A stretch of DNA of 59,223 nucleotides, counting the filler. It is 6 parts of 6 records of this genome, joined end to end, with 100 filler letters (N's around TTAATTAATTAA, not from the genome) between each part and the next. Parts side by side here need not be neighbours in the genome. Positions count along the whole stretch, not along the records: positions 45,081 to 59,223 come from SRR31147125_7001; 5 more parts are not named here. One strand, 5' to 3'. Position 1 is the first letter of the stretch. Each line of letters opens with the position of its first letter. The translations under genes and the position numbers were made by a program. The notes beneath the pieces were generated by a model. It was not told where the DNA came from and did not search any database. It saw only the letters and a list, made by a program, of their open reading frames with translations. Shown piece by piece: positions 1 through 59,223 of this stretch.

Positions 1-267
1 CCCATTTTTCAATCCTATACTATTTTAAACACCCAATTTGAATTATATTATAGGATTACTCGCTATAATTTGCAAGATTTAATTTTCCCACCTTTTCTAA
101 TGAATTATGATTCCCCAGGTATAAAACCTGGTTGTGGAGGTTAATCAATTTAAACTGCCAAGTATACAATACAGTTATAATTAAAATTTACTTTTACAAC
201 CAGGTTTTCAAACATTTTGTTTAAATTGTGAAAACTAAATTGTAACGTTTAAATTACTCGATTGACA

Positions 268-723
268 TCAGCTTTTTAATTCAGAAGTACAATTGGCGCA
301 CCGTGTCGCTTTAATGGAAATAGTAGAAAAACAAAAAGGACATTCTTTTGTGGTTGGTTCTTCTGGCGGGGCTTCTTCTTCACGTTTAAGCTTATTCATA
401 TTTTTGATGACTATAAACAAGGCAAAAGCAACAATTATAAAACTGATAATGTTATTAAAAAAAACACCATAATTAATGGAAACAGCTCCGGCCGCCTGTG
501 CATCCGCAAGTGAAGCGTATGGAGCAGCCGCTTCAGCACCTTCTTTTAAAACGATAAACAGATTAGCAAAATCAACGTTGCCCAACAATAATCCAATGGG
601 TGGCATAATAACGTCAGCAACCAAAGACTTGACAATCGTTCCAAACGCCGCCCCGATAATAATTCCAACCGCCATATCCAGAACATTTCCACGCATGGCA
701 AAATCTTTAAATTCCTTAAACAT
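268..723 (-). CDS. mscL: Large-conductance mechanosensitive channel with C-terminal zinc-ribbon
   Basis: [28 protein letters not shown] signature, NYGxF motif, C-terminal CPFC..CANC; AGGAGG RBS. Confidence 0.97.
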
Positions 724-949
724 AATGTCTCCTCCCTGAGATTTTATGTTATTGGCCTTACCAGACGCACGCCATTAAAAAAATCGTTGGCCAGGCGCCT
801 ATAGATGAATTAAAATAAAATGGATGCTATGTAGAAAAGATTTAATGTTTATAACGTAAAAATGATTGGCTTAATTTCAAGTAAAACATAACTGTAAATA
901 AAAAGCTGTCCAAGAATCCTTAAAATTACGAAACACAATTCATTAATCT

Positions 950-2755
950 TTAAAAACCTGGCGATTCAGACTTTACGCGTTTTGTAACGGTCTGATAATT
1001 TTGAATCACCTCAGCTGTTCTCAGATATCGATCGTATATGCGTAATAAAAACACATCCTCTGAAATTTTAGCATAGGTCGCCCCGTTAACATCACCTAAC
1101 TCCGGACTGAATCGACCAAAGCCCCATTGTCGAAAACAACCTCCGTCAAGAACCTGACCATTTACAACTACTGAAATAATATTAGGACCGCCATCGCAGA
1201 TAAACGCAATATGGTGTTTTTTGTCCGGGGATATTAAACCAGGATCGACATCCCAGCTGGTGGATAATTGTCCGTCGCACATCTCAATCTGTAACGTTTC
1301 GAATGTACCTTTTGAGGTTTCACTTTTTGCAGTCTGTACCAGCAAACCCTTACCACTTTTAGCTCTGGAATCAAAAAGGATATGACCTGGTGACAAATCT
1401 TTAATTTCAACAACCATTTCCAGAGTAAAAGCGCCTTCCTGATCAAGGTCAGGTAAAACAGGCATTCTGGCTTTTTTACCAGGTACCCACTCTAACTTTT
1501 GGCCCTTTTTCACGATTTTCTTCAATGTCTTACCCTCGACCTGTGCCCACAGGTCATTAAAGAGTGTTTCATCAATTCCATGAACCCGGGCAATTTCTTT
1601 TTGGGTTTCAGTTACCCAATATTTTCCATTCTGCTCAATCAGATCCGGGTAACTCATTCGCACCTTTGGATCCAGGTCATACAATAAAATTTCCGGCTGC
1701 GACCAGTGGATATAACCATCCTTTTCCACACCACCAACGATCCAGGCGGGATTGCGATCGTCATAAGATCGTCCACCATGATTATGAAACCAGAATAGAT
1801 ATTTACCATTTTTGCATCGCCACACTCGGGGACACGCGCGAGGATGTTTTATCGGGCGGCCTTCCGGTGTGTATGTTGCTCTTTCCGGTTTGCTCCATGT
1901 CAATCCTTCATCGCGGCTATAGGAACAAACGGGATACCCCATTGTTGTCCGATACATGCAGAACAAATCACCATTTGCCAGGCTCACCAGGTTCTGCTCC
2001 TCCTGAATTTCTCCATGTTCTGGCACAAAAAGTGGATTCTCACCTTTTGGTAACATATTCCAGACAATTTTTTCCGGATCACGTTCCGTCAGAATATTGT
2101 CCGAACGAAAAAACCACCCTTCACTCTTTTCAATAAGATACCTGCCAATTTTGGAAAAACCTAAAATGGCATACTGCCCATGGCCATCTTTATGATTTAC
2201 AATAATGGGTTTACCAATACCCCAGAACATTTGAATGAGTTTGCCGGGAAAATCCGAATCCTCAAGTTCATTATTGCGATCGATATTTGTAACTCGAACC
2301 GGTAATCGATACCGCTTTTCTGACCACGTTAAACCGTAATCATCAGAATATTTGTAACAATACCATCCAAGCATATCATGTCGTTTATCTCTTAATACCT
2401 CATCACCGTTGTAATCATAAAACACATAAACACGACCAAACGGAGTTAATAATGGCATAGCCCATGAGGCAGCCGGTCCGGAAGGTGGCTCGATTTCAAC
2501 AGGTTCACTCCAGGATGTACCCTGATCTTTGCTTATCGTCGATATAATATGCTGTCCGCCTTCGCCCTCTACTCCGGAACCGGTGGTCAAAACGCATAAC
2601 CACTTGTTATCCGGAGTAATAATTACGTAGGGTTGATCCGCATATGAAATAGAAGGTATAATATGGCCGTTCAGAATATGTCGTGAATCATCATAATCAG
2701 CTCCCATCACTCCGGTAACAATCAGCAGTAAATAAAGGAACAGACATTTTAACAT
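950..2755 (-). CDS. Secreted BNR/Asp-box (sialidase-like) beta-propeller with C-terminal LamG/ConA-like domain
   Basis: Signal peptide MLKCLFLYLLL; Asp-boxes SKDQGTSW, SDDYGLTW, SRDEGLTW; LamG-like tail (HHIAF..V.VNG..LRIYDRYL); start chosen at the second Met. Confidence 0.8.
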   Translation of the reverse strand: MLKCLFLYLLLIVTGVMGADYDDSRHILNGHIIPSISYADQPYVIITPDNKWLCVLTTGSGVEGEGGQHIISTISKDQGTSWSEPVEIEPPSGPAASWAMPLLTPFGRVYVFYDYNGDEVLRDKRHDMLGWYCYKYSDDYGLTWSEKRYRLPVRVTNIDRNNELEDSDFPGKLIQMFWGIGKPIIVNHKDGHGQYAILGFSKIGRYLIEKSEGWFFRSDNILTERDPEKIVWNMLPKGENPLFVPEHGEIQEEQNLVSLANGDLFCMYRTTMGYPVCSYSRDEGLTWSKPERATYTPEGRPIKHPRACPRVWRCKNGKYLFWFHNHGGRSYDDRNPAWIVGGVEKDGYIHWSQPEILLYDLDPKVRMSYPDLIEQNGKYWVTETQKEIARVHGIDETLFNDLWAQVEGKTLKKIVKKGQKLEWVPGKKARMPVLPDLDQEGAFTLEMVVEIKDLSPGHILFDSRAKSGKGLLVQTAKSETSKGTFETLQIEMCDGQLSTSWDVDPGLISPDKKHHIAFICDGGPNIISVVVNGQVLDGGCFRQWGFGRFSPELGDVNGATYAKISEDVFLLRIYDRYLRTAEVIQNYQTVTKRVKSESPGF

Positions 2756-2774
2756 ATTAAATCTCATTTGTGTC

Positions 2775-4301
2775 TTAAAGTAAAGGCGCACTACGCTGTG
2801 ACGTTTTGTATTTTTCTAAAAGGATTTTCAACTCTTGGACTTTTTCAGGATTTTCCAGCAAAAGGTTTTTGCGTTCCTGTAGATCCACATTCAGATTAAA
2901 AAGTTCAGCTTTCTCATTATGTGGGATAATACCGCGTTCCTTTTTGAACCACTCGGGCTCCCTGGAATTTTCTCCTGACGGTGCATCAATATAGATCCAA
3001 TCACCCTGCCGAATAGCGAATTCACCACGAACAGAGTGATAAACGATCGCCTCACGAATGGGTTTGTTGTAATCATCGCCAAGTAAAGCAGGAAGAATAT
3101 TATAACTGTCCTCAGCCGCGTTTTCAGGTAATTTCACACCAAGGAGTGCGGCGACGGTGGCCATGAGATCGGTGGTACCAATTATTTCATGGCAAACGCG
3201 TCCCGGTTGTATCTTTTGTGGCCAGCGGGCAATATAAGGTACACGAGTACCACCTTCCCACAGATCCCTTTTAAGCCCCCGTAGCTCCCCCATACTATAG
3301 TGACCGTAATCCTGGATACGTGGATAGGCGATGGTTTCCGGTCCATTATCAGAGGTGACGATCAGCAACGTATTTTCAGAAATCTTTTTCTCCTCCAGTA
3401 CCTTCATAACCTGACCAACCACATCATCCACCATGACGACAAAGTCGCCATAAGGACCGGCCTGGCTCTTGCCTTCAAATTCAGGAGTTGGTAATACAGG
3501 AGTATGTGGTGCCGGTAAAGGAAAGTAAAGAAAAAACGAAGAATCAGCACTGCTGCGAATAAATTCTACTGCCTTTTTCGTCAAAGTTGGCAAACAGTCA
3601 ATATGTTCAAAATCATTAGCACATTCGCCTCCCCGTTGATATTTTAAAGAATTTTTTATTTGCGGCGCCGTTTTCTCCACCGGAGCGGTTATCTTTTCAT
3701 TTTCAAGATAAACATACGGAGTAATGTCCAGAGAGGCCGGAATACCAAAGAAATAATCGAATCCAAAGGCTGTAGGCCCGTTTTCAACGGGTTTCGTATA
3801 ATCGACTTTAATCTCTTTTTTCTGACCCAAAGGGATCAATTCACGGTTATAGTCGCCACTTTTTTTCGCCCAATCCCAGCCAAGGTGCCATTTTCCAACA
3901 CCACCCGTTCGGTAGCCATGTTGTTTAAGCAAAGACGCCACGGTTTTACGTCCGGATTCAATTAAATGGCTACTATAGCCATTGAGTACACCACTTTTCA
4001 ACTGACTGCGCCAGTTATACCGGCCAGTTAATACGCTGTAACGTGATGGAGAACAAACGGCTGATGAGGTATGAGCATCTGTAAAACGAACTCCTTGTGC
4101 AGCCAGTTTATCCAGATTTGGAGTCTGGATTTTAGAATGTAAATTCTGACAGCTCACATCCCCGTAACCCAAATCATCCGCAAAGATAAACACAATGTTT
4201 GGGTTTTCTCTCTTTTTTGTTGCGCATTTCATAAAGGGGAGCACACCTGCCGCGGCCATTCCGGCAGATATTTTTAAAAAGGAACGTCGATCTATAGGCA
4301 T
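2775..4301 (-). CDS. Tat-exported S1 family sulfatase (probable lipoprotein)
   Basis: DRRSFLK twin-arginine motif; PNIVFIFADDLG, CSPSR formylglycine motif, GKWHLG; AGGAGGAG RBS before ATG at 4301. Confidence 0.93.
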   Translation of the reverse strand: MPIDRRSFLKISAGMAAAGVLPFMKCATKKRENPNIVFIFADDLGYGDVSCQNLHSKIQTPNLDKLAAQGVRFTDAHTSSAVCSPSRYSVLTGRYNWRSQLKSGVLNGYSSHLIESGRKTVASLLKQHGYRTGGVGKWHLGWDWAKKSGDYNRELIPLGQKKEIKVDYTKPVENGPTAFGFDYFFGIPASLDITPYVYLENEKITAPVEKTAPQIKNSLKYQRGGECANDFEHIDCLPTLTKKAVEFIRSSADSSFFLYFPLPAPHTPVLPTPEFEGKSQAGPYGDFVVMVDDVVGQVMKVLEEKKISENTLLIVTSDNGPETIAYPRIQDYGHYSMGELRGLKRDLWEGGTRVPYIARWPQKIQPGRVCHEIIGTTDLMATVAALLGVKLPENAAEDSYNILPALLGDDYNKPIREAIVYHSVRGEFAIRQGDWIYIDAPSGENSREPEWFKKERGIIPHNEKAELFNLNVDLQERKNLLLENPEKVQELKILLEKYKTSQRSAPLL

Positions 4302-4408
4302 TATATCTCCTCCTGATAAATAACATATCTTCCGACAGGTTATAGGTAAAAAAATCAAGCCTGGTTAAAGCGGACCGCCAGGCTGGTTCACACTCTTTCA
4401 TAAACACT

Positions 4409-5993
4409 TTATTTTACCCGTTCATACCATGGAAGACGCTGCAATGGCGCATCTATTTGAATGGTTTTTGGGCCATTCACAATTTCACCTGTTTCACTTT
4501 TCCAGGTTCCGTTCGGGAATTTCACCCATCGTTTTTTTGCTCCTTTTTCTACAACAGGGGCGACCAGAATGCTGTCTCCCAACATAAATTGATCTTTAAT
4601 TTCAGCCAATCCCTGATGCGGGAACACGTATTCCATATGTCTCACGATAGGCTCCCCGGTTCGCGCGGCCTGTTTCGCCAGGGATAATATTTTATTTCCC
4701 ATTTTTTGATGCAATAGAGCCATGGATCGAACGACTAGCAGATTTTCTTTGTCAAGAATTCGCCATGGAGCTACTGAAAACTGCATCATAGGCATAAGAG
4801 CATGACATTCGGCGGAACGAACGATAAGTTCCTCATCAATTGTTTTGGCACTTAAAAGATCTATATTCACCCCCTCCAATCATATCCGGACAGACAAAAG
4901 CGTAGCCCATCAGTCCCTGAGCGAGAATACCCGGAACCAGTTTACGCAAATCATCCCAGTTATGACTTTTATCACGTAATCTCTGAGCCAGTGGCTGCCC
5001 TGCCAGTTTCCAGCACGCTCTATATTCATTAAGAGGAAAGTTTAAACCAATACGTCCATATCTTTCACAGTGATCATTGGCATGTTTATTTTCAAAAGTG
5101 TGAATGTCATCGGTATAATAAATATCATCGCCGCCATCCAGCTTAAAGCCATCGACATCATATTCATTAACCAGGCGCTGTAACTGGCTATGGAACCAGG
5201 CTACCGCCTCAGGATTTGTTAAATCCAGAACAGCACTGGCACCATTCCACCACCTGATTATGGCCGGTTTTCGTTGTGCTGTATTTTCCTGCATAAGAAG
5301 GTTTTGCGGAGCCAGCTCACGATAAACCGGAGAATCCGGACTGATAAAGGGACAAACCCAGAGCATCACCTTAAATCCCATCTTGTGCAGCTTTGTTATC
5401 ATGGCTTTGGGATCTTTAAATTTTTCAGCCTTGAACTCCCAGACGCCATAATTCTCTTGCCAATTATCATCAATCATGAGAACGCCTGGTGGAAATCCGT
5501 TATTTATTATATCCCGGGCGTATTTCAGGATATCCTTTTCATTCTGATCGTACATCAGTTCGATCCAGGTATTGTATTGCGGCACAGTGAATAAGAGCTC
5601 ATCGGGCATCTGGCCACTGGCAGGAAAAAATGAAGAACTGGCGTACAAAAAGGCATCCCGCAGCGTTTTACCCGCAGTGCCGGATTGAATGACACTAAAA
5701 TCCGAGGAAACACTTAGGGATTCCCGGCTGAACTGAAACCGAAACGGATCCTCACACCAAACATACCGCCCCATATTTGAAATAAACAACGGTTGACTCT
5801 GGTTACCTTTCATCCCACCGAACAAATCGTGGGCATAAGGTTCATTTCCAAAAGGCATTTTCGGGCCATCCACGACAACGCCACCCCACCATAGCTCTCC
5901 GTCTTCAAACATGAATGTCTTTGACTTGTCCTGACTAAATAAGACACTGAGCATCATAAAAACAATAATCACACACAATACAGGCCGTTTCAA
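4409..5993 (-). CDS. Glycoside hydrolase family 31, split by one frameshift near 4854-4857
   Basis: PQYNTW, LMIDDNWQ, GFKLDGGD and CPDMIGGGE in 4836-5993; MMQFSVAPW, DQFMLGD.ILVAPV in 4409-4879; one extra base in the T-run joins them. Confidence 0.88.
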
Positions 5994-6125
5994 TTTTATC
6001 TCCTTTTTCGATCTGATATTTTGGACACGAACATCGACTTTAAAACTAAAAATCAGATTTTATTAAAAATTCACTTTAAATATGTTGATTTTACAGGTAA
6101 AAATCCACACAAGCGGGGAAAAATT

Positions 6126-6598
6126 CTAAAATATTTTAAAACGATTCAAAATATAAAACACCCAGGAGAAAACGATACAAATACCATATGGAAACAAAAT
6201 GGCATTCACTGTAGAAACCCCTATAAAAACAAGAACAAGGACCATGGGGATATAAAGAAACATCAGCCATGATTCATAATCAAATTCATGAGAACTATCA
6301 GGCCGATCCTTTTCATAATGTGAGTCCGGTTTTGACTCTTTTGTTGTGTATTCGTTTATAATATCATCATAAAAACCTGTATAATAGACCATTTTAAAAA
6401 AGCTCTTTTCTCCGGATCCGACAATATATGATAAGCCTGAGTTATTTCTTTAAATTTTTCTTCAGCCCATATTTTGTTATATAATTCTTTGTGCCTGTCC
6501 GGATGGTATTTTAAGGCCAGCAAACGAAATTTCTTTTTAATCTCAGCCAGAGAGGCATCAGGGTTAACACCCAGTATTTCAAATGGATTTTTATCCAT
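6126..6598 (-). CDS. J-domain (DnaJ-like) membrane protein, probably one gene split by a frameshift near 6395
   Basis: HPD motif and [13 protein letters not shown] in 6356-6598; overlapping ORF 6126-6392 adds two hydrophobic helices. Confidence 0.75.
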
Positions 6599-6791
6599 TG
6601 TACATCTCTACATCTGGTGAAACTTACTCTTTTGATGCCAGACCAGCCAGTCTTTAAGTTTTATGGAATCCATTGAATATGATTGTCACCCCAGGCACGA
6701 AAAAGCGTCCTTTAACCCAAAAAAAGTGCTCTATTATTTTAATGAATGAGACATTTTATTTGTTTCAGAAATTTTTAATTCATATTCGTGA

Positions 6792-7172
6792 TTATTGCTC
6801 ATATTTAAAAGGCAAAAGCTCTTCAACAGGCACCTTTTTCTCCTTACCATCCACCAGAATAATGACATATGCATCCGGAGAATAATCAGCAATCATCTCC
6901 CGGCACATGCCGCAAGGCGACACAATCCGTCCAGTCTCATCCACGGCAACGATGGTGTCAATATCCGTATCTCCTTCCGTTGCTGCGGCGCCAATGGCAA
7001 TGGCTTCCCCGCAGACGGTCATGCGACCGACATAAACCTCTATATGAACGCCCTTGTAAATATGACCTGATTTTGTTCGCAGAGCAGAGGCGATATGATG
7101 CCTGCCTTCCACAAATCGTTTCCGGATCAGGTCTCTGGCTGTTTCAATTAGATGTATATCTTTCTCGTGCAT
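6792..7172 (-). CDS. cdd: Cytidine deaminase family protein (homotetrameric/blasticidin S deaminase-like)
   Basis: CGEAIA and SPCGMCRE zinc motifs, C-terminal ELLP. Confidence 0.88.
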   Translation of the reverse strand: MHEKDIHLIETARDLIRKRFVEGRHHIASALRTKSGHIYKGVHIEVYVGRMTVCGEAIAIGAAATEGDTDIDTIVAVDETGRIVSPCGMCREMIADYSPDAYVIILVDGKEKKVPVEELLPFKYEQ

Positions 7173-7268
7173 GAGTTCGGTTCCTTTATATTTTTTTTGA
7201 GAATAAATGGAATCTATATAAAAAGTATTTTACTTCTAAGGTTGATAAGGCGGAAATTTTGTCTCATA

Positions 7269-7679
7269 TTACTCAAACCAGGCACGTTGAATGCGTTCAA
7301 CATATTCAAGGGTGGCAATCTGTTGCAGGATTTCCCGCCAGTTTGGCTTATGTGTATCCCCTATACAGAGATAGTCGGACTCGCCGCAGCCAATTCTTCC
7401 ACCTGAACCGAAACTGTATTGAATAGTCGAGTCAATGGCCAATACTTCTGCCAGTAATTCCTGCTTACCGGGAATACAGAATTCGTAAGAGACCGACACA
7501 AGACCATCTGCCGGTCCGGTTAATCCGTCCGCGCGGATCCCGGATAGATCAAACTGGATTTTTTGGTGCCAGGGTTGATGGGACATTGTTTGAATAGAAT
7601 TATTTTCTTTGTTGCAGAAGGTATTTATGCAAAGTATAAAAAACAGGACAAAGTAACAACATGTAAAATGATTTTTCAT
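7269..7679 (-). CDS. Hypothetical exported protein/lipoprotein
   Basis: Hydrophobic N-terminus followed by Cys; Cys-containing globular domain (YEFCIP, GRIGC, LCIG). Confidence 0.6.
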   Translation of the reverse strand: MKNHFTCCYFVLFFILCINTFCNKENNSIQTMSHQPWHQKIQFDLSGIRADGLTGPADGLVSVSYEFCIPGKQELLAEVLAIDSTIQYSFGSGGRIGCGESDYLCIGDTHKPNWREILQQIATLEYVERIQRAWFE

Positions 7680-7990
7680 ATTTTTAAAATCTCTTCACCC
7701 AGCACGGTTTCAATTTTTGTGATCATTTTCAGTGTCATGTTGGCATTGCCGGCTAATATTTTTAAAAGATAAAATTTTTCCATACCGAGCATATCTGCCA
7801 ATTCCTTTTGATTCAGGTTACGTTGTTGCATTATCTGCATCATCTTTTCTGAAATATCACCCTGCTTTCGCACAAAATTTCTGGTCTCAGGAGGGATTGT
7901 AGCCAGTAATTGTTGAAATTTGGTTTTTTTCATATCACTCTTTGTGAATATAGTTTCACGTATAAAGCGCAACTGTTCTACCACATTCAT
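7676..7990 (-). CDS. XRE/Cro-type helix-turn-helix protein (antitoxin-like)
   Basis: LNQKELADMLG..KILAGNANMTLKMITKIE HTH pattern. Confidence 0.8.
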   Translation of the reverse strand: MNVVEQLRFIRETIFTKSDMKKTKFQQLLATIPPETRNFVRKQGDISEKMMQIMQQRNLNQKELADMLGMEKFYLLKILAGNANMTLKMITKIETVLGEEILKI

Positions 7991-8077
7991 TTTTACTAGT
8001 TACACACAGAATCATCTGATAATTGCAAAGTAACTATTTTTTTCTTTAAAACCTTATTTTTATTTTTTTGACCTTAA

Positions 8078-8177
8078 NNNNNNNNNNNNNNNNNNNNNNN
8101 NNNNNNNNNNNNNNNNNNNNNTTAATTAATTAANNNNNNNNNNNNNNNNNNNNNNNNNNNNNNNNNNNNNNNNNNNN
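8078..8177. other. Artificial contig spacer
   Basis: 44 N + TTAATTAATTAA (stops in all six frames) + 44 N. Confidence 0.99.
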
Positions 8178-8818
8178 AAAAATTAGTCACACAATTGTCT
8201 GAAACCATACACAATAAATATTGGGACGACTCCCGAAATTTATTTGCCGATACTCCTGAAAAAGATAAGTTTTCGCAACATGCTAATACATTGGCTATTT
8301 TAACCGGGTTGGTTTATGGAAAAGAAGCAACCGAACTTGGTCAATTAATCCTTTCAGATTCAACGCTCACACAAGCTTCCATTTATTTTAAATATTATCT
8401 GCATCAGGCCTTGGTAAAAGCGGGATTGGGTAATGAATATCTCAGCTGGTTGGATATTTGGCGAAAAAATATTGAACTAGGGCTAACAACATGGGGAGAA
8501 GATTCAGACGTGGAAGGTACGCGTTCCGATTGTCATGCATGGGGTGCCAGTCCAAATATTGAATTTTTCAGGACAATCCTTGGAATCGATAGTGATGCCC
8601 CTGGATTCAAAAAAATTAAAATTGAACCTCATTTAGGAGATATTCAAAAGATCGCAGGAGAAATACCACATTCTTTAGGGAGAATTACAGTTAGTTATAA
8701 TATAACTTATAAAAAATTAGATGCCTTAATTAATTTACCACAAGGTACTACTGGTATTTTTATTTGGAAAGGGAAAACTTACGATTTAACCAGTGGTGAA
8801 AATATAATATCGTTTTAA
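8178..8818 (+). CDS. Alpha-L-rhamnosidase (GH78), C-terminal part, 5' truncated by the contig edge
   Basis: SQHAN, GLTTWGE, RSDCHAWGASP, PGFKKIKIEP motifs. Confidence 0.9.
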
Positions 8819-8914
8819 TAAAATTATTCATATTCATTCAATTTAATGTGAATTCATATCTAAACACAAATCAAGACAATTAATTTAAAAAACTAATTTA
8901 TTATAACTACTTAT

Positions 8915-10560
8915 ATGAATATGAAAATAATATCCAAAATAAGATTGATTGCTGTTCTGATATTCACTTCGGTAACTATCATAGCACAAGAATCTGAAAT
9001 ACAAAACAAGATTTCTACTCAAAATTGTTTGGTGCAATTTAATTTAAATTATATTGGTGCAACAAATCCTCCGCTACCAATCACGATAGATGTAGGAAAA
9101 ATTATCGAATTAACAGATAAACCCAGGCCAAAAAGAAAGGACTATCGTTTTTCTGGATGGTACACCAGCGCTGCCTGTAATCCTGATGAAGAATGGTTGT
9201 TTGGAAGAATGGCGGAGTTTCCAATGCCAGGAGTTAAAGATACTTCAATGATTGTGACTGGTTCGATGACATTATATGCTCGCTGGGTAAAGCCTGTGCA
9301 CATAACCGATGCTGAAGGTTTGGATGCCATACGCAACGATTTGAAAGGTTGGTTTATTCTGGATAATGATATTGATTTATCGGATTATGCTGATTGGATT
9401 CCAATTGGAGAATATGAGCATTCATATGAATTTGCTAAGGGCGAATGGTGGAGTAAAGCTTTTAAAGGGATTTTTGATGGACAGGGATATACAATCTCAA
9501 ATCTTAACCTGACAAAACCCACACATCAAATGAAAGCACTTTTTGGCACCGTAGCAAACGGTGAGATAGTTAATGTGAATATTAAAAACTGCACCATAGA
9601 ATTAACCACTTCATCAAATTATGCAGCCCCGTTGACCGGACTTATTAAAGAAGATGAAGGATGTACAGCAAAATTGGAAAGATGTAAAATAAGCAACTTA
9701 AAGGCAAATGTGATATTAAATTACCAAAATCCGAAAAATGTATTTTCTGTAGTTACCGGTTTAGCAGCCGGCGTGTGGAATGGAAAAGTTATTGACTGTC
9801 ATGTCGATGGATCCATTTCTTTTACTGTAAATGGAATGGGTGGAACTGGTGGTGAAGTTTATTTTGGAGGAATCATGGGCGAAGGATATAGCCAAACCAT
9901 TCAATGCAGCTCTTTAATAAATTTGAATGCAATTATAAATGTTGCTCCATTGAATGAAGGTCAGGCATTAAAAGTTTTTATTGGAGGATTACAAGCATCG
10001 GCTACAAACGTAAAAAATTCTTTAACAAATGCCGATATAGTGATTGAAGGAAGTACGGCAATAACAGAATTGTATGTCGGCGGTTTAGTCGGCAGCGAAA
10101 GATATGGAGTAATAGAGAATTGTGCTTCTCATGGAAATATCAGAATCAAAAACTCTCCAATAGCCCAGGTTGGAGGTATTATTGGAGAATTTAGCAATTC
10201 TTATGGTGCAATCGGTACAGCTTTCGGTACAAATGAAACAATCATTCGAAATTGTTACTCTAATTCAAATTTATCTACAAGTAATGTAAAATACTTTATC
10301 CGGGGTGGTATCTCTGGTTCAGGAAAACCAGAACCACTTAAGGCATGGGGGGGACTATGGAATATTCATTACTTAATTGCGCTTTTCTTGTTTCTGAAAA
10401 TGAACCATTTATTGATGCCGGAATCAACTCATTTTCAATATATAGAAAGATGTCGCAACTAATGGGAAGTAATTTACAAGTAATTTTGGATAAAAATGAA
10501 GGTTCTGGTAATTGGATATACCAAAATGAAAAATTCCCCATTCCAAAATTTAATAGATAA
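8915..10560 (+). CDS. Secreted protein with InlB B-repeat/Flg_new domain and GLUG-type beta-helix; frameshift at the G-run near 10346-10352
   Basis: Signal peptide; P.RKDYRFSGWY...TLYARW repeat; DIDLS..W.PIG, FKGIFDGQGYTISNL, VGGLVG, VGGIIG; ORF 10345-10560 continues the C-terminus. Confidence 0.75.
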
Positions 10561-10806
10561 TAAAATTGCGATTTACAAATCCAGATTTTATTTATAAAAC
10601 ATAACAAGATGAAGACATGACTTGGAAACTGAGAGTTTTTATATGTAACCTGACAGAATTATATCTGTTGAATATCATATAAACTTCGGGAGAAAAAATT
10701 GATAATGAAACTTGCTCGCTATTCATTTAATGAGATAAAAATAGTACTGAACTGAATTTCGCATTATTTATAGGAATGAATCACCTTATTAATTGAACAA
10801 ATCGTT

Positions 10807-13244
10807 ATGATATATTATTTTTTTAGACTGTTTAAAGGAAACCTACTTAAACATAAATTGATTTCAAGCATAAACATTACAGGACTTACTTTAGGTTTGC
10901 TAAGCACTATATTGATATTACAATACGTATCATTTCAATGGAGTTATGATGATTACCATGAAAATGCACAAAATCTATACAGGGTAGCATATAACCGCTA
11001 TCAAAACGAGATCTTGCAATGGAAGACCGCCAATTCATTTTATCCAACAGGCAACTACCTCTTATCAAATTATCCAGAAGTGTTAAATTCGGCCTGTATT
11101 TCAAGGAAATACAATATTCTGGTAACTTACAAAGATCTAGAAGGTTCGATAACTTCTTTTAATGAGGATAAAACATATTATGTCAGTAGTTCTTTGTTGG
11201 ATTTGTTCTCCATTAAGCTAAAATCAGGAACCAAAGAAGGATTAAATACTCCTAATTCAGTTTTTATTTCTGAAAGGGCTTCTAGTAAATATTTTGGAAA
11301 TGAAAATCCGGTTGGCAAAAACATTCAGGTGAATAATCAAGAATATTACACCATTCTCGGTGTATATAAAGATATCCCTAAAAACTCACATTTTCAAAGC
11401 GACTTTTTATTTTCTATTGAAGATTTACTTGCTCAAAATCCTGATATGGCTAATGATTGGAATAGTGATAACGTTCAAACCTATATTGAGCTTAAAACCG
11501 AAACCAATTATAAAAAGTTTGAAAAAGTTGCATTTAACGAAATGGTTAATGATAACTATGCAGGAACTCTAAATGTATTTGGCTGGCGTGATGAGTATTA
11601 CCTGCAACCTGTTCCGGATATTCATTTGTATTCAAATATTGAATATGAAACTGAACCGCCGGGTAATGGTAAAGCGGTGAATATTCTATTTGGTTTTGCT
11701 ATTTTCTTTTTAATAATTGCTTGGGTAAACTATGTTAACCTGGTTACCGCTAAAGCTATTGATAGGGCAAAAGAAATTGGTATAAAAAAAGTAAATGGGG
11801 ACTCAAAATACTCTATTGTTATTCAATTTATAGCAGAAGCTTTTATTTTTAATATTCTTGCGCTAAGTGTTGTTTTATTATTGTGGGTTGTAATAAATCC
11901 TTTTTATAAGCATTGGACAGGAATAGATCAAGATTTTACAATATTGACGTTTGAAAATATATTAATTGCATCAGGGATCTTTGTATTGGGGATTTTACTT
12001 TCAAGCTTATACCCGGCTTTTATTTTGTCTTCATATAAACCAGCATCAATATTAAAGGGCAAATTTGGAAATACAAATCAAGGAATAGCCTTTAGAAAAG
12101 GATTAGTTACTATACAATTTATTGTATCTGTTGTTTTATTAATCGGAACGCTGATAACCTACCAGCAAGTCAATTATCTTTTAAATAAAGATACCGGACT
12201 GAATTACCGGTCGAAAATTGCGATAAAAGCGCCAAAACCTGATTCAGAGCAGAATGTTTTCGTTAACAAAATTAAAGTATTTGAAAACCAGTTAATTGCC
12301 AATCCATTTATTGAGGATTTTACTTTCACTTCGGATATTCCCGGGGAAGAAATTGGTAACGCATTTTTTGTTGGAAAAATGGCGAAAATATAACCAATGG
12401 AAAAATTTTCTTTAGACTTGATACTGATTACCGTTTTAAAGACTTTTACGATATCAAGCTTAAAGCAGGCAGATTTTTCAAAATGAGTGATAAAGAAGAA
12501 CATAATTATCTTATTTTAAATGTTAAAGGAATGGAACGTTTGGGATTTACAGACCCAGAGAAAGCAATAGGAGAATTTGTAATAAATGCGGAGGGATATC
12601 GCAAATGTGAAATTATTGGGATATTAGATGATTTTCATTTTTATTCTGTAAAAGTTAATCCTGTTCCAATAATTTTTACTCTTCAGGATGCTTCAAAGAC
12701 TTTTTTAAATGCGCAATTGAACCTTACAGTAATGAATGACTTTCATCCAATTTTGAATGAGCTAAGAAATAACTATGCAGAGATATTTCCAGGGAGTCCA
12801 TTTGAATATTCTATTATAGAACAAAAAGCCACTAATGATTTAAAAGAAGATAAAACTTTTGCAACTGTTTTTGGCATTTTCTCAATACTTGCCATTACGG
12901 TTTCAATTATTGGCATTTTGGGATTAGTAATCATTACAATTAATCAAAACCTAAAGGAGTTTGGAATGCGAAAAGTTTTAGGTGCAGATTTAACATCAAT
13001 CTCAAAAATATTATCAAAAAGGCTAATCTGGGAATTTATTATTGCTTTATTAATTGCTATTCCTATATCAATTTTAGGTTTTCAAAAATGGTTTCTAAAT
13101 AATTATATTTCTCATATTGATGTTAATTGGACACATATTATTTTCCCGCTTTTACTGCTGATTACTGTTTTTCTATTAATTATATATAGTCAGGCAAAGA
13201 AAGTAATGAATATTAATCCTACTTATATTTTAAAGTCTGAATAA
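10807..13244 (+). CDS. MacB/FtsX-family ABC transporter permease (tandem domains), frameshift near 12364-12370
   Basis: SSINITGLTLGL, LQPVPDIHLYS, RAKEIGIKKV, KEFGMRKVLGA; the alternative frame bridges 12370-12483 (DFYDIKLKAGRFF). Confidence 0.88.
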
Positions 13245-13398
13245 TATAACTATAACTTACTTTCTTGGTAAATAATAAATCAATGAAGGTATAAATCTAT
13301 TTTTAACATAAAATAACAATGAAAGCAATAAAAGGAAAGCCGGAGAAGACAATTTTTACTAGTAGTAAAAAATGGAATTATTTGTTTTTAATTTTTTT

Positions 13399-13498
13399 NN
13401 NNNNNNNNNNNNNNNNNNNNNNNNNNNNNNNNNNNNNNNNNNTTAATTAATTAANNNNNNNNNNNNNNNNNNNNNNNNNNNNNNNNNNNNNNNNNNNN
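13399..13498. other. Artificial contig spacer
   Basis: N44-TTAATTAATTAA-N44. Confidence 0.99.
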
Positions 13499-14635
13499 GG
13501 TTGTTTTCCCAGATCCTGTTGCACCGATAATACCAAGTGTTTGTCCTTTGTAAAGTTCAAAACTAATATCATTGATATTCTTATCTTTTTGCAAATATGA
13601 AAAAGAGACATGATCAAATGTGATGTGTGGAACACGTTTTCTTTCAATAATATCTTTATATCCGTCTTTCATCGCAACAGGTAATTCTAAAACCTCATAA
13701 ATACGTTCTCCGGATGCTGATGCACGAGATGATAAAACAAAGATTCTTGTTACACTCATCATTGCATTTAAAATAATTGTAAAATAAGTCACCAATGCTA
13801 AAATCTCACCTTTTTCAGTGAGTCCAATATCAATACGATATGCTCCAAAAACTAAAACAACAACTAATCCGACATTCATCACAACACGCATTAAAGGATT
13901 AATTCTTGACATCGTAATCGTAGCTTTTAGTTCTTTATCAACTGTGTCTTGATTCTTTTCATCAAATCGTTCTATCTCATGTTGATTCATTGATAATGCT
14001 CTAACAACACGAACACCTGTAATATATTCACGCAATGTACGAATAAGTTTATCAACAGATTTTTGTGTTTTTTTATACAGTGGTACACCAATTCTTGATG
14101 TTGTGTAAACAATAACGCCAATCAGTGGTAATAATGCAACCATGACCAACGTAAGCATTGGATCAATAAATAAACTCATTGTAATACCACCAAGTAACAA
14201 CACGGGTGCACGTACACCTAATCGTTGCATCGCACCTGTTGCTCGATACATATTGTATGTATCAGTTGTCATCCGTGAAATTAATGAAGGTCTTGTCATT
14301 TGATCGATTTGATCAGCCGATAATTCATTAATTTTTTTAAATAAATCATGTCTTAATACTTTTGTAGACTCTGATGCAATCTTTTCAGCTTTTCGATTTG
14401 CAATAATATTAAATGTCCATCCCAAAAATGCAACAGAAACCATTAAAACACCCAATAATACAAGTGACCAAATCGATGCGTTAGCATCTTCTTGTAATGC
14501 AGGGATTTCATCATCAATCATATAAGCAATAATAAATGGCAGTAATAAATCAGTCATTGCAGCTATCGATTTAAATGATAGACTCACAGTGAGTGTACGC
14601 CAATACGGCTTTATGATTCTTAAAATGTACTTCAT
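13499..14635 (-). CDS. ABC exporter (fused TMD + NBD), 3' truncated
   Basis: Six-TM ABC membrane domain, then Walker A GATGSGKTT at the contig edge. Confidence 0.93.
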
Positions 14636-14650
14636 TGTAATACCTAATTT

Positions 14651-15049
14651 CTAAATAAGTTTTTTTCTATGATTAAGATCTAATGAACTCATCATTAAAA
14701 CATCACGATCTATGTATATGTAACACGCTTCTAAAACTTCAATGGTTTTTGTTACAGAGTGATTATAATTAGATTTAAATATATCGCGTTCTAAATATGT
14801 TATATCTAATAATATCAATGTCTGCGTTTGTGTCATCACACCTTGATAAACACCATCTTCTTCTGGTGTCTTCCAAATTAAGAACTTTATACGACTGATT
14901 TTAAGCGCTTTTAATTTTTTGGGATTTTTATAAAATTTATGCCACAATTTGTCTAAAAATAGATTACCTTTTTTATGATATTTGTTAACGATTAATCCAG
15001 GGTCAACAAGTAAATATGTTCCTTTATTTATAAAATATTTTTCTTTCAT
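14651..15049 (-). CDS. Hypothetical protein
   Basis: 132-aa ORF translationally coupled (ATGA overlap) to the upstream nuclease gene. Confidence 0.6.
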   Translation of the reverse strand: MKEKYFINKGTYLLVDPGLIVNKYHKKGNLFLDKLWHKFYKNPKKLKALKISRIKFLIWKTPEEDGVYQGVMTQTQTLILLDITYLERDIFKSNYNHSVTKTIEVLEACYIYIDRDVLMMSSLDLNHRKKLI

Positions 15050-16014
15050 ATATGAAATATGGATTTTCTTTCTTCAATAAAATACTGAAATGAAGTTTCA
15101 GTTACTTCATCTTCTTCATCAGGCTCTAATATATCATCAATTGTGATATCTTCCCATATCAGATGTACGTATTCAGGATGATCAATATATGGATTTCTAT
15201 TTCCCTGTACACCATAAATAACATCATTTCTTTGTCTTTCAAAATCATCAACTGGATCTAATTTATGCCACTCAAGTAATAAGTCCAATACACCCATTCT
15301 TGCACCATCCATTGTATAATGATCCGACTCATCAAGTAATGCATCTAAATCATTAGTAAGTTCTAAATAATCATACATCGTAACCATATAAAATAAAATG
15401 CGTGCGACATCACCAATGTGTTCATCACCTGGATAATATCCACCATCGCTATTGACGCCATTTTCTCCTGATCCATCCGTATAAAATCTGTCACTTCTTG
15501 AACTATTTACACTAGGAACTGCAGCTCTTAAGTTATGCAGATCAGATGCTTGATTTTTATCTGTTCCAGAAACTCTTTCAGTCCCTAATCTTGAATTTGG
15601 CCATACGTGTTCTCTATTCCATGTACCACCTTGATCCCACTCGGCATCAACAAGTGTACCATCATAAATATTCCAAATCTTTGTATCATCTTCTAAAGAA
15701 AGATCGGATTGAGCCAAATATGTTCTTGCATCATTATATGAAACAGCTTGGAAATCCATTGAGATAATATCACTTAATTTATTAAATAATTGAATACCCT
15801 CTAATTGATTAGCATGATAGTAGTAATCACTATCTTCTACATAATAGTAGTATCCTTCTTCATTTTGTGAAGAACTATAGACAATGTTATCTTGCTCACC
15901 ACTAAAGAAAAAATATCCGATTGCAGCAATCAATATGATAATAACGAGTGAAATAATTCTATATTCTTTACTTCTTTTTAATTTTTTTATTTTTCTCTCT
16001 ATTTTAGTTGCCAT
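15046..16014 (-). CDS. Membrane-anchored extracellular endonuclease I (EndA/Bsn family)
   Basis: N-terminal TM; WNREHVWP, DLHNLR, GDVARILFYM, ERQRN, QGNRNPYIDHP. Confidence 0.92.
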   Translation of the reverse strand: MATKIERKIKKLKRSKEYRIISLVIIILIAAIGYFFFSGEQDNIVYSSSQNEEGYYYYVEDSDYYYHANQLEGIQLFNKLSDIISMDFQAVSYNDARTYLAQSDLSLEDDTKIWNIYDGTLVDAEWDQGGTWNREHVWPNSRLGTERVSGTDKNQASDLHNLRAAVPSVNSSRSDRFYTDGSGENGVNSDGGYYPGDEHIGDVARILFYMVTMYDYLELTNDLDALLDESDHYTMDGARMGVLDLLLEWHKLDPVDDFERQRNDVIYGVQGNRNPYIDHPEYVHLIWEDITIDDILEPDEEDEVTETSFQYFIEERKSIFHI

Positions 16015-16075
16015 GATTCCCTCCAGGATAATATTTATGTTTATTATATCATATCGTATGTATGTATATGATGGA

Positions 16076-16104
16076 TTGACAAAACATTTAATTTCATTTA
16101 TAAT
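16076..16104 (+). promoter_or_regulatory. Consensus sigma70/sigmaA promoter of tRNA-Thr
   Basis: TTGACA (16076)-17 bp-TATAAT (16099). Confidence 0.9.
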
Positions 16105-16115
16105 TCTATAGCAAA

Positions 16116-16189
16116 GCCTCTATAGTTTAATGGTAAAACGCAGCCATGGTAAGGCTGAATTGTAAGTTCGATTCTCACTAGAGGCACCA
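16116..16189 (+). tRNA. tRNA-Thr(GGT)
   Basis: Acceptor GCCTCTA/TAGAGGC, anticodon arm CAGCC-ATGGTAA-GGCTG, TTCGA T-loop, encoded CCA. Confidence 0.95.
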
Positions 16190-16201
16190 TTATATTTTCT
16201 A

Positions 16202-16225
16202 AAAAGCACTTTATAAAGTGCTTTT
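16202..16225. terminator. Bidirectional intrinsic terminator
   Basis: AAAAGCACTTT-AT-AAAGTGCTTTT between the convergent tRNA-Thr and CDS. Confidence 0.7.
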
Positions 16226-17401
16226 CTTTTCTTCAAAATCAATTTTACATACATAAGGCTGATAATGTCTTTTTTTATTTTTCAAGGCGAAGCTTTTATA
16301 AGGATCAATCAGATGATCAAATATCCAATTAAGATCTGTATACATATTTTCTTTTTGATTTAAATACGTTTCATGATCATTTAAATGCGTGATATGTTCA
16401 TAACGTTTATATAAATATGTGATGAGTCGATCATCGATTTCTTTATAAGCATAGTTTTTTGCTTTAATATATAATTGATAACTTCGCTCTACTTCTCCTT
16501 GATCATATAAGAAAATCGAGAATTCATAAAGGGTCAACAATCCTATTTCATCTTTTTTAAATGATTCGAATTTTAGATGTCTAAATAGTTTATCAAGCGC
16601 TTGATCATGTGTCATTTTATAATCATTGACACCTTCTAAATAGTAGTTTAATATCATGAAATGAAATAATTGGTTAATATATTTTCTCGTTTTTAATAGT
16701 TCTTTTGCGCGTTCAAATAAATATGGGTTGTATTGATTGTTTTCTAGAGATAATGATTGATATTGTATAAACTGTGCAAGTTGAAACCATGGATGCGTGC
16801 TAATTTTCTTATATGCAACAAAATCTCCAAAAATACGTGATGTTGAGACACTAAAGGACTTGATATATACAAAACTTAATAATCCCACAATGATCGTGTA
16901 GATCAAATAAAAACCTATAACTATAGGTGTTTCTACAAACATTAAGCTTAGTAGGCAAGTCAATATCGTAAATACTAAATATATAATGGTCGCCATTGGT
17001 GCTGCAATTAAAGATTTTTTAAATGCTGTTGTTATTTTAAAATAATCCTCTTCATTTTTTATCTCATCTAAATCTGGAACAACTAATCCACCCAATAAAA
17101 TCCATAGTCTAGGATCTATTTTAAAACGCCACCCTTGATCTGTTTTATAAAAAATAAATATTGTCAGATAAATCGCTCTAAGCTTTGTTCCATTCATTTT
17201 AAAACTCATAAAATGTGTGAGTTCATGGATAGCTAATGTCAGATAAAAAGCTAAAATAATAATAAGTGGATACATCCACCATTTTATTAATGATAAACCT
17301 TTTGAAATTATTGCTAGTTGACCATTAAAAGCTAAACTTGTGACAAGCAATCCCGCGATAAAACATATTAATATAAAATAAATAATTTTCTTATTTTTCA
17401 T
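16211..17401 (-). CDS. Membrane protein, possible M50/site-2 metalloprotease
   Basis: Multiple TM segments, HELTH (HExxH) in a hydrophobic helix, downstream AAP and GD motifs. Confidence 0.6.
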   Translation of the reverse strand: MKNKKIIYFILICFIAGLLVTSLAFNGQLAIISKGLSLIKWWMYPLIIILAFYLTLAIHELTHFMSFKMNGTKLRAIYLTIFIFYKTDQGWRFKIDPRLWILLGGLVVPDLDEIKNEEDYFKITTAFKKSLIAAPMATIIYLVFTILTCLLSLMFVETPIVIGFYLIYTIIVGLLSFVYIKSFSVSTSRIFGDFVAYKKISTHPWFQLAQFIQYQSLSLENNQYNPYLFERAKELLKTRKYINQLFHFMILNYYLEGVNDYKMTHDQALDKLFRHLKFESFKKDEIGLLTLYEFSIFLYDQGEVERSYQLYIKAKNYAYKEIDDRLITYLYKRYEHITHLNDHETYLNQKENMYTDLNWIFDHLIDPYKSFALKNKKRHYQPYVCKIDFEEKKSTL

Positions 17402-17492
17402 ATGATTTCTCCATGAGTATATTATAACATATGCATTTTTTATTTATTGAAACGATATAACTAAAATTGGTGTTTTTTTGCTTTGCAATCTC

Positions 17493-17521
17493 TTGACAAG
17501 TATAAAAATATTTGCTATTAT
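17493..17521 (+). promoter_or_regulatory. sigmaA promoter of tRNA-Gly
   Basis: TTGACA-17 bp-TATTAT with extended -10 TG. Confidence 0.85.
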
Positions 17522-17537
17522 ATAAAAGCACTGACAA

Positions 17538-17612
17538 GTGGGCGTCGTATAATGGTTATTACACGTGCTTGCCAAGCATGAAATGGGGGTCCGATTCCCC
17601 TCGCCCGCTCCA
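17538..17612 (+). tRNA. tRNA-Gly(GCC)
   Basis: Acceptor GTGGGCG/CGCCCGC, anticodon arm CGTGC-TTGCCAA-GCATG, T-arm GGGGG-TCCGATT-CCCCT, encoded CCA. Confidence 0.93.
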
Positions 17613-17729
17613 ATAATACACACATATGATATTGATTGCCCTCAATATCTCTAATAACATTACACCTTGAAAATTGTAATTTGTTAATTTGATTTTACAC
17701 TCTCTAAATTGTAAAGTCAAGGAAATGAG

Positions 17730-17984
17730 GTGTTTTTTGTGTTAAAAATAGATTTTAAACTTAAGGAAATACGAAAAAGTAAGGGGATTTCACAACAACA
17801 ATTGGCTAAAGACTTAAATACTTCACAACAACAGTTAAGTAGATATGAAACCAATGCTGATATCCCAAAATTAGATAGACTTGTTGAAATAGCAAGTGTT
17901 TTAGATGTTACATTAGATGAACTTGTAGAGTTTAAGAAAATACATCATGAGTATTCAGAAGAAATCAAAAATAAATTAAAATAA
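17730..17984 (+). CDS. XRE-family transcriptional repressor
   Basis: LKEIRKSKGISQQQLA..SQQQLSRYE..P.LDRL..IA..LDVTLDEL. Confidence 0.92.
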   Translation: MFFVLKIDFKLKEIRKSKGISQQQLAKDLNTSQQQLSRYETNADIPKLDRLVEIASVLDVTLDELVEFKKIHHEYSEEIKNKLK

Positions 17985-17995
17985 AGGGGAATTTT

Positions 17996-18376
17996 ATGAT
18001 TAAAAAAATTTTAGCTGTATTATCGTTCTTATCAGTATCTGTATTACTTATGTCTTGTGATATCGACTTCAGCGAAGTTGGTGAAGGAATAGATCAAGTA
18101 ACATCTAAAGCTTTATCATCTTCAGATTTGGATATAGATAGTGAAGCAGGACTATTTCATTTATATGTCATCATTAAACCTAATGTTGATATTGATTATG
18201 TAAATATTAAATTAGAAATAATGGATGATGATGGTAGCATCATCAATACTGAAACTAAAAAGTTTACAGATTTATCATCAGGCGAATCTTATAAATATGA
18301 ATATGATATGTCATTATCAAACATTATAAACGCTGATCGATATCGTTTTTCATTTGTTGATGGTGAGAAAGCATAA
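17996..18376 (+). CDS. Acidic lipoprotein (candidate superinfection exclusion/immunity protein)
   Basis: Lipobox LMSC after a signal peptide; co-transcribed with the repressor; function inferred only from position. Confidence 0.7.
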   Translation: MIKKILAVLSFLSVSVLLMSCDIDFSEVGEGIDQVTSKALSSSDLDIDSEAGLFHLYVIIKPNVDIDYVNIKLEIMDDDGSIINTETKKFTDLSSGESYKYEYDMSLSNIINADRYRFSFVDGEKA

Positions 18377-18398
18377 AGCCGAAATCAATCGGCTTTTT
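18375..18398. terminator. Intrinsic terminator between the convergent lipoprotein and integrase genes
   Basis: AAAGCCGA-aatcaa-TCGGCTTT followed by a T-run. Confidence 0.65.
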
Positions 18399-19257
18399 CT
18401 TTTTTATATGGATAAAATTCTCTGTAATCTTTGTTTAGCATCACTTGATCTATTTCTAAATATATCATGGTTTGTCTAATATCTTGATGACCTAATAACT
18501 TGCTAATGGTTGTTAATGGACATCCTTTTCGTAATAATTTGGTTGCAAATGTTTTTCTAAGTCTATGTGCATGAATGCGATATGGCGAATCAACATGTCT
18601 ATTAATTTTATTAAAAAAATGCTCTAAACTGTATTTATCAATTGGTTTATCTTTGTCATAATTCCATAAGACATATTCATGATTCTTCTTCTTTGCTTTT
18701 ATCAATAAGTCTTTAGACAGTGTATCAAAAAATGCATATCTTTTTTTACCATTCTTCGTATGATCTAATAAAATGACATCATGATCTAAATCAACATTTT
18801 TAAATCTTAAATCTAATAACTCTGATAACCTTACACCTGTATCTAAAAACAAACATACGGCTAGACTCCATGAAAGATTATTACTTTTATTTATATCTAA
18901 TGATTTAATGTAGTTTAACATCTGATTAAACTCATCTTCTGATAAAGCTCTAAATGATTCCGTATCATCTTTCAATTTATATCTTTTTGGATATTTAATA
19001 TCGTTGTAATTAAACGCTGTGATGATACATGAAATTGCATCATTAATTTTTGAATTCTTTTTTGTTGTCTTTGATAAAAAATAATCAATGATATTTTCAA
19101 AAAATAAATTATCAATATCCCCCTCTTCTTTGTATTGCAATTCATGTATTATCGGTTTTATCACTTTAAAGTTTTTTCGATAATATAAATATGTTCCATG
19201 TGCTCGATATTTTTTAACATGCATTAAATAATTATCAAATGATTTTGAAATAGTCAT
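18385..19257 (-). CDS. Tyrosine recombinase/integrase
   Basis: Full catalytic set: TGVRLSEL (R), TKNGK (K), HRLR, LLGH, TMIY. Confidence 0.95.
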   Translation of the reverse strand: MTISKSFDNYLMHVKKYRAHGTYLYYRKNFKVIKPIIHELQYKEEGDIDNLFFENIIDYFLSKTTKKNSKINDAISCIITAFNYNDIKYPKRYKLKDDTESFRALSEDEFNQMLNYIKSLDINKSNNLSWSLAVCLFLDTGVRLSELLDLRFKNVDLDHDVILLDHTKNGKKRYAFFDTLSKDLLIKAKKKNHEYVLWNYDKDKPIDKYSLEHFFNKINRHVDSPYRIHAHRLRKTFATKLLRKGCPLTTISKLLGHQDIRQTMIYLEIDQVMLNKDYREFYPYKKEKAD

Positions 19258-19499
19258 TTTCTATTCCTCCCTTTTTGTTTTATAATAGTCAGAAAGGAAA
19301 CTTATTACTTTATTTAATTTTTAAGTCCCCCTGGTAAACTATCGTAAATATAATTATAAAACATTTTATAAAGGAAGTTTTCCATAATATTTGTGGATAT
19401 CTATTTCTTTTTTTAAAAATGTTATTGACTGATACTTGATAAATAGTATAATTTATACTAGAGATAAATTCAAAAATTAAATGTGGGGTAAATATTATT

Positions 19500-19841
19500 A
19501 TGGACAAAGACAAAGCTTTAGAAATATGGCAGGCTAGATTTGGCGATGCAGTAAAATCAGTTGATTTTACAAATATAAGAATACATAGGGAAGCCTACAA
19601 AGATAATAACAATCCAAACGGTTGGTGTATTCATTATAAACAACCACTATCTAAAGGTGGAACGCATGACATTTCCAATGTTGAAATAGTTTCTATTGAA
19701 TCACATCTAAAGATTAATAATAAAACTATTTTCACTATTGATCAAGATGTATTTGAAGTTCATCATTTAGATCATAATGAATATGGCATATTTTTAATTC
19801 AAGATGATGAAATTGAAGCACGTGTTGATTTTTATGAATAA
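19500..19841 (+). CDS. HNH-like small protein, apparently degenerate
   Basis: GWCIHYKQPLSKGG...SN resembles the W.IDH..PLSKGG...NL HNH core. Confidence 0.55.
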   Translation: MDKDKALEIWQARFGDAVKSVDFTNIRIHREAYKDNNNPNGWCIHYKQPLSKGGTHDISNVEIVSIESHLKINNKTIFTIDQDVFEVHHLDHNEYGIFLIQDDEIEARVDFYE

Positions 19842-19852
19842 GCACAGACCTT

Positions 19853-19887
19853 AAAGGTGTAATCTTAATTGATTCACACCTTTTTTT
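19853..19887 (+). terminator. Intrinsic terminator
   Basis: AAAGGTGTAATC...GATTCACACCTTT plus T-run after the HNH-like gene. Confidence 0.7.
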
Positions 19888-19950
19888 ATTGATCACAAAA
19901 ATATATATACGTATCATATTCATTGTATATATAAGTATATATATACAATT

Positions 19951-20313
19951 CTATGATGGTTTTGCTTTTTTCTTGAGTTCTTTATTGTATGAGATCAGAT
20001 TATCTTTATCAGTAAGAAGTTTTGCTTTCTCTTCTTTAAGTTTTTGCGTATCTTCTTTTAAACTAAAATAAGATTTTCTCATCTTATCGAACTCATCTTT
20101 TAAATCTTTGTAACTTTCCCATTCAACTCCCTTTTGAGCTTGAATGGTTTTTAATTCTTGTCTAGCTTCATCACGTTCTGATATAATCTCATCCTTTTTT
20201 CTAATTGGAAGTAGAATTATATTCCAGAACATAAACCAAATTAAATATAAAAGTATGGCTATGAATAATATCACAATGAGTGATAATGTAAAGTTTAGTA
20301 GTTGATTGATCAT
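19951..20313 (-). CDS. Phage membrane protein (N-terminal TM + coiled coil)
   Basis: Long hydrophobic N-terminus then a charged heptad-rich tail; ATGA overlap with the ATPase gene. Confidence 0.7.
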   Translation of the reverse strand: MINQLLNFTLSLIVILFIAILLYLIWFMFWNIILLPIRKKDEIISERDEARQELKTIQAQKGVEWESYKDLKDEFDKMRKSYFSLKEDTQKLKEEKAKLLTDKDNLISYNKELKKKAKPS

Positions 20314-21275
20314 GCGTTCATCTTTGCTCCTTTCATTTTTTCAAGTTTTGCATATTTTTGTTTCATGTTGAATCTATTAAAGTATTGCATGTCTTCTGGA
20401 TATTTGTTTTTGTAGAACCATGTTTTTTCAAGTTTCAAATCATAATCACTTCCGCCTTTAGGTTCAACATTGTATGACTTGATTTTCCAACCTAATATTT
20501 TAAATCTAATCTTGCCTGTGTCTAACCAAAGCTTATAATCTAAGCCTTTTTTTATTTTAGGTTCATGATAACCAGTAATCATTTGCATAATCGCTATATC
20601 GTTTTTAGGCAGTTGTGATATGAAATAAAATAAATCCATGCCTTGGTGTCTTTGAGTACCCATTGCTGCAACCATAGGAAGTACTTCATCATTATAGACT
20701 TTTTTAGCGTTGTTTCTCTGTTGGTATTGTGTAAGCATTTCCTCATAAACGATGAAATTAAACCTTTCTTCATCAAAGCCTGCAAATTGTTCACCCTCTT
20801 TAAAAACATCGCTAGGTGCAAAGATTTGATGATAAAAATACGGCATGCCGTTTAAATCAGTTCTTGGAGTTTCCATACTTGCTGTTGTATAACTGCATTT
20901 ACCAGTATGATAAGCATAATCCATCATGGCATGATATGTAAATGTAGATTTCCCAGAACCAGGTTTACCATAAATATAATGAGCCCCCACTTTAAAAGTT
21001 GGAAGATCCTCAATCGTTTCATGCTCTAATCCATTTAAGTCCCACCAAATCCATAGAAAATGAATAGGGAAGGTTGTATATCGCATCAGTTTGCCTGTGT
21101 GTTTAACGACGTCAATGCATTTAAATATCAATTGCTCTGATAACTTGATGACTTTAAGTGTTAAAACATCAATCATTAATAATGCTTTGCTGATATAACG
21201 ATGATATGTATCAATGATTTTAAAGGCTTTATGTTCATATACTTGAAGTTGTTCTTCATTGAAATCTTTAAACAT
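20310..21275 (-). CDS. Zot/pI-like (FtsK-HerA superfamily) morphogenesis ATPase
   Basis: Walker A YGKPGSGKST, Walker B FIVYEEM, QRHQG.DLFYFISQ (RH...hhhhSQ typical of pI/Zot), hydrophobic segment before the P-loop. Confidence 0.8.
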   Translation of the reverse strand: MFKDFNEEQLQVYEHKAFKIIDTYHRYISKALLMIDVLTLKVIKLSEQLIFKCIDVVKHTGKLMRYTTFPIHFLWIWWDLNGLEHETIEDLPTFKVGAHYIYGKPGSGKSTFTYHAMMDYAYHTGKCSYTTASMETPRTDLNGMPYFYHQIFAPSDVFKEGEQFAGFDEERFNFIVYEEMLTQYQQRNNAKKVYNDEVLPMVAAMGTQRHQGMDLFYFISQLPKNDIAIMQMITGYHEPKIKKGLDYKLWLDTGKIRFKILGWKIKSYNVEPKGGSDYDLKLEKTWFYKNKYPEDMQYFNRFNMKQKYAKLEKMKGAKMNA

Positions 21276-21519
21276 TTAACCACCCACTCACACTTGCATA
21301 GATACCAAATATTGTAATCAAGATAACAATCCAAAAAAATATTTTGAGTGGGGAGCTTGTTATCTCTTTTATCGCAATAGATAACCTACTCCCCCACTTC
21401 ATTGCACTGTAAGCAGCTAGAATAGAAAATATCACTAAAAATGCAGGGACAATATACTTGATTGCCCCTAGTAAATATCTTCCAATTTCTAATATGTAAC
21501 TCATTAGATCATCCTCCAA
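21268..21519 (-). CDS. Small two-TM protein (pVI-like by position)
   Basis: 83 aa, two hydrophobic helices, immediately upstream of the pI-like gene. Confidence 0.6.
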   Translation of the reverse strand: MEDDLMSYILEIGRYLLGAIKYIVPAFLVIFSILAAYSAMKWGSRLSIAIKEITSSPLKIFFWIVILITIFGIYASVSGWLNV

Positions 21520-21956
21520 GCAAGAATAATAAACCTATTAGCAATGTGATAGCCACAATTAAGCCAAGTGGTGTCAAAAATGCTTTAAATGGTTTTTTTA
21601 GTGCTTTTAATACACTTGCTACAGTACCAACAACAATCACAAACATAACACCAAACACAATGAGTACAATACCAGGATTGTCTGCATATAAAGATTTCAC
21701 TTGATCAACAATCCAATCCCATGCATCAAAGCCTCCATCGTTGTCTTCTCCTGGTTCTAGTCCATCATCAATGGTTACTTTCAAATCAATGTTTTCTTCA
21801 TCGACGGTGTAAACAAGTCCATTTGTCATGTAAGTAAATGAAATGATATTCACACTATCATCATCAACTTTCACTTTATTAAATGGTTTTTCAAATGTAC
21901 CAAAATCAAGTTGCCATAAACTATACGTATCAAGGTTTAATCCTTCAAATTCTGCA
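21509..21956 (-). CDS. C-terminus of a larger membrane-anchored protein (pIII/adsorption-like by position), 5' truncated
   Basis: Frame stays open to the contig edge (AEFEGLNLDTYSLWQLDFG...); acidic Gly-rich linker, then two C-terminal TM helices. Confidence 0.6.
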
Positions 21957-22056
21957 NNNNNNNNNNNNNNNNNNNNNNNNNNNNNNNNNNNNNNNNNNNN
22001 TTAATTAATTAANNNNNNNNNNNNNNNNNNNNNNNNNNNNNNNNNNNNNNNNNNNN
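21957..22056. other. Artificial contig spacer
   Basis: N44-TTAATTAATTAA-N44. Confidence 0.99.
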
Positions 22057-22109
22057 AAATAATTTTAAGTGTCGAAGTTGGGTTAAAAGGAGATACCAAT
22101 AACAGGGAT

Positions 22110-23216
22110 TTACATATTTCGTCCTGTTTTAACCTTGTTGCGTCCGGTATTTTTTGCATCATAGAGTGCCTGATCTGCTCTGTCCAGAACAACCTCGGCT
22201 GAATCTCCGGTTTCAGGAAAAGAAGCGATTCCTATTGAAACAGTCAGATTTTGAATGGGGAGTTCTTCTTCCCCTTCAAATGGTTCCTGCAGGATAGCTG
22301 TTCTCAGTTTTTCCGCAACATAGGCTCCTCGCATCAAATCTATTTCAGGCAAAAGTACTACAAATTCTTCCCCACCATAGCGGCACAGGACATCTGCTCT
22401 CCGTAGGTTTTTTTCAAGTGTTAATGCAACCTTTCGCAGGACTTTATCGCCCAGCAAGTGACCAAATGTATCATTATATATTTTAAAATGGTCAATATCA
22501 ATCATGAGAACAGATAGATGCCGGTTGTACCTGCGAGCTCGTAATATTTCCCGTTCGTATCGTTGATCGAAATAACGTCGATTAAAAACGCTGGTTAGCG
22601 CATCTGAGAAAGCAAGTTCTTTTGCCTGATGAAAAAGTATGGTTTTATCGATGACAAAGGTTATTTGGTGGGCAATTTTGCTAAATTGGACCAATTCTTT
22701 TTCTGTAAAGGCGTCTGTTTTGTTTCGTTTCAAGTTAAGAATGCCTATGACATGATTGGTCTCGGATATTAAAGGTATTACCTGCATGGATCCCTGTGGA
22801 TTATGTCCGATTTGGGAGATGTTTTCCTGGTCACCGCTTAAATCATGGAGATAGACAGATTCCCGACTGTGAAGAACGTGTGCCCAGGGATTCATTTGAC
22901 TGTGAATTTTGATTAATGATGAGGCATGATTTGTAATTCCATACGAGGAAACCACTTTGTAATTATTCCCGGATTGCTTTGGCAGCAAAAGTGAATATTC
23001 ATCGATAAGAAAACGCGTCTTGAAAAAATTTTTAATAGCAGCTAATGTGTCATCCCGGTCCAGATTAGAGCTGAGGAGCAGATTAATCTCAAGGTATAGC
23101 TCCAATTCTTCAACCCTGGTGGAGAGCTTTTTGTTGTAATTGCTGAGCTCAGCGTATTTGTTTTTTAATGCCGTAATTTCATGTTCTATTTTATTATCAG
23201 AGTTTAGATGGTTCAC
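22110..23216 (-). CDS. GAF-GGDEF diguanylate cyclase
   Basis: Coiled coil, GAF, DALT, DIDHFK, I-site RRAD and active-site GGEEF. Confidence 0.95.
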   Translation of the reverse strand: MNHLNSDNKIEHEITALKNKYAELSNYNKKLSTRVEELELYLEINLLLSSNLDRDDTLAAIKNFFKTRFLIDEYSLLLPKQSGNNYKVVSSYGITNHASSLIKIHSQMNPWAHVLHSRESVYLHDLSGDQENISQIGHNPQGSMQVIPLISETNHVIGILNLKRNKTDAFTEKELVQFSKIAHQITFVIDKTILFHQAKELAFSDALTSVFNRRYFDQRYEREILRARRYNRHLSVLMIDIDHFKIYNDTFGHLLGDKVLRKVALTLEKNLRRADVLCRYGGEEFVVLLPEIDLMRGAYVAEKLRTAILQEPFEGEEELPIQNLTVSIGIASFPETGDSAEVVLDRADQALYDAKNTGRNKVKTGRNM

Positions 23217-23397
23217 TATTCAATCCCTTTATTAGAACGTGATTTAAAGTTACGAATGCTTGTTTGAAAAGTCGACATTTTATACCCAATAAAAACATTT
23301 CTTCACAAGATTGTATTCAATTTCTTTGAAGGGAGGCACAGTGCAAAATACAAAGGTCATCAATATATTGCAAGCACGAATCGTTTTGCGATTCTGG

Positions 23398-23930
23398 TTA
23401 TAAATATTTATATACAGTTTCCAGGTTAGAATTCCAGGATTGTTCATTTTCGATTCGGATAATTACATTATAAAGCGTATTGCGTAAAGGTTGGCTGAAA
23501 CAAATTCTTAGACGTGCCTTGCTTTGAACAGATAATGCTATTTGCATAAATTCAAATGATTTATTTAAATCAATAAAGATGTCAATGTTATCTTTTAAAA
23601 GTTCTTGTTTCATTTTGGAATCAGGGAATCCAAAGGGTCCGGCTTGATTCGGATTGTATTCAACTATTTGAAAATTTCCGGTGAAATTATAGAGTTTGCG
23701 ATTAATCTGGTCCACCAACAAAATGATGTGAGCAGAAGGGAAGATATCTCTCATTCTGTCAATGGATGCGCAAAACGCTTCGACACCTTCTTTCTCTTTT
23801 GGCAGACAGACAAGAACACGGGACGCTTTTTTAGCTGGTCAAAAATATCAACTGTATTATGATGATATTTGATTTTACTCATGAATTGATAATAGCGAAC
23901 GATGAGTTTTTGAACAAGATTTAAAATCAT
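23398..23930 (-). CDS. Hypothetical protein (DUF6913/GT9 N-terminal-like), frameshift at the A-run near 23830
   Basis: ATG at 23930; one added A joins MILNLVQK...LKKASRVLVCLP to ORF 23398-23754 (DIFIDLN, ARLRICF). Confidence 0.6.
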
Positions 23931-24062
23931 AAATATTCTCTAATCATGGATATTAGCAATTTAAACTAATATAATAATAAGGATTATAAAGATCAATATG
24001 AAATTAAGCGTCTGATTGATTGTCAGTTTGAATTTATCGTGCATATATACAAAAATGCAAAT

Positions 24063-26084
24063 TTAAAATTTCCAATCCAATTGGAGTGATATTGTATTCA
24101 CGTTATTTGATGGAATTTCATCATTCCCGGTTCCAATGATGTTTCGATCATCATATAAAGTGTGTTCGTATTTTGTGCTTATACGGATAGATTTTTGAAC
24201 GGGAAACTGCAACAACAGATACATCCGTGACCCATGCCCATAAAGCAGTTTTAGGCGCATGATACCTGGTAGATCCTGTTCGTATTGATAGAATCGTACA
24301 TCATAGAAAGGCGCCTCAAAAAAGTCCAGCGCACTTTTAGTCGGAACCAGGGAGCCTTGTTTAAGCTATAGTCCTGATAAATTAAATAACCGATGTTGTC
24401 GATTTGTGGCGTAGACATAGTGCTGTAACTGGTAACATGGTAGTGGTTATACTCAAATCGGGTTCGACATTGCATCCTTTTAGATATTTTGTAATCTATT
24501 TGCAGCCTGACGTTTGTTTTTTCATGATCACTTATTTTGCTGTGCATATTGCCAAGGGGATCTGAATACTTTTTTGAATCTTTATTAAGGCTTTTTTTAT
24601 TCTAAGAGTCAGTAATAATTTTTTAGATAAATTTTGTTCTAATAATCCCATAATCTGCCAGCCCGTTAAAGGCATCGATGTTTGATACGATGGCCATGGA
24701 AACCTGTATTGGTCGAAATAGAAAGATATTTTCGTCCTCGGACCTGGACGATACCGCCAGCCTGTATAGAGTCCCTGTTCATTATTTAAAGTTGTACCTC
24801 GAATCCCGAATCCTCTACCATGTGGATTATAAAAATTTACATCAAAATGACGAAATGACAATGTCCAGGAAAATCGTGAAAGATCTAACAGTAAGCCACC
24901 AACAAGCGCCCAGGCCCGGGAATTAGAGTTGGCAATTTCAGAAAATATATTTATACTTTTGGATGAAATATCAAATGCTAATCCCCTGACAACACATGTG
25001 CTGCCGTGAAAAGCAAACTCATTTTCTATACCAGTTTTTTGCTTAATGACTTTATCATAGGCCAGTGAGAGATGCGAATATTCAATGCTTCCCAATTTGG
25101 GAACATGATATTTCACATTTAATCCCATAATATTTTCTAAAAGTTTGTCTTTACATTCTCTTTCATATTGCGTTCTGTGATATCCCGTTTTAGGAATGCT
25201 TGAAACACTGTCTTTTTGAACAGACGCGTCCTTTTTGGCTTTGCTTATAAATGTTGTTAACTCTAATTTTTTTCGTAAATAGTGGAGGGCTGTCCCATAC
25301 AGAGCAAAATTTTCATCAACTGAGGCATAGGATACAATGTTTCTGGAGCGTTGTTTGACCGGTGCAAGAGGTGCATTGCTTTTTTTAACCGGTATGGACT
25401 GCTAAAGACCAGACCCTGGCCGAATTCGGCGATGTAATGCCCCAGGTTAACCTGGACATTATACTTTGGGAGTTTTATTTCACTGTAGCCTATGGTCAAA
25501 TCATTCAGCTGTTTTTCTCCTGGATCTTTTTCAAACAACAATCCGAATTTTATGTGATCACCGGCGCATCCTTTTAACCGATTATAGATTTTATATTCAT
25601 CACCTGCGTAAGATCCATTTATGAGACCTTTATTTTTTTCCCGCGTAAACCGAATTCGTTGACGCCCGGTTAGGTGAAAATCGATCTCCCTTTTTTTGTC
25701 CTTAACATAAACAAATTGAGAAAGGGTGTGCATCAGGTCCGGGTGCATGCCTTTTACAGATAATAATTCTAATTTATCCATAAAAGAGCCTTTGCTTTTA
25801 CGATGTTTCAGAATTTCGTGAGCAAGTTGTGGTGAAAGCCATGGAAGGGATTGCAGTTCCGGGAATGTGGCTGAATTAAGATCTATGGGATTTTCAAGAA
25901 TATGATTTAAATATTCTAACAAATCTGTTTGATCCTCACTTTCTGATTCTGTATCTAACAGATTTTCATGATCCGGATTTTGCCCCTTTAATGGTTTGAT
26001 TAGGATTGTGTGAAAAAGAAGATAATAAATAATGAATAACGTAGTAATGCTTTTCAAATGTTCACGTTTTTCAAAAACATACAT
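24063..26084 (-). CDS. ComEA-like helix-hairpin-helix + outer-membrane beta-barrel protein, fragmented into several frames
   Basis: PIDLNSAT..ELQSLP HhH, EKDPGE, FGQGL, NEQGLY motifs; C-terminal LQLDWKF barrel signature; pieces 25263-26084, 24532-25128, 24251-24547, 24063-24260. Confidence 0.75.
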
Positions 26085-26097
26085 AGGAATACCTTGT

Positions 26098-26937
26098 TTA
26101 TCTAAAAAGATTCATGGAGAGATGATGTGTTCTTCCCAGATCTGAGTGAGTACTGAAAGCATAATCCAGGCGAGCTGAGGATAATTGAATACCAAAGCCA
26201 AAAGAAAATTTTGCCGGATTGTGTTCGATACCAAACCTGAAGCTAAATTTAGAGCACGGACAATATTCAATACCATTTCGTAAAGACGGGTGGAACCTTA
26301 TATCTTTATAAACATCCAGGAATAATTTGATTGGTTTTGCAGGTTTAATTTGCACCCCTGTCTGAAAAATGTGTGGTAGTTGTTCCTGACACTGGCCAAT
26401 TCGGGAGTAGGTGATATTTTTTATACAACATCCCCAGATTATTTTTTCAGAAAAAAAGGCAGTTATTCCCAGATCTGCCTGAACTGACATTGCATCTCCA
26501 TAATGTTTTATTTCTAAACAAAGAGTTTTAATATTAAAACCCACATCAACGGTTTTGTTTATGGGGAACGATGTTGATGTATAAAAAGAGTTTTCGTGGT
26601 AAGCTTTATTGCCAAATTGAGTAAAGGCAACTCCAACTCCCAATCCTTTAATACAATAACTCATGGCAACAGCATTAAAGGATAATTCCGATAATCCAAA
26701 AAGTTTTGTGTGGTAAACATGTACATCAAAGCATTTGAGTTTACCGATAGCTGCCGGATTATAGTAAAGACATTCAGTCTGTCCCGTGGCTGCCACGTAA
26801 GCACCTGCCAACCCGATGGATCTGGCCCCCATCATTATATCTTCAAAGGCCGCTCGTGAATTAGGACTATACATCATTATTGTGAATATCCAGATAAGAA
26901 GTTGGGAACGAAAGATATGCTTGCTTTGTATAATCAT
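26098..26937 (-). CDS. PorV/PorQ-like (FadL-fold) outer-membrane protein
   Basis: GARSIGLAGAYVA, YYNPAA, DYAFSTHSDLG.THHLS. Confidence 0.7.
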   Translation of the reverse strand: MIIQSKHIFRSQLLIWIFTIMMYSPNSRAAFEDIMMGARSIGLAGAYVAATGQTECLYYNPAAIGKLKCFDVHVYHTKLFGLSELSFNAVAMSYCIKGLGVGVAFTQFGNKAYHENSFYTSTSFPINKTVDVGFNIKTLCLEIKHYGDAMSVQADLGITAFFSEKIIWGCCIKNITYSRIGQCQEQLPHIFQTGVQIKPAKPIKLFLDVYKDIRFHPSLRNGIEYCPCSKFSFRFGIEHNPAKFSFGFGIQLSSARLDYAFSTHSDLGRTHHLSMNLFR

Positions 26938-27064
26938 ATGAATTATTTCCTTGATAATATTGATAAAAAGTTGAATATTTACTGTTAGATAATATTGTTT
27001 AAATGCGAAACTCCACGAGTTACGTTTTTATATAGAAAAAGATATTAAATTAGGAGTTACCAAT

Positions 27065-27937
27065 ATGTTCACAGAATTGAAACGGGCTTTATTGTTTTTG
27101 TTGGTTGTGATAACGATTTTAATTATCACCTCATCAAAATTAACTTTTGCACAAGCCCTTGAAGCAACAGTTTCTTTAGAATTGCAATCGCTCCCACAGG
27201 AAAAACAGGATAAACTTCGTGATTTTGCTGATCAAATAGCATATTATATTAATAGTTTTGATTGGTGTGGTGACCCCTGGAATACAATTGTTTATGTTGA
27301 CCTGCAATTAAAATTTGACGAAATCAGCACTGGAGCTGAAGAGCGATACAAGGGTACGATCGTTGGCAGTAATAATTATGATATTCAGTTTAGTGATGTG
27401 AGGTGGCGTTTTGCTTATCGGAGTGGCGATCTGCTTGAACACAATGAAAATGTGCAGGATTCTTTTACAAGTTTGATTGATTTTTATATGTATATTATTC
27501 TTGGCGGCGAATTTGACAAATGGGGTACTCTTGAGGGGACGCAATATTATGAGAAAGCTCGTAATGTGGCTGAGGAGAGCAAGTTTGGATTAGGGCGTTT
27601 TATTGAGGGCTGGGATCGCCGTCTTGATTATATTAATTACATTCTAAGTGAACGTCATAAGCCGTTCAGGGAAATGGTTGATTATTATTTTTATGGACTG
27701 TCATTTGTGAGGGAGGATAATGCGAAAGCGCGTAAGCATTGCGCAACAGCCATAAAAATGTTAGATCGAATACTTGCTGATGATCCTGAGAATGAATATG
27801 GAAAAAGATTCATTCAGGCACATAATTCAGAGTTTATTGAGATATTTAAAAGAGCTAAAGATAAAAGTACTGTCCGAACGTTATTGGTTCTGGACCCCGG
27901 GAATGAGAGAATATATCGAGATATTTTAAATAATTAG
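27065..27937 (+). CDS. DUF4835/PorD-like exported protein
   Basis: Signal peptide; LEATV, IAYYIN...W, TSLIDFYMYIILGGEFD, G.QYYEKARN. Confidence 0.7.
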   Translation: MFTELKRALLFLLVVITILIITSSKLTFAQALEATVSLELQSLPQEKQDKLRDFADQIAYYINSFDWCGDPWNTIVYVDLQLKFDEISTGAEERYKGTIVGSNNYDIQFSDVRWRFAYRSGDLLEHNENVQDSFTSLIDFYMYIILGGEFDKWGTLEGTQYYEKARNVAEESKFGLGRFIEGWDRRLDYINYILSERHKPFREMVDYYFYGLSFVREDNAKARKHCATAIKMLDRILADDPENEYGKRFIQAHNSEFIEIFKRAKDKSTVRTLLVLDPGNERIYRDILNN

Positions 27938-28635
27938 TAAAGACTTTTTCTAAAAATTTATCATTTGAATTATTTTCTTTACCTGAAATTCTACAAGCGA
28001 GTGGTTTCTTATGTCACGCATGTTTTTTGTTTGCTATACTAAACAGTGACATATTATTACATAATTCCGTTTATTTAACAAAATTATTGGCTTTCTGGAA
28101 ATCCTTTTGCGTTGGATCCATTATTTCCATAGTCGAAAAGGATTCTGATCCCGGGTAAATCGCCACATTCTTTTTCAGCAGCAAAGAATGTGGCTTATTG
28201 TATACGTCCTCTTTGTTATTTAAGAGATCTTTACCGGTAATATGTTGATTTGTGTAATTCAAACCGTGTGTTTGATATATCTAGCTGAATCCTGATGTAT
28301 CATTTCAAATGAATTGAGGCTTTTTTTATTCATGTCATTTTTGTCTTCATTGTTTCAATTTTCCTGGCCTGTTTTGCAAAGGCCAGGAATTTTACCGCAT
28401 ACACCTGAGTCAACTCAATAGTTGGTTTGTTTTGCGTCGAATGATGGATAAAAAGGGTCAGGATACTGAAATAAATTAGCTGTTTTGGTAGTGATTTTAT
28501 TTTGTGATTCTTTTTTAGGAAAGAAAAATAGTGCTTGATTTGCTTTTTCTCAAATGGTATATTCTTAATATAAGAAATTGTGGGATAGAATTGGCAATGA
28601 CATGAGAAGAATGATCAAGTAGGAGTTGGGGGATC

Positions 28636-29364
28636 ATGCGATACGCTATTATCTCAGATATTCATAGTAATTTGACAGCACTTGAATGTGTATTACAATC
28701 TATAGGATTGGAAGAATGTGACAAAGTTGTCTGTTTGGGTGATCTGGTAGGTTACGGACCTTTTCCTAATGAGTGTGTTGAGCTTGTCAGCTACATGGCA
28801 GATCTGATAGTGGTTGGTAATCATGACCATGCCGCTATTGGTTTGACAGATACGAGTTCATTTAATCCGTACGCAAAAGCAGCTATTGACTGGACAAACT
28901 CGGTTTTATCAGATAAAAATAAAGAAATTTTAAAAGGCCTTCATTTTGAAGTACAAGATGGGGAAGCGCTTTTCGTCCACGCATCACCTTGTGATCCTCC
29001 TTCCTGGAATTATGTGCTAAATATATGGGATGCCAGGAGAAATTTTGAGTGTTTTGATGAAAACATATGTTTTATCGGCCATTCACATATTCCACTTAAT
29101 TTTGTCCATGTTGACGGGGATACTTTACAATCCGTAACAATAGATCCCCTTCAGATCAAAAAGAATAATCGCTATATAGTTAATGTCGGAAGTGTTGGTC
29201 AGCCGCGAGATGGGAATTCAAAAGCGGCATATGTTATTTACGATACAAAGGCAAAAGTGATCGAGATGCGTCGGGTGGAATATGATGTTTTAGCCACCCA
29301 GGTGGCAATGATCGAAAGAAAATTACCGCGGTTTTTAACAGACAGATTAGTGCAAGGGCGTTGA
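28636..29364 (+). CDS. Calcineurin-like metallophosphoesterase (YfcE/PPP-like)
   Basis: ISDIHSN, GDLVGYGP, GNHD, HASP, GHSH, NVGSVGQPRDG. Confidence 0.93.
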   Translation: MRYAIISDIHSNLTALECVLQSIGLEECDKVVCLGDLVGYGPFPNECVELVSYMADLIVVGNHDHAAIGLTDTSSFNPYAKAAIDWTNSVLSDKNKEILKGLHFEVQDGEALFVHASPCDPPSWNYVLNIWDARRNFECFDENICFIGHSHIPLNFVHVDGDTLQSVTIDPLQIKKNNRYIVNVGSVGQPRDGNSKAAYVIYDTKAKVIEMRRVEYDVLATQVAMIERKLPRFLTDRLVQGR

Positions 29365-29589
29365 TCTTTTGTGAATTATGCACATTGAATTTACTGATTT
29401 TTTACTTTGTGCCTTGAAATTAATCAGACGATAAAATATTTATAATAAATTGGCATCATTTGACAGGCATTCCGTGTTATTGCACGTGTGTTAAGCAAGT
29501 GGAATTTTCCATAAAAGGTTTTTTCAAATTCCGTTAATAGTAAATTCCTTGGCTTTTAAGTGCTAATGAATTGATACGAGAGGAATTGT

Positions 29590-30102
29590 ATGACTTTAAA
29601 TCAAAGTAAAAATGGAAAGAGGGTTGTGTTTTCAGAATCCTCCTATCACAAAGTAGCGAAGATTCTGGCAGATTTTAAAAGAATGTCCAATGCCAACCTT
29701 TGTGTTTTCGCTGATATGAATGGCTATCCGATTACTTATAGTGGAGAGTTGCGGGACATGGACATCTCTACTTTGTCGGCGTTAGCAGCTGGAGATTTTG
29801 CAGCGACAACGGAAATGTCAAAAATGATCAGTGGTGAAAATCAGTTTAAATTTATTTATCATGAGGGGCAAACCCGAAATATTTATCTCTGTAATGTTGG
29901 CAATGATTATCTCCTGATAGTTGTTTTCGGCAAGAATGTCGCCCTTGGTATGATACGTGTTTTAGCAAATCAGGTCATTCGCAATCTGCATTCATTACTG
30001 GCAAAACTTAAAGCAGAAAGCGCAAAAGCATCTCAATTTTTAGATGCCGAATTTCGAGATCTGCTAAACAATGAGATAGATAAATCTCTGGGTTTAAAGT
30101 AG
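29590..30102 (+). CDS. mglB: MglB-like Roadblock/LC7 protein (GAP)
   Basis: LSALAAGDFAAT.EMSKMI.GE..F...HEG...IY, LGMIRV. Confidence 0.9.
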   Translation: MTLNQSKNGKRVVFSESSYHKVAKILADFKRMSNANLCVFADMNGYPITYSGELRDMDISTLSALAAGDFAATTEMSKMISGENQFKFIYHEGQTRNIYLCNVGNDYLLIVVFGKNVALGMIRVLANQVIRNLHSLLAKLKAESAKASQFLDAEFRDLLNNEIDKSLGLK

Positions 30103-30115
30103 TATTATTATAGAA

Positions 30116-30688
30116 ATGCATTTTGACAAACTACAGGATGAAATTGTTTTCAAGATCGTTTATTATGGTGCTGGATTGTGTGGAAAAACGACGAATCTGG
30201 AATTTATTCATTCACACCTGGATCCTTCCTTACGTGGAAATTTGATTACACTTAAAACCAAAGAAGATCGAACACTTTATTTTGATTTTTTACAATTAGA
30301 GCTTGGGAGAATAAAAGGAAAAAAACCTCGATTTCATCTTTATACAATCCCAGGACAGGTTTACTATGGATTTAGTCGAAAGCTCCTGTTACGTGGTGCC
30401 GATGCTGTTGTTTTTGTTGTTGATTCTCAAAAGGCGAGAATGGAAGATAATTTAAAAACACTGGAAGACCTGGAAGTAAAATTAAATATATACAAGCAAT
30501 CACTTGAGACTTTTCCATGGATTATTCAATACAACAAAAGAGACTTGCCTGACGTCGAAAGCATTAAGGGATTACAGCAGAAAATTAATTTTTTGAATGT
30601 TCCACACTATGAAGCAGTGGCCTCAGATGGACAGGGTGTGCTTGAGACACTGCGAGGGACCATTAATATGGTGTTTTCCAAATTATAA
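30116..30688 (+). CDS. mglA: MglA small Ras-like GTPase
   Basis: KIVYYGAGLCGKTTNL, DRTLYFDF, YTIPGQ, QYNKRD, EAVA. Confidence 0.95.
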   Translation: MHFDKLQDEIVFKIVYYGAGLCGKTTNLEFIHSHLDPSLRGNLITLKTKEDRTLYFDFLQLELGRIKGKKPRFHLYTIPGQVYYGFSRKLLLRGADAVVFVVDSQKARMEDNLKTLEDLEVKLNIYKQSLETFPWIIQYNKRDLPDVESIKGLQQKINFLNVPHYEAVASDGQGVLETLRGTINMVFSKL

Positions 30689-30795
30689 GTCATGTGTAAC
30701 ACCATGAAAGTGATGTCAGAGTGTCATTTTCAGGATAAAGATATAAATCAAGCTATATTCTATTCATTGAATGGAATTATCGTGAGGGAGTATCC

Positions 30796-31257
30796 ATGAC
30801 CGATTTTTCTGGATTAGGTAGTAGCTTTAAGATGAGGAAAAAAACGGAAATGAACGTTTCAGACCGACCGTTGCAGTATAATATTGAAGCTTTTATGAAA
30901 GATGTTGTTCATCTTGGTAACTATGAAGCAGTCTATCTTTTTGACCAGGATGGTCTCGCATTAGCGCAAAGCTCATCTGAGAAAGTTTTAAGCGATCTCA
31001 AAGCTGTTGAAGTATCTGTGATGATGAATAAAGTTCAAAAAATCATCCAGGATATCGGCGGTTTGTCAAGTATTAAAGAAATTGTTATTGAAGATGATAA
31101 CAAAAGAAAAATGGTTTTTCGGTTTATTCAATTTTTCAGCCAAACGACCATACTCGTTATTGTGATACCAGCGAAGAAAACTTATCGTGGGTTAACAAAT
31201 CGTTTGGAGAAATTGATTGCAAAGCAAAGTCGGAATGTTGAAACGGAAATTAGCTAA
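30796..31257 (+). CDS. Second Roadblock/profilin-fold protein
   Basis: AVYLFDQDGLALA..., EIVIE...KMVFR..TILVIV pattern; follows mglA. Confidence 0.65.
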   Translation: MTDFSGLGSSFKMRKKTEMNVSDRPLQYNIEAFMKDVVHLGNYEAVYLFDQDGLALAQSSSEKVLSDLKAVEVSVMMNKVQKIIQDIGGLSSIKEIVIEDDNKRKMVFRFIQFFSQTTILVIVIPAKKTYRGLTNRLEKLIAKQSRNVETEIS

Positions 31258-31284
31258 TCCCTTTTAATAAACGAGTTTTTTAAT

Positions 31285-32599
31285 ATGTCTACAAATTCCT
31301 CCTTAAGGCCATCACTCATTTCCACTATTTCCTGGATATTATACGATTTTGCCAATACTGCTTTTTCCATGAATATCGTTTCACTCTATTTTAGTACATG
31401 GATTATCATTAATCTTGCTCAACCAGACGCTGTTGTTTCTATAGCAAATTCTTTGTCAATGGGATTGGTTGCACTTACTCTTCCCGTGTTAGGGGATTGG
31501 GCAGATCGAAAAGGAAAAAAATATTTGCTTTGGCTGTATTTACCGGGGTATGCATCCTGGGAACTATTGTCATTGGAATTATTGGTTTAAATATAAGCCA
31601 GGTCTCCATTGTCCTGCCATTTATTGTTTTACTTTATATTGTTGCCAACTATAGTTACCAGGGTGGTTTGGTTTTTTATAATGCCCTTATGCCAGCTGTA
31701 AGCACACCGAAAAACATGGGTCGGATTTCTGGTTATGGAGTTGCCCTGGGATACCTGGGATCTGTTGCCGGTTTAAGTGTGGCCGGGATTTTTGTGGATG
31801 CCGAGTTTTATGGGCTAAAAGTACCTGGTATAAATCCGGGGGGTGCTCCTGCTGCCTTTATTCCAACAGCACTTCTTTTTCTTGTTTTTGCTTTACCTAT
31901 TTTTATTTTTATTAAAGAACCCCCGTTAGCGGATAATCAGAAAAAAGTTGGCGTTTGAAAGATTCTTATTCCAGGGTTTTGAATACAGTCAAAGATACGA
32001 AAAACTATCCTGGTTTATTAAGATTTCTTGTAGCAAAACTTTGTTATGAGGACAGTATTCAGACTATAATTCTTTTTATGGGAGTGTACGCGCAAGCTGT
32101 CGTCGGTTTTACATTGGCTGAGGCAAAACAATTTTTTATTGCACTCATCCCGGCAGCAGTCGTGGGTTCGGCACTGTGCGGCATATTAACTGATCATTAT
32201 GGTCCCAAAAAGACGTTAATGGCCGTCATTTTATTCTGGATTCTTTCTTTGGTCATTGTCATTGTTACCGTAGATAGAACGATATTTTGGGTGATGGGTG
32301 GCATCATCGGTATCTTGTTGGGCTCAACCTGGACATCTGCACGTCCGTTACTCATTACCCTCGTCCCAAAAGAGAATTTGGGCGAATTTTTTGGATTGTA
32401 TGCTTTGTCTGGTAAGGTTGCTGCCATCATTGGTCCTCTTGTATGGAGCACTGTTACGCTTATTTTAAAAGAATACGGAGATGTTCTGAGATATAAAGCT
32501 GCTGTCGGCGCGCTTGTGGTTATAATGTGTATAGGTTTGTTTATTCTACGTGGCGTTCCGGATTTTCATGCACAGTTAAAAGGACGTAAAAATGTATAA
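31285..32599 (+). CDS. MFS transporter (UMF1/BtlA/Atg22-like), split by two frameshifts
   Basis: SWILYDFANTAF, FYNALMP, GRISGYG.ALGY, GEFFGLY across three overlapping ORFs; breaks at the A-runs near 31515 and 31941. Confidence 0.85.
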
Positions 32600-32682
32600 A
32601 ACACTTTTTCACCTGGAAAAAGCAGGTTTATTTGTAAAGTAAAAGGTCTCAAAACAAGTATAAAAAGCAAATATTGAAAAAC

Positions 32683-32826
32683 TGTACTATTTTGAGACAG
32701 TGTAATAATATTAAACACCTTTTTGAAATAAATAAGAATTATTTATATGGTTTATTTGTTGTTAATTAATAGATTATGGTGAATAAGAAATTGCCGTATT
32801 GTTTGTTTAAAGGTACGATTTTTGTA
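32683..32826 (+). promoter_or_regulatory. Two tandem TGT-N11-ACA sites plus a degenerate -24/-12 element
   Basis: TGTACTATTTTGAGACA (32683), TGTAATAATATTAAACA (32701); AGGTACGATTTTTGTA (32811, GG-N10-GT). Confidence 0.45.
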
Positions 32827-32962
32827 AGGTAATATATTAACTTTTTTGAACATCCTATACCTTGTACTTTTACCAAAAGTTTACAAGATATTCAAGGAAA
32901 GCTACTTGTTCTTACAGCAGATTTATTAGAATAACTCACTATTTGGGGCCAAGGACTAAATA

Positions 32963-34327
32963 ATGCAAAAACTGGATAGTATTTTAATTGTTTCACCGAA
33001 TGAGCAAACCCTATCATCCATTGGCTATTCCCTGCAGGATAACGATTATAGAATAGTTCGGGCAGGGGGCGAAGCTGAAGTTCATTTTTGTTTGGAAAAA
33101 TCAGAGAGTATTGATGCTGCTATAATTGATCTTGCTTCAGTTGGTGAAGCGTGGCTTTCACTCGTGAGTCTTATATCCTACCGCATTGGGGGTAAACCTA
33201 TTCTCGTTCTCATGGGACAAGCGGACATTAAAACAACGGTTGCGGCTCTGAAGAGAGGAGCCTATGATTTTCTATTAGAGCCTATCGAGATCGATGAAAT
33301 CGTTCACAGTCTGAACCGGGTCCTGGATACTGATTTTAAGGAGAATATTGTAAGAGCAAGGCAGAACGGATGGAACCGGGAACAGGATCTGTATCTTTTT
33401 TCAGCCGAATCAATTGCTATGCGCGAAAAATTACAGCAGTTAGGTTTGATGGCTCGTACTGAGTTACCTATTGTGATAAGTGGAGATAAAGGTGTTGGTA
33501 AAGAAAATTTAGCACGAATAGCACATTTCCTCAGTGCCGGGCGTTTTCAACCTTTTGTGAAAATTCATAGTCAGAATAATCATGAAGAATATATTTTTGC
33601 TGATTCATTTAACGCTGAAAATGGGATGTTCTATCAGGGATTAAATACGGTCGCGAACGCAAAGGGAGGGACGCTATTTATTGAGGAAATTACCAGTCTG
33701 CCACTACAGGCACAATATGAGTTGATGGACTTTATTGATGAATTTGAGGCAAAGTATCAATCTATAGTCTGTAAAAATAAATCCCGAATAAGGCTCGTGA
33801 GTGCTACTGTCAAGAATGGTCAGAATTCTCTGGATAAAAATAAATTCAATCCTGATTTTTGGGAAAGGATTTCGGGAGGAATTATCGAAATACCGACTCT
33901 GGCAGAGAGAAATAGTGATGTTCCGGTGATGGTAAGAGAGTGGCTAAAAATGATGCCTTTGGCAAAAAGTAAGGGTATCCGAGGTATTTCTGATCAGGCA
34001 TTGGAGATAATTATGAATTATTCCTGGCCTGGTAATGATGATGAGCTCGAGCACGTCATGGAACATGCGACTGCCGTTTGCAATGGAAAAGATATTCAGG
34101 AAGATGATTTACCTGTTCTGGAAAACAGGGCAACCTTAAAGAGTCGTTATTTTAATCTGCAACTCCATTCCTTTCAGCTGGAGCATGTTGAGGAAAAGTT
34201 GATACATCAGGTATTAGGTCAAACCCGAGGAAACATTAGCAAATCTGCAATGAGATTAGGGATAAGCAGAGGAACATTATATAATAAAATCAGGAAATAC
34301 GGTCTGGAAGAAATGTTAACCAGATAG
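32963..34327 (+). CDS. NtrC-like response regulator (REC-AAA-Fis HTH) with a degenerate AAA domain
   Basis: REC with AIID; Walker A GDKGVGKE; WPGN..EL; GNISKSA..LGISRGTLYNK; no GAFTGA. Confidence 0.88.
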   Translation: MQKLDSILIVSPNEQTLSSIGYSLQDNDYRIVRAGGEAEVHFCLEKSESIDAAIIDLASVGEAWLSLVSLISYRIGGKPILVLMGQADIKTTVAALKRGAYDFLLEPIEIDEIVHSLNRVLDTDFKENIVRARQNGWNREQDLYLFSAESIAMREKLQQLGLMARTELPIVISGDKGVGKENLARIAHFLSAGRFQPFVKIHSQNNHEEYIFADSFNAENGMFYQGLNTVANAKGGTLFIEEITSLPLQAQYELMDFIDEFEAKYQSIVCKNKSRIRLVSATVKNGQNSLDKNKFNPDFWERISGGIIEIPTLAERNSDVPVMVREWLKMMPLAKSKGIRGISDQALEIIMNYSWPGNDDELEHVMEHATAVCNGKDIQEDDLPVLENRATLKSRYFNLQLHSFQLEHVEEKLIHQVLGQTRGNISKSAMRLGISRGTLYNKIRKYGLEEMLTR

Positions 34328-34460
34328 TGGCGCTATAATTAAATATTTATTCATATCGTTTCGATCCATGTTATAGCGCGCGTTTTCCCTTAAAACAGTC
34401 TTACCTCATTTTTTTCTTTTTTTACATTATTTTTAATAACATTCAAATTCGGACAGCGTC

Positions 34461-34560
34461 NNNNNNNNNNNNNNNNNNNNNNNNNNNNNNNNNNNNNNNN
34501 NNNNTTAATTAATTAANNNNNNNNNNNNNNNNNNNNNNNNNNNNNNNNNNNNNNNNNNNN
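34461..34560. other. Artificial contig spacer
   Basis: N44-TTAATTAATTAA-N44. Confidence 0.99.
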
Positions 34561-35262
34561 TGTTAAGCGATATTTTAAAATACTAATACCCATGGCTTGC
34601 GCAGCTGATGTTGAATTTTTAATAGAGAGTAATGCACGACCAGTAGGGCTATTAATAATATTTAATGTCCATATCATCATAATGACCATAAAACCAACAA
34701 TAACATAAAACATATTGTTATAAGTAATTGAGTTTGATGATGTGATACCAAGGAACTCTATACCTTCTGTTAAATTCATCCCAGTAGATCCACCAGTAAA
34801 TGAAGCATTTTGATAGAAATTTCTAAGTATTTCAGATAATCCAAGTGTTACAATGGCTAAATACATCCCTTCGATACGAAGTGATATAAAGCCAACAATT
34901 GAACCAAGCATTAATGAAATAAGAATCCCTAGGATAAATCCAATTTCTGCGCTAATACCAACAGTTTGGAATAAATATCCGATAAGATATGCACCAAGTC
35001 CCATAAAACCTGCTGTCCCAAGTGATGCAAGACCCGCATATCCAAGTAGAATTAAAAAGCCTAATGATACGATGTATCTGACAAGCACAGGAGATAAGAA
35101 GTTTAATACAGATGGTTTAATCGCACCTGTTGAACCAATCAATTGTAATAATAATAGGATGGTACCTAGTATAAAGATTGGAAAATATGGATGTTTAGCA
35201 TATTGCTTAATTTTTGTTTTTAGCAAAGATTGATTGCTTGATTTCTCGTATTTTAATTGCAT
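34561..35262 (-). CDS. livM: LivM-type ABC permease, 3' truncated
   Basis: LLGYAGLASLG.AGFMGLGAY, LRIEGMYLAIVTLG, TGG..G, SPTGRAL. Confidence 0.9.
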
Positions 35263-35264
35263 GA

Positions 35265-36224
35265 TTACACCTTCTTCGCTATCTTCTTACCAAATAAACC
35301 AATTGGTTTAATTAATATGATAATGAGAATGACAGTATAAACTAATACTTTATAGTAAACACCTAAGTTTTGTGCACCAATTTGTAATAAGTTCATTACA
35401 TAATATGATATTTGTAAAAATATAGGAATGATAATGGCACCAATGACAGGTCCAAAGAATGTTGAGAAACCACCTAAGATGGCTGCTAAAAATCCATTGA
35501 CTTGCATATTGGTCATCATCGCAACACTAATTGTTTGATCATAACTTGCATAAAGAATTGCACCGACAGTACCCATTGCACCAGCGATACCCCAACTTAA
35601 TGCAGTAATTCTTTTCGTGTTGACACCAAGCATACCTGCAACTTTTTCATTGGCTGCAGTTGAACGTACACCTAGACCCCATTTTGTTTTTTTAAGTAAT
35701 ATAAATACAGTAACAATAATGATGGTTGCAACCAGTATTGAATACATATGATTATATCTAATAATGATATTTCCAAAACCTGTTTCTAATACTTTCACTT
35801 CTGTGAAGAAGCGAGGAATACTTGGCATGTTTTGATCATATTTATAAAATAGCGTAGGTAGTAGCCCCATAATAAATAGCACTAAACCCATGGTAATCAT
35901 CTGTTTTGTCAGTGGTGTACTAAATTTAGACCGTCTAATAAGAACAGTATCAATAAATACACCAATCAGAAATCCTATGATAATACCGGATAAAAATGCG
36001 ATGATTGTTAAAATGATCGGATTTACATTCGGATATTTTACAATAAGGAAACCTGAATAAAATATGGTAACAACATATGCTCCAGTCGTTGCAATCATCC
36101 CTTGCGCGAAATTTGTGGTAAACGATGTTCTAAAAATTAAAACAATCGCCAATGTCACAAGCGCTAATGGTGCAGCATCTGCTAAAGCTAATAATAATCT
36201 GTTTATAATATCTGCTAATATCAT
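35265..36224 (-). CDS. livH: LivH-type ABC permease
   Basis: NFAQG, TKWGLGVRSTAAN, LGVN, FLAAILGG. Confidence 0.9.
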   Translation of the reverse strand: MILADIINRLLLALADAAPLALVTLAIVLIFRTSFTTNFAQGMIATTGAYVVTIFYSGFLIVKYPNVNPIILTIIAFLSGIIIGFLIGVFIDTVLIRRSKFSTPLTKQMITMGLVLFIMGLLPTLFYKYDQNMPSIPRFFTEVKVLETGFGNIIIRYNHMYSILVATIIIVTVFILLKKTKWGLGVRSTAANEKVAGMLGVNTKRITALSWGIAGAMGTVGAILYASYDQTISVAMMTNMQVNGFLAAILGGFSTFFGPVIGAIIIPIFLQISYYVMNLLQIGAQNLGVYYKVLVYTVILIIILIKPIGLFGKKIAKKV

Positions 36225-36231
36225 TTAAATC

Positions 36232-37257
36232 TTAACCCCATCTAATGATATTTGCAGCCCATACATATCCAATACCAGCAGCTAACATGCACACAACAGT
36301 GCCATCTTTAACTTGTCCGGTTTGTAATGCTAAATGGAGTGATAATATTTGGTCAATTTGACCGATATGTCCATAATCTTCTAAATAAATAGATTGCTCT
36401 TCTGTTAAACCTAGTTCATTAAGCATCGCCATATGTCCACTTCTTTTCATATGAAGAATATCAAGATATCCTATATCTTTTCTTTCTAAACCAGATTTTC
36501 TTAAAGATTCATCCATGCATTTATACCAATTATTCATGGATACTTCTTTTAATCTGTTTTTCATGCGCTCTGCATCTAATAAGCGAAGTGATGTTTTACT
36601 TTCTTCGACATTAGATATAGATAACGGGTGACATTGACCACCAATTTCTACACCAGCAGTTCTTGCAAGTGATCCATCACCAATCATGTGAGAACCTAGC
36701 AGTAAGTTTTTACCATAATTCTTTTTAAGAATAATAGCACCACCACCTGCACCTAAGTCATACATCATTGACATCTTAGGGTCACTATAGTCCACAAAAT
36801 CGCCATTACGATAACCACCAACGACCATAACAACAGATACTTCATCATCTGCGATTAACATATCTTTTGCCATTTTCATCGCTGATACAGTTGTACAGCA
36901 ACGGTTTTGCACGTCTATTCCCCAAGCGTTAGTTGCACCAATTCTATCTTGAATGTATAATGCTGAAGTTGTTAATGGATATTCTTTCCATTCTTCAGTC
37001 ACACTTAAGATAACATCTATTTCTTTTGGATCAAGACCTGTGTTCTTTAGCGCATCTAGCGCTGCAAGTGCACCCATTTCTTGAGATCCATCATCTGGCA
37101 TTTTAGTTGGGATTGGTTTTTGCTTAATACCTAGCTTATCAATGATTGCTTGTTCTGCCCAAATGCCGTTTGTTTTTTCGGCAATTTCTTTTGCAGTCAT
37201 TCTGCCACTCGGTAAGTATATACCAGTACCAACGATACCAACATTAACTTTTTCCAT
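36232..37257 (-). CDS. KAS III/FabH-like thiolase-fold enzyme with Cys-His-His triad
   Basis: GIVGTGIYLP, QNRCC (Cys), ILHMKR (His), YGHIG (His where FabH has Asn), AAGIGY.W. Confidence 0.85.
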   Translation of the reverse strand: MEKVNVGIVGTGIYLPSGRMTAKEIAEKTNGIWAEQAIIDKLGIKQKPIPTKMPDDGSQEMGALAALDALKNTGLDPKEIDVILSVTEEWKEYPLTTSALYIQDRIGATNAWGIDVQNRCCTTVSAMKMAKDMLIADDEVSVVMVVGGYRNGDFVDYSDPKMSMMYDLGAGGGAIILKKNYGKNLLLGSHMIGDGSLARTAGVEIGGQCHPLSISNVEESKTSLRLLDAERMKNRLKEVSMNNWYKCMDESLRKSGLERKDIGYLDILHMKRSGHMAMLNELGLTEEQSIYLEDYGHIGQIDQILSLHLALQTGQVKDGTVVCMLAAGIGYVWAANIIRWG

Positions 37258-37271
37258 GATCTTCCTTCTTT

Positions 37272-38167
37272 CTATGATTGAATGTGTTTTTTGAATGTGT
37301 TAATAAATAAATCAAGATCATCCGTTAAGACTGAATGTCCTGCATCTTCAAATATTTCCATTGTTGCTTTATCTTTAAAATATGATTTCATTTCATGTGC
37401 AAAAGAAATGGGTACAACCAAGTCTTTTGCCCATGGAAAATCACGATAGGTGCAGTAATAAGATCCATTCGACCAGAACCGTTATTCACACCATTTGAAT
37501 CATGCGTCATATTAAAATGAACTAAACCATAATCAACATCTACGAGATTTCTTTGTTTAAAGATTGCATCTAAATAAATCTCATAATCTTCTTCAGAGGG
37601 TTGATTTAAGTTATAGATTAATGCATTCCAAATGGCTCTTAGTACTGCTCTGTTATTTGCTTCATAAGCTTGTAGTACAGGTAGCACTTGAACTGGATCA
37701 GCTGCAATATCTTCTTTTGAAGTAATAAGTTCAGTAAGTATCGGTTGTCCATTTGCATCTTTTTTAAACATTGGATACCCTTTAATACCAACTGAATCTA
37801 ATAAATAAACTTTTTCAATGCGTGTTTTTAAGTCAGCTGCAACTTCAAGTACGATTCCGCCACCAGTTGACCAACCTAACATATGAATGTGATCCAGATT
37901 CAATGCTTTGATGAATAAACTAACATCTTCTGCAAAATCATGTAGAGAATTAAGTTGTTTTTTATATGATGAATCACCAAAACCTCTTAAGTCGAGTGCA
38001 TAAACTTGATAGTTATCTTCTAATTGTTCAATCACTTCTTGAAAGTGCACTGAAGAACTCATATTACCATGGATTAATAGAATTGTTTTTCCTTTTTTCC
38101 CTGATTGACGATAAGCAAGTATTTCACCGTTTTCTAAATTGATATATTGAACTGGATATTGTTTCAT
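37272..38167 (-). CDS. phaZ: Alpha/beta hydrolase of the Bacillus-type PHB depolymerase (PhaZ) family; frameshift near 37431
   Basis: NGE.LAYR, IHGNMSSS, GWSTGG, SVG.KGYP.FKKD.NGQP, DPVQ, QRNLVDV as recalled for B. thuringiensis PhaZ; the shifted frame supplies KDLVVP and AGHS (catalytic Asp/His), stop at 37272. Confidence 0.75.
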
Positions 38168-38886
38168 AGTCTCATCCCACCATCAACACTAAGTGTTTGA
38201 CCTGTGACATAAGATGCGTCTTCTGAAGCTAAGAATAGTGCTGCGTTTGCAATTTCATGTGGTTGACCAAGTCTTTTTAACATTGTTAAAGCTGCAAATT
38301 TGTCAAGTAAATCTTGTGGTACAGTTTTTAACATATCAGTCATTGTATATCCAGGAGCAATTGCATTCACTCTAACGTTTGCGCCTTTTCTTGCGAATTC
38401 TTTTGCCCAAGTTTTTGTAAGACCTAATACACCAGCTTTTGTTGCTGCATAGTTTGCTTGACCAATATTACCAAAAACACCAACGACAGAACTAATGTTT
38501 ATAATTGAACCGTAATTGTTTGCTTCCATTAAAGGACCAAAGAAACGAGTTAGATTGAATACACCTTTTAAATTAACATCAATGACTAAATTCCATTGAT
38601 CATCTGTCATTTTTCTTGTCATGGCATCTCTTGTAACACCAGCGTTATTCACTAAAATATCAGCTTTTCCATATTTTTCTACGACATAATCATAGAATTT
38701 TCGTACTGCTTCTACATCTGTAATGTTTAAGATATAGCCTTCAACATTTTTTGCTTCATATGATAGCTCTTGCATATCAACAGCGACAACTTTTGCGCCT
38801 TCTCTTGCAAATGTTTCTGCCATTGATTGTCCTAATCCTCTTGCACCACCTGTAACGATAGCGACTTTATTATCTAATCTACCCAT
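38164..38886 (-). CDS. fabG: 3-oxoacyl-ACP/acetoacetyl-CoA reductase (SDR)
   Basis: TGGARGLG, NNAG, NISS, YAATK, VTGQ.L.VDGG. Confidence 0.9.
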   Translation of the reverse strand: MGRLDNKVAIVTGGARGLGQSMAETFAREGAKVVAVDMQELSYEAKNVEGYILNITDVEAVRKFYDYVVEKYGKADILVNNAGVTRDAMTRKMTDDQWNLVIDVNLKGVFNLTRFFGPLMEANNYGSIINISSVVGVFGNIGQANYAATKAGVLGLTKTWAKEFARKGANVRVNAIAPGYTMTDMLKTVPQDLLDKFAALTMLKRLGQPHEIANAALFLASEDASYVTGQTLSVDGGMRL

Positions 38887-38917
38887 GATATTCTCCTTTA
38901 TATTTTTAAATTCTAAT

Positions 38918-40126
38918 TTAGTTTACTTTTTTTAAAATAACTGCAGTACCCATACCGCCACCAATGCATAATGATGCTAAACCTAAATTGTTTTTACGTT
39001 TCATCATTTCATATATAAGTGTGACGATAATTCTATTACCACTTGCTCCAACTGGATGTCCAAGTGCAATGGCACCACCATTGACATTACATTTTTCTAA
39101 GATCTCTTCTTTTGTGATGTCAAATGCATCTGTTAATTCTTTAATGACACCAAGTGATTGTGCAGCAAATGCTTCATTTAATTCAAATAATTCAATATCT
39201 TTAATATCCGCTTTCGCAAAATTAAGTGCTTGTTTAATGGCTGGTGTTGGTCCTAGTCCCATAACAGATGGGTCTACACCACCTTGACCAATACCGATTA
39301 ATTCAAATAGTGGTGTAAGGTTATGTTTTTTAACCGCTTCTTCACTGGCTAAGATAATAAAGCTTGCACCATCATTAATACCTGATGAACTACCAGCTGT
39401 AACTGTACCATCTTTTTTAAATACAGTACGAAGCGTCGCTAATTTTTCAGGTGTTGTTCTTCTATTAATAAATTCATCTTGATCAAATACAATGTCACCT
39501 TTTCTCGTTTTAATTGTTACAGGTGCAATTTCATCGTTAAATTTATGATTATCTTGTGCTTCGATGGCTCTTCTTTGAGATTCATAAGCAAAAGCATCTT
39601 GTTCTTCTCTTGTTATCCCATATTTTTCTGCAATATTTTCAGCAGTCACGCCCATGTGATAACCATTAAATGCATCAGTAAGTGCATCATAAATCATATG
39701 ATCAACTAAGTTTTTATCACCCATACGAAGACCAGTTCTTGATTGTGAAGGTACTAAGTATGGCGCATTACTCATAGATTCTGCACCACCAGCAACAACG
39801 ACATCATGAAAACCTAATTGAATATTTGCAAAAGCATTCATTAAAGTTTTCATACCACTTCCACATACCATATTTACACCATATGCTGGAACAGATACTG
39901 GAATGCCTGATTTAATTGAGATTTGTCTAGCAAGGCCTTGACCTAATCCTGCAGGTAAAATATTACCAATTTGCACTTCATCAATAGCATCAACAGGAAC
40001 TTTTGATTCTTCGAGTAATTGTTTTAATACTTGTGATCCGAAATCACTTGGGTGTACATTGTTTAATGTCCCCATAAACGAACCAATGGCACTACGTTTC
40101 GCACCAACTACATATACTTTTTTCAT
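38918..40126 (-). CDS. thlA: Acetyl-CoA C-acetyltransferase (thiolase)
   Basis: NMVCGSG, NEAFAAQ, GHPVGASG, CIGGGMG; AAGGAG RBS places the start at 40126. Confidence 0.95.
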   Translation of the reverse strand: MKKVYVVGAKRSAIGSFMGTLNNVHPSDFGSQVLKQLLEESKVPVDAIDEVQIGNILPAGLGQGLARQISIKSGIPVSVPAYGVNMVCGSGMKTLMNAFANIQLGFHDVVVAGGAESMSNAPYLVPSQSRTGLRMGDKNLVDHMIYDALTDAFNGYHMGVTAENIAEKYGITREEQDAFAYESQRRAIEAQDNHKFNDEIAPVTIKTRKGDIVFDQDEFINRRTTPEKLATLRTVFKKDGTVTAGSSSGINDGASFIILASEEAVKKHNLTPLFELIGIGQGGVDPSVMGLGPTPAIKQALNFAKADIKDIELFELNEAFAAQSLGVIKELTDAFDITKEEILEKCNVNGGAIALGHPVGASGNRIIVTLIYEMMKRKNNLGLASLCIGGGMGTAVILKKVN

Positions 40127-40238
40127 CTTTATTCTCCTTATTACAAGCGTTTTCATATTTTTGTGAACGTCAATCATAAAAATATCAAATGGCCTTTATA
40201 AAGGGATTGTTATGTCTAATAACAATTTTTTACAAGGC

Positions 40239-40327
40239 TGAACTTATATTCATGTTTATATTGAAATATTATCATTTTTTGTAAGCGTTGTCAATGCATA
40301 TCATAAGATTATGTGAATAAATATTCA
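40239..40327 (-). promoter_or_regulatory. Thiolase operon promoter flanked by two TGAA-N6-TTCA operators, with a cre-like site
   Basis: TTGACA (40294-40289)-17-TAATAT (40271-40266); operators at 40239-40252 and 40314-40327; TGTAAGCGTTGTCA at 40280-40293. Confidence 0.7.
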
Positions 40328-40336
40328 TAAAACCAT

Positions 40337-40363
40337 AAAAAAAGGCATTCAAGATGCCTTTTT
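40337..40363 (-). terminator. Intrinsic terminator after etfA
   Basis: AAAAAGGCAT-tcaag-ATGCCTTTTT. Confidence 0.8.
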
Positions 40364-40368
40364 ATCAT

Positions 40369-41358
40369 TTAATGTAATGATTTTATTGCTTCTACTTCTT
40401 CTTTAAGCAAAGGGAGTACTTTATTTGCATCAGCAATAATCGATACATCTGCAATATTGAATATTGCAGCGTTTGGATCTGTATTGATTGCAATAATTAA
40501 TTCTGATTTATCCATACCAGCGATATGTTGGATGGCACCACTTATACCTGATGCGACATATACACTTGGACGAACTGTTGAACCAGTTTGACCAACGAGT
40601 CTATCTTTTGGTTCAATGGCTGCATCGACAACTGCTCTTGATGCAGCAACTTCACCGCCAGTGATTTCGGCAATTGCTTTAAGTGTTGGAAACATTGTTG
40701 CGACTCCACGACCACCAGCAATAATTAATTTAGCTTTCGTAATATCTACGTGTTTAGATTCACTAACTTTGACATCTAATATTTTAACTTTTGATGTTGA
40801 TTCAAATGTCATTTGAAATGGTTTAACATTAGCTTTTTTATCTTTATCAACTGAAATTGAGAAAACACCAGGTCTAACAGTAGCCATTTGTGGTAATGTA
40901 TCTGGACAAATGATTGTTGCAAATAGATTGCCACCAAGTGCTGGTCGTGTTGCATATAATTCAAGTTTTTCTTCTGTTTCTTCAAAATCAAGTGTTGTTG
41001 CATCAGCAGTTAAACCTGTATCAAGTCTAGCTGATAATCTAGGACCTAAGTCACGACCAAGTAGTGTTGATCCTATAAGTAAAACATCAAATGCATTTTC
41101 TTTGATGACTTTTGTTAATGCTTCTGCATAATATGTTGTATCATATTGTTCTAATTTTTTATCTTCTATAGTAATAATTTCATGTGCACCACATTGTCCA
41201 ATAGTATCTAAGTCTTCTTGATGAATTTTTGAGGACGCTAAAATTGCTGTAATGTTAACGCGATCACCTAATTTTCTTTTGACTTCACTTAATAGTTCTA
41301 AACCTACTGAACATACTTTTTGATGTTTTTGTTCGATAAATACGGCACATTTTCTCAT
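40369..41358 (-). CDS. etfA: Electron transfer flavoprotein alpha subunit
   Basis: TGLTAD, TRPALGGN, PQMATVRPG, VGQTG.TVRP, GISGAIQH. Confidence 0.96.
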   Translation of the reverse strand: MRKCAVFIEQKHQKVCSVGLELLSEVKRKLGDRVNITAILASSKIHQEDLDTIGQCGAHEIITIEDKKLEQYDTTYYAEALTKVIKENAFDVLLIGSTLLGRDLGPRLSARLDTGLTADATTLDFEETEEKLELYATRPALGGNLFATIICPDTLPQMATVRPGVFSISVDKDKKANVKPFQMTFESTSKVKILDVKVSESKHVDITKAKLIIAGGRGVATMFPTLKAIAEITGGEVAASRAVVDAAIEPKDRLVGQTGSTVRPSVYVASGISGAIQHIAGMDKSELIIAINTDPNAAIFNIADVSIIADANKVLPLLKEEVEAIKSLH

Positions 41359-42146
41359 GAGTTTGATACCTCCATGTATGGATAGATAAGTTGTGATATT
41401 TTCTTCGCTGCTGCTTCTGGTTCCATCACTTCTTTTGGTGCTTTTTGCATCACTTGTTTTGTATATGTCTTTTTAACTCTTGTTGGTGAGCCTCTTAAAC
41501 CAATAGATGCTTGTTCAATATCAAGATCTTCGAAAGTCACAAGATCAAAAGGTTTATCAAAACAATCCCAAATGTATGAAGCATGCATAAATCTTGGTTC
41601 ATTCATTGTTCTGATGGTTGTAATTAATGCAGGTAGTTCAACCCCAAGTGTGTAAACTTCTGTTTCAAAAGATTTTTCAACGACAAGATCTTTTTTATCT
41701 TTTTTAACAATTTGTGTCACATGAGTGACTTGTGGAATATTTAAGAATTCAGCAACTTGAGGGCCTACTTGTGCAGTATCACCATCGATAGCTTGATATC
41801 CTGCGATAATTAAATCATATTTAACAGTTTTTAAGAAAGTAGAAAGTATTTTTGAAGTTGCCCATGTATCTGATCCTGCAAATTTTCTATCTGATAATAA
41901 ATAAGCATGATCAACGCCACGTGCATATAATTCTCTAATCATTTTTTCAGCTTGTGGAGGTCCCATAGTCACAGTTGTAACAGTACCACCATATTGTTCT
42001 TTTAATTTTAGTGCTTCTTCTACACCAGCTAAATCATCAGGATTAATAATACTTTTAACACCTTTACGTATTAAAGTGTTTGTGACTTTATCGATTTTAA
42101 TCTCTGTTGTATCAGGAACTTGTTTTACAAGTACTATTATATTCAT
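41355..42146 (-). CDS. etfB: Electron transfer flavoprotein beta subunit
   Basis: KQVPDT, INPDD, TMGPPQA, FAGSDT.AT, QAIDGDTAQVGP. Confidence 0.96.
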   Translation of the reverse strand: MNIIVLVKQVPDTTEIKIDKVTNTLIRKGVKSIINPDDLAGVEEALKLKEQYGGTVTTVTMGPPQAEKMIRELYARGVDHAYLLSDRKFAGSDTWATSKILSTFLKTVKYDLIIAGYQAIDGDTAQVGPQVAEFLNIPQVTHVTQIVKKDKKDLVVEKSFETEVYTLGVELPALITTIRTMNEPRFMHASYIWDCFDKPFDLVTFEDLDIEQASIGLRGSPTRVKKTYTKQVMQKAPKEVMEPEAAAKKISQLIYPYMEVSNS

Positions 42147-43267
42147 TATCGTAACACCTTCCCTGCAATAACCATACGTTGTACTTCTGAAGTACCTTCA
42201 TAGATTTCTGTAATTTTAGCATCTCTATAAAATCTTTCCATTTCATAGTCTCTAATAAAGCCGTAGCCACCCATGAGCTGAATCGCATCATCTGTGACTT
42301 CTACAGCTATACGAGATGCATATAATTTTGCCATAGCAGCTGATTCACTATATGATCTGCCATGATCTTTATCATCAACAGCTTTATCAAGTAATAGTTT
42401 AGCAGCAACCACTTTTGTTCTCATATCTGCAATTTTAAATTGTGTATTTTGAAATTTTGAAATTGAACGACCAAATTGCTTACGTGTTTTCACATAATCA
42501 ACACAGCGTTCAAATGCACCTTCAGCAATACCTAATGCTTGTGCAGCAATCCCAATACGTCCACCATCAAGTGTCGTCATTGCGATTTTAAAGCCTTCAT
42601 TAAGTTTACCAAGTAAGTTTTCTTTAGGCACTTTAACTTTTTGGAAAATCAGTTCACATGTTGAAGACGCATGAATACCCATTTTCTTCTCTTTAGGACC
42701 TACAGTAAATCCTTCCATATCTTTTTCCATAATAAATGCAGAAATACCTTTTAATCCTAGTTCTGGATTAGTCATCGCAAATATCACATAAACATCTGCA
42801 TAACCAGCATTGGTAATAAATATTTTATTTCCGGTAATTTCATAGTAATCACCAAAATCAATCGCTTTTGTTTGTTGTCCAGCAGCATCAGTACCAGCAC
42901 CAGGCTCAGTTAATCCAAAAGCACCTAGAAACTCACCAGTATTTAATTTTTTAAGATATTTATCTTTTTGTGCATCTGTACCAAAAGCACTAATTGGCCA
43001 TGCACATAAAGATGTATGTGCAGATAAAATAACACCAGTAGTCGCACAATATTTTGATAAAGTTCTTACAGTATCAATATAAGCTTTTGTATCTGCGCCA
43101 ACGCCATGAACGTCTTTTGAAAATGGAATACCTAATAATCCATATTTTCCCATTAAATCAACAGTTTCTTGTGGAAAACGTTCTTCTTCATCGATGTCTC
43201 TTGCAATAGGTTTAACAACTTCTTGTGCAAATTGTTCAACCATTTTATTTAGTAATTCATGTTTCAT
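42146..43267 (-). CDS. bcd: Butyryl-CoA/short-chain acyl-CoA dehydrogenase
   Basis: GAFGLTEPGAGTDA, KIFITN, LDGGRIGIAAQALG, RDAKITEIYEGTSEVQR; adjacent etfBA. Confidence 0.92.
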   Translation of the reverse strand: MKHELLNKMVEQFAQEVVKPIARDIDEEERFPQETVDLMGKYGLLGIPFSKDVHGVGADTKAYIDTVRTLSKYCATTGVILSAHTSLCAWPISAFGTDAQKDKYLKKLNTGEFLGAFGLTEPGAGTDAAGQQTKAIDFGDYYEITGNKIFITNAGYADVYVIFAMTNPELGLKGISAFIMEKDMEGFTVGPKEKKMGIHASSTCELIFQKVKVPKENLLGKLNEGFKIAMTTLDGGRIGIAAQALGIAEGAFERCVDYVKTRKQFGRSISKFQNTQFKIADMRTKVVAAKLLLDKAVDDKDHGRSYSESAAMAKLYASRIAVEVTDDAIQLMGGYGFIRDYEMERFYRDAKITEIYEGTSEVQRMVIAGKVLR

Positions 43268-43680
43268 CGTCTTGGCATCACCATCGCAGTACCAACAATA
43301 ACTTTTTCATCGTTTTGATTGTATGCAGTTGTTGATAGTATCACGCGGTTTTTCTCCTTTATAATTTCTGTTACCTCTACTTCAGCTTTAATGGTGTCAC
43401 CAATAAAAACTGGTTTAATAAACTTAGAGTTTTGTTGCATATAAATTGTACCATCTCCTGGTAATTTTGTACCAAGTACAGTAGAAAATAGCGAATTAAC
43501 AAGTCCACCATGGACAACTCTTTGTTTAAAAATAGAGTTTTTCGCATAAGCATCATTAATGTGCATAGGATTCATATCTCCAGATACACCAGCAAAAAGT
43601 AGGACGTCAGCGTTAGTGAAAGTTTTTTGGAAAAAATCTTTATCACCTATACTGAGATCATTGATTGTTTTACCTAACAT
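43264..43680 (-). CDS. MaoC/PhaJ-like (R)-specific enoyl-CoA hydratase
   Basis: FAGVSGDMNPMH...RVVHG hydratase-2 motif, LPG.GTIY. Confidence 0.92.
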   Translation of the reverse strand: MLGKTINDLSIGDKDFFQKTFTNADVLLFAGVSGDMNPMHINDAYAKNSIFKQRVVHGGLVNSLFSTVLGTKLPGDGTIYMQQNSKFIKPVFIGDTIKAEVEVTEIIKEKNRVILSTTAYNQNDEKVIVGTAMVMPRR

Positions 43681-43714
43681 TTAAATCTCCTTCTTTCTTA
43701 TTAAGTTTGTAACA

Positions 43715-43767
43715 TGAATAAACGTTCACTTTAAGTTTATGATAATCCCGTTTAATAAAAATGTCAA
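43715..43767 (-). promoter_or_regulatory. maoC-bcd-etfBA promoter with downstream TGAA-N6-TTCA operator
   Basis: TTGACA (43767-43762)-17-TATCAT (43744-43739); TGAATAAACGTTCA at 43715-43728. Confidence 0.7.
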
Positions 43768-43830
43768 CACAAAAAGATAATTTTATTGTTTTTTCACATT
43801 TTTTGCGTTACACTTAATATAGGTGAGATT

Positions 43831-44439
43831 ATGAACGAAATAAAATACCGTCTTCCTAAAAGAAAAGACGGAAAGAAAACTTTTGATCAAATTATTGAAT
43901 CAGCAAAAAAACTATTTTCTAAAAATGGTTATTTGGCGACATCAATTAATGAAATTATTGAAAAATCTGGCATTGCAACAGGTACATTCTATATATACTT
44001 CGATGATAAATTTGCTCTATATACATACATTCTTCAAAGTTATCATACGATTATTAGAAAAAAACTAAATGATGCGATTAAAGATGCTCATACGAGATAT
44101 GATAAAGAAAGACTTGGACTTAGAGCATTCTTAAAGTTTGCATGGGATGATCCACTTGCATATCGTATTATATGGGAATCTATGTTTGTAGATCATGATC
44201 TATTTAAGGATTATTATAAAGATTTTAGTCTACATTACATGCGTGGACTAAAACATTCAGTCGATCAAGGTGAAATTAGAGATGATATTGATTTAGAAAC
44301 ACTCAGTTATATATTAATGGGTATTTCAAACTTTGTGGGTATACAAGTTATGTTTAGAGATACACTGACTGAACAAAAACTTGATTTTATCGTTGATGAG
44401 GCCATGAAGGTATTAAAAGCAGGATTATTTATTAAATAA
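43831..44439 (+). CDS. TetR/AcrR family regulator
   Basis: IIESAKKLF..GY..TSINEI...GIATGTFYIYF; AGGTGAG RBS places the start at 43831. Confidence 0.93.
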   Translation: MNEIKYRLPKRKDGKKTFDQIIESAKKLFSKNGYLATSINEIIEKSGIATGTFYIYFDDKFALYTYILQSYHTIIRKKLNDAIKDAHTRYDKERLGLRAFLKFAWDDPLAYRIIWESMFVDHDLFKDYYKDFSLHYMRGLKHSVDQGEIRDDIDLETLSYILMGISNFVGIQVMFRDTLTEQKLDFIVDEAMKVLKAGLFIK

Positions 44440-44452
44440 AGGAGAAATTTTT

Positions 44453-44635
44453 ATGTATGAAGCATTATCAAAAGCTATTGGTTCTGAAGTAACAATTCAT
44501 GTGAACAGTCACATTTATACAACATCAATATTAAAAGGTAGATTGAGCCATGTTAATGAAGATATGGTCGTGTTAGAAAAAAATAAGAAACAGTATGTTA
44601 TAAAATTAGATTCAATTATATGGTTTAATGTATAA
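44453..44635 (+). CDS. Small Sm/LSm-fold-like protein (DUF2642-like)
   Basis: IGSEVTI...LKGRL..V..D.VVL....YVI.LDSI pattern; AAGGAG RBS. Confidence 0.6.
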   Translation: MYEALSKAIGSEVTIHVNSHIYTTSILKGRLSHVNEDMVVLEKNKKQYVIKLDSIIWFNV

Positions 44636-44637
44636 AT

Positions 44638-44673
44638 AAAAACACATCTTCTTTACTTAGAAGATGTGTTTTT
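44638..44673. terminator. Bidirectional terminator
   Basis: 15-bp perfect stem AAAAACACATCTTCT / AGAAGATGTGTTTTT between convergent genes. Confidence 0.8.
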
Positions 44674-44980
44674 TTTATGATTAAATGTTTGTTCAAAGGT
44701 TGCAATTTCATTTAATTGCATAGGTTTAGCATAATAATAACCTTGGAATGTGTGTGCGCCAATTGATTTCAAATAATTGATTTGCTCAATGGTTTCTGTA
44801 CCTTCACAAATGACGTTTAAGCCTAAATCTTTTGCAAGATTAATGACATGTTTTGCAATCGTGAGTTCATCACCCGGCTTATAATATCTAATAAAGGAAC
44901 GATCTAATTTTAGCTTGTTTAAATCAAATTTAGATATATACTGCAATGAAGAATAACCTGTTCCAAAGTCATCAATTGCA
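44653..44980 (-). CDS. EAL-domain protein, C-terminal fragment
   Basis: AIDDFGTGYSSL at the contig edge, KLDRSF, EGTET, QGYYYAKP. Confidence 0.9.
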
Positions 44981-45080
44981 NNNNNNNNNNNNNNNNNNNN
45001 NNNNNNNNNNNNNNNNNNNNNNNNTTAATTAATTAANNNNNNNNNNNNNNNNNNNNNNNNNNNNNNNNNNNNNNNNNNNN
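44981..45080. other. Artificial contig spacer
   Basis: N44-TTAATTAATTAA-N44. Confidence 0.99.
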
Positions 45081-45758
45081 GGTAAAAGCACCTTTTTCAT
45101 GACCAAACAGTTCACTTTCCAATAACGTCTCCGAAAGAGCCCCGCAATTAACAGCTACAATCGGATAATAACGTCGTGAGCTATGACTGTGTATAGCGCG
45201 GGCAATAAGTTCCTTTCCAGTGCCACTCTCGCCACGGATAACAACTGTCGAGTCAGATGGAGCCACTGTTTTTACTAAATTCAATACCTGCTTGATCTGG
45301 GTACTCTCACCGATAATTTCATCAATGTGCGATAATTGTTTGATATTTTGTTGTAACTGTATATTTTCATTTCTCAGTTTGATTTGAGCGGAAGCGTTAC
45401 GAATGAGGCGGCTCAAATCATCAGGATTAAACGGTTTTATCATATAATCATAAGCGCCTTCTTTCAGAGCCTCAATAGCTGTGTCGACAGAGGCATAGGC
45501 CGTCATAATAATGATAATGATATCTTTACTTATTTCATTAATTTTTTTCTGTAATTCCAGTCCATCCATTCCCGGCATTCGGATATCCAACAACACAATA
45601 TCCCACTCTTTATCCTGAAATTGCTGCAATGCATCATAGGCATCTTTTGCAACCCCAGCCGAGTAACCGTCCTCCTCAAACCAATCATAAAGCGATTGGC
45701 GCACGGATTCTTCATCATCAACTATGAGTAAACGAAGATGGGTGTTTTTATTCTCCAT
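45081..45758 (-). CDS. Sigma54-dependent response regulator (NtrC/AtoC/ZraR type), 3' truncated
   Basis: [34 protein letters not shown]. Confidence 0.95.
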
Positions 45759-45772
45759 TTTATGGATCCCTG

Positions 45773-47434
45773 TTAATTCTTGTATAAATTTGAAGTAACT
45801 TTAACTTTTTCATCCAAATCCGGCTCTCTTAGCAAATTAATGGTAAAAATAGTGCCTTTATTCAATTCGGATTCTACATTAATATTACCATCGTGTCTCT
45901 GGATTATCCCATAAACAACGGATAATCCAAGTCCCACTCCTTTCATCTCTTTTTTCGTAGAGAAAAATGGGTCAAATATATTCGGAATTATTTCTTCAGG
46001 AATGCCACAGCCTGAATCCTGAATAATAATCTGAACAGAATCTTGAGAACAGAATGTTTTTACGCGTAATAGCCCCCCATTTTCAAGGGCTTCGATCGCA
46101 TTAACAAGCAAAGCCACCAGAGCTTGTCTGATCTGTCCCCCATCACATAATATCATATCGTTATCACATTCCAGTACCTTTTCTATTTTAATTTCCTTCA
46201 ACTTTGAATGATGGTGTACAAGCATGATACTGGAATCAATGAGATGGTGAAGACGCTCTTTGGCAAAAGTGCCCCCTGCCTGCCTTGAAAAAACAAGCAT
46301 ATTTTTGACAATATCCCCACATCTGGTAATTTCTGCCTTTATTGAACTTAGATATTTTTTTATAAACTCTTTTTTCTCTTCGGGTAAATCACTATTATTT
46401 AATTTTCGCAGGACCAGAGCCGAAAAAGTCAAGGCGCCGGCTAACGGATTATTAATCTCATGCGCAACCGTTGCAGAAAGTTTGCCCAAAGAAGCCAGTT
46501 TTTCCATTCGAATCAGATGTTCCTGAGCTCGTTCCAGCTCGCTCGATTTTTGCGATACCTTTTCCTCAAGTGAATTTGACCATTCCGTTATTTCATGCCG
46601 GGCATTCTGCAGATCCTCTGTCATTTTATTAAAAGAATGTTTTAACTGGCCGATTTCATCACTGCTTTTGATATCAATCCGATAATCCAAATTACCGGAT
46701 GCAATTTCTTCGGTACCAGCTATTAATTTTTTAATGCGTTTTCGCACAACAAAATAGATAAACAGACCAGAAAATAAGGCTACGCCAAGAATCAGCAAGG
46801 CTGCTGATGTTATAGTAGCTCTGCGGGATTCCTGCAAATGCAAGTCTACTGAAGCTAATGACATCTTTATATCAAGCACACCTAATATTTTTTGTTGATG
46901 GGAATGAGCGTGACAGGCGGCATTATAACATTCAGGTTCATTCTTAATTGGATTGATGACTCCCAGTATTCTATGACCATCAGGTGCGCGGTAAATTCGA
47001 CGATAATTTTTCGTTGGTAAAGAGACCAGAGGCTGCTCTTCACTGTGGCATATATTGCATGCCTCTGCCTGCATATCCACTGATGTATTCTTTTCAGAGG
47101 TGATTGTTGAAAAAACAATTTCACCCCGTTTATTGTAAATTCGAATTCCATCGACTCCAGGTTCATTACCAACAGTATTAATAATATGATGCACATCATC
47201 TTTATGATTTAAAAGCATACCATAACGTGTTGACCTTTTGATAATATCACTGGTGCGATCCACATTTTGGTAGACAGTTTCCATTAAATTCGCTTCATGA
47301 CTTTTATAAGTTTGAAAGGCATAAAAACCAAAACTTATCATCATGACAGTCGATAAAGATACAAACAGACGGAAACTAAGCATATGTGCGATTTTATTCA
47401 TCATAGTGTCAGAACGGAAAATTGAGACATTCAA
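45773..47434 (-). CDS. Sensor histidine kinase with periplasmic dihaem-c domain, HAMP, HisKA and HATPase
   Basis: TM1-CNICH...CYNAACH-TM2; [38 protein letters not shown]. Confidence 0.93.
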
Positions 47435-47576
47435 ACATGAATTTAGCTAATAATAATAATAAAGGCGACAAAATACAACCAGTTTATCAGTCAAGATTGG
47501 TCAATATGCAGAAATATAGTGAAATTGGGATAATTAGATGGAAAAATAATAAAATAAACGCATGATTGTGGGGCTG

Positions 47577-48398
47577 TCAACGGTTCATACATTGAAAAAT
47601 TTCGCAAATAATTTTAAAATATGCCCTGGGAGGTATCATTTCTTCGTAATTTGTTAATCGCACACCGCCATCCTGCAGGGTTGGACCCAATTCTTTTGAA
47701 TAGGGACGTGCCGCCTGCTCAAATGTTTCTGTGATGTTGGCATGGTACTGGTTCAGATAATCTTTTGCCTCGCTTCCCTTTAAAAGCTGGTCATACTCTT
47801 GCTTTATCTTATTCGAATAAAGTCGCAAAAACCAGATTTCTTTTTTTTCATCAAAAGATTTCGTATTTAATTGTGAAATCAAATCAGGATTGATTTCTGT
47901 CACCGTACCATTAACAGGGGAAGCAAGTCGAAGAGTGCCGAAATTAGTCACAATCCAGCAAAACATTTTTTCCTCTTTTAATGGTAATCCCGATTGGGTT
48001 AATATTATCTCCTTGACTGGTGGTAAAAAAGTCAGGCAACTCGCGTTTATTCCGATGGATACCTTATTTTTTCCAGTTGGCTTAAAAAACCAGTACTTTC
48101 TACCATAATAGGCATCCGGATCGAATTGATGGTCCAAATGTGATGTCTCATTTAAAGTGATGCTCTTGTTTTGTGCTAATATAGTTGATGAAGTATTGCT
48201 TTCATCTTTCTTTATTTGATCCTTATCTAATGAAAAAGCCTCCTTACCACTTTTCATGATTGCATCAAAAGGGCAATTATCGCAATCCTGGTTTCGATCA
48301 CAGAGTTTGTAATCAATAATTCCAGCTTCCATCCATATACAGGGGACTTCCGAATCCGGCCAAATATTTTTTTTATTTTTAAATCGCACTATATACAC
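47577..48398 (-). CDS. GcvH-fold protein with Cys-rich N-terminal domain, no lipoyl-Lys
   Basis: PCIWM.AG..YKLCDRNQDCDNCPFD; VSIGI, SPVNGTVTEIN; C-terminal TLQDGG. Confidence 0.75.
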   Translation of the reverse strand: MYIVRFKNKKNIWPDSEVPCIWMEAGIIDYKLCDRNQDCDNCPFDAIMKSGKEAFSLDKDQIKKDESNTSSTILAQNKSITLNETSHLDHQFDPDAYYGRKYWFFKPTGKNKVSIGINASCLTFLPPVKEIILTQSGLPLKEEKMFCWIVTNFGTLRLASPVNGTVTEINPDLISQLNTKSFDEKKEIWFLRLYSNKIKQEYDQLLKGSEAKDYLNQYHANITETFEQAARPYSKELGPTLQDGGVRLTNYEEMIPPRAYFKIICEIFQCMNR

Positions 48399-48526
48399 TC
48401 ATTTTATTATCATCATTCATTCTTACCACCAGTCAAGATATTTTACTTTTCAGATTAGTAAGATACGGAGTTTAAAGCTCTTTTAAAACAAGAAATATGA
48501 TTTTATTATCATTAGGGATATTTAAA

Positions 48527-50107
48527 TCACTCAGAGCTATGGCAAAACTCGCATTCTTCAACGCTAAAACTATCCTCATCATTATGACATGTACCACACT
48601 GTTTACCGTCATACAGTTTTTCCATATTTACGGTTCCTAATGCACCGGCACGTACGGGTCTGAGTTTAAACATTTTCAAGTGACATGTTTTACAGTTAGG
48701 TTCATCAGGATCGACATGCGATTCATGATCAAAAGTAACCGGACCGGGACTATCCTCACCAGTCTCAAATGTTACAGGATCAGGCAGAGTCATGTCAGAT
48801 GTAATCACACTTTCAACTACAGTCTCTTCCACAAGAGGCACATTTGAGGATTGTTTTGAAAATCCCAATCCTAATTCAAACACAACAATCAGTAAAAGTA
48901 TACCTAATACCAGAATCACTTTTTTACCGGACGACCCTGCAGCAATAAGCGGTGCAGGATGTCTTTTTTCTTCAGAAACTGACTTTTCCTGATCAATCGC
49001 TGAGGGAAAAACAGGTAAATATTTACAGGCCATCCTGAAAATGAAAAATCCTGCGCTTACTATAGATGCCGTTATCACTAACTCCATCCAGGATGGAATA
49101 TAATTGACACCAAGAGCTCCAGTCATCCCTGTCACACTTACGTTTAATCTGTTTAGCACAAATCCCAATAAAACGAAAATAGAAGCCAGAAAAAGCCCGG
49201 CTGTATTATTACGTATTTTGGGCATGAGCAATAAAATCATCGGTATGATGGCACCTATCAGAATTTCCATTATAAACAGCATACTTTCGGTAGAGCCGGC
49301 AAAAATATACGGTAATGCATGGTTAGCTATTAAGGTCTGAAACCTTAATACAAGTAAAACCGCGAGCACAACAGCAATGGCGCGTCCTAATTTCACCAGA
49401 AGCGAAAATTCCAACTCTTTACCAAAAGCCCTGGCACTTAGATAGGATTCAAATATAACCATTGCAAGACCACCAGCAACAGCTGAAACAAAAAACAACA
49501 GTGGCAACCACTGAGAGTACCAAAGTGGGTGTAATTTATTGGGCACGATAACATACAAGGTGCCTAATGATGATTGATGCAATATGGAAAACAGAACTCC
49601 TAATACGACTATAGGAACAGTAATTTTGTGAATCACACGAAGAGGTTTTTCCCACTTTAGCTTTTCCAGCAACATGGGCGAAAATTCAAGCAAAAGAACC
49701 GTTGTATACAGCATCACGCACCAACCAACTTCAAACATAACCGAATGATGATTCCATTGAATGATTGGATGCCAAACTCTGTAAGGGCGCCCTAAATCGA
49801 ACAAAAGGCCGACAATAACCAATAAATAACCAAGAAAGGCAGTAAGTACTGTCGGACGCGCGATCGGTTTATAATCCTTTAAATTAAAAATGTAAACAGT
49901 TGCCGTCAGGACAAATCCACCAGCGGCTAAACCAACACCAACCAGGATATCAAATCCAATCCAGATTCCCCATGGAAACTGATCGGAAAGATTGGTCGTT
50001 GCTCCCAAACCTTTTGTAATTCGTATAAATGTGGCGTAAAGACCCAAAGTCCATATAATCACTAAAACAGAACGCCAAAATGTTATTTTTGGTATTCGAA
50101 TATTCAT
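48527..50107 (-). CDS. NrfD/HybB/HmcC-family membrane subunit fused to a trihaem cytochrome c7-like domain
   Basis: PWGIWIGFD, DLGRP, SVMFEV, LHQSSLG, NRLNV; an extra TM then FDHESH, CKTCH, CGTCH, CEFCH. Confidence 0.9.
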   Translation of the reverse strand: MNIRIPKITFWRSVLVIIWTLGLYATFIRITKGLGATTNLSDQFPWGIWIGFDILVGVGLAAGGFVLTATVYIFNLKDYKPIARPTVLTAFLGYLLVIVGLLFDLGRPYRVWHPIIQWNHHSVMFEVGWCVMLYTTVLLLEFSPMLLEKLKWEKPLRVIHKITVPIVVLGVLFSILHQSSLGTLYVIVPNKLHPLWYSQWLPLLFFVSAVAGGLAMVIFESYLSARAFGKELEFSLLVKLGRAIAVVLAVLLVLRFQTLIANHALPYIFAGSTESMLFIMEILIGAIIPMILLLMPKIRNNTAGLFLASIFVLLGFVLNRLNVSVTGMTGALGVNYIPSWMELVITASIVSAGFFIFRMACKYLPVFPSAIDQEKSVSEEKRHPAPLIAAGSSGKKVILVLGILLLIVVFELGLGFSKQSSNVPLVEETVVESVITSDMTLPDPVTFETGEDSPGPVTFDHESHVDPDEPNCKTCHLKMFKLRPVRAGALGTVNMEKLYDGKQCGTCHNDEDSFSVEECEFCHSSE

Positions 50108-50136
50108 AATATCTCTTCCTGTCTCTTCAATTGTTT

Positions 50137-50900
50137 TTAACTGTTTGTAATATCATCCAGGCTTTTCGACTGTTCATCGCTATTTTCAAGTTTTATGCGG
50201 CGATTAATTATCCACCACATTCCAAACAAAAGAACTCCGGCAGTGCTGACAATATTGGGGATCTTTGACAAAACGTTCCAGGTTAAAGAGGGGTAAGGAT
50301 CCTCTTGTACATCCGTTGGAAAGCCCAACTCTGCAAATGGAACCGATGATAAATACAGAACCGATGTTCCGCCAGCCTCTTTTATACCGTATATGTGATT
50401 CACATAACGTTTTGGGTCATTCTTTATTCGACGATGAGCTTCCTGAATAAGCTTATCCCGATCACCAAATATGGTCGCTCCGGTCGGACAGGCAGATGTA
50501 CATGCGGGCTGTTGACCCTTTTTAAGAGCTTTATCATAACATAATATACACTTTTGTACTTTTGGCAACGGATTATCCCATTCATATTTTGGGATGTTAA
50601 AAGGGCAGGCAACCATACAGTATCGGCAGCCCATACATTTTTTTCATCATAAATGACAGCCCCTTCGGCAGTCTTTTTCAAAGCACCCACTGGGCATGCT
50701 GAAGCACAGGCAGGTTCTTCACAATGCATACATTGTCGTCGAATGTGCAATCCCTTGCGTTTTTCAATGGCCGTCCAGGTATCGGCCGAAAGTACATTCG
50801 TGGGCGTATCTTTGGGCAAATCATTCATTTCCTTACATGCCAAAACACACGCCTCACACCCCATACATTTCGTCAAGTCTGTAAGAACAGCAGCATTCAT
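50137..50900 (-). CDS. HybA/HmcB-like 4x[4Fe-4S] protein with C-terminal TM; frameshift at the homopolymer near 50638-50644
   Basis: CMGCEACVLAC, CMHCEEPACASACP, (C)MGCRYCMVACP, KCILC..PACTSACP, YG.KEAGGT. Confidence 0.9.
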
Positions 50901-51643
50901 TTTTTATCCGTCTCCTGTGTTTGCGAATCGACAACTGACAAAAAAAGATTCTCAAATTTTGTCCATGTTTCCTGATCCATATTTGTCAGCACACCTTTTC
51001 TGGGTAAGCCACCATCTTGCATCGTTGGCATCAACTGAGGCTGGGGTGTCATCTGATTTAAAAACTCTCTAAAACGTATCACCTCTTGCTTCATCCAATG
51101 ACATGCTTCATCTCCAATTAAAAATTCTTTTAAACTTGAACCAAGTTTGGCTGGTTGTAGTGTCACAGCCCAGGACTTGTCCAGAGGCAAATTGTCCAAT
51201 TGATGTGTATCTTTGTTTAATTCCTGATTAACTTCCTGAATGACACCATCAGCAGGAGATTTTAATTGAATTCTTTTATCCCCTTGTTGAATGGTCATGA
51301 CAGGTTCATTTTTGCTGATTTTTTGCCCTGCAGTTGGCAATACAATACGATCTATCTGTCCCATTGCATTTAAAATGAATCGATCGGCACCAATACGAAA
51401 TTTACCACTTGGCAACAACACATTCCATAAATGGCCTTTATTGACAAAGACACCCTCAGGAAGAAACAGATCATCTTCAGCCCTTGCGACACCATCTGAG
51501 GATCCCGCGGCTAAATTAGAAGCAGGTGCTGTTTTCATAACAGCTACTGCACGCTTTTCCTGCCTGTATTGGATAGCATAATCAACAATTAAGCAGGTTA
51601 AAATCATTGCTACAAAAAGTAACGCAACCATATTCCAGTCCAC
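50897..51643 (-). CDS. Membrane-anchored GcvH-fold protein, no lipoyl-Lys
   Basis: N-terminal TM; GHLW..FRIGAD, LP..GQ, SPADGVIQEVN; C-terminal TMQDGG. Confidence 0.8.
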   Translation of the reverse strand: MDWNMVALLFVAMILTCLIVDYAIQYRQEKRAVAVMKTAPASNLAAGSSDGVARAEDDLFLPEGVFVNKGHLWNVLLPSGKFRIGADRFILNAMGQIDRIVLPTAGQKISKNEPVMTIQQGDKRIQLKSPADGVIQEVNQELNKDTHQLDNLPLDKSWAVTLQPAKLGSSLKEFLIGDEACHWMKQEVIRFREFLNQMTPQPQLMPTMQDGGLPRKGVLTNMDQETWTKFENLFLSVVDSQTQETDKK

Positions 51644-51645
51644 CT

Positions 51646-52278
51646 TTATTTTTTCTGTTCACAATCCGCACAATTAAAAAATTCTTTACAAAATTCTTTC
51701 CATTGTTCATCTGAAAGTTTTCTACCAAAGCCATGCAACAACTCACCTCCATCCTGCATTGCCAAACCCAATTGACCGGCATAATCAGCAATGAATTTGG
51801 CACGTGCACTTTTCAGCCATTTGGTCACTGCGCCTGCATGAATCAAATTTGCCATGTTTTCCTCAAGATTGGTAGCTGCCACCTTCAAAATCCACTTATC
51901 CGTAACAGGATCTGAATTAATTTCAGCCACAACTCCATCAACAGGCATTCTTTGCGTGACAGATCTGTCGCCAATATTGACCTTCCAGGCAATTTCACCC
52001 TGTTGCAAGGTATCGCCAACCTGTGGAAGTTCAAAAGCATCAACATCACCAAACGCTCTTTGGGCAAACTCATCCATCCCAATGTCCACTTTACCCTCGT
52101 CAATTATTTTAACACGAGTATGGCTTGGATGAACGAATTCGGCATTCATAGCAAAGGCAGAATCTTTTTCATTTACTTCGGACACAGCAGGCACAACAGC
52201 CTTTTTGGCCCTTTTCTCATGTAGAAAACTCAAACCAATGAACAAAATAAACATAATTGCGACAATCAAGACAACCAT
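51646..52278 (-). CDS. Membrane-anchored GcvH-fold protein, no lipoyl-Lys
   Basis: N-terminal TM; HPSHT..VDIGMDEFAQ..GDV..ELPQVG, PVDGVVAEIN; C-terminal AMQDGG. Confidence 0.82.
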   Translation of the reverse strand: MVVLIVAIMFILFIGLSFLHEKRAKKAVVPAVSEVNEKDSAFAMNAEFVHPSHTRVKIIDEGKVDIGMDEFAQRAFGDVDAFELPQVGDTLQQGEIAWKVNIGDRSVTQRMPVDGVVAEINSDPVTDKWILKVAATNLEENMANLIHAGAVTKWLKSARAKFIADYAGQLGLAMQDGGELLHGFGRKLSDEQWKEFCKEFFNCADCEQKK

Positions 52279-52338
52279 GATGATTTTTCCTTATAGTATT
52301 TGTTTTTTTGTTTTCGGTTATTTGATTTGTTCACCTAA

Positions 52339-52360
52339 TGCAAAGCAATCACCAGACCAA
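52339..52360 (-). promoter_or_regulatory. Sigma54 -24/-12 promoter candidate
   Basis: Minus strand TTGGTCTGGTGATTGCT (GG-N10-GC), with an overlapping second register CTGGTGATTGCTTTGCA, about 65 bp before the first ATG. Confidence 0.65.
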
Positions 52361-52474
52361 ACTTTGCTTTTTCAATAAAAATCTAAAATAACATCATTTG
52401 GTTTTGTTTTTACATAAATTACACATATCTTAACAAGAGAGTAAATGATCATTTTAAATTAAATACAACTTACT

Positions 52475-52571
52475 GTGTGTTGTTATTTTCAACACACGCT
52501 GTTGAAAATATCCTATTTTTGCAGTAATAAACTGATTTTAATCAGTTAAGAGTGTGTTGCATTTTTCAACA
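52475..52571. promoter_or_regulatory. Two palindromic enhancer (UAS)-like sites TGTTG-N7-CAACA
   Basis: GTGTGTTG-ttatttt-CAACACAC (52475-52497) and GTGTGTTG-cattttt-CAACA (52552-52571). Confidence 0.7.
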
Positions 52572-52825
52572 GCACCTGTTTATATTTTCATCAAGCCCGC
52601 AATTTGCGGTTGTCGATTTTAATTTTAATTGCAGGTTAATAAGAAATTAATTATATTCACATAAATAAAACCTGAAAACTGTGCTTAATTTACTGAATTT
52701 TCTACGTTAATCTCTATGGCATAAACGACATTACAGTTCCAGGCCATGTGATAAATCATCACTACTATACACCGTACGGATTTCAGGAAAACAGTGAATT
52801 ATATCAACATATTTAGGATTAAAAA

Positions 52826-54763
52826 TTGGCTGATATAGGCTATCTGTGTCTCGCTATTTCTCTCGTTCTTGCGGCATACTCCTCAATAATTTATTTCATC
52901 GCAGGCAAAACTAAATCGTTAAATCTTTATACCAGTGCCCAGCGTGCGGCTTATGCCGTCTTTGGATTGGTTACTCTGTCTTCTCTTGCACTCTATTATT
53001 CACTTTATACACGGGATTTTCAGGTTCATTATGTGGCCCAATATTCCAACAGCACGTTATCCTGGTTCTACACCGGTGCTGCATTTTGGGCAGGTCAGGC
53101 AGGCTCCCTCTTGTTTTGGGCCTGGTTGTTGACTATTTTTTCGATCATTGTCATTGTTCAAAACCGAAATCGGAACAAGGAATTACTCCCTTATACAATG
53201 GGTGTCATAAGTGTTACAACCTTTTTCTTTATTTATTTACTGGTCTTTAAATCAAATCCTTTTGAAAAACTACCCTACATTCCACCAGATGGAAATGGTC
53301 TAAATCCGTTATTACAAAATATCGAAATGATCTTCCATCCTCCTGCCCTGTACGTTGGCTTTGTCGGGCTTACTATTCCATTTGCCTTTGCTATTGCAGC
53401 ACTTTTGAGCAAAAAACTTGAAGATCAATGGATAAAAAGCATTCGAAAATGGACTTTATTTTCGTGGCTGTTCCTGACGATTGGCAACATCCTTGGCATG
53501 CAATGGGCCTATGTAGAGTTGGGTTGGGGTGGTTACTGGGCATGGGATCCGGTTGAAAACTCCTCCCTCCTTCCATGGCTTACATGCACAGCCTTTCTAC
53601 ATTCGATCATTGTGCAGGAACGAAAGGGTATGCTCAAAATCTGGAATATATCTCTGATTGCTCTTTCTTTTGCACTTACTATTTTTGGGACCTTTGTCAC
53701 CCGCAGTGGCCTTATCTCTTCTGTGCACGCTTTTGGTGTTTCAGATCTGGGTCCGTTGTTTTTGGGATTTCTGGCACTTATTCTTGTGAGCTCTTTTGGA
53801 TTACTTTATAGTCGTCGTAAATTACTAAACAGCCGTCTCAAAATGGGTTCCTGGAGCTCAAAAGAATCCAGCTTTCTGTTAAATAATATTTTGTTTATGG
53901 CCATTACAATAGGCGTTTTTTTAGGCACAATCATGCCTACCATAACAGAAGCCATTAAAGGGGAGAAAATAACTGTTGGGGCAGATTTTTTTAATCGCAT
54001 GGCTACTCCAATCGGAATGGCTATCTTTCTTCTTATAGGTGTCTGTGCATTATTATCATGGAGAAAAACAAATCTTCGTGATCTGTTAAAAAATTTGGCT
54101 ATCCCCGGTTTTATCTCTCTTGTGACTCTAAGTCTGTTTCTTTTAAAGGGTATTCGACAACCAATGCCACTCATCGCACTGGAAATCGCAATTTTTGCGG
54201 CAAGTACTGTTCTGACAGATTATATCAAAAGTGCGCTTCTCAGGAGTCGCATGGAAAATAAATCCTTTCTATCGACTTTGGTTAGCTTGACATTACGAAA
54301 TAAACGCCGTTATGGCGGAGCCATCGTCCATTTGGGAATGTTAATGTTCTTTCTTGGAATCATAGGTTCTTCCGCATTCAGTATTGAGAAAACAGCAACA
54401 TTGCGCAAAGGTGGGAACCTTGAAATAGGTCGTTACAATCTTCATTATCTGGGGCTCACAAATCAGCATACGCCTCATCATCACATAGATGCTGCTAACT
54501 TTGAAATTTTCAATAGCTCCAAAAAAATAGGCACAATCAGAGCTGAAAAACATTTTCACGAAAATTTTCAGCCAGCGACCGAAGTAGGAATTCATTCAAC
54601 ACTCGCAGATGATTTATATATCATTCTGGCAAATTATGACAAAAAATCTGAATTGGCCACCGTTAGTGTCATGGTTAATTATCTGGTTTTATGGATTTGG
54701 ATTGGTGGTATTGTCATGGTTTTAGGAACGATATTAGCCATGCTGCCAAGATCAATAAAATAA
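52826..54763 (+). CDS. ccmF: Cytochrome c haem lyase
   Basis: W.GQAGSLLFW, GLNPLLQ, HPP, WAYVELGWGGYWAWDPVEN, TRSG..SVHAF. Confidence 0.97.
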   Translation: MADIGYLCLAISLVLAAYSSIIYFIAGKTKSLNLYTSAQRAAYAVFGLVTLSSLALYYSLYTRDFQVHYVAQYSNSTLSWFYTGAAFWAGQAGSLLFWAWLLTIFSIIVIVQNRNRNKELLPYTMGVISVTTFFFIYLLVFKSNPFEKLPYIPPDGNGLNPLLQNIEMIFHPPALYVGFVGLTIPFAFAIAALLSKKLEDQWIKSIRKWTLFSWLFLTIGNILGMQWAYVELGWGGYWAWDPVENSSLLPWLTCTAFLHSIIVQERKGMLKIWNISLIALSFALTIFGTFVTRSGLISSVHAFGVSDLGPLFLGFLALILVSSFGLLYSRRKLLNSRLKMGSWSSKESSFLLNNILFMAITIGVFLGTIMPTITEAIKGEKITVGADFFNRMATPIGMAIFLLIGVCALLSWRKTNLRDLLKNLAIPGFISLVTLSLFLLKGIRQPMPLIALEIAIFAASTVLTDYIKSALLRSRMENKSFLSTLVSLTLRNKRRYGGAIVHLGMLMFFLGIIGSSAFSIEKTATLRKGGNLEIGRYNLHYLGLTNQHTPHHHIDAANFEIFNSSKKIGTIRAEKHFHENFQPATEVGIHSTLADDLYIILANYDKKSELATVSVMVNYLVLWIWIGGIVMVLGTILAMLPRSIK

Positions 54764-54796
54764 AAAACACATACAAACTTTAACATACTATTAAAT

Positions 54797-55234
54797 ATGA
54801 TTGAAATTTTCTCTTATTTGCTGATTTTGACGACCTGTCTTTATGTTGTGGCTCCCTTGCTGGCACGCCAAAAAATGTCACTTGAAAAGACAGATCAGAA
54901 CGGTGAAAACCTGCTTGACCTTCACCATCAAAAAAGACTCATTGCCGATACAATAGCTGATTTGGACTTTGATCTTGAAATGGGGCAATTGGCACAGGAA
55001 GACTATGCTGATTTATTAAAAAATCAGCAGGAAAGACTGACACGTATTGATTCAAAATTGAAAAACAAAACCGGCACCTCTTTTGAATCATTGCAAAACA
55101 AATTGGAAGCTGAAATCGCCCGGGAAATACAAAAAAATCAACCAGCAACGGATTTCTCTTGCAAAAAATGCGGCCATCAGTTACAAGCTACTGATAAATT
55201 TTGTCCCAACTGTGGTACAAAGCACGAAAAATAA
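54797..55234 (+). CDS. CcmI-like membrane protein with C-terminal zinc ribbon
   Basis: TM, I.DLDFDLEMG.L..EDY motif, CKKC...FCPNCG. Confidence 0.7.
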   Translation: MIEIFSYLLILTTCLYVVAPLLARQKMSLEKTDQNGENLLDLHHQKRLIADTIADLDFDLEMGQLAQEDYADLLKNQQERLTRIDSKLKNKTGTSFESLQNKLEAEIAREIQKNQPATDFSCKKCGHQLQATDKFCPNCGTKHEK

Positions 55235-55275
55235 TAAAGTGGCTAAAACAAATTATAAACCGATCAGAATTACTT

Positions 55276-56496
55276 ATGTTAAAAAAGAATACTTTAAAAA
55301 ATATCCCCTATCGTGGATATTCGACTATCCATTTGGTTTGTTTTCTTTTGATTGTTTTTACTTGTTTCCTTCCCGCACATTCGCAATCAAAATCCAATAT
55401 AATGGGAACTGTTTTAAATGCTTCCCGTGACAGCACCTCAGTCGCCAGCATTACGGTTCACTTGCAGCAATTAAAAAGTGGTGAATCTGTACCACTTGAA
55501 TTAAGCCAGACAAAAGCAAATCAAAAAGGTAAATTCACGGTTACGGTGACTGAACCGGATACAAACGATACCTATGTTGTGGCAGTTGATTACCAGGGTG
55601 TACGTTATTACAGTGATGGCACATCACTTGGATCGTCCGCTGATCGCATGACCCAGAACATTGTTGTTTATGATTCAACACAAACAGCGGATATGGTAAC
55701 CACACTGATGCACCATATATTTATAGACGATATGGGAAAATCAGCAACTCTTCGTGAAACCAGAATACTTAACAATCCCAGTCAGTACACCATTACAAAG
55801 ACTTTTGAGGATAAAATTGCCGGACCTGCGACTTTACGTTTCCGTCTACCCCGGTCAGCCCAAAATTTCACCCCAATGTCAACCAGATTTGAACATGAAT
55901 TAATCAAACTTGATCAATATGTTTATGACAAAGGGATTATTGCACCTGGAAACCGTCAAATATCCTATCTTTATGAATTGCCATGGAAAAAAAATCAGGC
56001 TGCAGCCTCTATTGATATAACCCACGCGACTCGTTCGCTGGATGTATTTGTCAGTAATCGTGATTTAGCCATATCCTCTCCACAATTAAAAGATCAAGGA
56101 CCTTTTACGATTCGGGGAGTGGAATATCGCAGGTATGGAGCTGCAAATGTCGCTGCAGGAACTGCAATCGAGTTCTCTTTACTCCGATCCGGCTCTGCAG
56201 AACAATCACCATTTTGGGCCATTACATTAACGTCCCTTATTTTGGTATTAGGATTATTTCTTTCTTCCTTACGAAAATCAGTTGTCCTGACAAAAGCACC
56301 TTCTGTAAATCTGTCTGTCCTTACTGAAAGAAAAAAAGAGATCATTGAACTCATTGCCGCTCTGGATATGAATTCAGATAAAAGTGCAGATAAAAATATG
56401 CAAAAGAGAAGAAAAGAGCTCTTTGAAGAATTACAGTCTACTGAAATCCAGTTACTGGAAAGGTCAAAAAAACAGAAACCAAAAAAAATCAAATGA
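55276..56496 (+). CDS. Ccm-associated exported beta-sandwich protein with C-terminal TM and IAALD-type helical tail
   Basis: Signal peptide, carboxypeptidase-regulatory-like GTVLN..V.L...G.F...YQGV.Y, TM, IIELIAALD. Confidence 0.6.
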   Translation: MLKKNTLKNIPYRGYSTIHLVCFLLIVFTCFLPAHSQSKSNIMGTVLNASRDSTSVASITVHLQQLKSGESVPLELSQTKANQKGKFTVTVTEPDTNDTYVVAVDYQGVRYYSDGTSLGSSADRMTQNIVVYDSTQTADMVTTLMHHIFIDDMGKSATLRETRILNNPSQYTITKTFEDKIAGPATLRFRLPRSAQNFTPMSTRFEHELIKLDQYVYDKGIIAPGNRQISYLYELPWKKNQAAASIDITHATRSLDVFVSNRDLAISSPQLKDQGPFTIRGVEYRRYGAANVAAGTAIEFSLLRSGSAEQSPFWAITLTSLILVLGLFLSSLRKSVVLTKAPSVNLSVLTERKKEIIELIAALDMNSDKSADKNMQKRRKELFEELQSTEIQLLERSKKQKPKKIK

Positions 56497-57194
56497 TCCT
56501 TGTTGAAAATATAAGCAAAACATTTGGTGCTGTTCAGGTTCTTCACGACATAAATTTCCATATAAAAAAGGGAGAGTTTGTTACCCTTCTTGGTGTTAAC
56601 GGAGCCGGCAAAACAACTCTGATTCGAATTTTAGCCACATTAGCTCGTGCCACCCAAGGCACAGCCCGCATTGCTGGTTATTCCTTGAAAAAAGAAAAAA
56701 ATGATATTCGTCAGCAAATTGGTGTAATGAGTCATTCTACATTTCTTTATGGCGACTTGTCAGCTGAGGAGAATCTGCGTTTTTATAGCAAGATGTATTC
56801 AGTCCCGGATTATGAACAACGAATCAATGAGTTATTGGAACATGTCAATCTGGCATCCCGCCGGTATGATCTTGTCCGCACCTTTTCGCGAGGCATGCAA
56901 CAACGTCTTTCTTTAGCAAGAGCCATCCTGCACAATCCGCAAATACTTTTATTGGATGAACCTTTTGCAGGACTTGACGTAACAGCCACCAAAATTTTGA
57001 CTGAATTGTTACACGAATATGTAGAAAACGGCATTACAATTCTCCTGACAACTCATGATATACACTATGCTCTGAACAATGCTCAGCGGGTAATCGTTAT
57101 CAATCAGGGTCAGGTAGCAAAAGACGTATTTACAGCAAATATTTTGCCGGATCAAATCACTCACATCCTGGAAAACATCGCATACAAAAACTAA
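56493..57194 (+). CDS. ccmA: Haem ABC exporter ATP-binding subunit
   Basis: GVNGAGKTT, FSRGMQQR, LLLDEP; context. Confidence 0.93.
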   Translation: MILVENISKTFGAVQVLHDINFHIKKGEFVTLLGVNGAGKTTLIRILATLARATQGTARIAGYSLKKEKNDIRQQIGVMSHSTFLYGDLSAEENLRFYSKMYSVPDYEQRINELLEHVNLASRRYDLVRTFSRGMQQRLSLARAILHNPQILLLDEPFAGLDVTATKILTELLHEYVENGITILLTTHDIHYALNNAQRVIVINQGQVAKDVFTANILPDQITHILENIAYKN

Positions 57195-57195
57195 T

Positions 57196-57873
57196 ATGAA
57201 ATCTTTTGAACAAATACTGGCCATCTTGCGCAAGGATCTTTTACTGGAACTCCGCAGTAAAGAAATAATCATTTCTATGATGGTCTTTGCGTTGATTGTC
57301 GTGGTTATATTCAACTTTGTTTTCGATCCCGGTTCAAACCAGATTCGAACAACAGCACCTGGAATCTTGTGGGTGGCTCTCACGTTTGCCAGTAATCTCG
57401 GATTGAGCCGTTCCTTTGCCAGAGAACAGGAACAAGGTATGATGCAGGGGCTCATGATCTGCCCTATTGATCACAGTCTGATCTATGTGGCAAAAGTTCT
57501 GGGTAATATCATTTTTATTACTATTGTACAATTAATAACGCTTCCCATTATGATTATCCTTTTTGATCTATCGGTGGGACAGGTAATTTTACCTCTTTTG
57601 CTGGTCCTTTTTCTGGGCACACTTGGTTTTACAGGCATTGGTACCTTATTTTCAACCATCTCTGCCAATACCAAATCACGTGAAGTTATGTTGCCTATTC
57701 TTCTTTTTCCAGTTTCAGTACCGGTTATCCTGGCTTCTGTCAAAGCCACATCCTATCTTCTTGCCGGAAAAGATGTTAGCCAAACCTTCTCATGGATCCG
57801 TCTATTAATTGGATTTGATGTTCTCTTTCTGGTTACATGCTTTTTATTGTATGAATATGTGCTGGAAGAATAG
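57196..57873 (+). CDS. ccmB: Haem exporter permease
   Basis: KDLLLELR, APGILWV, RSFARE, LPILLFP. Confidence 0.95.
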   Translation: MKSFEQILAILRKDLLLELRSKEIIISMMVFALIVVVIFNFVFDPGSNQIRTTAPGILWVALTFASNLGLSRSFAREQEQGMMQGLMICPIDHSLIYVAKVLGNIIFITIVQLITLPIMIILFDLSVGQVILPLLLVLFLGTLGFTGIGTLFSTISANTKSREVMLPILLFPVSVPVILASVKATSYLLAGKDVSQTFSWIRLLIGFDVLFLVTCFLLYEYVLEE

Positions 57874-57993
57874 TTACCTGTTTTTTTAATCGAATAATAC
57901 AAGAACATATTTTTTTCACAAAAACCTTTTTATAAAAATAATGGAAATCCATTCACTTAAGCCTTAATTATCTGCGGACACTTTTGACACACC

Positions 57994-58707
57994 ATGGCTT
58001 TGAAAAGGATTAATTTTATGAATCGTAAATCAGACAACTTGTTTTTAACCCTGATCTTTTTAACCTATGTAGCCATATTGACAGCTCTCTATTTTGCCCT
58101 CATTTACGCACCAACAGAGCAAACAATGGGAGATGTGCAACGAATTTTTTACTTTCATGTTCCGTCGGCATGGGTGGCATTTCTGGCTTTTTTCATCGTG
58201 TTTTGTGCAAGTATCGCCTTTCTCCGTACTGGAAAAGAACATTGGGACCAATTGGCAGCCAATTCAGCCGAAATTGGTGTTTTATTTATCACCCTTGTTC
58301 TCCTCACAGGACCCATGTGGGCCAAACCTGTTTGGAATACATTTTGGACGTGGGATGCGCGCTTGACCACCTCCTTTGTATTGTGGCTTATTTATGTGGC
58401 TTATTTAATGCTTCGCAGCTATGTATCAGATAAAGAACGTGGTGCCCGATTCGCCGCTGTCTTTGGCATCATTGGCTTTATGGATGTGCCCATCGTTTAC
58501 ATGTCCGTTCGCTGGTGGCGCACATTACACCCGAGTCCTGTTATTGGTGGAGGTGATGGAAGTGGGCTGGCCCCTAAAATGGTAACAACTCTTATGATTT
58601 GTCTCTTTGCCTTTTCACTTCTTTTTACAACTCTGCTGATTTTACGTTATAAAACAGCTATTTTAACTCGTGATCTGAATAAAATTAAATCCAATATTGA
58701 CAACTAA
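57994..58707 (+). CDS. ccmC: Haem chaperone-loading membrane protein
   Basis: IFYFHVP, WAKPVWNTFWTWDARLT (WWD), WWRTLHP. Confidence 0.96.
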   Translation: MALKRINFMNRKSDNLFLTLIFLTYVAILTALYFALIYAPTEQTMGDVQRIFYFHVPSAWVAFLAFFIVFCASIAFLRTGKEHWDQLAANSAEIGVLFITLVLLTGPMWAKPVWNTFWTWDARLTTSFVLWLIYVAYLMLRSYVSDKERGARFAAVFGIIGFMDVPIVYMSVRWWRTLHPSPVIGGGDGSGLAPKMVTTLMICLFAFSLLFTTLLILRYKTAILTRDLNKIKSNIDN

Positions 58708-58721
58708 CCAGTGAGGATATC

Positions 58722-58853
58722 ATGGGAAATCTTGGTTATCTTTTTATTGCCTATGCAATTATATGGACAGCGCTATGTATTTATATTTTCAATATTGCCA
58801 AAAAGTTATCGCTGTTAAGAAAAGAAATTAATGTTCTCCAGAATAAGAACTAA
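58722..58853 (+). CDS. ccmD: CcmD-family small membrane protein (43 aa, not in the ORF track)
   Basis: MGNLGYLFIAYAIIWTALCIYIFNIAKKLSLLRKEINVLQNKN after ccmC, GAGGA RBS. Confidence 0.85.
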   Translation: MGNLGYLFIAYAIIWTALCIYIFNIAKKLSLLRKEINVLQNKN

Positions 58854-59223
58854 ACAGTACATTAAATAAAAATTATTGAACGGTATGTCAATTGAATGTT
58901 AACTCAAATGAGCTTATTCTGCAGTAAATTTTTAGAAAAGCTGTCTTTTTAGAACGGTTGCCCCTCTCTGTCTAACTTTAGCATCACTTGCGCTGCTGCA
59001 TTCAGCAAACAAAATTTAACCCTTTGCAAATATTTAAATAAATGTACAAAAATTACCTTCAGGCTAATTGCGGCTGCATCAGGTGAATGCAGTGTTAGAT
59101 GAACTAACTCTATTATTTAAAAAAATCAATTGGTTGTAAACATTAAAGTTGGATTTAATTTTCTATTTTCTTTCAATTTATTTTACAACTTTGCCAATTC
59201 TTGACCAACGTATTTTATTTTGT

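Follow-up and report, generated by a model that had tools for sequence, protein, structure and literature searches.

The window analysed here is a stretch of 59,223 nucleotides made of six joined parts. On its minus strand seven genes follow each other in the order G1, G2, FeS protein, NrfD-c7 fusion, G3, sensor histidine kinase and sigma54 regulator. ORF calls and profile matches agree on this set and order, which had been given in a preliminary description made from the DNA letters. The operon was presented there as self-contained, which does not hold. Positions 44982–45080 are an N-run with the linker TTAATTAATTAA, so that the contig stops at 45081 and truncates the regulator gene, and relatives add a Peptidase_M54 gene 3' of the regulator; at this locus the conserved M54 gene lies off the contig end. 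The reported lack of a hydrogenase large subunit, a molybdopterin subunit, GcvP/T/L and lipoate ligase was confirmed, none of these families being found among the 16 ORFs scanned (43786–58707). Cytochrome c maturation genes adjoin the operon divergently, as they do at the related locus L003. The operon is retained in a ~91% identical relative (Logan contigs from a second study) and, among the differences listed between the two (40 of 712 rows), 31 of the 34 in the regulator gene are at third codon positions.

Proteins and control elements of the operon

G1 (51646–52278, minus strand; GCV_H E 4e-11) and G2 (50897–51643, minus strand; E 9e-12) feature an N-terminal TM helix with a predicted N-out, C-in topology. 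G3 (47577–48398, minus strand; E 2e-5) is soluble, has no signal peptide and carries an N-terminal four-Cys motif (CX12CX5CX2C). The carboxyl terminus holds an MQDGG tail in G1 and G2, followed in G1 by CX5CX2C, and a TLQDGG tail in G3. Their Pfam GCV_H scores exceed the gathering score and the AF2 model of G2 (pLDDT 86.6) matches 1onl in Foldseek (E 1e-10, TM-score 0.90 on the target length). In alignments to solved H-proteins G1 has Arg or Asp at the lipoyl-lysine position, whereas G2 has Asp and G3 has Phe, bearing out the earlier assignment as GcvH-fold proteins devoid of lipoate. This position is not conserved across a 51-member G alignment; the tail GG, found in a C-terminal extension of ~70 residues, is invariant in all 51 members. 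The score against the GcvH equivalog (42.7 bits) is far under its cut-off (115.85), and the label “glycine cleavage H” is a misnomer for these proteins.

The FeS protein (50137–50900, minus strand) is HmcB/HybA-like (HmcB model, 176 + 68 bits in two overlapping ORFs). Its 16 Cys account for four [4Fe-4S] clusters and a C-terminal TM helix is followed by NRRIK. It has no Tat signal, like 52 of 55 close FeS relatives and the FeS proteins of the genome loci, and no partner with such a signal is found in the operon; RRxFLK (Tat) signals are present in homologous Desulfobacterota FeS proteins. In the assembly a -1 frameshift within an A7 run (50638–50644) divides its reading frame. One extra base after 50637 is found in a full-depth Logan contig of the probable source run and in Logan contigs of the ~91% identical relative from the second study. 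It restores D-E-K-K-C-M-G-C at a site where relatives read D-x-x-K-C-M/I-G-C. The presence of this base in independent contigs identifies the frameshift as a homopolymer error in an intact gene.

The downstream gene (48527–50107, minus strand) codes for a fusion of NrfD (101 bits) to Cytochrome_C7 (46 bits) with three CXXCH motifs, which scores 62.8 bits against TIGR04257 (cut-off 40). The NrfD part is HybB/HmcC-like, with 10 predicted TM helices and its amino terminus inside; an eleventh helix leads to the trihaem c7 domain. Lys and Arg residues number 20 on the cytoplasmic side versus 6 on the periplasmic side and, according to this predicted topology, the c7 domain must be periplasmic. The best NCBIfam matches of the FeS–NrfD pair are HmcC (337 bits), HybB (301 bits) and HmcB (176 + 68 bits), all under their equivalog cut-offs (550, 450 and 420, respectively).

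The sensor histidine kinase (45773–47434, minus strand) has two TM helices flanking a periplasmic domain with haem motifs (CXXCH at residue 126, CX4CH at residue 169), followed by HAMP, HisKA and HATPase domains. The NtrC-type sigma54 regulator (45081–45758, minus strand; REC and Sigma54_activat domains) has no signal peptide and ends in ...GHEKGAFT at the contig edge, 79 positions into an AAA+ domain of 168. The regulator of relatives is full length and precedes Peptidase_M54; in 67 of 78 pairs on the same strand M54 starts no more than 20 nt past the regulator. M54 passes the Pfam cut-off in relatives, its zinc site is intact and it has no signal peptide.

A sigma54-type -24/-12 promoter is found on the minus strand at 52339–52359 as two overlapping TGG-N8-TTGC[AT] matches ~80 nt ahead of the G1 start (element TGGTCTGGTGATTGCT at 52359–52344). 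Further upstream a 38-nt direct repeat, spaced by 77 nt, provides two putative activator sites on the minus strand (52475–52512 and 52552–52589). Each contains an exact TGTTG-N7-CAACA palindrome (TGTTGTTATTTTCAACA at 52478–52494 and TGTTGCATTTTTCAACA at 52555–52571). Regarding the upstream sigma54 control put forward in the preliminary description, the promoter is supported: among 95 regions upstream of first G genes in relatives, 36 contain the motif versus ~2 expected. The number of palindromes with at most one mismatch across the window is within chance (2 versus 3.4 expected), and only the exactness and placement of the two copies favour reading them as activator sites. Similar palindromes found 5' of the first G gene in L001, L002, L003 and L163 are suggestive.

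Recurrence of the cassette

The cassette is a widespread, undescribed bacterial gene set. Its genes recur together in the same order in KSB1 and “Cytophagia” MAGs (L001–L003), Acidobacteriota, Ignavibacteriota/Bacteroidota and Desulfobacterota, in line with the earlier expectation that similar neighbourhoods exist. With the NrfD protein as seed for 80 metagenome loci, and counting those with enough flank, the FeS gene is upstream of NrfD in 61/61, and the kinase, the regulator and M54 are downstream in 37/38, 26/27 and 22/25, respectively. The claim that a catalytic subunit is missing extends to the homologous loci. None is found in NrfD-type loci, and 61 large flanking ORFs scanned (of 97 candidates) include no molybdopterin enzyme and one NiFe hydrogenase large subunit, encoded in a divergent adjoining operon. 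Multihaem cytochromes flank L005 and L015 (13-haem plus cytochrome b fusion), L016 (two), L128, L143, L153, L171 and L214. The Desulfobacterota versions combine the Tat-signal FeS protein with a separate tetrahaem gene.

The haem motifs of the kinase follow the association with NrfD. The CXXCH and CX3-4CH pair is retained in 38 of 42 NrfD-linked kinases (E<1e-100). It is found in one of 43 weaker matches, which are mostly beside HdrA/MvhD-type or NrfD-less loci, the single case being the truncated, NrfD-linked L014. The kinase is the sole c-type haem protein encoded in 45 of 76 NrfD-to-kinase clusters; the c7 fusion is present in a further 17 and a separate cytochrome in 14.

The G family (1,791 representatives at E<=1e-30) is present in 150 of 401 sampled Desulfobacterota genomes. 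Its members co-occur with M54 and with sigma54 two-component genes, and the complex next to them is either NrfCD or HdrA/MvhD. A strong G match is present in 105 genomes, 99 of which also have M54 (Fisher p 7e-48, uncorrected for the shared ancestry of these genomes). Fusions of G domains to HisKA-HATPase account for 14 of 95 related clusters; other relatives have G joined to MvhD or to FAD-oxidase/CCG proteins and, in one case (P0265), to an AMP-binding domain. G relatives adjoin HdrA/MvhD/CCG genes in Syntrophobacteria, and 20 of 49 metagenome loci have no G gene near NrfD.

A candidate redox-sensing circuit and its alternatives

The reading we prefer, with a probability of about one half, is that the cassette encodes a Cbc4/Hmc-like quinone-to-periplasm wire whose redox poise is read by the haem kinase, under sigma54 autoregulation. 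The NrfD subunit would exchange electrons with the membrane quinone pool, and the FeS protein and c7 haems would carry them on the periplasmic side, forming a Cbc4/Hmc-type wire that would need no catalytic subunit. The two kinase haems may be poised by the NrfCD path, or by a periplasmic cytochrome pool fed from it, and their poise would set kinase activity. The phosphorylated activator would bind the two TGTTG-N7-CAACA sites and open the -24/-12 promoter before G1; its action at this position would render the whole unit autoregulated. Such a cassette probably lets cells gauge and tune their membrane redox state. The clusters in which the kinase is the sole c-type haem protein fit NrfCD feeding the kinase haems. 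The lack of a Tat signal in the FeS protein and of a Tat partner in the operon counts against the periplasmic placement of the FeS protein.

The G proteins may act as cytoplasmic, non-lipoylated GcvH-fold adaptor or sensor domains of the signalling unit with no role in glycine cleavage, G1 and G2 being membrane-tethered and G3 carrying a Cys4 metal site, and the M54 peptidase may work with the activator. The fusions to HisKA-HATPase fit such an adaptor or sensor role; membrane-tethered adaptors or modulators had been proposed in the preliminary description. The association with HdrA/MvhD and the NrfD loci devoid of G indicate, however, that they are not specific partners of NrfD-c7, and the data would suit a function as subunits or assembly factors no less well than signalling.

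The preliminary description had proposed a redox-sensing circuit, which is supported in part. The recurrence of the cassette across phyla and the retention of the kinase haem motifs speak for it, but a cassette without catalytic subunit may also be respiratory. A possible, though less probable, reading is an ordinary respiratory module, with FeS-NrfD-c7 serving as a Cbc4/Hmc-like quinol:cytochrome c oxidoreductase for bulk electron flow to periplasmic or extracellular acceptors. The kinase would merely switch the operon on through another periplasmic cue, and G and M54 would be assembly or maturation factors. The best family matches are indeed to the energy-transducing HmcB/HmcC and HybA/HybB, and the c7 domain is of the periplasmic-shuttle type. 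Consistent with this role are also the cytochrome c maturation genes at the window locus and L003, the multihaem cytochromes that flank several relatives, and the Desulfobacterota versions, which are organised as Cbc4 is in the accessible part of its descriptions. A two-component system adjoining its target operon is common and adjacency alone is no proof of electron exchange. Against a purely respiratory module stand the 45 of 76 clusters that have no cytochrome or catalytic partner besides the haem kinase, and the nearly constant position of the kinase 3' of NrfD. A Geobacter cbcS deletion, in the part of the record available, did not differ from wild type in growth with Fe(III) or Mn(IV); this concerns a different organism, whose system is likened to the cassette by description.

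It is unlikely that the module faces the cytoplasm, as SoeABC does, with FeS and G proteins on the cytoplasmic face of NrfD and a cytoplasmic donor or acceptor linked to the quinone pool. The nearly general absence of Tat signals would be explained, and the predicted orientation of G1 and G2, the lack of signal peptides in G3, M54 and the regulator, and the G relatives that accompany cytoplasmic HdrA/MvhD complexes agree with it. Nevertheless, an NrfD with its amino terminus inside, 10+1 helices and an outside c7 domain places the usual FeS docking face in the periplasm. The NRRIK that follows the FeS C-terminal helix agrees with an FeS domain on the periplasmic side, like that of HybA, and the homologous Desulfobacterota FeS proteins carry RRxFLK signals.

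Very improbable is a role of the G proteins as lipoate- or sulfur-carrying arms resembling LbpA of the sulfur-oxidising Hdr-like system, in an operon handling a thiol or sulfur substrate. The GcvH fold, the HdrA/MvhD/CCG neighbours in Syntrophobacteria and the AMP-binding fusion point this way, as does the fact that GcvH-like LbpA proteins are, in the sources as far as available, known partners of Hdr-like complexes. These points are opposed by the replaced and non-conserved lipoyl-lysine position, the low GcvH equivalog score and the lack of a lipoate ligase among the 16 ORFs of the locus. A decaying operon with an FeS pseudogene, suggested by the two overlapping ORFs, is hardly credible given the extra base in contigs of the source run and of the ~91% identical relative, and the motif that relatives keep at this site.

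Comparison with known systems

Like the cassette, HmcBC of the Hmc complex and HybA/HybB of E. coli hydrogenase 2 pair the 10-helix NrfD with a four-cluster FeS protein that is held in the membrane by a C-terminal helix. The cassette differs from them in lacking HmcA, a hydrogenase partner and a Tat signal, and relative to them its c7 fusion to NrfD is new. The preliminary description noted that HybA/HybB pairs normally link the quinone pool to a catalytic partner; quinol:cytochrome c modules, Geobacter Cbc4 among them, ordinarily have none. As far as the available text goes, Cbc4 of Geobacter sulfurreducens comprises the tetrahaem CbcS, CbcT with 4x[4Fe-4S] and the membrane subunit CbcU. It is regarded as a quinol:cytochrome c oxidoreductase whose physiological role is not known (bioRxiv 10.1101/2025.04.14.648717; PMC13591261). 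Compared by description, both are three-part quinone-to-periplasm modules without catalytic subunit, and the Desulfobacterota relatives have a separate tetrahaem gene beside the Tat-signal FeS protein and NrfD. In contrast to the NapC/NirT-type anchored tetrahaem protein described for Cbc4, the haem domain in the window is a trihaem c7 at the NrfD carboxyl terminus, and the FeS protein has no Tat signal. The Cbc4 descriptions make, in their accessible portions, no mention of G proteins, a haem kinase or M54.

The G proteins have their fold in common with GcvH and LbpA, the lipoate-binding proteins of sHdr systems, but they have no lipoyl lysine and add N-terminal TM or Cys4 modules and the C-terminal extension. 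In the genome they are accompanied by M54 and a sigma54 two-component system rather than by GcvPT or lipoate ligases. The M54 of relatives shares the signature HEXXHXXGXXHCX4CXM...CXXC reported for archaemetzincins (PMC3427221, in its available portion). No published account was found of M54 fixed behind a sigma54 activator or linked to G proteins.

For control of the operon, the available accounts of the G. sulfurreducens cbcBA/BccR system offer a parallel: a sigma54 promoter precedes an operon that opens with two hypothetical proteins, combines a response regulator with an inner-membrane quinone-linked cytochrome and is induced as the redox potential falls. The electron module of cbcBA is formed by a dihaem b and a heptahaem c cytochrome, whereas that of the window is NrfCD. 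In kinases such as ArcB and RegB the output depends on the redox state of the membrane quinones, which they sense directly via cysteines or a binding site. The window kinase may work alike, with an output that follows quinone redox state, but here the sensing would fall to c-type haems and to a separate quinone module of the NrfCD type.

Operon layout, contig edge and upstream elements

Seven genes, overlapping or spaced by short gaps, occupy the minus strand from 52278 to 45081. They code for the GcvH-fold proteins G1 (210 aa) and G2 (248 aa), an iron-sulfur protein (FeS; HmcB/HybA by Pfam and NCBIfam) split into two overlapping ORFs, a NrfD protein of 526 aa (NrfD, Cytochrome_C7 and 'nanowire_3heme' domains; best matches to HmcC and HybB), the third GcvH-fold protein G3 (273 aa), a kinase of 553 aa (HAMP, HisKA and HATPase) and a response regulator of which the first 226 residues are present (REC and the first half of the sigma54-interaction domain). 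The preliminary description had reported this operon, which is confirmed with three corrections: a contig end, a frameshift due to an assembly error and a missed gene for a Peptidase_M54 protein (M54), which would lie beyond the contig end.

Positions 44982–45080 are a run of N around the six-frame stop linker TTAATTAATTAA and the left edge of the operon is therefore the end of a contig. Since the window joins separate contigs, the EAL fragment at 44653–44946 and the TetR gene at 43786–44439 are not neighbours of the operon. The regulator sequence stops at ...GHEKGAFT, with a REC domain (110 bits), Sigma54_activat matched over positions 1–79 of 168 (101.5 bits) and the remainder of this putative NtrC-type activator, including the HTH, beyond the contig end. 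Contig depth over the terminal segment 45081–45341 is about 2,900, versus 35 in the rest of X1, and numerous loose ends fall on its conserved AAA+ motifs; this probably accounts for the break of the assembly at this place.

A sigma54-type TGG-N8-TTGC element is found upstream of the operon at 52359–52344. In relatives, 36 of the 95 regions ahead of a first G gene contain the same motif, versus about 2 expected (0.061 per kb). The upstream region also carries two exact TGTTG-N7-CAACA palindromes, one in each copy of a 38-nt direct repeat spaced by 77 nt; the count of such sites in the window is not above that of shuffled sequences. Terminator-like and sigma70-like scans within the operon yielded chance-level matches only. 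Further TGG-N8-TTGC[AT] matches are found on the minus strand of the window's other contig (40933, 40660 and 39080). The divergent neighbour of the operon is a cytochrome c maturation cluster (52826–58707) coding CcmF, a zinc-ribbon/CcmI-like ORF of 145 aa, an unassigned ORF of 431 aa (55201–56496), CcmA, CcmB and CcmC. CcmF is the divergent neighbour in the related locus L003 as well.

The FeS gene is interrupted at a run of seven A (50638–50644). One extra base after 50637, giving eight A, is present in the full-depth public contig of the probable source run and in contigs that a second study provides for a ~91% identical relative, and four relatives read D-x-x-K-C-M/I-G-C at the frameshift site. 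The extra base in these independent contigs restores the reading frame and rules out a real pseudogenisation. The two ORFs carry 8 and 7 cysteines and the frameshifted codon one more, which totals 16 and would suffice for four [4Fe-4S] clusters, and a C-terminal transmembrane helix spans residues 125–143 of the second ORF. The ~91% identical relative differs at 724 positions over 7,820, and its contigs extend some 9.4 kb past position 45081. Among the differences listed (40 of 712), 31 of the 34 in the regulator gene are at third codon positions, a bias that fits purifying selection.

A GcvH-fold family lacking the lipoyl lysine

The fold of the G proteins is that of the H-protein of the glycine cleavage system. 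For G2, an AF2 model that draws on 51 relatives has a pLDDT of 86.6 and matches the solved H-protein 1onl_A in Foldseek with an E-value of 1.3e-10 and a TM-score of 0.90 on target length. The three proteins score 43.3, 45.5 and 25.1 bits against Pfam GCV_H (cut-off 22.2) and stay below the GcvH equivalog TIGR00527 (42.7, 40.9 and 19.8 versus 115.85 bits). No GcvP, GcvT or GcvL family member was found among the 16 window ORFs scanned. Lipoylation of the G proteins is rejected, as the position of the lipoyl lysine is occupied by Asp in G2, Arg or Asp in G1 and Phe in G3, and the hairpin has no conserved lysine across the 51-member alignment.

All members feature a carboxyl terminus extension in which a loop with an invariant GG, mostly as DGG, separates a long helix from a last helix with a conserved W and F/L; the loop is the least confident part of both G models. 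A basic stretch comes after the hydrophobic helix at the start of G1 and G2, so that the positive-inside rule would place their amino termini outside and their carboxyl termini inside. G3 has no such helix and carries a CX12CX5CX2C motif; the model of this amino terminus Cys4 module is weak (pLDDT below 50 at residues 1–11, 17–35 and 50–88).

A profile search of 1.84 billion representatives identified 13,461 proteins at E<=0.001, 6,425 at 1e-10 and 1,791 at 1e-30. The latter number, counted at 50% identity, is a fair lower bound for the G family (the homologues of G1–G3) because the ordinary GcvH of four test genomes score no better than 4.5e-29. A match at 1e-30 is present in 150 of 401 sampled Desulfobacterota genomes. 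Word-indexed protein searches returned only 21 relatives for G3 and 7 for G2, which, given the large yield of the exhaustive profile search, reflects limited sensitivity rather than rarity. In public databases these proteins are either unnamed or labelled 'glycine cleavage system H protein', and the protein Atlas holds only 'hypothetical protein / GCV_H' clusters.

The G domain is fused to HisKA-HATPase in 14 of the 95 protein clusters related to P0109. Other fusions combine it with Fer4-MvhD-Molydop_binding, join three G domains to a FAD oxidase and CCG, or, in one case, link it to an AMP-binding enzyme (fusion clusters noted: P0109, P0174–P0182, P0189, P0195, P0200, P0201; P0106, P0119; P0048; P0265).

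The NrfCD module, its haem kinase and their genomic partners

The amino terminus part of the NrfD protein scores 101 bits against PF03916 (gathering score 25.8). It stays below the equivalog cut-offs of HmcC (337.1 versus 550 bits) and HybB (301 versus 450 bits). Ten helices are predicted, followed by an eleventh. The Lys plus Arg count (20 versus 6) suggests that the amino terminus is inside, and the eleventh helix would bring the fused trihaem domain outside. This cytochrome c7 domain has CXXCH motifs at 472, 504 and 519 and scores 46.2 bits against PF14522 (24.8) and 62.8 against TIGR04257 (40). The topology of NrfD, together with basic residues after the FeS carboxyl terminus helix, argues for a periplasmic FeS protein. 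The absence of an export signal is at odds with this placement: a twin-arginine signal is missing in the window, where the FeS start lies 11 residues before the first Cys motif, in the genome relatives and in 52 of 55 close metagenome relatives, and the window operon codes no Tat-signal partner. FeS homologues of Desulfobacterota, whose NrfD is unfused, do have a clear RRxFLK signal.

The kinase has a 178-residue segment between two transmembrane helices, with a CXXCH at residue 126 and a CX4CH at 169. No PDB sequence matches this sensor domain at E<=10. Both haem motifs, ~43 residues apart, are kept in 38 of the 42 kinases matched at E<1e-100, versus one of 43 weaker matches (a truncated NrfD-linked kinase), most of which come from HdrA/MvhD-type or NrfD-less loci. 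The kinase haem motifs thus go with NrfCD. The 76 clusters spanning NrfD to kinase comprise 17 with the c7 fusion, 14 with a separate cytochrome gene and 45 with neither; the kinase is the sole c-type haem protein encoded in these 45. Some clusters have a short upstream flank.

The cassette composed of G proteins, FeS, NrfD(-c7), dihaem kinase, sigma54 activator and M54 spans at least four phyla and hundreds of metagenome contigs. Scanning one genome per species for motifs yielded 71 loci, many on short contigs, with M54 in 47, the kinase in 48, the regulator in 48, FeS/NrfD in 22–24 and a HdrA-like protein in 20. The gene order of the window is matched exactly in KSB1 and in one 'Cytophagia' MAG. 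Acidobacteriota have G-G-FeS-NrfDc7-kinase-regulator and Ignavibacteriota/Bacteroidota have G-FeS-NrfD-G-kinase-regulator. Forty further Desulfobacterota regions, hand-chosen among the G matches listed, are mostly G-FeS-NrfD-G-G-kinase-regulator-M54 or M54-G-G-FeS-NrfD-tetrahaem-kinase-regulator. A metagenome search seeded with NrfD-c7 gave at least 544 confirmed relatives. Among the best 80 of these, where the flank permits, FeS is upstream in 61 of 61, the kinase downstream in 37 of 38, the regulator present in 26 of 27, M54 in 22 of 25 and a G protein nearby in 29 of 49.

The organization differs in Syntrophobacteria, where kinase-regulator-M54 is followed by a TGGCAC-N5-TTGCT promoter, a Cys-rich G and giant HdrA-like/MvhD/FrhB-like/CCG proteins. 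In loci of this type and their relatives (L043, L033, L029, L030, L064, L051) the G protein has two CX12CX5CX2C modules and the HdrA-like protein 1,000–1,500 aa. Candidate cultivable carriers are Desulfoferrobacter suflitae for this Hdr type and a Desulfuromonadia-type organism for M54-G-G-FeS-NrfD-tetrahaem-kinase-regulator. Ahead of FeS-NrfD-kinase-regulator-M54, some soil-type clusters (L213:4052–4459, L216:8699–9016, L214/L215/L217, L224) code a small cytochrome c that has one haem and a signal peptide. Immediately after a second G-G pair in L005 (2320–6813) and L015 (2902–6768) comes a CbcL-like protein of 737 aa in which a 13-haem cytochrome c is joined to a cytochrome b561 domain, and this unit sits just upstream of a G-FeS-NrfD-G-kinase-regulator-M54 module.

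The gene after the regulator codes M54 in every relative tested; in the window it would lie beyond the contig end. The M54 proteins of relatives score 50–99 bits in Pfam (cut-off 24.4) and carry the zinc signature HEXXHXXGXXH plus four Cys, with H130, E131, H134, H140, C141, C146, C165 and C168 invariant in 37 sequences. M54 starts within 20 nt of the regulator end in 67 of 78 same-strand pairs. Of the 105 Desulfobacterota genomes that match G strongly, 99 have M54, a count uncorrected for phylogeny. In 20 of 49 loci no G gene is found near NrfD while M54 persists, which ties M54 more to the activator than to G. The proposal that M54 exists only to process G is weakened, as M54 also follows the regulator in clusters with no G nearby.

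Flanking ORFs were scanned against Pfam for the closest loci (50 of 74), Syntrophobacteria (49) and later sets (61 of 97 large ORFs). None of the three sets has a molybdopterin oxidoreductase. The one NiFe hydrogenase large subunit in the scanned flanks is part of a separate operon next door, in divergent orientation (L170:294–5081; similarly L171 and L173), which also codes a Tat-signal FeS, a second NrfD and a multihaem cytochrome (9 haems in L170; 9-/13-haem across these loci) and faces a signal-less G-G-FeS-NrfD module. Multihaem cytochromes are found in several flanks, including those of L005 and L015.

Functional reading and comparison with known systems

The preliminary description had proposed a redox circuit in which NrfD-c7 reports the quinone redox state to the kinase haems, with the G proteins as adaptors and autoregulation. 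This idea is partly supported: the pairing of NrfCD with a haem kinase across the family, together with the fusions of G to kinases, raises it above a guess, and the wire may also carry bulk respiratory flux. Taken together, the haem-motif pairing, the 45 of 76 clusters with no c-type haem protein besides the kinase, the G fusions and the sigma54 motifs lead us to favour a single functional unit. Within it, a NrfCD-type quinone module would be coupled to the haem kinase, and the G domains would serve in signalling or docking on the cytoplasmic side. The conservative alternative, a respiratory module of Cbc4/Hmc type accompanied by its own regulators, is about as likely.

A bolder reading, to which we give a probability of roughly three in ten, is that FeS-NrfD(-c7) is not a respiratory enzyme but serves as input wire for a two-component system of a new kind. 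In this reading, a dedicated tap on the quinone pool would poise the two haems of the kinase and the cytoplasmic GcvH-fold domains would supply a second, cytoplasmic redox input. The archaemetzincin, translationally coupled to the sigma54 activator, would reset the switch by cleaving a target such as the activator or, at its invariant GG, the G tail. If this is true, the energy-conserving complexes of anaerobes, membrane-bound (NrfCD, CbcL-like) as well as cytoplasmic (HdrA/MvhD), would be under the control of one G/M54/sigma54 core, and bacterial M54 peptidases would acquire a first function.

Some consequences concern annotation and experiment. The G family lacks the lipoyl lysine and is found alongside redox regulators, so the GcvH label misleads reconstructions: those of anaerobe metabolism that count it as GcvH are wrong. 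The sigma54 activator is a fixed genomic partner for bacterial archaemetzincins, whose long-open function becomes testable. Where the deletion of an 'orphan' NrfCD/Cbc4-type complex gives no respiratory phenotype, that complex may be feeding a haem kinase. The data also point to a control module shared by extracellular-electron-transfer cytochromes and Hdr-type complexes.

No published description of the whole cassette or of the G/M54/sigma54 core was found in the abstracts and main texts searched, and none of the words NrfD, HmcB, peptidase and lipoyl appears in the Desulfovibrio sigma54 regulome paper (PMC4641369). GSU0071 and GSU0072 are called only 'hypothetical proteins' in the papers that name them. 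The G proteins share the fold of GcvH but not its lipoyl lysine, equivalog score or GcvP/T neighbours. The window FeS protein shares with HybA/HmcB-type subunits the 16 cysteines and the C-terminal transmembrane helix but not the Tat signal. The cbcBA operon is reported to be sigma54-dependent, to start with two hypothetical proteins and to code a respiratory unit induced at low potential. The closest described architecture is that of Geobacter Cbc4 (CbcSTU), which is treated in published reports as a quinol:cytochrome c oxidoreductase of unknown role (10.1101/2025.04.14.648717, PMC13591261). As described, Cbc4 combines a 4x[4Fe-4S] protein, a membrane subunit and an anchored NapC/NirT-type tetrahaem protein; the module in the window has the first two parts by architecture, and its haem part is instead a trihaem c7 domain fused to NrfD.
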